A DNA stretch of 27,690 bases from the NCBI GenBank assembly GCA_039680575.1, contig JBDKSP010000116.1, positions 1-27,690 on the forward strand, in the 5' to 3' direction. Source of the DNA: Armatimonadota bacterium (GTDB taxonomy: Bacteria > Armatimonadota > UBA5829 > DTLH01). The position numbers and the translations under genes were made by a program. The notes under the pieces were generated by a model. The model was not told the origin of the DNA. It worked only from the letters and a program-made list of their open reading frames with translations, and did not search any database. Positions 1 to 27,690 of the stretch are shown here, in pieces (positions within the stretch are counted from its first letter, which is position 1; every line of letters begins with the position of its first letter).

Positions 1-1
1 G

Positions 2-112
2 CTCGTCGGGGCCGGTGCAGGCCGGAAGAACGGCAAGAACGGATCTCACCCCGTAGATCCCAGGAAAGCCATCCCATTCGACGACGACAACCAAACATTA
101 CAGGACTTCTAA
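2..112 (+). CDS. 3' end of a gene truncated by the window edge; probable methyl-accepting chemotaxis protein C-terminus
   Basis: Frame 2 reads LVGAGAGRKNGKNGSHPVDPRKAIPFDDDNQTLQDF* (TAA 110-112). The 'P..IPFDDD...DF' tail resembles MCP C-terminal CheR/CheB tether tails. A hairpin follows. Confidence 0.55.
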   Translation, partial: LVGAGAGRKNGKNGSHPVDPRKAIPFDDDNQTLQDF

Positions 113-127
113 CAGCCTCCAGTAGAC

Positions 128-158
128 TGAGGGCACCCGGTTACCCTGGGTGCCCTCA
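128..158 (+). terminator. GC-rich hairpin after the truncated gene; probable terminator
   Basis: TGAGGGCACCC (128-138) / GGGTGCCCTCA (148-158) is a perfect 11-bp inverted repeat. There is no U-tract. Confidence 0.55.
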
Positions 159-234
159 ACTATCCCCACAAATCCTCAGCATCTATTTCTTAATTGTTGG
201 GTAGAATCTTTGAAACACCCTGCGGAGGCGCGTT

Positions 235-543
235 GTGACGAAGATTAGAAACCTTTTCGATCTGATCGAGTTTCCGAAGGAAGGGATTCTGAGCAAAACC
301 ATTACTGAGAAACCTTCGGGTGAGGTCAGCATTTTCATGGTGCCTAAAGGCGAGAAGATATCCAGCCACACTTCATCACGCGATGCGACAGTCCAGATTA
401 TTCGCGGAGAGGCAGACTGGCAGCTTGGGGATGACTGGAACCGGGTTAAACCCGGAGACTGGTTCTTTATGCCAGCCGGACTACTGCATGCAGTCAATGC
501 GGTGGAAGACCTGGTGTTCCTCCTCACTTTATTCGGCCAGTGA
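235..543 (+). CDS. Cupin domain protein
   Basis: 102 aa, GTG start, GGAGG at 224-228. Cupin pattern: 'G.KISSHTS', 'IIRGEA', 'PGDWFFMPAGLLHAV.A'. Confidence 0.85.
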   Translation: MTKIRNLFDLIEFPKEGILSKTITEKPSGEVSIFMVPKGEKISSHTSSRDATVQIIRGEADWQLGDDWNRVKPGDWFFMPAGLLHAVNAVEDLVFLLTLFGQ

Positions 544-551
544 GGTGACCT

Positions 552-1781
552 ATGCGTATATCAACTGCAATCTTGATCATACTGCTGTTAGCCAGTCTTC
601 CTGGATGCAGGGGGCAAGCTCCAAAGAAGAGTACCGGCGCTGCATCGTCTTCGGGCAGCACTAATGCCAATCTGCCTCCACCTGGCCAACCGGAAGTCGG
701 AAGAACACCTCCCATGCCAAGCCCCGTACGCAGGCCTGTCGTGAACGAATTCAAGATCGAGGTATTTGCTTCCGGGCTGGTCGTGCCATGGGACATGGCG
801 TTTGTGCCGGGTGGGCGTATTTATGTCACGGAACGCCCCGGCAGAGTCAGGCTGATCGAAAACGGCGTGCTCCGCCAGCAACCTTACGCAGTTATAAACA
901 TCTCCGATGAAGGCGAAGGCGGGCTGATGGGGATAGCACTTCATCCCCACTATCCAAACCCACGCACAGTCTACCTGATGTATACTTACAAAAGCGGAGG
1001 AGAGACATATAACCGCATAAGCCGGTTCACGGACACCGGAAACGGGCTGACTGATGAGCAGGCAATCGTAACGCGTATCCCTGGAGCGTTTGTCCACAAC
1101 GGCGGGATAATCCGCTTCGGACCAGACGGCATGCTCTACGCCGGAACTGGAGACGCAAGAGAGCCTGAGCTTGCACAGGACAGGACATCATTCGCAGGTA
1201 AAATCCTCAGAATGACACCTGAAGGCCGGCCTCCTGGTGATAATCCGTTTCCTAACTCGCTGGTCTACGCTTACGGTTTTCGCAACGTTCAGGGACTCGC
1301 ATGGAACCCAAAGAATAACGATTTATGGGCTACGAACCACGGTCCGACAGGTGAATTCGGCCTTAGAGCTAAAGATTCTGTCTACATCGTTCAAAAAGGC
1401 GAGAATCACGGATGGCCGCGCGTTCTGGGCGTCACAGACAGGCGCGGCGTAGTAAACCCGATACTCTTTTTTCCGACCGTAGCTGCTGCACCTGGACTGG
1501 CGGCGTTCTATAATGCGAACCTGATGCCGGAACTAAAAGGAAATTTCTTCTTCACAACGCTTATCGGGGAACATCTTGAGCGCGTAATCCTGTCCGGGTC
1601 AAGAGAGATAGAGCGACTAGAGCGGTGGTGGGAAACGGGTACGCATACCGGCCGGTATGGGCGGCTGCGTGCAGTGGTCCAGGGCACGGATGGGCGGCTT
1701 TATGTCTCTACCAGCAACCGCGATGGCCGCGGCAGCGTCCAACCGGGGGATGATAAGATACTTCGAATCGGGCCAAAGTAG
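552..1781 (+). CDS. PQQ-dependent sugar dehydrogenase (glucose/sorbosone dehydrogenase family) lipoprotein
   Basis: Signal peptide with lipobox LPGC(19) and a Pro/Ser-rich linker. Family motifs PWDMAF, TERPGR, GEGGLMG, HNGG, GPDGMLY, GKILR, GFRN, GRLR. RBS GAGGTG. Confidence 0.9.
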   Translation: MRISTAILIILLLASLPGCRGQAPKKSTGAASSSGSTNANLPPPGQPEVGRTPPMPSPVRRPVVNEFKIEVFASGLVVPWDMAFVPGGRIYVTERPGRVRLIENGVLRQQPYAVINISDEGEGGLMGIALHPHYPNPRTVYLMYTYKSGGETYNRISRFTDTGNGLTDEQAIVTRIPGAFVHNGGIIRFGPDGMLYAGTGDAREPELAQDRTSFAGKILRMTPEGRPPGDNPFPNSLVYAYGFRNVQGLAWNPKNNDLWATNHGPTGEFGLRAKDSVYIVQKGENHGWPRVLGVTDRRGVVNPILFFPTVAAAPGLAAFYNANLMPELKGNFFFTTLIGEHLERVILSGSREIERLERWWETGTHTGRYGRLRAVVQGTDGRLYVSTSNRDGRGSVQPGDDKILRIGPK

Positions 1782-1788
1782 CTTTTAA

Positions 1789-1816
1789 CTATCAGTGGTC
1801 AGCAATCAGCTTTCAG
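1789..1816 (+). repeat. Degenerate heptamer tandem array (NNNTCAG)x4
   Basis: CTATCAG TGGTCAG CAATCAG CTTTCAG. Related arrays occur at 3317-3330 and 16698-16718. Confidence 0.6.
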
Positions 1817-1972
1817 GCCACCACTTGGGTTGATTTGCAATGCAGCCCGGACTTGCATAAAAGGGATCTGCGATCCCGGATATGTAATTATGGCCTCAAC
1901 TTGTGCACCCGACATCACAGATGCCTCATTTGCCTCTCCGGTAGGGATTGCAGATTATTACCGAGAGACAAT

Positions 1973-2016
1973 GGTGGAGACTCGTGCTTCGGGATGAAAA
2001 GCGATCCAAAAGCATA
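1973..2016 (+). repeat. Palindromic repeat family A, diverged copy
   Basis: 1984-2016 matches 16741-16773 at 27/33 nt. 1973-1995 matches the reverse complement of 22982-23004 at 21/23 nt. Confidence 0.75.
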
Positions 2017-2056
2017 AGGGTAAGTGCTGTAAACCTCCACCATCTCTTTCTGAATC

Positions 2057-3310
2057 CTAAATCCTTCTCCCTGCGCTTTCACCGGCAACCCAGCCGGTCG
2101 AAAAGGCCGCCTGGAGGTTATAGCCGCCCGTTATCGCGTCTATATCTATGACCTCACCGACGAAGTACAACCCCGGGACCAGCCGGGACTCCATTGTTTT
2201 GGGGTTGATCTCGCGAATGTCCACACCGCCCGCCGTTACAATCGCCTCATCCGGCGGACGAAGCGACTTTATGGTCAGATTCAGGTCGCGGAGCAGTTCC
2301 ATTATCCGCCTGCGCTCTTTAGCCGTGATCTTGTTGACCGGTTGGTGCTCCGAGACCCCCGATAACCTGATAAACACAGGGATAAGAGCTCTCGGCAGAA
2401 GCTCCGGAAGGTAGTTTACGAAGTGTTTCGTGCCGGTGAAGTCGCGTATAAGCCGCTGGTCGAGCTGTTCGTCCGAAAGCGCCGGTTTCAGGTCTATGGA
2501 AAGCTCCAGTCTGGCTGTCCCGATGAGATCGATGATTTTTCGGCTTAAGGTGAGAATAATCGGACCGGAGACACCGAAATGGGTGAAAAGCATCTCCCCG
2601 AACTGCCTTCCGATCAGCTTCCGTTTGCCGGTTTCTTCGATTTTATAGAGCTTGGCTTCAACATTTTTCAGACTCAAGCCCTGAAGCTCGCGCACCCATG
2701 GTTCTGCCGTAACCATCGCAGTAAGCGACGGCCTGGGATTTATCACGTTATGCCCTACTTCCGCTGCCATTTTATAGCCGTCACCGGTCGAGCCGGTCTT
2801 TGGGTAGGTAATTCCCCCTGTCGCAAGGATAACCGCATCTCCCCTGACCGGGCCTGAGTAAGTATCGACCCCTGCTGCCCGGCCGTCCTCTACGATGATC
2901 GATTTTACCCGCACATTCCGCCTGATCTCGACACCGAGGCTGCGTGCCCAGCCCTCAAGCGCGTCCGCGACATCATCTGCGTCGTCCGAGACGGGAAATA
3001 CCCTGCCGCCCCGCTCGACCTTGGTCTCGACCTTAAGCCGCTTGAGGAGCTCAATCAGTCCATCGCTAAAAAACCTCGAAAACACACCGTAGAGGAATTT
3101 ACCGTTTTCTCCGAAAGCCGCGATGAAATCGCTTTTGTCCGCCGTATTAGTGATGTTGGCGCGCCCCTTACCGGCGATTCGGAGCTTCCTCGCGGTTTCC
3201 GGTCCGCGCTCGATGAGCACTACCTTCGCGCCGCATTCAGCCGCGCGCCCCGCTGCAACAAGCCCGCCAGCGCCAGCGCCAATTACTATTACTTTGCTGC
3301 TTTTGTTCAT
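2057..3310 (-). CDS. NAD(P)/FAD-dependent oxidoreductase, HI0933/YhiN/BaiN family flavoprotein
   Basis: GAGAGG dinucleotide-binding motif, GKGRANITN, GRVFP, ATGG.TYPKTGSTGDG, LFTHFGVSGP, TAGGV, GLYFVGE..D....TGGYNLQ.AFSTG. Confidence 0.93.
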   Translation of the reverse strand: MNKSSKVIVIGAGAGGLVAAGRAAECGAKVVLIERGPETARKLRIAGKGRANITNTADKSDFIAAFGENGKFLYGVFSRFFSDGLIELLKRLKVETKVERGGRVFPVSDDADDVADALEGWARSLGVEIRRNVRVKSIIVEDGRAAGVDTYSGPVRGDAVILATGGITYPKTGSTGDGYKMAAEVGHNVINPRPSLTAMVTAEPWVRELQGLSLKNVEAKLYKIEETGKRKLIGRQFGEMLFTHFGVSGPIILTLSRKIIDLIGTARLELSIDLKPALSDEQLDQRLIRDFTGTKHFVNYLPELLPRALIPVFIRLSGVSEHQPVNKITAKERRRIMELLRDLNLTIKSLRPPDEAIVTAGGVDIREINPKTMESRLVPGLYFVGEVIDIDAITGGYNLQAAFSTGWVAGESAGRRI

Positions 3311-3342
3311 CTTTAGTTATCAGCCGTCAGCTTTATTCGCCC

Positions 3343-3383
3343 AAAACCAAAAACGGGTGACGAGGAGATCCCCATCACCCGTT
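3343..3383 (-). terminator. Intrinsic terminator after ftsZ
   Basis: Minus strand AACGGGTGATGGGG-ATCT-CCTCGTCACCCGTT (14 bp including G-U pairs), followed by TTTGGTTTT. Confidence 0.75.
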
Positions 3384-3405
3384 ATCTGTTGCTTATTTTC
3401 GAGAA

Positions 3406-4548
3406 CTATCTTCTCCGAAGGAAGGCAGGAATGTCCAACTCGCTTTCACCGACTATCGAAGGAATGGTTTCCTCGACAGGTATCTGCTGGACGCGCTCCG
3501 CACCTCTCTCGTCTCTTCGTTCCGGCTGAGTCTGAGCAGCTCTCTCTGCGAGTACAGGTTCGGCTTTCGCCTCCTGCTTCTGCGCCGGTTTCTCAGGTCT
3601 TGTCGCGTCGAATCCGGTAGCCAGAACGGTGATTCTCACCTCTCCGACCATCGTCTCATCCACTACGGTTCCGAAGATGATGTTTACATGCTCCTCATCG
3701 GTCGCGCGGTAGATGATTTCAGCCGCTTCGTAGACCTCTGAAAGCGTAAGGTCGGGTCCGCCGGTGATATTTAACAGCACGCCTCTGGCTCCGTCTATCG
3801 AAGTCTCAAGAAGCGGGCTCGCCGTGGCGGCCTGCGCTGCCTGGACAGCTCTCTGTTCGCCGCTTCCGTGGCCGATGCCCATCAATGCCGATCCCTGGTT
3901 CTGCATGATCGTCTTCACATCGGCGAAGTCCACATTGATCATACCCGGGATCGTAATAATGTCCGAAATTCCCTGGACTCCCTGGCGAAGAACGTCGTCG
4001 GCCACACGGAATGCATCCGTGAGCGTCGCGCGCTTGTCCACCACAGACAGGATTCTATCGTTCGGGATGGTGATAAGCGTATCGACCTTGTCCCGCAGGT
4101 CTTCTATTCCGTACTCGGCGGATTTAGCCCGCTTTGCACCCTCGAAACCGAACGGCCTGGTTACGACAGCCACAGTAAGAGCGCCAAGTTCTTTCGACAT
4201 CTCGGCTATCACCCCGGCCGACCCGGTACCGGTCCCGCCGCCCATACCGGCGGTTATGAAGACCATGTCTGCTCCTTCGAGCACTTTTCTTATATCCTGA
4301 CGGGACTCCTCAGCCGATCTGCGGCCCACGTCCGGGTCGCCTCCAGCTCCAAGTCCCTTTGTAAGATTCTCACCCAGTTGGAGTTTGTGTTCCGCCGCTG
4401 ACAGGTGCAGCACCTGCATGTCGGTGTTCATCGCGACGAAATCGACACCAGCTACGCCGGCTTCGATCATCCGATTAACGGCATTACTTCCTCCTCCGCC
4501 AACTCCGATAACTTTTATCCTGGCGTAGCGATCGTCGCCATTTACCAT
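3406..4548 (-). CDS. ftsZ: Cell division protein FtsZ
   Basis: [10 protein letters not shown], tubulin signature GGGTGTG, NVDFAD, C-terminal [10 protein letters not shown]. The start is placed at ATG 4548 behind GAGGGAG; the ORF is open to 4581. Confidence 0.98.
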
Positions 4549-4702
4549 CACTATACCGCTCCCCTCTCTTGTCGGTCCCATGTCTGATTATATAAATGCT
4601 GCTAAAATGCTATGTCGGCAGCCCGCTGAATATACTTCCTACTTAGGCATTGATACCCGGGAAGCCTCTGTGCAATTACAAAATACTATTAAAAAAGATT
4701 GA

Positions 4703-5926
4703 TTACTTAAACAACCGTCTGATGCCGGTGACTACATTGGAGATAAGGCTGGGTGATCTTCCATTATCCTTCACGCTCGTCCTGTGTCTTGCGACGAACT
4801 TCACAAGTCCCACAGCAGTCGAGAAAACCGGACTGGCGACGGAATCGATCATCCCGCCGACTCCTCTTGGTGACTCAATCCGCGACGGAGTTTCGAGTAT
4901 CTTCGTCGCCATCTCCACAATACCCGGAAGGAGCGCCGTGCCTCCCGTGAGGGCTATTCCCATCGGCAGAAGCCCAAGATAACCGGACCGGTCTATCTCC
5001 CTCTTCGCCATCTCGAATATCTCTTCCACGCGCGGCTCTATCAACTGCGCAAGGATGTGCTGCGGCAGGCTTTTCGGCTCAGTCGATCCGAGCGCCGCTA
5101 CTTCGAACATCGCTCCGGGCTCGACTATATCTTCACTGGCCTGCCCGTAATCTTTCTTCACTCGTTCAGCTTCATCATGAGCAGCCTGCAGCCCGACGGC
5201 TATATCGTGGGTGATGTGGCTGCCGCCGACCGGGAGCACAGCCGTATAATAGACCTCACCGTCTACGAATATCGCAATATCCGTAGTCCCGCCGCCTATA
5301 TCAATGACTGCAACCCCAAGGTCTCTTTCTTCCTGGCTCGTCACAGCCAGCCCGGAAGCGATGGATGCCAGCACAGTCTCTTCGACATCGACCCCGGCCT
5401 TGGCCACGCTCTTAACGACATTCTGAAGGAAGCTCGTGGAGCCTGTAACGATGTGGGTCTCGACCTCCAAACGGCGTCCGGACATGCCTAAGGGGTCCTT
5501 GATGCCGGTTTGACCGTCGATGGTGAATCCTCTGGGAATCGCGTGGATGATCTCCCGTTCCGGGGGAAGGACGATGACGCGGGATGCGTCCAGCACCCGC
5601 TCTACATGCTCGCGGCGGACCTCATGGTCCTCCTGGGTGACGGCGACTCTGCCGGGGCTGTTGAGTGAGGAGATATGCTCGCCGGTGACGCCGACGATGG
5701 CAGTGTGGATCTCAACGCCCGAAATGCGCTGCGCCAGGCCTACTGCTTCCCGTATTGCAGCCGATGTAGCGTCCATATCGACGACAACCCCGCGTTTAAG
5801 CCCCGCGCAGGGCACTGCGCCGACACCAATGATGTCGACACGGCCATCGTCGAACACTTCAGCGACTGTCGCACATATTTTTGTCGATCCTATATCTAAT
5901 CCGGCAAATATCTCACTTTTAGCCAC
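4703..5926 (-). CDS. ftsA: Cell division protein FtsA
   Basis: GLDIGSTKI, DIGGGTTD, GGSHIT.DI, LTGG, C-terminal amphipathic helix. GTG start with GGAGG, directly upstream of ftsZ. Confidence 0.97.
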   Translation of the reverse strand: MAKSEIFAGLDIGSTKICATVAEVFDDGRVDIIGVGAVPCAGLKRGVVVDMDATSAAIREAVGLAQRISGVEIHTAIVGVTGEHISSLNSPGRVAVTQEDHEVRREHVERVLDASRVIVLPPEREIIHAIPRGFTIDGQTGIKDPLGMSGRRLEVETHIVTGSTSFLQNVVKSVAKAGVDVEETVLASIASGLAVTSQEERDLGVAVIDIGGGTTDIAIFVDGEVYYTAVLPVGGSHITHDIAVGLQAAHDEAERVKKDYGQASEDIVEPGAMFEVAALGSTEPKSLPQHILAQLIEPRVEEIFEMAKREIDRSGYLGLLPMGIALTGGTALLPGIVEMATKILETPSRIESPRGVGGMIDSVASPVFSTAVGLVKFVARHRTSVKDNGRSPSLISNVVTGIRRLFK

Positions 5927-6066
5927 GGTTACCTCCGAGACGCATTAAGCGTCAGCCCAAAATATTATGTATAGAATATCAACAACCCGTGGCAGGAGTT
6001 GCATATTCTAGTCATTTATACGGCCGAGACGACCCAAAGCGTTCCTTCGCGGTTTATCCTTGCCTT

Positions 6067-6426
6067 TTATCTGCCTCGTTTTTTTGATAGAACTGCCTTC
6101 GTCAACCAGTATCTGCGTATCAGCGAAAGGTTCAGGAACACCCGCCCACCAAGTACCACGACGGCGGCCAAAAACAGGTTGACCCCTATCTGGTCTCCGA
6201 AGTAGGCCAGCGCTGCTGCAAGAATCACATTTACGGCGAACCCGGAGATGAATATATCTCCGTGGAACTTGCCTTCGAGCCCAGCCCTGATCCCTCCGAA
6301 GAACGAATCAAGTCCGGCCAGTGTGCCAAGAGACAGATAGCTCGCCATGTAGCTTGGCACCTTAATATCCTGCGTGTATATCGCTAAAAACCCTGCAATA
6401 AGACCCACCAGGGGCAGCCAAGCCAT
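6067..6426 (-). CDS. sbp: Small basic family protein (DUF1290, Sbp-like) membrane protein
   Basis: YLS..LAGLDS.FGGIRA.LEG.F...IF.SGF..N...A, G.RVF.NL..IRR. Conserved position between DUF881 and ftsA. Confidence 0.88.
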   Translation of the reverse strand: MAWLPLVGLIAGFLAIYTQDIKVPSYMASYLSLGTLAGLDSFFGGIRAGLEGKFHGDIFISGFAVNVILAAALAYFGDQIGVNLFLAAVVVLGGRVFLNLSLIRRYWLTKAVLSKKRGR

Positions 6427-6481
6427 ATTCAGATATCCTCTTCCATTGTTACAGTATTACCAAAATAGGCCTTAGTATAAA

Positions 6482-7201
6482 TCATCGCCCTGATTCCAAA
6501 GGCTTTGCCCATCTATACGATGTCAATTCCGCCGGTTTTATCGTAATGTGGTTTTCCTGCTTGATCGTGACCATTTTAGGATCAGGGAAGCTGTCGACGA
6601 TCCCCTGAGGCATCCTGAGAGCGCCTTCCAACGTCTTCGGGTCGCCTATGGCCTTGATCTCGTAGGGCGCGACCAGCGGCCAGTTGTTGATCTGTATGTT
6701 ATTCCCGGCGCATCTGATGGCGGACCTTGAAGTTACGCGCTGATCGTTGACCGATATAGCTTCAGCTCCCGCATTGACCAGTTCGTTGATAAAGTTTCTT
6801 ATATCGGAATCGTGTATAATCAAATCGATGGGAGCGGTCTCGGTCGATGGTTTTCCCGGGCTGTCTTTAAGCTGCAAAACTATCCCCGCACCTTCGGCCG
6901 TAGTCAGTCCCGCTCTGAACTTCGAATCATGCAGTTCCTTGATAAGAGCAGCTACGGCAGGTGAACCATTTCCGGCCTGCTTTTCGTAAGCCGTGATCTT
7001 TTCCTGCAGGAGTTCCACCTGGTCCTTGAGCATCTTGTTCTGCTGCTTGGTATCCCTTATGACAGCAACCATCTCGCGAAGGTTAGTCGGCACATTGTTT
7101 TCAACGCCTACCTGCTGCTGCGTTTTGAGCGACACTGCAAGCAACATGCCAAGTATTACGCTCATTATAGTGATTTTAGTGATCCACGAATCGTTACGCA
7201 C
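6482..7201 (-). CDS. DUF881 domain protein (YlxW/YlxX-like)
   Basis: N-terminal TM helix, a coiled coil, then AGLT...G.G, IHD.DI...INEL..AGAEAISVN.QR, PYEI.AIGDP..L. Confidence 0.9.
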   Translation of the reverse strand: MRNDSWITKITIMSVILGMLLAVSLKTQQQVGVENNVPTNLREMVAVIRDTKQQNKMLKDQVELLQEKITAYEKQAGNGSPAVAALIKELHDSKFRAGLTTAEGAGIVLQLKDSPGKPSTETAPIDLIIHDSDIRNFINELVNAGAEAISVNDQRVTSRSAIRCAGNNIQINNWPLVAPYEIKAIGDPKTLEGALRMPQGIVDSFPDPKMVTIKQENHITIKPAELTSYRWAKPLESGR

Positions 7202-7251
7202 CGAATGTACTCTTAATTACTGAGTTTCAAAACTCTCGCTGTGAAAAATAT

Positions 7252-8124
7252 TCAGTCCCCGGCCCCGTCTCCTGAAGGTATATCGATTTTTCGCTTCCAG
7301 ACGGGTTTTTCATAGCAACTTATATCTATGTAGAGCAGGCTTTCGCCCCTGTCTCGGAGCGCTGGAAGCATCTTCCGAAGCGTTTCCAGTTTCTCAGGAA
7401 TTTCAACCGGCTGGCCAAATTTTATATAGAAGTTACTTCCAATATTTAAACACAGATTCCCTGCTGGGTCAACGGATATTTTGTCAATATTGCACTCAGC
7501 ATTCCTGCAGTCGAAAATACATGCCATGGCGCTCGAAAGCGGCGCATTTTTGGGCTTTTCGCCGAGAGTAAGCTTCGAATAGTGTTCTCTGGCGAGTTCG
7601 ACGACCGGAACGCCCCGCGGAAGTATGTCAGATATGTGAAAAGGAATTCCTTCCGGGTCAACAAGCAGGTAACTCTGAGGCTGTGGCTTCTGTTCGGAAG
7701 TTTCGAGAGGTATAACAGCCGCGTAAGGCGTTCGTTCCTTCACCCTGACGACGACTGTTCGGGGTAAAATCCTTCCGATGCCGACCTTGCTGATCTCCGG
7801 TCTGTTTTTCATCACCTGCTCGGTGATGCGTCCCCTTGAGATAAGCAGGATATTCTTTCCAACGACCGCTGATCGCACATCGAGCTCTACCGAACCGGCA
7901 TCCACCAGCCGGGTCCCGATGATTTTTACCTGTGTAACACTGAGTTTTGGAGTAGTCAGGAGCTGGTAACACCCATACCCTATACCCACGAGACCGATCA
8001 GGATGACAAGCGGCCACAACAACCGGCGAAGTTTGAACCGCCGCCGGTTTTTTAACGGCCTGCGTTTATATGCGCGTCTTGTCGTCGGTCTGCGTGTAGA
8101 TCGGGTGGACCTGCTCCTTCGCAA
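7252..8124 (-). CDS. ftsQ: Cell division protein FtsQ/DivIB
   Basis: Arg-rich cytoplasmic N-terminus, one TM helix, POTRA-like segment ending LP.TV.V.VKER.P, C-terminal YID. Position after ddl. Confidence 0.85.
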   Translation of the reverse strand: MRRSRSTRSTRRPTTRRAYKRRPLKNRRRFKLRRLLWPLVILIGLVGIGYGCYQLLTTPKLSVTQVKIIGTRLVDAGSVELDVRSAVVGKNILLISRGRITEQVMKNRPEISKVGIGRILPRTVVVRVKERTPYAAVIPLETSEQKPQPQSYLLVDPEGIPFHISDILPRGVPVVELAREHYSKLTLGEKPKNAPLSSAMACIFDCRNAECNIDKISVDPAGNLCLNIGSNFYIKFGQPVEIPEKLETLRKMLPALRDRGESLLYIDISCYEKPVWKRKIDIPSGDGAGD

Positions 8125-8127
8125 AGG

Positions 8128-9156
8128 TTACTCCTCCTCAAGAGCGAGCTGAATCAACTTGTCCAGAAGATCCGGGAACTCGATCCCCGCTGCTTTGGCT
8201 GCCGTCGGAAGGAGGCTCGTCGGCGTCATGCCGGGGATAGTATTTACTTCCAGCACAACGATCTCGCCGTCCGGCTTTACTATCATATCGACTCTCGACA
8301 TACCGCAGCATCCGAGCGCCTTGTGTGATGCGAGCGCAAGTTTCCTCGCTTTTTCGGCGGCCTGTCCGGGTATCCGTGCCGGGACTATCTCTTCGGTCGC
8401 GCCCGGCGTGTATTTCGCTTCGTAGTCGTAGAACCCCTTGGCGGGGACTATTTCTATGATGGGAAGAGCCTCAGGCTCATCATTTCCGAGCACACCTACA
8501 GTGATCTCCGTCCCACTTACAAACTGCTCTATCAGCACATGGCTGTCGTATCTGAACGCTTCTTCGACCGCTGACTCAAGTTCGTTTCCAGATTCCACCT
8601 TTCTCATGCCGATGGTCGAACCCTGCCTGCTCGGTTTGACGATAACAGGGTAACCGAGCGGCGCGACCGCGTCTTTCAGACAGATATCAGCAAGATCGGC
8701 CTTTCGCGTAAAGTCGATCGAAACAGGGGCGGGGACTCCAGCCGCCATAAGCACCCGCTTCGACATTATCTTGTCCATCGCCAGTGCGCTCGCGAGCACA
8801 CCGGAGCCGGTGTAGGGTATGCCGAGCAGTTCGAGCATCCCCTGAACAGCGCCGTCCTCGCCGTATTTGCCATGCAGCGCGATGAACGCCACATCCGCCC
8901 GCCCAGCTACATCGGTAATGGAATACAGCGGGCCTATACTTGCAAGCCCTTTCTCCACCTCGGCTATGGCAGCGACTTCCGTCTCGCTTCCGAGAAGTAT
9001 CCGCCTGACGCTTCCCGCGAAGATCGCCGGATCGACCGGCATCACATCGTATTTAGTCTTGTCCAGCGACTCCAGGATCATCTTACCTGTAGAAAGAGAA
9101 ACGGCCCGTTCAGATGACAGGCCGCCCATCAGTACCGCAACTCTCAGCTTACTCAC
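8128..9156 (-). CDS. ddl: D-alanine--D-alanine ligase
   Basis: GG.SSER.VSL.TG, ALHG.YGEDG.VQG, MDK, VKP...GS, FYDYEAKY, LEVNTIPGMT..SL.P. Confidence 0.97.
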   Translation of the reverse strand: MSKLRVAVLMGGLSSERAVSLSTGKMILESLDKTKYDVMPVDPAIFAGSVRRILLGSETEVAAIAEVEKGLASIGPLYSITDVAGRADVAFIALHGKYGEDGAVQGMLELLGIPYTGSGVLASALAMDKIMSKRVLMAAGVPAPVSIDFTRKADLADICLKDAVAPLGYPVIVKPSRQGSTIGMRKVESGNELESAVEEAFRYDSHVLIEQFVSGTEITVGVLGNDEPEALPIIEIVPAKGFYDYEAKYTPGATEEIVPARIPGQAAEKARKLALASHKALGCCGMSRVDMIVKPDGEIVVLEVNTIPGMTPTSLLPTAAKAAGIEFPDLLDKLIQLALEEE

Positions 9157-9159
9157 GCT

Positions 9160-10089
9160 CTACCAATCTCCTACTATCCTTACTTCATAAATGAGATCGA
9201 CATCGAACTCTTTTTTAACCTTCTCACGCACCTGTTCGGCAAGCGCCCGGATGTCAGCCGCGCTGGCTGACCCCATGTTCATGATGAAATTACCGTGTTT
9301 ATCGGCAACGGCCGCATCGCCGACATGAGACCCTTTGAGCCCGGCACGGTCGATCAACTGCCCCGCGCTCTGGCCATCAGGATTCTTGAACATGCACCCG
9401 GCGCTCCGGCCTATCGTGGGCAAATTGACATTTCTGCGAGCCCTGATGTCCTCCGCGGTCTGAACAAGTCCGTCTTTATCCCCAGGTTTCAGGTGCAAAA
9501 CCGCTTCCGTGATGATCTTGCTCTTATCCGTCTGAAACACGCTCCAGCGGTACTTGAACTGGATGTCATCAGGAGTCAGTTCGAGCTGTTCGCCTTTATC
9601 TGTTACTACGCGCACAAGCTCGACGACGTTTCCGATCTCTCCCCGGTAAGTCCCGGCATTCATCACAATCGCTCCGCCGATTGTACCGGGAATTCCGGCA
9701 ATGTTTTCCATCCCGGCAAGTCCTGCATCGACAGATACAGATACGGCTTTATCGAGTTTTGCCCCGCTTCCGGCTGTGATGCGTTCTTTATCGATTTCAA
9801 TCTTCGTGAACGGCTTCCCCATCCTGATGACGACGCCCCGAATACCTTTGTCCGCCACAAGCAGGTTCGCGCCGTCGCCGAAGACGAACCACGGTATCTG
9901 CTGCCTGTTCACCCAGGCCATAACCGCCGCGAGGTCAGCGGTGTCCGCCGGTTGTACGAAGATATCGGCCGGACCACCGATGCCGAAGGTTGTATGTTTC
10001 GCCATCGGCTCATCGGTCTTCACTATTCCACGGACAATTCGTCCTAATTCTTTGTTTGTTTCAGTATTCAAAGCCGCAATAACACTCAC
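9160..10089 (-). CDS. murB: UDP-N-acetylenolpyruvoylglucosamine reductase
   Basis: HTTFGIGGPA, G.GANLLV, GIPGTIGGA..MNAG, SAGC.FKNP, KHGNFI.N, EVRIVG. Confidence 0.96.
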   Translation of the reverse strand: MSVIAALNTETNKELGRIVRGIVKTDEPMAKHTTFGIGGPADIFVQPADTADLAAVMAWVNRQQIPWFVFGDGANLLVADKGIRGVVIRMGKPFTKIEIDKERITAGSGAKLDKAVSVSVDAGLAGMENIAGIPGTIGGAIVMNAGTYRGEIGNVVELVRVVTDKGEQLELTPDDIQFKYRWSVFQTDKSKIITEAVLHLKPGDKDGLVQTAEDIRARRNVNLPTIGRSAGCMFKNPDGQSAGQLIDRAGLKGSHVGDAAVADKHGNFIMNMGSASAADIRALAEQVREKVKKEFDVDLIYEVRIVGDW

Positions 10090-10135
10090 TATTTCTTAAC
10101 GTACCGGGTGCTGTAAAGGATACAGCAAAATCTAA

Positions 10136-11161
10136 CTACTTTCGCATTATCAGGCCGCGCTCGATCATGCATTCCGCTATCTGGACGGCGTTTAAGGCAG
10201 CACCTTTCCTGATGTTATCGGCTACCACCCACATATCGAGTGTGTTCGGGCATGAGGAGTCCTGCCGGATACGGCCAACATAGACAGGGTCCGTGCCGTC
10301 GGCAAAAAGCGGCATCGGGTATTTGCCGTTTTCGGGGTCGTCGATAACTTCTATACCGGGCGAAGCGAAGAGGACCGCGCGGGCCTCATCTGCTGTGATC
10401 GGATGCTCGAACTGCACGTTCACAGTCTCGGAATGAGCCCGTATTACCGGCACGCGCACGCATGTGGCCGAGATGGCAAGGTCAGGACACCCGAATATCT
10501 TCCGCGTCTCCTTGATCATCTTGATCTCTTCGCCGTAGTAGCCGGGAAACTCGTCTTTCAGCTTGGAAATCTGCGGAATCAGGTTGCCATGGATCTGGTA
10601 AGGGTACTCCTTGACCTCCGAATCACAGCCGGCGGCGCAGGCTTTTACCTGCTGCTGAAGCTCCCTTATCGCGGCGCCCCCCGAACCGGATACGGACTGG
10701 TACGTAGAAACGACAATCCGTTTCATTACCGCTTTTTTATGAAGAGGAGCGAGTGCAGCAACCATCTGGATGGTACTACAGTTGGGGTTTGCAATAATCC
10801 CCTGGTGGCTGTCCAATGCTTCTGGGTTTACTTCCGGGACGACGAGCGGCACGCGCGGGTCCATCCTGAAATCATCGCCATTATCGACTGCGACTGCGCC
10901 CCTTCGGACGGCCTCCCAACCGAAAAGCTGCGATGCGCCCTTTTCGCCCTCGGTCCCGGCGAAAAATGCGATGTCGATACCGTCAAAAGCATCTTCCGTA
11001 GTAGGAATGACATCGAACTCGCGCCCATCGATTACCTGCCGCCGCGCGGAGCGGGCCATTACTTTGAGATTCGAGATCGGAAAATCTCTCTGCCGAAGCA
11101 CCTTCAGCATCTCTTCGCCGACAGCCCCGGCTCCCACTACAGCAACGTTATAACCAGCCAC
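10136..11161 (-). CDS. asd: Aspartate-semialdehyde dehydrogenase
   Basis: VVGAGAVG, FRM...VPLVVPEVN, catalytic NPNCST, TYQSVSG.G, CVRVPV...HSE, DNIRKGAALNAVQIAE. Confidence 0.97.
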   Translation of the reverse strand: MAGYNVAVVGAGAVGEEMLKVLRQRDFPISNLKVMARSARRQVIDGREFDVIPTTEDAFDGIDIAFFAGTEGEKGASQLFGWEAVRRGAVAVDNGDDFRMDPRVPLVVPEVNPEALDSHQGIIANPNCSTIQMVAALAPLHKKAVMKRIVVSTYQSVSGSGGAAIRELQQQVKACAAGCDSEVKEYPYQIHGNLIPQISKLKDEFPGYYGEEIKMIKETRKIFGCPDLAISATCVRVPVIRAHSETVNVQFEHPITADEARAVLFASPGIEVIDDPENGKYPMPLFADGTDPVYVGRIRQDSSCPNTLDMWVVADNIRKGAALNAVQIAECMIERGLIMRK

Positions 11162-11177
11162 TTAATCTTGCACCTTT

Positions 11178-11609
11178 CTAATCTTCACTTGGTTTTTCAA
11201 TTCTGTTAATACCTTCGACCGATGACAACTTGCGGTCAAAGGAGAACAACTTGCCATCACAGCTTTCCAATGCGGCAGCGCAAGCGCAGGCATCACCGAA
11301 ATGCGCCTGTGTAGCAGCAAATATCTCCAATGCGCGAATATATCTAGGCTTGTCAGTCATTAGAACATAATCCGATTGTAGAATCGGGTCGAGTGCTGCA
11401 AACACTTCGGATCTTGACCTACCATAATGTTTTGTGAGGACAAAAACAGCTTCAGACAGTATGACTGGATCGCAGTTAATTGTTAATTCGCCTTGCGACA
11501 CACGGTCCATTATGGCTTCGGCTTTGGCAAAGAGTTCCTCATTGTCTGGAATCAAATAGCGCAGAATGACATTCGTATCGATAGCAAACACTTTACCGGA
11601 CATCTTCAT
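11178..11609 (-). CDS. vapC: PIN domain ribonuclease, VapC-type toxin
   Basis: Acidic tetrad intact: DTNVILR, LSEAVF, FGDA, SFDRKL. Overlaps the upstream antitoxin. Confidence 0.88.
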   Translation of the reverse strand: MKMSGKVFAIDTNVILRYLIPDNEELFAKAEAIMDRVSQGELTINCDPVILSEAVFVLTKHYGRSRSEVFAALDPILQSDYVLMTDKPRYIRALEIFAATQAHFGDACACAAALESCDGKLFSFDRKLSSVEGINRIEKPSED

Positions 11610-11853
11610 GTGCTACCTCTTCTGCAATTGCTTTCTCTGTTTTCTGGCGTATTTTCTCCCAGTCCTCGGCATTACCCATCTTAAGCCCGCGGAAAATACC
11701 CTTAACATCCATAATCGATCTTACAGGCTTAAGCACAACTTCATTATCTCTGACTTCGATCTCCATCTTGGACTTCGGAATAATTCCTAGTTTCTTACGT
11801 ATGTCAGCGGGTAAGGTTACCTGCCCCTTGTCGGAAACATATATTGCAGCCAT
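11593..11853 (-). CDS. AbrB/MazE/SpoVT-family DNA-binding antitoxin
   Basis: VSDKGQVTLPADIRKKLGI...VVLKP, 86 aa, RBS GGAGG, directly upstream of the PIN gene. Confidence 0.9.
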   Translation of the reverse strand: MAAIYVSDKGQVTLPADIRKKLGIIPKSKMEIEVRDNEVVLKPVRSIMDVKGIFRGLKMGNAEDWEKIRQKTEKAIAEEVAHEDVR

Positions 11854-11873
11854 AACACAACCTCCATGTATAC

Positions 11874-11902
11874 ATTATGCCCCATTTCAGAATCACATGC
11901 AA
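11874..11902 (-). promoter_or_regulatory. Putative sigma70 promoter of the toxin-antitoxin pair
   Basis: Minus strand TTGCAT-17 nt-CATAAT. Palindrome ATGTATACAT (11866-11875) at the predicted start site could be an autorepression operator. Confidence 0.5.
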
Positions 11903-11909
11903 CATCCGA

Positions 11910-12698
11910 CTACAATATATTATCCAACCCGTAGACCACGCCGTTCAGCTCACGCACCCTGCGGATAGCGAGAAGCACGCCTGGCATGAAACTTGTACGG
12001 TCGATGCTGTCGTGACGGATCGTGAGCGTCTGTCCCTGCCCGCCGAATATGACTTCCTGGTGCGCGACGAACCCTGGGAGCCTCACACTGTGGATCTGGA
12101 CTCCAAAATGTTCTTCTCCGCGCGCTGCCGGAACTGTTCCCTGTTCTCTGTTTCCTGCTCCCTGCGCTTTCGCTATCATTTCCGCTGTCTTGATCGACGT
12201 CCCTGAGGGCGCATCGAGCTTTTTATCGTGGTGAAGCTCAATTATCTCGACAGAAGGCATGTACTTCGCCGCTTCAGCGGCAAATTTCATCATTAGGACC
12301 GCGCCAATTGCAAAGTTAGGAGCAACCAGCGCCGGAGTGGCATTTTTGGCGCTCAGTTCCCTCAACTCGGCAAGGTTTTCCTGAGTTATGCCTGTCGTAC
12401 CCACTACTACAGGGATTTTACGCGCTATTACGGTCCTCAAGTTTCCCATAACAGCAGAAGGCGCGGTAAAATCCACCATTACGTCCGGCTTTGCTGCATC
12501 TATCGCACTTCCAAGGCCGCCGGTAACTTCAACATCGCTCTCGATGCCCGCAGCTACATCGGAAAGTTTTCTCCCGACGTTCGCTACATCGCTTGCACCG
12601 GCTATCACCATGTCGGACGCACCGGAGACCGCCCGGCAGGTTTCCTGTCCCATCCTACCGCATGCACCTGAGATCAAAACCCGGATTTTCCCGCTCAT
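11910..12698 (-). CDS. dapB: 4-hydroxy-tetrahydrodipicolinate reductase
   Basis: GACGRMG, VDFT, VVGTTG, APNFAIG, ELHHDKKLDAPSGT, HSVRLPG..AHQEV. Start moved to ATG 12698, just after the peptidase stop. Confidence 0.96.
   Translation of the reverse strand: MSGKIRVLISGACGRMGQETCRAVSGASDMVIAGASDVANVGRKLSDVAAGIESDVEVTGGLGSAIDAAKPDVMVDFTAPSAVMGNLRTVIARKIPVVVGTTGITQENLAELRELSAKNATPALVAPNFAIGAVLMMKFAAEAAKYMPSVEIIELHHDKKLDAPSGTSIKTAEMIAKAQGAGNREQGTVPAARGEEHFGVQIHSVRLPGFVAHQEVIFGGQGQTLTIRHDSIDRTSFMPGVLLAIRRVRELNGVVYGLDNIL
12134..12161 (+). repeat. (CTGTTCC)-type heptamer x4 inside dapB
   Basis: CTGTTCC CTGTTCT CTGTTTC CTGCTCC; encodes GAGNREQGT on the minus strand. Confidence 0.7.
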
Positions 12699-12699
12699 A

Positions 12700-13950
12700 T
12701 CATTTGCCTCGCTGTTTGAACGGTCCGACCGCGGCAAGGGCGATCTGTCCATCGACGAACAGCTCATTCGCTATTCGGATCACATTGTCAGCAGTGACCT
12801 TCATAATGGCTTCTATTATCTCCTGTATAGGAATAATCCTTCCGAAGTAAAGCTCCGAGTTCGCCATACGGCTCATCCTGTTGGACATGCTCTCCTGGCC
12901 GAGGACCAAAGCACCCTTTATCTGGTTTTTCGCTCTTACAAGCTCTATCTCGCCCAGTTTTTCGGTCTTGATCAACTCGAATTCTTTCCTGACAAGGTCT
13001 ATAACCGTCTCAGCGTTCTTTCCACTGGTCCCGGCGTAGACAGCGAACATTCCGCCCTCACGGTAACATGCGGAGTACGAACCTATCGAATATACGAGGC
13101 CTCTATTCTCGCGTATTTCCTGAAAAAGGCGTGAACTCATTCCTCCGCCAAGCACCGCGTCGAGCACCGCAAGGATATACTTTTCTTCTGAGTCATGGCT
13201 GAATCCCTTTGTCCCGATGCAAAGATGGACTTGCTCTATCGGTTTTACCGTGAGCTTGGAGTCACCGCTTGCTACCGCAGGGACATTGGTTCGGGGATGC
13301 CGGCATCCGTTCATCCCGCTGAAATGATTCTCGATAAGCTCCACGAGAGTGTCGTGCCGGATGTTTCCCGCTGCAGCTACGACCATATTATCGGGTGTAT
13401 ATGCGTTATGCAGGTGCGCGAGCAGGCTCTCACTGTTGAACTCTTCGACCGATTTACTTGTCCCGATTACCGGGTTCCCCAGTGGATGAGAGTGCCACAG
13501 GGTCTGCGCGAACAGGTCATGTACCAGGTCGTCAGGAGTATCCTCATAGCGCTTGATCTCCTCCAGGATGACGTTTTTCTCGCGGTCGAGTTCTACTTCA
13601 TCGAAGGTTGAATGCAGGATCATATCCGCCAGGATATCTACCGTCGCCGGAAGGTGCTCGGATAAGACCTTCGCGTAGTACCAGGTGGTCTCCTTGTCCG
13701 TGAAAGCGTTCAGATGTCCACCGAGCGTGTCCATCTCGTCGGCTATCTGGCGGGCGGAACGGCACTCCGTACCCTTAAAGAGCATGTGCTCGATGAAGTG
13801 GGACGCGCCTCTCGACTTTCCGTGTTCGTCGCGCGAACCGGTGTCCACCCAGACTCCGACGGAGACCGAGTCTACATAGGGCACATATTCGGACAGCACC
13901 CGAATGCCGTTAGGGAGTATTGTTTTATTTATTGTTGTTTTTAGTTTCAT
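12700..13950 (-). CDS. M16 family zinc metallopeptidase (pitrilysin/processing protease-like)
   Basis: Inverted zinc motif HFIEH.LFKGT, NAFT, LGGGMSSRLFQEIRE.RGLVYS. Usual pnp-dapB neighbour. Confidence 0.94.
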   Translation of the reverse strand: MKLKTTINKTILPNGIRVLSEYVPYVDSVSVGVWVDTGSRDEHGKSRGASHFIEHMLFKGTECRSARQIADEMDTLGGHLNAFTDKETTWYYAKVLSEHLPATVDILADMILHSTFDEVELDREKNVILEEIKRYEDTPDDLVHDLFAQTLWHSHPLGNPVIGTSKSVEEFNSESLLAHLHNAYTPDNMVVAAAGNIRHDTLVELIENHFSGMNGCRHPRTNVPAVASGDSKLTVKPIEQVHLCIGTKGFSHDSEEKYILAVLDAVLGGGMSSRLFQEIRENRGLVYSIGSYSACYREGGMFAVYAGTSGKNAETVIDLVRKEFELIKTEKLGEIELVRAKNQIKGALVLGQESMSNRMSRMANSELYFGRIIPIQEIIEAIMKVTADNVIRIANELFVDGQIALAAVGPFKQRGK

Positions 13951-13977
13951 AATAAAAAATGCCGCCTGCCGGCGGCA
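13951..13977 (-). terminator. Intrinsic terminator after pnp, abutting the peptidase start codon
   Basis: Minus strand TGCCGCC-GGCA-GGCGGCA, then TTTTTTATT, then ATG. Confidence 0.7.
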
Positions 13978-13994
13978 CTATTGGTAATACATAA

Positions 13995-14028
13995 AATCGG
14001 GACAAGCAAAAACCACCTTGTCCCGATT
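13995..14028. repeat. 12-bp hairpin right after the pnp stop
   Basis: AATCGGGACAAG / CTTGTCCCGATT with a 10-nt loop. Shares TCGGGACAA..TTGTCCCGA with 16824-16848. Confidence 0.65.
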
Positions 14029-14034
14029 ATTTAC

Positions 14035-16335
14035 TTATCGTTTAGGTCTGAAATGCGCCCGGACTTCGCCGGAGCCCTTGTCTTCATCGCTTCCGCGGTC
14101 TCTGCCATAGTCCTGCCTGCCGCCGCGCTCGGGGCCTCTTCTGCCACCGCCGCCGCGTTCTGGACCTCTTCGGCCTCCACCGCGTTCGCCTTCGGGACGA
14201 GGAGCCTGAGCGGCCGCCATTCTGGCTTCCATCTCTTCCTCTGTCTCACCAGAACGAGGCTTCTGAGTCAGACCCTTCATGGAAAGCCTGATCTTGTTAT
14301 CCTCACCGGGAACTACCTTGACCAGGATCTCATCGCCTATGCGGACGACATCTTCAACCCGGGCAACCCGGCCCGCGGCCATTTCGGAAATGTGTACCAT
14401 TCCCTCGCGGCCCGGCAGGATCTCCACGAATGCGCCGTAATTCTCGATCCGTGTCACTTTGCCGGAGTAGGTCTGTCCGACCTCGACATCACGGGTGATG
14501 TCCTCGACGATCTTAAGCGCCTTCTCGCCGCCGGCAGCATCGACGGAGGTTATATAAACATGTCCGTCCTGCTGAATATCGAGCTTCGCGCCTGTATCGG
14601 CTTCGATCTTCTTGATGATCTTGCCTCCGGGGCCGATTATATCACCGATCTTATCGGGATGAATCTCGATTACGAAGACTCTCGGCGCATACTCTGAAAG
14701 CACCGTTCTCGGCTCGTCTATGGTCGATAGCATAATACCAAGAATATGCGCTCTACCTTCGCGGGCGCGACTGAATGTTTCCTTGATGACCTCGTGCGGT
14801 ATTCCGCCGATTTTCGTGTCCATCTGGATAGCAGTGATTCCGCTTTCGGTCCCTGCTACCTTGAAGTCCATATCGCCGGTGAAGTCTTCCATCCCCTGGA
14901 TGTCGCTCAGGACAACATGCCGTCCCTGATCGTCCGTTATGAGTCCCATAGCGATCCCTGCGACCGGAGATGCAAGCTGTACGCCCGCATCCATAAGCGC
15001 AAGAGTCGATCCGCAGACGCTCGCCATGGACGAGCTTCCATTGGACTCCAAAACGTCCGAGATGAGAAGCATTGTGTAGGGGAAGTCTTCCTGTGCGGGA
15101 ACGACATACCGGAGTGCCCGCTCTGCAAGCGCTCCGTGCCCGACTTCCCTTCGTCCGGCCCCTCGAAGCGGCCTGGTCTCACCAGTCGAGAACGGCAGGA
15201 AGTTGTAGAAGTGCATGTAGCGCTTCTCGGTATCCTCTTCGAGGCTGTCTATGATCTGTGCATCATCGAGCGACCCCAGGGTGACTGTCGTCAGCACCTG
15301 AGTCTGGCCTCTCGTGAAGATGCCAGAACCATGGACTCTCGGAAGCACCCCGACTTCGCACCAGATGTCTCTGACCTGATCGATTTTCCGTCCGTCCGGC
15401 CTTATACCCTTGTCGAGGATAAGCTTTCTGATCTCTTCCTTGACCACCTTCTCGGCGGCCTCGGCGATCTCAGACTCTCTTTCCGGGAACTGGTCGGCGA
15501 GCCGCAGGACAACGTCCTGCTTCACGTCGTTGATCCCGCTCTCACGGGACGCTTTGTCCGGGTCTTGAATCGCCGCTACTATGTCGGCGGAAGCGCTGTC
15601 GCGTACAGCCTGAAGAATCTCCTCATCTATCTGATGAAGAGGGACTTCCTTCTTTGTTACGCCAATCTTTTCTGCCAGTTCTTCCTGGAGAGTGCAAATC
15701 GATTTGATCGCATCGAACCCAAAATCGATTGCTTCTATTATCAATTCTTCCGAAAGCTGTCCGGCACCGCCCTCAAGCATCGTCACGGCGTCTTTGGTCC
15801 CGGCGATGATGAGATCGAGATCGGAAACAGCCTGCTGCTCGATACTCGGGTTAAGTACGAGCTGTCCGTCGACCCTGCCCACTCTAACAGCCCCGACAGG
15901 GCCAAGAAATGGGATATCCGACACGGTCAGAGCGGCGGATGCCGCGGCCACAGCCAGGATGTCGGCGGGGCAGTCGAGCTCCATAGAGTAAGGAATCGCG
16001 ATGACCTGCACATCATTCCGCATTCCGTAGGGAAATAACGGTCTGAGTGGCCGGTCAATGAGTCGCGAGGTTAAAACAGCCTTCTCGGAAGGCCGTCCTC
16101 CGCGCTTTACGAAGCCGCCGGGAATCTTTCCTACGGCAGACTTGCGCTCTTCATAGTCGCATGTAAGCGGGAAGAACCCTATACCTTCCTTGGGCTGATC
16201 GCTCATCGTAGCGCTGGCAAACACCACTGTGTCGCCATACGAAACTACGACTGAGCCGTTCGCTTGCTTCGCGAGTTTTCCCGTTTCGATAGCAAGCGTT
16301 CGACCTCCCAGGTCGAGTTCAACTCTGTTCGTCAT
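14035..16335 (-). CDS. pnp: Polyribonucleotide nucleotidyltransferase (PNPase)
   Basis: ETGKLAKQANG, RLIDRPLRPLF, FTRGQTQ, RREVGHGALA, SNGSSSMASVCG, DMDFKVAGT; KH (IIGPGGK) and S1 domains; RGG-rich tail. Confidence 0.98.
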   Translation of the reverse strand: MTNRVELDLGGRTLAIETGKLAKQANGSVVVSYGDTVVFASATMSDQPKEGIGFFPLTCDYEERKSAVGKIPGGFVKRGGRPSEKAVLTSRLIDRPLRPLFPYGMRNDVQVIAIPYSMELDCPADILAVAAASAALTVSDIPFLGPVGAVRVGRVDGQLVLNPSIEQQAVSDLDLIIAGTKDAVTMLEGGAGQLSEELIIEAIDFGFDAIKSICTLQEELAEKIGVTKKEVPLHQIDEEILQAVRDSASADIVAAIQDPDKASRESGINDVKQDVVLRLADQFPERESEIAEAAEKVVKEEIRKLILDKGIRPDGRKIDQVRDIWCEVGVLPRVHGSGIFTRGQTQVLTTVTLGSLDDAQIIDSLEEDTEKRYMHFYNFLPFSTGETRPLRGAGRREVGHGALAERALRYVVPAQEDFPYTMLLISDVLESNGSSSMASVCGSTLALMDAGVQLASPVAGIAMGLITDDQGRHVVLSDIQGMEDFTGDMDFKVAGTESGITAIQMDTKIGGIPHEVIKETFSRAREGRAHILGIMLSTIDEPRTVLSEYAPRVFVIEIHPDKIGDIIGPGGKIIKKIEADTGAKLDIQQDGHVYITSVDAAGGEKALKIVEDITRDVEVGQTYSGKVTRIENYGAFVEILPGREGMVHISEMAAGRVARVEDVVRIGDEILVKVVPGEDNKIRLSMKGLTQKPRSGETEEEMEARMAAAQAPRPEGERGGGRRGPERGGGGRRGPERGGRQDYGRDRGSDEDKGSGEVRAHFRPKR

Positions 16336-16350
16336 ATTTAGTTAATTATC

Positions 16351-16620
16351 CTATCTTCTCAGGCCAAGCTTGGCTACTATGGCTCTATAACGGTTGATAT
16401 CCGTCTTGACCAGGTAGTTCAGAAGCCGCCTGCGCTGTCCGACCATCATAAGGAGGCCACGTCTGGAGTGATGGTCCTTCTTGTGCTCCTTCAGATGCTC
16501 GGTAAGTTGGTTAATGCGCGTGGTGAGTAAGGCTATCTGAACCTCAGGTGAGCCTGTGTCGCCCTCATGAGTCTTGTGCTCTCCGATAATCTCGGCCTTT
16601 CGCTCTTTAATAAGCGCCAA
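16351..16620 (-). CDS. rpsO: 30S ribosomal protein S15
   Basis: [45 protein letters not shown] start at 16620 (89 aa), GGAGG 10 nt upstream. Confidence 0.98.
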
Positions 16621-16649
16621 AATGTACATACCTCCCAGTGTTATAAGAA

Positions 16650-16678
16650 AATTTACCATGCAGAGGCCAAAATGTCAA
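16650..16678 (-). promoter_or_regulatory. Sigma70 promoter of rpsO-pnp
   Basis: Minus strand TTGACA-17 nt-TAAATT with extended -10 TG. Confidence 0.7.
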
Positions 16679-16740
16679 ACGCCGCCTGGTATACTAGCCA
16701 TCAGCATTCAGCCGTCAGTGGGAAAGAAATTGTGAATGTC

Positions 16741-16773
16741 GTGCTTCGGGACGAACTGCGGTCCCGAAGCATA
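16741..16773 (+). repeat. Palindromic repeat family A, intact copy
   Basis: G-TGCTTCGGGAC-GAACTGCG-GTCCCGAAGCA-TA, 11-bp stem. 25 nt are identical (reverse complement) to 27449-27473. Confidence 0.85.
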
Positions 16774-16774
16774 C

Positions 16775-16800
16775 GTCATGCTGAACTTGATTCAGCATCC
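16775..16800 (+). repeat. GTCA-type REP-like palindrome
   Basis: GTC-ATGCTGAA-CTTGA-TTCAGCAT-CC. Resembles the widespread GTCATGCTGAACTTG.TTCAGCATC extragenic palindromes (recognised from memory). Confidence 0.6.
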
Positions 16801-16823
16801 AGGAAAAGACCTGATTCCTTGTT

Positions 16824-16848
16824 GTTTCGGGACAACTTGTCCCGAAAC
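16824..16848. repeat. Near-perfect palindrome after truB-ribF
   Basis: GTTTCGGGACAA-C-TTGTCCCGAAAC, 12-bp arms. Confidence 0.7.
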
Positions 16849-16855
16849 CCGCACT

Positions 16856-18739
16856 TCAACTCTCCACAACTTTCTTCTGTTCCCTGTTCCCTGTCAACTG
16901 TTCTCTTGCGCTTAAGACATCTTTGGCTATCTGGGCTTTCAGTGTCTCAAGGTTCTCAAACTTCACCTCATCACGCAGCCTGTAATGAAATGCGGAAGCT
17001 ATTTCCGCACCGTATATGTTACCCTCGAAGCCGTCTATATAAATCTCAATCGACCGCGTATGCATGTCGAGAGTCGGCCTTACGCCGATGTTGCATACGC
17101 CCGGCAGATGCCTGCCTTCGATGATAACTTCCACCGCGTAGACACCGTTACTCGGAACTATCTGCTTCGGTTCCACCTCAATATTCGCGGTCGGAAACCC
17201 CAGCTTACGGCCGAGGCCAAGACCTGAAACCACTCTCCCCAGCATAGTAAATGGATGCCCCAGGAACTTACCGGCAGACTCCACATCACCCCGCTCGATA
17301 GCGTTTCGGACTCTCGTGCTGCTCACCTTCGAACCATGCGCCACAATCGGTTCCACGGTCACTACCTTGAAACCGCGCTCTTTGCCGAGTTCCGTCAATT
17401 TGTCGATGTCTCCGGCGCGTTTTTGCCCGAATTTGAAATTCGACCCGACTACAACTACGGCTGCATTGAGTTTTTTTACTAAAATCCGGTCCACGAACTC
17501 TTCCGGCGACAGATCGGCCAGTGCATGGTCGAAAGATGCGACTACAACCATATCCGCTCCGGCGTTTTCGATCAATTTCAGCTTTTGGTCGAGAGTCGTG
17601 ATGTAAAGCGGCGCTTTGTCCGGCCCCAGAAGCTCCATCGGATGCCTGTCGAACGTGAAAACGACTGCCGGTCCGCCTATTCGCTCGGCCTCGCTCCGCA
17701 GCACGGAAAGAAGCGCCTGATGTCCGAGGTGCACGCCGTCGAACATCCCAATGCTGACAGCGGACTTCCCGATACCCTCCGGCACATTCACCAAACCCCT
17801 TACCGTATGGGGCAGCAAGTCGGATTTGGAAGACGGTTTTGGTTCTGCAAATACCTTTTCCGGTGTTACGATACTCATTTGCCCTCTGGGATGCAGCCGG
17901 CCTATGGCGAGCAGGCTTCCTGACTCGGATTTCACCCGCACCAGCGTTCCTTCGGCTGCAATAAGCTCTGTGGAGACTGCGCTGCCGTGAGCGACCATGT
18001 CTTCCTGATATTTACTGACTGCGACCTCTGGCAGCTCGACCAGCGCACCATCCATAGGCAGGATATACTCTCCAGCATGCCCATCACTTGCGGCACGCTC
18101 CAAAGTCTCTAAATCAATCGAGTTCTCGAGGTCGAACCGGCCTACCCGCTTTCTCACAAGGCTCTGCATGTATCCGCCAACCCCGAGCGCTGCGCCTATG
18201 TCATGGCAGATAGTCCTGATGTACGTCCCGCTGGAGCAGACGATACTGAGCCCGACTGCCGGGTGTTCTCCCGGAGTGAAGCTCGTAATTTCAATCTTGT
18301 GGATGGTAATCTCCCTCGGCTGGCGCTCTACCTCAATGTTCTTCCGCGCAAGCTCGTAAAGCCGCTTTCCATTATGCTTTACAGCGGAAACCATCGGTGG
18401 AATTTGCAGAATGCGGCCGGTAAACTCAGGCAGGACGGACTCGACCATCTCGCGGGTAATATGTGAAGCGTCAGTGGATGCTATTTCATCCCCTTCGGAG
18501 TCCTGGGTAGTGGTAGTGCGGCCAAGGACCATCTCAGCGGCATATTCCTTTTCCTGTCCGACGATGTACTCGACTATGCGGGTCGACTTGCCCACGCAGA
18601 CGACGAGGACGCCGGTCGCAAGCGGATCGAGCGTTCCGGTATGCCCTACCCGCTTCTCTTTAAGGATCCGCCTTATCCTTGCTACTATATCGTGAGATGT
18701 CGGTCCGGCAGGTTTGTTGATGTTCAGGATTCCATGCAT
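16856..18739 (-). CDS. truB-ribF: Fused tRNA pseudouridine(55) synthase TruB and bifunctional riboflavin kinase/FAD synthetase RibF
   Basis: N-half: NKP.GPTSHD, GHTGTLDPLATG, QIPP.VSAVK..G.RLYELAR, CSSGTYIRT, PUA-like domain. C-half: IG.FDGVHLGH, VSSTRVR, GRKLGFPTAN, IGVRPT, LRDEVKF. Single 627-aa frame. Confidence 0.93.
   Translation of the reverse strand: MHGILNINKPAGPTSHDIVARIRRILKEKRVGHTGTLDPLATGVLVVCVGKSTRIVEYIVGQEKEYAAEMVLGRTTTTQDSEGDEIASTDASHITREMVESVLPEFTGRILQIPPMVSAVKHNGKRLYELARKNIEVERQPREITIHKIEITSFTPGEHPAVGLSIVCSSGTYIRTICHDIGAALGVGGYMQSLVRKRVGRFDLENSIDLETLERAASDGHAGEYILPMDGALVELPEVAVSKYQEDMVAHGSAVSTELIAAEGTLVRVKSESGSLLAIGRLHPRGQMSIVTPEKVFAEPKPSSKSDLLPHTVRGLVNVPEGIGKSAVSIGMFDGVHLGHQALLSVLRSEAERIGGPAVVFTFDRHPMELLGPDKAPLYITTLDQKLKLIENAGADMVVVASFDHALADLSPEEFVDRILVKKLNAAVVVVGSNFKFGQKRAGDIDKLTELGKERGFKVVTVEPIVAHGSKVSSTRVRNAIERGDVESAGKFLGHPFTMLGRVVSGLGLGRKLGFPTANIEVEPKQIVPSNGVYAVEVIIEGRHLPGVCNIGVRPTLDMHTRSIEIYIDGFEGNIYGAEIASAFHYRLRDEVKFENLETLKAQIAKDVLSAREQLTGNREQKKVVES
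16877..16904 (+). repeat. (CTGTTCC)-type heptamer x4 inside the 3' end of truB-ribF
   Basis: CTGTTCC CTGTTCC CTGTCAA CTGTTCT; encodes REQLTGNREQ. Confidence 0.7.
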
Positions 18740-19710
18740 GCTCTGACCTCTGCAAGCACGGATTCCTCTGCTTCCTTGAGGCTCTTTCTGATAGTGCAGC
18801 CCGCCGCAGATGCGTGGCCGCCGCCGCCGAACTTACCCGCTACGCAGTTGACATCCACCCCGTCTCTGGAGCGAAGGCTTATCTGGATTACATTCGGCTC
18901 CACCTCGCGGAACAGTACTGCTGCCTTCGCGCCTTTTATACCCCGGAGTTGGTTTACGATGCTTTCCGTGTCTGAGTCCGTAGCGTTATATTTCTTGAAA
19001 TCCTGTTGGGTTATCCGTGACCAGATGATCTGCCCGCCGTCACTTACTTCGAACCCCGCAAGCACAACACCCAGCAGGCGGGCATTGGACAAAGAGCGGT
19101 TTTCGTAAATTTCTCTCGCTGCCTCGCCGGGAGTCGCCCCGTCCATGGTGAGCCTGGATGCGATTTCAAGTGTTTCGCTCGTGACGTTGGAGAACCTGAA
19201 CCCGCCGGTATCACCCACAAGCCCGGCCATAAGCTGCCGCGCGATATTCAAGTCCGGCATAACACTGCAGTCATGAAGAAGGTGGAAGACTACTTCGGCA
19301 GTCGCTGCCGCCAGTGTATCCGTCAGGTAAGCGGTCTCTTTCGAGCTGTCGAGTTTACGTCCTGAGGCATGGTGGTCTATGACAAGATAAGATTTAGAAG
19401 ACTCGATGGCCTCACGCGATGCACCGATGCGGTCCAGCCCATCAGAATCGCAGATAATCCCGATGTCAAAACCTCTTTCATCCGTGGTTGTAAGCACGGT
19501 ATCCGCTTCGGGAATGTACTCGCAGGTTTCCGGGACACCGTCGGCTGAGAGTACTACAACGCGTTTTCCGAGGAGCCGCAGCCCCCTTGCGAGGGCAAGC
19601 GCGGAACCGATGCTGTCCGCATCCGGTCGCACATGCGCAGCAATAGCAATACTTTCGGCAGGGTCGATCAGTTGCCTTACGGCTTCAAGATCATTCTTGC
19701 TCAGGCTCAT
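18724..19710 (-). CDS. nrnA: DHH/DHHA1 phosphoesterase, NrnA-like oligoribonuclease/pAp phosphatase
   Basis: H..PDADSIGS, VIDHH, DTGGFRFSN, SLRS, GGGH..AAG. Likely start ATG 19710 overlapping rbfA. Confidence 0.9.
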   Translation of the reverse strand: MSLSKNDLEAVRQLIDPAESIAIAAHVRPDADSIGSALALARGLRLLGKRVVVLSADGVPETCEYIPEADTVLTTTDERGFDIGIICDSDGLDRIGASREAIESSKSYLVIDHHASGRKLDSSKETAYLTDTLAAATAEVVFHLLHDCSVMPDLNIARQLMAGLVGDTGGFRFSNVTSETLEIASRLTMDGATPGEAAREIYENRSLSNARLLGVVLAGFEVSDGGQIIWSRITQQDFKKYNATDSDTESIVNQLRGIKGAKAAVLFREVEPNVIQISLRSRDGVDVNCVAGKFGGGGHASAAGCTIRKSLKEAEESVLAEVRACMES

Positions 19711-20047
19711 CTTTTTTAATCTGCTCCAGGAGCTCGAACATCCGCATACCGCGTTCGATTGATTCGTCCACCTTGAACTCAAGCTCAGGTGTGACTCTCA
19801 TCCGGACTCGTTTGCCAAGCTCGCCTCTTATGAAACCGGCGGCGCTTTTCAGAGCCTTCATACCGGCCTTTTTCTTCTCTTCATCGCCCATTATGCTGAC
19901 GAACACGCGTGCGTGCCGCAGGTCCGGGGTGATTTTGACATCCGTTATGGTAGCAAAGCCGAGCCGAGGGTCCTGCATCTCTCGCTGCAGAATCTCGCTT
20001 ATCTCGACCTTGAGCAGTTCTTCAACTCGCTCCTGACGCTGTGTCAT
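19691..20047 (-). CDS. rbfA: Ribosome-binding factor A
   Basis: R.ERV, DPRL...TITDV..T.DLRHARVFVS, AAGFIR..LG...MR.TPEL.F..D.SIE. Confidence 0.96.
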   Translation of the reverse strand: MTQRQERVEELLKVEISEILQREMQDPRLGFATITDVKITPDLRHARVFVSIMGDEEKKKAGMKALKSAAGFIRGELGKRVRMRVTPELEFKVDESIERGMRMFELLEQIKKDEPEQE

Positions 20048-20050
20048 GAC

Positions 20051-20332
20051 TTACACAAACTCCAAATTCACGGCAGTTACGGATATGACGGGGTTGGATT
20101 CGATGTAGTCCACAACCTTGTCCAGGATGCGGTTCGCCATAGCCCTGTCATTCGATACGCATGCCGCGCCTATAGTCGCCCGCCGCCAGATATCGTTGTC
20201 ACCGACCTCCGCAACGGAGACATTAAACTTATTTCTGATGTTTTCCAGGATGCTTTTCAGCACTTGTCTCTTGTCTTTAAGAGAGTTTGCCCCCGGAATC
20301 ATCAATGTAACCGTCAATATGCCGATTATCAT
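20051..20332 (-). CDS. ylxP: DUF503 family protein (YlxP)
   Basis: SLKDKRQV, KFNVSVAEV...D.WRRA.IG.A.VS. 93 aa from ATG 20332, located between infB and rbfA. Confidence 0.9.
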   Translation of the reverse strand: MIIGILTVTLMIPGANSLKDKRQVLKSILENIRNKFNVSVAEVGDNDIWRRATIGAACVSNDRAMANRILDKVVDYIESNPVISVTAVNLEFV

Positions 20333-20452
20333 ATATGTTAAAGAAAGGACAGTCACAGGCGTTCGTATCCTGCGTGAACGGTAGTTATACCCGGTTGTTT
20401 TGTAATCAACCGAACCAGTTCCCGCAGCAGAGAACTGCCCTTCATGCTTTTT

Positions 20453-22390
20453 TTAGATCGCTCTTGCTATCCGGCGCTGGGTGAACGCATCTATAATATC
20501 GCCTTCCTGCCAGTCATTATAACCGTTAACAGCGATACCGCACTCAAAACCAGCTGCCATCTCTTTAACGTCGTCTTTGATGTGCCGCAGCGTGTCGATT
20601 TTGGCTTCTTTTATGACTTCGTTATTCCTGATAACGCGGATTTCCGCGTTTCGAGTAACTTTGCCTTCGGTAACGTAGCATCCAGCGACAACACCGACCT
20701 TCGGAACCCTGAATGTCGCTCTGACCTCGGCCTTACCAAGCGGAACCTCCTCATAAACAGGCTCCAAGAGCCCGCCCATAGCGGCTCTCACATCGTTTAT
20801 GAGTTCGTAAATGACATTATAGGTCCTGACCTCGACATGCTCCGTTTCGGCAAGGTCCGTCGTCCTCGTGTCCACTTTTACGTTGAATCCGATTACGATT
20901 GCGTTCGATGCAGCTGCAAGCAGCACATCAGACTCGGTTACATTGCCGACAGCCGAGTGGATGATATTGACCCGGACTTCTTCGTGCTCGATTCCTTCAA
21001 GCGACTGCCTTACGGCTTCCTCGGAACCCTGAACGTCGGCCTTGAGGACGATATTCAGCTCCTTGACCGTGCCTTCCTTTACCTGCCTGAACAGGTCTTC
21101 AAGCGTCAGCCTGCTTTCGACAGCCATTCTTTCGGCGCGTTCCGCGGCTTCCCGCTTATCGGCGATCTGTCTGGCCTCCTTGTCGTCCTTTGTGGAAACA
21201 AGTACGTCACCTGCGAGCGGCGGATGGGACAAGCCGGATATCTCTACCGGGGTTGCCGGACCGGCTTTGAAGACCCGCTCGCCGTTTTCGTCGAGCATAG
21301 CCTTGATCTTGCCGTGGGCTGTTCCAGCGACAACAGCAGACCCTACCTTGAGTGTGCCCTTCTGGACAAGGACCGTGGCAACAGGGCCTTTGCCCTTGTC
21401 GACCTTCGCCTCGATGATCGTACCTTCGACATCCTTCGCGGATGCGGGCGCTGTGAGTTCCTGCATATCAGCGACAAGCAGGATCATCTCAAGAAGCTCA
21501 TCGATGTGCAGTCCCTGTTTCGCGGAAATTTCGACCATAATCGTATCGCCGCCCCAAGCCTCCGGCATAAGGCCGTGCTCCATGAGCTGCTGCTTGGTGC
21601 GGTCGACATTTGCGTCTACTTTATCAATCTTATTGATCGCAACAACAATCGGAACGTCCGCCGCGCGTGCGTGGTTGATCGCTTCAATCGTCTGCGGCAT
21701 CACAGCGTCATCTGCTGCAACTACGAGAATGGCTATATCCGTAACGCCCGCTCCACGGGCACGCATCGCCGTAAACGCTTCGTGACCAGGTGTATCAAGG
21801 AATGTGATCTTTCTATCTTTGATCACAACCTGATAAGCACCTATGTGCTGCGTAATACCACCGAACTCACCAGCGGTAACATTTGTCCGACGGATCTTGT
21901 CGAGCAGTGTAGTCTTACCGTGGTCTACGTGGCCGAGAATGGTCACTACCGGCGGCCTCGGAACTGTCTTGCCTGCATTTTTGGTCTTTGGTTTCGGCGC
22001 GACCTGAGTTTTCTTGACGTCTTTCTGTTCCTTGCTTTTCTTTCCAGCTGCGACTTTGTAGCCGAATTTTTCAGCTATCTTAGCCGCGATTTCCATATCG
22101 ATGCTTTGGTTAAGGCTTGCAAGGATGCCCATCTCTACCAGACGCCGCTGGACATCACCCGTATCGGCTTTCATGGCTTCCGCAAGTTCACGAACGGTAA
22201 TCGCCTGTCCCATCTCAATCGTACGGCTGCTGTCCTTGTTGATTATATCTTTGACTAGAGCCGCTGTTTCCTGGTCTACCAGGCTGGATGGTCCGTCGAT
22301 CTCGACCCCAAGGTCCCGCAAAGCAGAAAGCAGAGGACCAGTAGCTATACCCATATCCTTTGCGAGTTCGGAAACTTTAATATTTTTCAT
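20453..22390 (-). CDS. infB: Translation initiation factor IF-2
   Basis: [55 protein letters not shown]. Likely start ATG 22390 ([11 protein letters not shown]), 645 aa. Confidence 0.98.
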
Positions 22391-22531
22391 AAAGGCTTTC
22401 TCACACCTCCCACGATCCTCACGGGACCGTTGCGCGCATAACAAGCGGATGCTGCAAATATTTGTAAAAAACCAAGTGCGGAAAAAACGGATCGCCTGTC
22501 CGGGCGGCAGCGTGAGGAAAAGGGGAAATCT

Positions 22532-22611
22532 GGCGGCAAGCCGCCGAAGAGATACTAAACGCTGATCTCAGCGTAATCCTGGCTCACCTTATCGAGCCGT
22601 TATGCTCTTCG
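22532..22611 (-). ncRNA. Candidate structured cis-RNA (three-way junction plus CUUG hairpin) upstream of infB
   Basis: Three nested stems and a GGCGG-CUUG-CCGCC hairpin, read by eye. No family recognised. Confidence 0.35.
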
Positions 22612-22634
22612 TTTCAGTGTTCCATATATTTTCC

Positions 22635-22919
22635 CTACCGCCTGCCGGCTTTCTCGTTCTCCTGCACGGTCCTCTTGAGATCATCAATCAATTCAGCAGG
22701 TACCACCGTGCGAAGCGCCCGCTCAAATCCTTTTTTCTTTACTGCCGCAGTCAAACACTTCTCACTGCGGCAGATATATGCACCACGGCCGGGCTTCTTT
22801 CCGGTCGGGTCTATAGCAACTTCACCAGTCGAGTTTTTAACTACTCTGAGCAGTTCTTTTTTATCATCAGACGACCTGCAGGCAATACATGTCCTTATCG
22901 GCCGTTTATCTGAGCTCAT
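22635..22919 (-). CDS. ylxR: YlxR/RnpM family RNA-binding protein (DUF448)
   Basis: P.RTCIACR, ELLRVV, D.TGKKPGRGAYIC, RAL. Located after nusA. Confidence 0.93.
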   Translation of the reverse strand: MSSDKRPIRTCIACRSSDDKKELLRVVKNSTGEVAIDPTGKKPGRGAYICRSEKCLTAAVKKKGFERALRTVVPAELIDDLKRTVQENEKAGRR

Positions 22920-22981
22920 AATTTACAGCCCCAGTCTAAGGGAGCTCATTTTATCCTGAAAACACGAAAGGGAAGAAAGGA

Positions 22982-23004
22982 ATCCCGAAGCACAATTCTC
23001 CACC
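22982..23004 (-). repeat. Palindromic repeat family A, half copy
   Basis: Minus strand GGTGGAGAATTGTGCTTCGGGAT versus GGTGGAGACTCGTGCTTCGGGAT at 1973-1995. Confidence 0.7.
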
Positions 23005-23031
23005 TATCCCTTATGTTCTCTTTCGTAATAA

Positions 23032-24180
23032 CTATTCTTCTGCCGGATCGATCTTGGGTTCGCCCAGTCCGGGATCAGGTTCGCTGTCGGAGTTATGCCC
23101 ATCATTTTCACTGGGCTCTTCGTCCGCTCCGGCGGTCAAAATCGCCTTTGCAAGCTGGGACTCGCTTCTAATGTCTATTCTCCAGCCCGTCAGTCTTGCA
23201 GCAAGCCGGACATTCTGCCCTGACTTGCCAATGGCAAGCGAGAGCTGACTGTCAGGAACGACTACAAGCGCCGTTTTGGTCGATTCATCGGCTTTGACGG
23301 ACATCGCCTTGGCCGGGCTCAAACTCTCCGCAATAAACTTGGATGGGTCGTCATTCCACCGGACAATATCTATCTTCTCGTCGTAAAGCTCGTTTACCAC
23401 CGCCTGGACTCTTGTCCCGCGATGGCCGACGCAAGCTCCGACCGGATCGATCTTGTCGTCGGATGACAAAACAGCGATCTTGGTCCTCGCGCCTGCTTCA
23501 CGAGCGACGGATTTGATCGTCACTATCCCTTCGACGATCTCAGGGACCTCAAGTTCGAAAAGTCTTCGGATGAGTGTCGGATGGGTACGTGAAACTACGA
23601 CCTGAGGACCTCTAGGCGTCCGCCTGACCTCAAGCATATAGATTTTCAGCCGGTCTCCGAACCTGTACGGCTCCGTAGGCACCTGCTCCGCGGACGGCAG
23701 GAGCGCTTCGACTTTACCAAGATTGATAAAAACGTTGCGCTGCTCTTTGCGCTGAACAGTACCGGTAACAACCTCGCCTATCCGGTCGCCGAAGTCTTCG
23801 TAGACCTTCTCTCTCTCCGCCTCGCGTATGCGCTGGACGACGACCTGTTTTGCCGTCTGGGCAGCGATACGCCCGAAGTTTTCAGGAGTTACCTCGATTT
23901 CTATACTATTACCGACGACTGCGTCCGGGTTATGTTTCCGGGCTTCGTCGACAGTTATTTCCGTATGATCATTTCTGACTTCTTCTACTACATCCTTCTG
24001 GCAGTAGACCTTGAAGCCTGATTTCGCCAAGGTTACTCTGACCCTGATATCCCCTGTGGCGGCATAATTCTTTTTGTACGCCGTCTCGAGCGCTGACTCG
24101 ATAGTCGTGAGGAGCACCTCAAGCGGTATCTCTTTTTCTTTTTCTATCTGCCGAAGCGCATCTAGGAAGTCCTGGTTCAT
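23032..24180 (-). CDS. nusA: Transcription termination/antitermination factor NusA
   Basis: FGRIAAQTAKQV..QRIREAER, S1 domain, LFELEVPEI, AREAG.RTKIAV, DPVGACVG.RG.R, SLAIGK.GQNVRLAARLTGW.IDI. Confidence 0.98.
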   Translation of the reverse strand: MNQDFLDALRQIEKEKEIPLEVLLTTIESALETAYKKNYAATGDIRVRVTLAKSGFKVYCQKDVVEEVRNDHTEITVDEARKHNPDAVVGNSIEIEVTPENFGRIAAQTAKQVVVQRIREAEREKVYEDFGDRIGEVVTGTVQRKEQRNVFINLGKVEALLPSAEQVPTEPYRFGDRLKIYMLEVRRTPRGPQVVVSRTHPTLIRRLFELEVPEIVEGIVTIKSVAREAGARTKIAVLSSDDKIDPVGACVGHRGTRVQAVVNELYDEKIDIVRWNDDPSKFIAESLSPAKAMSVKADESTKTALVVVPDSQLSLAIGKSGQNVRLAARLTGWRIDIRSESQLAKAILTAGADEEPSENDGHNSDSEPDPGLGEPKIDPAEE

Positions 24181-24212
24181 GACACCTTTCTCCCGAACTT
24201 ACTTAAACGAAT

Positions 24213-24239
24213 AAAGAGTGGGCGTGCAACCCACTCTTT
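24213..24239 (-). promoter_or_regulatory. rimP-leader-type attenuator hairpin upstream of nusA
   Basis: Minus strand AAAGAGTGGG-TTGCACG-CCCACTCTTT-ATT. Matches the AGAGTGGG..CCCACTCT hairpin conserved ahead of rimP-nusA-infB operons. Confidence 0.8.
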
Positions 24240-24264
24240 CACGTGCACCTGTATAACAATACGT

Positions 24265-24293
24265 AGTATATCATACGAGGCGCTTCATTGCAA
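24265..24293 (-). promoter_or_regulatory. Sigma70 promoter of the nusA-infB operon
   Basis: Minus strand TTGCAA-17 nt-TATACT with extended -10 TG. Confidence 0.75.
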
Positions 24294-24314
24294 CTTTTGC
24301 CCAGGGCCTCGAAT

Positions 24315-24638
24315 CTACGAAACGCTGATTTCGAGATATTGCTGCAGTCCCAGAATTTCAAATACGTTTTGTACGAACTGGCTGCAGTTCCTTATGGACA
24401 TCACACCTCCGCGGTCACTGACTTTTCTGTGAGCCTGAAGCAGTATTTTTACTCCTTCGCTGTCAAGAAATGTCACATCCTCCATATTCAATATAAGGTG
24501 AGCCACATCTTCTTCCAGCACCTGGGTAAGTGCATCCTGCAATACCCCAGCCGTCCCAAAGTCAAGCTCTCCGCGAATATGCAGAATGGAGCTGCCGTCC
24601 TCAAAAGATTTTAACACCTCAAACGGTGGAACGCCCAA
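24315..24638 (-). CDS. STAS domain anti-sigma factor antagonist (RsbV/SpoIIAA-like)
   Basis: I.GELDF.TA..L, LILNMEDVTFLDS.G, V..VFEILGL. TTG start with AAGGGGG upstream. Confidence 0.88.
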   Translation of the reverse strand: MGVPPFEVLKSFEDGSSILHIRGELDFGTAGVLQDALTQVLEEDVAHLILNMEDVTFLDSEGVKILLQAHRKVSDRGGVMSIRNCSQFVQNVFEILGLQQYLEISVS

Positions 24639-24908
24639 ATTATAACCCCCTTAAGCTGTAGATGGAGATTACTTCACGTACGCCATCCGCACCGTCGATT
24701 TATCGATGATATTATATATGTAACATCAATACGTTTATATGTCAACCACACGATGTAATGACGGCTAAATCGTTAACCGCACCACTTGAGCTTACCCACT
24801 CAGGTATCATCTAAAACGGTAATGGTTAAATAGGTAATGATATCTTTCGAGAGGCATAGTTATCTCCTTTGGCGACTATTTCTCGTGAAGATTCCTCGTC
24901 AAAATTCC

Positions 24909-24938
24909 TTGACATGTTTTCCTTAGGAGTGCTAGACT
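24909..24938 (+). promoter_or_regulatory. Putative sigma70 promoter of the small membrane protein gene
   Basis: TTGACA-18 nt-TAGACT with TG extension. The -10 lies inside an imperfect inverted repeat CTTAGGAGTG..CACTCTAAG. Confidence 0.5.
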
Positions 24939-24967
24939 CACTCTAAGAAGAAAGGAGGGGATTGTTT

Positions 24968-25207
24968 ATGAAAAAACTAGCAAAGGGACAAGTTGACCAG
25001 ACTGTTCTTACTGTAGTCCTCATAGTTATAATTGTAGCTGCGATTGGATTTTTTATCTTCCAGTTAAAAGGAAACTCCTCCGATGCAGGTCAGCCTGGAG
25101 GATCGCCCGCAGCGCCTGCCGCCGGCACAACCGGTGGAGCAGCTCCCGCACCGCCTGGTACACCTGGATCAACCTTGCCTGCGCCTGTGCCTGCATCAGG
25201 CAGGTAG
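24968..25207 (+). CDS. Small single-pass membrane protein with Pro/Ala/Gly-rich tail; class III (prepilin-like) signal candidate
   Basis: Strong RBS AAAGGAGG. MKKLAKGQ, then a roughly 20-aa hydrophobic helix and a low-complexity tail; 79 aa. Confidence 0.75.
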   Translation: MKKLAKGQVDQTVLTVVLIVIIVAAIGFFIFQLKGNSSDAGQPGGSPAAPAAGTTGGAAPAPPGTPGSTLPAPVPASGR

Positions 25208-25220
25208 TACCTTCGGTTTT

Positions 25221-25249
25221 TTGACACTGCCTTTTGCATGTGATAAACT
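25221..25249 (+). promoter_or_regulatory. Sigma70 promoter of thiE-thiC
   Basis: TTGACA-17 nt-TAAACT with extended -10 TG. Confidence 0.75.
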
Positions 25250-25267
25250 GCGATTGATGCAAGTCAA

Positions 25268-25357
25268 ACCGCCAGGGGATGCTTTAAAAGCAAAGAAGCC
25301 CGTATATAATCGGGCTGACATTCCAACCTGAACCGGGTGTTCCGGTTGAAGAATGCG
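25268..25357 (+). promoter_or_regulatory. TPP riboswitch-like leader, non-canonical
   Basis: AGGGG..GGCTGA(C)A..TTCC-AACCTGA-ACCGGG.TGT.TCCGGT follows the THI-box element order. It lies between the promoter and a terminator ahead of thiE-thiC, but several invariant bases differ. Confidence 0.6.
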
Positions 25358-25371
25358 AAAAAGTTTATTAG

Positions 25372-25411
25372 AGCCGTAAATCCCGCCAATCGGGTTTGCG
25401 GCTTTTTTCTT
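25372..25411 (+). terminator. Leader intrinsic terminator (expression platform) before thiE
   Basis: AGCCGTAAATCC-CGCCAATC-GGGTTTGCGGCT (12 bp including G-U pairs), followed by TTTTTCTT. Confidence 0.85.
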
Positions 25412-25427
25412 GTGAACTGCGGGTGCG

Positions 25428-26087
25428 ATGAAATCGGATTCATTTTCTAAATTACCCAAACAGGTTATCACTGGTCTTTATGTCATCACCGACGGCAGGT
25501 TCGAGCCGGACCGGGGCCACATTGCCATTACCGCAGCCGCTATCGCAGGAGGAGCGCCCGTCGTACAGCTCAGGGAGACTAACCTGGCCGACCGGGACCT
25601 GCTGGAAGTTGCTCGACGCATAAGAACCCTCACGCTGGACGCCGGTATAACATTTATCATCAATAACAGGCTCGATATAGCAATCGCCTGCAATGCGGAC
25701 GGACTCCATATAGGCCAGGATGACTTTCCGGCAAGCGCAGCAAGGAAAATACTGGGACCGAGTGCAATTATAGGAGTCTCTACGAGTAACGTCGAAGAAG
25801 CATTAAAGGCCGAAACGGACGGAGCGGACTATGTCGGTGTAGGACCGGTCTTTTCGACGATGACCAAGCTGGACGCGGGTGAAGCAGTCGGGTTGGAAAC
25901 TGTGACCCGGATCAAGCAGGCTGTCCGGCTGCCCGTTGTGGCCATCGGAGGAATTTCTATCTCTAATATCCGCTCAGTGGCGCTTGCCGGAGCTGACTCG
26001 GCTGCAGTCATATCGGCGGTAACCGGTGCGCCCGACATGGCCGGAGCGGTAAAGGCTTTATCAGAGGAATTTCGACCCGGAAGCTAG
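25428..26087 (+). CDS. thiE: Thiamine-phosphate synthase
   Basis: LYVITD, VQLRE, ADGLHIGQDD, IIGVST, ADYVGVGPVF.T.TK, PVVAIGGI, AVISAV. Upstream of thiC. Confidence 0.92.
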   Translation: MKSDSFSKLPKQVITGLYVITDGRFEPDRGHIAITAAAIAGGAPVVQLRETNLADRDLLEVARRIRTLTLDAGITFIINNRLDIAIACNADGLHIGQDDFPASAARKILGPSAIIGVSTSNVEEALKAETDGADYVGVGPVFSTMTKLDAGEAVGLETVTRIKQAVRLPVVAIGGISISNIRSVALAGADSAAVISAVTGAPDMAGAVKALSEEFRPGS

Positions 26088-26120
26088 CCGGGCTTTGCAA
26101 GCAGCATTGGAGGTATATAG

Positions 26121-27410
26121 TTGACACAATTAGAGTCAGCGAAAGCTGGTATACTTACCCCCGAGATGAAAATGGTCGCGGAGAGCGAGCATGTCGATGT
26201 AGAAACAATCTTAAGGGGTGTTAAGTCGGGCAGGATTGTCATCCCGCGCAACGTGAACAGGAAGATGGCTTCGCCAAGAGGTGTCGGCGAAGGTCTCAAG
26301 GTCAAAGTGAACGCGAACATCGGCACATCGGCTGATTTTCCGGATATGGCGCCTGAGCTTGAGAAACTCCAAGTTGCACTCGATGCTGGTGCAGACGCCG
26401 TAATGGACTTAAGCACCGGCGGTGACATACTGAACATCCGAAAAGAGATCCTTTCGCGCTGCCCCGTGCCAATAGGCACAGTCCCGATGTATGAAGCAGC
26501 CGTCTCTGCAATCGAGCGCAAGGGTTCGATTGTCGATATGACCGAGGACGATCTCTTATCAGCCATAGAGCACCAGGCAGAGCAGGGAGTCGACTTCGTC
26601 ACCGTCCACTGCGGCGTGACGAGGGAGTCCATATCAAGGCTTCAGAAGCAGGGCAGGCTGACGGATGTGGTCAGCCGGGGAGGCGCGTTCCTCACCTGCT
26701 GGATGCTCGCAAACGAAAAGGAAAACCCGCTTTATCTCCGCTATGATGACCTGCTGGACATTGCAAGAAAGCACGACGTCACCCTTTCTCTCGGCGATGG
26801 GTTACGCCCGGGTTCTATAGCGGATGCAACTGACCGCGCACAAGTGCAGGAGTTGATAATCCTCGGTGAGCTCGTGCAGCGAGCGCGTGAAGCAGGAGTT
26901 CAGGCGATGGTCGAAGGACCGGGACATGTTCCGCTCGATCAGGTGGCAGCCAATATCGTTCTCCAGAAACGGCTCTGCGACGGAGCGCCGTTCTATGTTC
27001 TTGGGCCGCTCGTAACTGATATTGCTCCTGGTTATGACCACATCACATCGGCCATCGGAGGAGCGGTCGCGGCTATGTCGGGAGCGGATTTCATCTGCTA
27101 CGTAACACCGAGCGAGCACCTCGGCCTTCCGACGGTCCAGGATGTCCGTGAGGGAGTAATTGCCGCCCGAATTGCCGGCCATGCCGCGGATTTGGTAAGG
27201 CGCGTGCCGGGAGCGCGTGAGTGGGATGTAGCAATGTCCACAGCCCGCAAGGCACTGGATTGGAAGAAGCAGTTGGAGCTTGCAATCGATCCCGTCAAAG
27301 CCAGAGAGATTCGTGAAAAGCGCTGCACGCACGCGGAAGAGGCCTGCTCCATGTGCAGTTCCTACTGCGCTATGAAAGTCGTAGAGCAATATCTGGATTC
27401 GAGAAAGTAG
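26121..27410 (+). CDS. thiC: Phosphomethylpyrimidine synthase (short form)
   Basis: [73 protein letters not shown]-terminal CSMC...C Fe-S motif. TTG start with GGAGGT. Confidence 0.96.
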
Positions 27411-27417
27411 GAAGGAT

Positions 27418-27571
27418 TTAGGATTTAGAGGGATTCGTGCAATTTTTCTATGCTTCGGGACCGCAGTTCGTCCTACCCCGTGGACCTATTGGGCCACAGG
27501 AGTAGTAACCGTGGACCTACCGGACCACGGGGAGAAGCACAATTTTCTGAGATTCACCCCCTAAATCCTAA
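27418..27571. mobile_element. MITE-like composite palindromic element (family A copy interrupted by a second palindrome)
   Basis: Terminal inverted repeats TTAGGATTTAGAGGG (27418-27432) / CCCCCTAAATCCTAA (27557-27571), 14/15 match. Internal family A copy split by a 60-nt insert. Confidence 0.55.
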
Positions 27572-27600
27572 GTAGTCTCCGTTTCTAGTAGCAGCTATGG

Positions 27601-27652
27601 GTAGAGTCCGGCTCTTGCAGAGCCGATGGCCGGCACGGAGACCGGCCACTAC
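27601..27652. repeat. Pair of inverted GTAG-type REP sequences (REPIN-like)
   Basis: GTAGAGTC-CGGCTC-TTGCA-GAGCCG, and on the minus strand GTAGT-GGCCGG-TCTCCGTG-CCGGCC. Each is GTAG plus a hairpin. Confidence 0.65.
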
Positions 27653-27690
27653 GTCAAGCTGGCCTGCTATTAAGACAGGATGTTACTTAG

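Follow-up and report, generated by a model that had tools for sequence, protein, structure and literature searches.

A thiE-thiC leader with an eroded TPP aptamer and an intact terminator, probably a ligand-blind attenuator

What does a TPP-riboswitch-shaped leader do once both of its sensor arms have changed while its terminator is kept? This question is raised by the thiE-thiC leader of an Armatimonadota bacterium (genome G000), contained in a stretch of 27,690 nucleotides, the window, in which the promoter, the leader parts and the operon given below lie on the forward strand. The operon leader precedes thiE, encoding thiamine-phosphate synthase (25428..26087; PF02581, 2.4e-61), and thiC, encoding HMP-P synthase (26121..27410; PF01964, 9.5e-201), the latter being the sole copy in this genome, which also carries one thiD-type kinase gene and a Thi4 gene. 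The thiE-thiC genes are still needed in G000. Codon positions 1, 2 and 3 of thiC are 96.5, 97.2 and 67.2% identical between G000 and its congener G001, and by sequence the gene is in strong purifying selection. In a combined ThiC and ThiE tree, branch lengths of both species are equal (0.068 for G000 vs 0.075 for G001).

The earlier note on this DNA described a promoter at 25221-25249, a leader of about 170 nt and a terminator, all of which are borne out. The predicted promoter is of the sigma-70 type (25221..25249; TTGACA, 17 nt, TAAACT, with TG before the -10), and the leader runs for about 172 nt from a start near 25256, placed from the position of the -10, to the thiE ATG at 25428. Predicted folds put a small hairpin at the transcript start (25256..25265). 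An intrinsic terminator hairpin with a U-run occupies 25370..25408 (stem 25370-25405, 14 pairs, -16.8 kcal/mol).

The leader sequence is authentic. An independent 2710-nt contig from another study (run X2) spans 25150-25500, and the single position at which it differs, 25422, is not part of the aptamer; runs X4 and X5 match exactly across 25272-25422. Since the same leader is found on contigs of other studies, it is not an assembly error. An assembly or binning artefact in this metagenome-assembled genome, for which its 122 contigs might be held to speak, is thus next to negligible; moreover, G001 shares nine of the derived states. Another related lineage is represented in run X2 by a 160-nt contig, known from 30 letters of its terminator region. 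Open reading frames overlapping the leader (25083-25331 on the forward strand, 25196-25471 and 25264-25443 on the reverse strand) were considered as a leader peptide or minus-strand gene and rejected as unsupported; at the RNA level the region can be aligned with riboswitch leaders.

With the TPP riboswitch model RF00059, no match at the gathering cut-off (54.3 bits) was obtained over the whole window, and an Rfam scan of 25150-25500 gave no TPP match at E ≤ 10. The only alignments of the window leader to Rfam families at this threshold (BcKCsr2, RybB, trpB, Trp_leader, PYLIS_4 and a snoRNA) are generic and terminator-like and were taken as chance. Searching the bacterium's own genome with RF00059 returned the thi4 copy only. 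The orthologous leaders of three sister genera and two metagenome lineages, in contrast, are recognized as canonical (G004, 81.9 bits; L024, 74.5; L041, 72.7; G002, 70.5; G005, 69.9), while for the congener G001 the score, 46.3 bits, falls short of the cut-off. These five canonical leaders share the promoter-thiE-thiC position with the window leader, which is similar enough to that of G004 to be aligned by blastn (E = 2.7e-11); by the same program the leader is present in 5/6 family genomes. A family-specific model built from the five canonical leaders, R1, gives 162-173 bits for its training sequences, 89.9 for G001 and 61.8 for the window (25263-25409, E = 1.8e-15). All homologous leaders have thiE-thiC downstream, and a regular-expression search retrieved the promoter frame TTGACA-N17-TAnACT in each of the seven examined. 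Judged by its locus, its expression platform and the thiamine genes downstream, the window leader is an ortholog and descendant of a TPP riboswitch.

A search for further copies of the variant (ATTCCAACCTGANCCGG N3-12 CCGGTTGARGAAT) gave a single locus among genome contigs, that of G001, and none in metagenome contigs. The terminator signature occurs in 5/401 genomes of the phylum, all within this family. Scanning metagenome contigs for it yielded 69 loci, of which 64 are unrelated hairpins that often follow tRNA genes; a TPP aptamer was found at five, all canonical (L024 and L045, L041 and L049, and L038, with a leader that reads identically to that of G004).

How much of the aptamer is left was determined by structure-aware alignment to the relatives, helix pairs being counted in the seven true leaders of a 15-row alignment from which eight weak or opposite-strand rows were excluded. 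The relic aptamer spans 25269..25358. Its helices fall into two sets: the hairpins P3 (25281-25291), P3a (25297-25316) and P5 retain 4/4, 5/5 and 4/4 pairs, 13/13 together, vs 7/13 for P1 (25269-25273 with 25354-25358; 3/5), P2 (5' strand 25274-25277; 2/4) and P4 (2/4; P4/P5 arm 25327-25351). According to the part of the structural literature drawn on here, G40 in the J3-2 segment U39-GAGAA hydrogen-bonds to the pyrimidine ring, G42 and A43 stack on it and A69 of L5 docks on P3 (PMC2018614); U39-A43, U59, A80, G60, C77 and G78 are listed as highly conserved, the pyrophosphate being bound by a metal that G60, C77 and G78 keep in place (PMC3764141). Where UGAGA (U39-A43) stands in canonical relatives, the window reads AAAGA (25292-25296). 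J5-4 is UU (25346-25347), whereas the relatives have CG, the C77-G78 of the pyrophosphate pocket; together with AG to AA opposite, this closes the pocket loop by A-U pairs, a state common to the window and G001. The window alone has lost both adenines of L5, which reads GUGUU (25337-25341) and is of the UAAU type in relatives, and P4 is AAG vs AGG. With thiM numbering mapped by inference, equivalents of A41, G42, A43, U59, G60 and A80 are retained, G60 being the G of CCUG in J4-5. Neither the local hairpins nor the terminator has been damaged. Since key nucleotides of both pockets are lost, as are some pairs of the three junction helices, the RNA likely no longer senses TPP.

The alignment also settles which motifs are homologous. 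The earlier note had read a series of THI-box elements in the leader; AGGGG, two hairpins, AACCTGA and a CCGG/CCGG stem are indeed present, but GCUGA/UGACA is not the homologous sensor. UGACA (25316-25320), taken there as the counterpart of UGAGA, aligns with UAACC after P3a in canonical relatives, the true homolog being AAAGA. The three other altered motifs, in L5, J5-4 and P4, are as it claimed, and its broader description, a TPP-riboswitch scaffold with both sensor arms altered, is supported.

The 69 aptamer columns invariant across the five canonical leaders were classified by the changes they show. Both genus members leave 43 unchanged and share nine derived states; ten changes are private to the window, six to G001, and one column differs in both. 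The window-private changes include U39 and G40 (25292, 25293) and the L5 adenines (25339, 25340), and also strike a G-C pair in P4 (25350) and one in P1 (25358), neither break being compensated. Changes private to G001 keep or restore pairs (P1 C-G to U-G; P3a C-G to U-A), and its P2 G-C to U-A compensates a shared change. As the genus sample consists of two species, changes classed as private cannot be proven unconstrained.

The TPP aptamer of thi4 serves as a control in the same two genomes: it differs at 1/98 columns vs 18/92 for the aptamer of the thiE-thiC leader (Fisher p = 1e-5). As a whole, the latter is somewhat better kept than third codon positions (18/92 vs 208/647, p = 0.015), its 3' half being nearly identical in both species outside L5. 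Outside the aptamer, the leader shows only 3/106 differences (vs 208/647, p = 8e-13). Such conservation, far beyond that of neutral sites, means that something in the leader is still selected. Identity to G001 is 41/48 columns in the promoter region (25208-25255), 14/14 in the stretch following it (25256-25269) and 13/13 in the linker (25359-25371); in the alignment, there are zero differences from the -35 hexamer up to P1. The conserved parts, like the two terminator changes and the inserted A described below, fit an RNA that is still doing something, with or without a ligand.

In the terminator, all 11 model pairs are kept, 37/40 positions are identical to G001, and 22/25 outgroup-invariant columns of the hairpin stem are kept in both genus members. 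The two terminator changes private to the window, at 25385 and 25394, jointly form a new CCCG/CGGG top and leave the stem unbroken. The loop sequence varies among the seven homologous leaders; in the canonical ones it looks, by eye and with support from folds, complementary to the 5' strand of P1/P2.

Folding suggests what might compete with this hairpin. When the transcript is folded at minimum energy without the terminator 3' strand, a predicted anti-terminator of 16 pairs forms between 25276..25291 and 25363..25384, the latter comprising the linker and part of the terminator 5' strand; an A inserted at 25279 extends it. The aptamer domains of G001 and of the five canonical leaders are predicted to take up the TPP three-way junction at minimum energy; that of the window is not. 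Forcing the aptamer helices onto the transcript made before the terminator carries a penalty of 10.6 kcal/mol for the window vs 4.4-8.4 for the other six. The energy difference between folds with and without terminator does not set the window apart (-13.0 kcal/mol; others -10.1 to -14.9), and the fold of 25250-25430 beats chance modestly (z -2.53; 3/200 shuffles as good). Predicted folds also contain a genus-specific long hairpin, CAUUCCAACC...GGUUG-AA-GAAUG (25319..25355), built from what used to be the 3' strands of P2 and of P4/P1. It corresponds to the CATTC-CAACC/GGTTG-GAATG pairing that had been proposed as an alternative, now found both in the sequence and in the folds. Both of its arms are identical in G001, and by eye the alignment makes it impossible in canonical relatives.

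A sixth family member, G003, bears on whether a preserved terminator implies a preserved sensor. Here the promoter is followed by about 20 nt, a GCCGC...GCGGC-U6 hairpin and then intact thiE-thiC. The G003 leader has no RF00059 match at E ≤ 1 and, apart from one generic terminator-like alignment, matches no Rfam family at E ≤ 10; its R1 score is 7.7 bits, over the hairpin only. In the ThiC and ThiE tree G003 groups with the canonical G005 (support 0.97), so its loss of the aptamer is separate from that in the window. Because G003 keeps promoter and terminator hairpin without an aptamer, an intact terminator is no proof of a working sensor, which weakens the earlier argument that decay is hard to square with one.

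Taken together, the thiE-thiC leader is most likely a dead or dying sensor rather than a new kind of riboswitch, and on sequence and folding grounds it is probably a decayed TPP aptamer that would act as a ligand-blind attenuator. Without a pocket stabilizing the aptamer fold, the RNA would fall into the anti-terminator (25276-25291/25363-25384) during transcription, and read-through into thiE-thiC would be constant, its level depending on the balance of anti-terminator and terminator; TPP feedback would be left to the canonical thi4 riboswitch. The pyrophosphate pocket would have closed first, in the ancestor of the genus, giving a state that resembles published P4-P5 variants, and loss of the pyrimidine sensor would be private to the window species.

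The opposite preference, a new ligand over decay, had been expressed before, with canonical leaders in relatives named as a finding that would count against it. That is largely what the relatives' leaders turned out to be: all five outside the genus are canonical (69.9-81.9 bits), and with nine changes shared with G001 and ten private, the new-ligand preference is not supported. We consider it unlikely that the TPP scaffold has been re-specified in a working riboswitch for a changed ligand such as a thiamine precursor or another pyrimidine. In such an RNA, UGACA after P3a could be a relocated T-loop and the genus-specific long hairpin a new arm; the A-to-G change at 25317 makes GGGCUGACA, resembling canonical GC-UGAGA, while the original loop is lost. 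The compensated P3a pair between the two species, the strong conservation of promoter, linker, terminator and aptamer 3' half and the existence of new-ligand variants in other riboswitch classes (in the portions used of PMC6298564 and PMC9295807) all favor it. However, the state is confined to one species, the pattern search having given G001 among genome contigs and nothing among metagenome contigs, and the switching helix P1, together with P2 and P4, has uncompensated gaps (3/5, 2/4 and 2/4 pairs). It is exactly at the would-be pocket, in J3-2 and L5, that the genus members differ, which leaves no conserved new core; by eye, a relocated loop would also leave J2-4 cut to two nucleotides and P2 without a preceding spacer. 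It is similarly doubtful that a sensor rebuilt on the TPP scaffold, with both canonical pockets replaced and with the T-loop-like UGACA, the long hairpin and the anti-terminator as its new parts, reads a non-TPP ligand and controls the pyrimidine branch apart from the thiazole branch. The thiazole branch keeps its canonical TPP switch.

A low-affinity switch, a further step of the P4-P5 variant type that reads thiamine, TMP and TPP alike, would fit the change shared within the genus, in which AG/CG to AA/UU in J4-5/J5-4 gives a continuous AACCGG/CCGGUU helix. TPP variants with a mutated pyrophosphate core sense thiamin, TMP and TPP about equally well, as far as the consulted part of PMC5473149 describes them, and the retained equivalents of A41 to A43, U59, G60 and A80, by the inferred mapping, would fit too. 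Such variants need an intact pyrimidine sensor, however, and the window has A at both the U39 and the G40 equivalent and lacks the L5 adenines; with the aptamer fold not the predicted ground state and no RF00059 match at E ≤ 10, we regard this switch as improbable. Control without the old aptamer, exerted at the hairpin by a protein, a small RNA or an HMP-PP-type aptamer embedded in the terminator, is very unlikely, although it would explain how the hairpin outlasts the aptamer's decay in G000 and its deletion in G003 (where the hairpin lies directly before thiE), and the hairpin stem is nearly invariant in the family. Terminator-embedded HMP-PP riboswitches do exist (PMC6478431, in the part cited). 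Against it, neither the window nor the G003 leader matches an Rfam family at E ≤ 10 beyond generic terminator-like alignments, the loops differ in every lineage, and the five canonical leaders look like ordinary expression platforms; HMP-PP riboswitches, as partly documented there, turn genes on, which would mean positive feedback for thiC. As for an embedded thiS-type aptamer, also raised in the earlier note, the thiS motif gave no match at E ≤ 10 in a search with 4227 Rfam models, a set that may or may not include it. That family is characterized by a conserved terminator loop with an alternative P1/pseudoknot, and a loop that differs among seven leaders does not suggest a conserved embedded aptamer.

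If the decayed-attenuator reading is true, successive stages of riboswitch loss are found at one locus within one family: a canonical aptamer (in G002, G004 and G005 as well as two metagenome lineages), one with a closed pyrophosphate pocket (G001), one that has lost both pockets and junction pairs (window), and a terminator left after deletion of the aptamer (G003). The second TPP riboswitch, before thi4, stays canonical in the same genomes as a control. The family would then be a test bed for riboswitch death, for which parts of an expression platform outlast the sensor, and for running the pyrimidine branch of thiamine synthesis without TPP feedback. It would also advise caution in genome scans, as a riboswitch-shaped leader with an altered core and an intact terminator need not mean a new ligand class.

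Like the HMP-PP riboswitch (thiS motif; Atilho et al. 2019, PMC6478431), the window leader is a thiamine-pathway leader with the terminator hairpin as its best-conserved part. HMP-PP elements, in the sections of that paper used here, are embedded in a second terminator after a complete TPP riboswitch, switch genes on and are linked to HET-P genes, whereas the window has a single terminator, belonging to a TPP-type platform, with a loop unconserved across the family. Altered-specificity variants of the FMN (PMC6298564) and guanine (PMC9295807) classes likewise combine changed pocket nucleotides with a retained scaffold; as partially described in these sources, they form conserved cross-species groups, while the changed core of the window is seen in a single species, with helices that have not been maintained. 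A limited literature search on decayed riboswitches and altered-specificity TPP variants found no report of a TPP aptamer without its pyrimidine sensor. With the canonical TPP riboswitch (RF00059), the window leader shares locus, promoter frame and terminator of canonical family members as well as the P3, P3a and P5 hairpins, the ACCUGA junction motif and the GGGG of P2. It differs in lacking an RF00059 match, in its J3-2 (AAAGA), J5-4 (UU) and L5 (without AA), in its incomplete P1, P2 and P4 and in a junction fold that is not the predicted ground state. A further likeness, drawn from published description, is to the P4-P5 variants, the large collection of TPP variants with a mutated pyrophosphate-binding core presented in the part of McCown et al. 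(2017) at hand (PMC5473149, citing Roth et al., in preparation). The window and G001 likewise replace the J4-5/J5-4 internal loop by base pairs; the window has in addition lost the pyrimidine sensor and junction pairs, both of which G001, by its sequence, keeps.

The thiE-thiC operon of the window is preceded by a promoter-like site at 25221-25249 (TTGACA-17-TAAACT, with TG ahead of the -10 hexamer), a leader of about 172 nt, counted from a predicted start near 25256, and a terminator hairpin of 14 pairs (25370-25405) followed by a U-run. This arrangement, described in an earlier note, was confirmed by a sequence scan and by Pfam matches to thiE (25428-26087; PF02581, 2.4e-61) and thiC (26121-27410; PF01964, 9.5e-201). 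Segment 25250-25430 folds somewhat better than its shuffles (z = -2.53; equalled by 3 of 200). The source genome, G000, consists of 122 contigs, the window being contig C116. Positions 25150-25500 are covered by a 2710-nt contig from another study's run, with a single difference at 25422, and 25272-25422 is matched exactly in two further runs. An assembly error is ruled out for the leader sequence and, as contig and runs from other studies reproduce it, an artefact is extremely improbable.

Just upstream lies an 81-aa ORF (24962-25207, plus strand), accompanied by a promoter-like site at 24909-24938. Its product has a hydrophobic N-terminal stretch, a Pro/Ala/Gly-rich tail and no Pfam family, and the ORF is also found in G001, the only congener of G000 in the collection (73% nucleotide identity; 90% at second codon positions). 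After thiC, 27411-27690 holds a repeat unit where relatives have cdsA, and the contig ends soon after. Inverted repeats of 15 nt (27418-27432 and 27557-27571) bound the unit, a 23-nt palindromic repeat occurs in it twice (27478-27500 and 27509-27531), and the whole may be a small repeat element located where the assembly breaks.

By the standard Rfam test the leader is not a TPP riboswitch: Rfam release 15 gave no match in the whole window at gathering thresholds and no TPP match in 25150-25500 at E ≤ 10, six weak matches there being mostly alignments to the terminator hairpin. A DNA search located the leader in four of 61 related genomes, G000 included, and in five of the six genomes of the family. 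At the orthologous place, relatives carry the same promoter frame and terminator, with thiE-thiC and then cdsA downstream; their canonical leaders score 81.9 (G004), 70.5 (G002) and 69.9 bits (G005) with RF00059, the Rfam TPP model, and the G001 leader scores 46.3 bits, below the cut-off of 54.3. The terminator signature of the family, when used to scan metagenome contigs, yielded 69 loci, five of them with a TPP aptamer upstream, which add two lineages (L024, 74.5 bits; L041, 72.7 bits); the other 64 were rejected as unrelated hairpins. The signature occurs in five of 401 sampled genomes of the phylum, all five from this family. A 160-nt contig from the run that supplied the 2710-nt contig (X2, record 2, aligned to 25395-25447) represents a third related lineage, with a terminator region unlike those of G000 and G001 and a linker like this genus's.

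A covariance model built from the aptamer and terminator of the five canonical leaders (R1) scored these training sequences at 162-173 bits and G001 at 89.9. The covariance search suggested in the earlier note left the window without an RF00059 match, yet R1 gave it 61.8 bits (E = 1.8e-15). Sequence comparison shows that the window leader derives from a TPP riboswitch. The collected leaders of relatives do not favour the new ligand preferred in that note, all five outside the genus being canonical (69.9-81.9 bits).

With these five as outgroup, 69 aptamer columns are invariant among them, of which 43 are unchanged in G000 and G001, nine shared-derived, one different in both, ten privately changed in the window and six in G001; a gap column counted as private in G000 and another in G001 reflect a single one-base deletion that the aligner put at different positions. 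The shared changes close the J4-5/J5-4 internal loop, the pyrophosphate pocket (AG/CG to AA/UU, giving a continuous AACCGG/CCGGUU helix), and rewrite the P2 3' strand with J2-4 (ACCCUUUG to ACAUUCC) and the linker. Private changes in G001 retain or restore pairing: a P1 C-G became U-G, a P2 G-C broken by a shared C-to-A change was restored as U-A, and a P3a C-G became U-A with both strands altered. Those in the window are of the opposite kind, removing U39/G40 and the L5 adenines and turning one P4 and one P1 G-C pair into C-A mismatches (25350, 25358). The window keeps 3/5 pairs in P1, 2/4 in P2, 4/4 in P3, 5/5 in P3a, 2/4 in P4, 4/4 in P5 and 11/11 in the terminator; the corresponding values are 5/5, 3/4, 4/4, 5/5, 3/4, 4/4 and 11/11 in G001, and 4-5/5, 4/4, 3-4/4, 5/5, 4/4, 4/4 and 11/11 in the canonical leaders.

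Motif homology was taken from a structure-aware alignment, in which the J3-2 homolog of the UGAGA pyrimidine sensor is AAAGA (25292-25296). UGACA (25316-25320), previously taken for the sensor loop, aligns with UAACC after P3a in relatives, and that equivalence is therefore wrong; for the three remaining altered motifs the description in the note holds. For J3-2 (U39-GAGAA), PMC2018614 gives a hydrogen bond (G40) and stacking (G42/A43) as contacts with the pyrimidine ring; in the same paper A69 of L5 docks on P3. PMC3764141 lists U39-A43, U59, A80, G60, C77 and G78 as highly conserved, with G60, C77 and G78 holding the metal that binds pyrophosphate. When thiM-style numbers are mapped through the Rfam consensus, the window appears to lack U39, G40, C77, G78 and the L5 adenines, and G001 only C77 and G78.

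All folds are thermodynamic predictions only. For the aptamer domain, the TPP three-way junction is the predicted minimum-energy fold of G001 and of all five canonical leaders, but not of the window. Up to the terminator 3' strand, the best predicted fold of the window transcript is three-way, closed by a 16-pair helix (25276-25291/25363-25384) that encloses P3a and a long hairpin (25319-25355); because it covers both ends of the terminator 5' strand, this helix is read as an anti-terminator. Forcing the aptamer helices on the pre-terminator transcript costs 10.6 kcal/mol in the window and 4.4-8.4 in the other six leaders, and in the energy gap between full-length folds with and without the terminator the window does not stand out from these six. 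A promoter-like TTTAAA-16-TATAAT lies inside the leader (25283-25310, P3 loop to P3a loop), and both hexamers recur unchanged in G001 but not in canonical relatives; as its transcript would miss the anti-terminator 5' strand, the site has the look of an accidental match within AT-rich loops. AAUCGG(G/A) is common to the 3' strands of P3a (25310-25315) and the terminator (25390-25395), and G000 and G001 show the G/A difference at 25314 and 25394 together, which may be a coincidence or may hint that P3a and the terminator exchange strands.

G000 has one canonical TPP element (contig C29, 76.4 bits), ahead of a Thi4-family thiazole synthase gene (PF01946, 7e-68). Its aptamer differs from that of G001 in 1 of 98 columns, against 18 of 92 (14 substitutions, 4 gaps) for the thiE-thiC aptamer (Fisher p = 1e-5), which is only mildly better conserved than third codon positions of thiE and thiC (208/647 differing; p = 0.015). 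Conservation is far stronger in the remainder of the leader (5' leader, linker, terminator, promoter segment; p = 8e-13 versus third positions, 1.3e-4 versus aptamer), on an input of 3/106 that understates the differences, since the 48-column promoter segment was entered as 53 columns with none and 25208-25255 contains 4 mismatches plus 3 gaps, each of them lying ahead of the -35 hexamer. The thi4 riboswitches (L001:1501-1615 in G000, L089:1501-1615 in G001) share 94% over 227 columns of aptamer and promoter region, far above third-codon-position identity. Single-copy in G000, which also has a ThiD-type kinase, thiC is under strong purifying selection (96.5/97.2/67.2% identity at codon positions 1/2/3), and ThiC+ThiE branch lengths are equal (0.068 in G000, 0.075 in G001). 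The operon is in use, and its transcription has to pass the leader.

G003, which represents a sister genus and is the one genome among the six of the family without a leader match in the DNA search, has thiE-thiC-cdsA intact (ThiC, 663 bits) and a single TPP element, elsewhere in the genome (62.9 bits). Upstream of its thiE (L095:3458-3560, minus strand) are a promoter-like TTTACA-17-TACACT, some 20 nt, a GCCGC...GCGGC hairpin, six U and the start codon; the hairpin is kept about 20 nt ahead of the start codon and the whole TPP aptamer is missing. On this leader RF00059 found nothing at E ≤ 1, no Rfam family fits at E ≤ 10, and R1 aligned the hairpin alone (7.7 bits). An unrooted six-taxon ThiC+ThiE tree places G003 beside canonical G005 (support 0.97) and away from the G000-G001 pair; the family therefore lost the aptamer twice, and the loss in G003 is a second, independent event.

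We consider the window leader to be, probably, a TPP riboswitch whose sensor is lost; its descent, the lost contact nucleotides, the broken junction pairs, the retained promoter and terminator and the fact that the genes are needed are established. Its RNA would no longer bind TPP, the anti-terminator would form by default, the operon would be read through at a fixed level, and TPP feedback would pass to the thi4 switch. A sensor re-specified for another ligand is unlikely. It drew on the view that decay is hard to square with an intact terminator, and the G003 hairpin, which persists without any aptamer, removes this main argument. A rough calculation agrees: with neutral change at about 16% on each branch, some three changes would be expected across the 17-nt stretch of 3' strand plus U-run, and one is seen. 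Control acting on the hairpin itself is more doubtful still. HMP-PP riboswitches are described in PMC6478431 as terminator-embedded; the window leader has no model match at E ≤ 10 in a library in which the thiS model's inclusion is unconfirmed, and the loop of its terminator differs in sequence from one to another of the seven thiE-thiC leaders.

The earlier observation was thus real, one motif apart, and its interpretation finds partial support: the leader descends from a known riboswitch and has degenerated, it does not form a new class, and its value lies in a graded series within one family. Literature searches on TPP variants and decayed riboswitches found no report of a TPP derivative also without the pyrimidine sensor. 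McCown et al. (2017, PMC5473149), citing work in preparation, describe a large set of TPP variants with a mutated pyrophosphate-binding core as sensing thiamin about as well as TMP and TPP. A weak thiamine/TPP sensor continuing this P4-P5 variant type is an improbable description of the window leader. As far as these variants are described there, the state common to the genus, which G001 shows most clearly, is similar to theirs, and the window copy goes beyond their kind because the pyrimidine sensor is missing as well.
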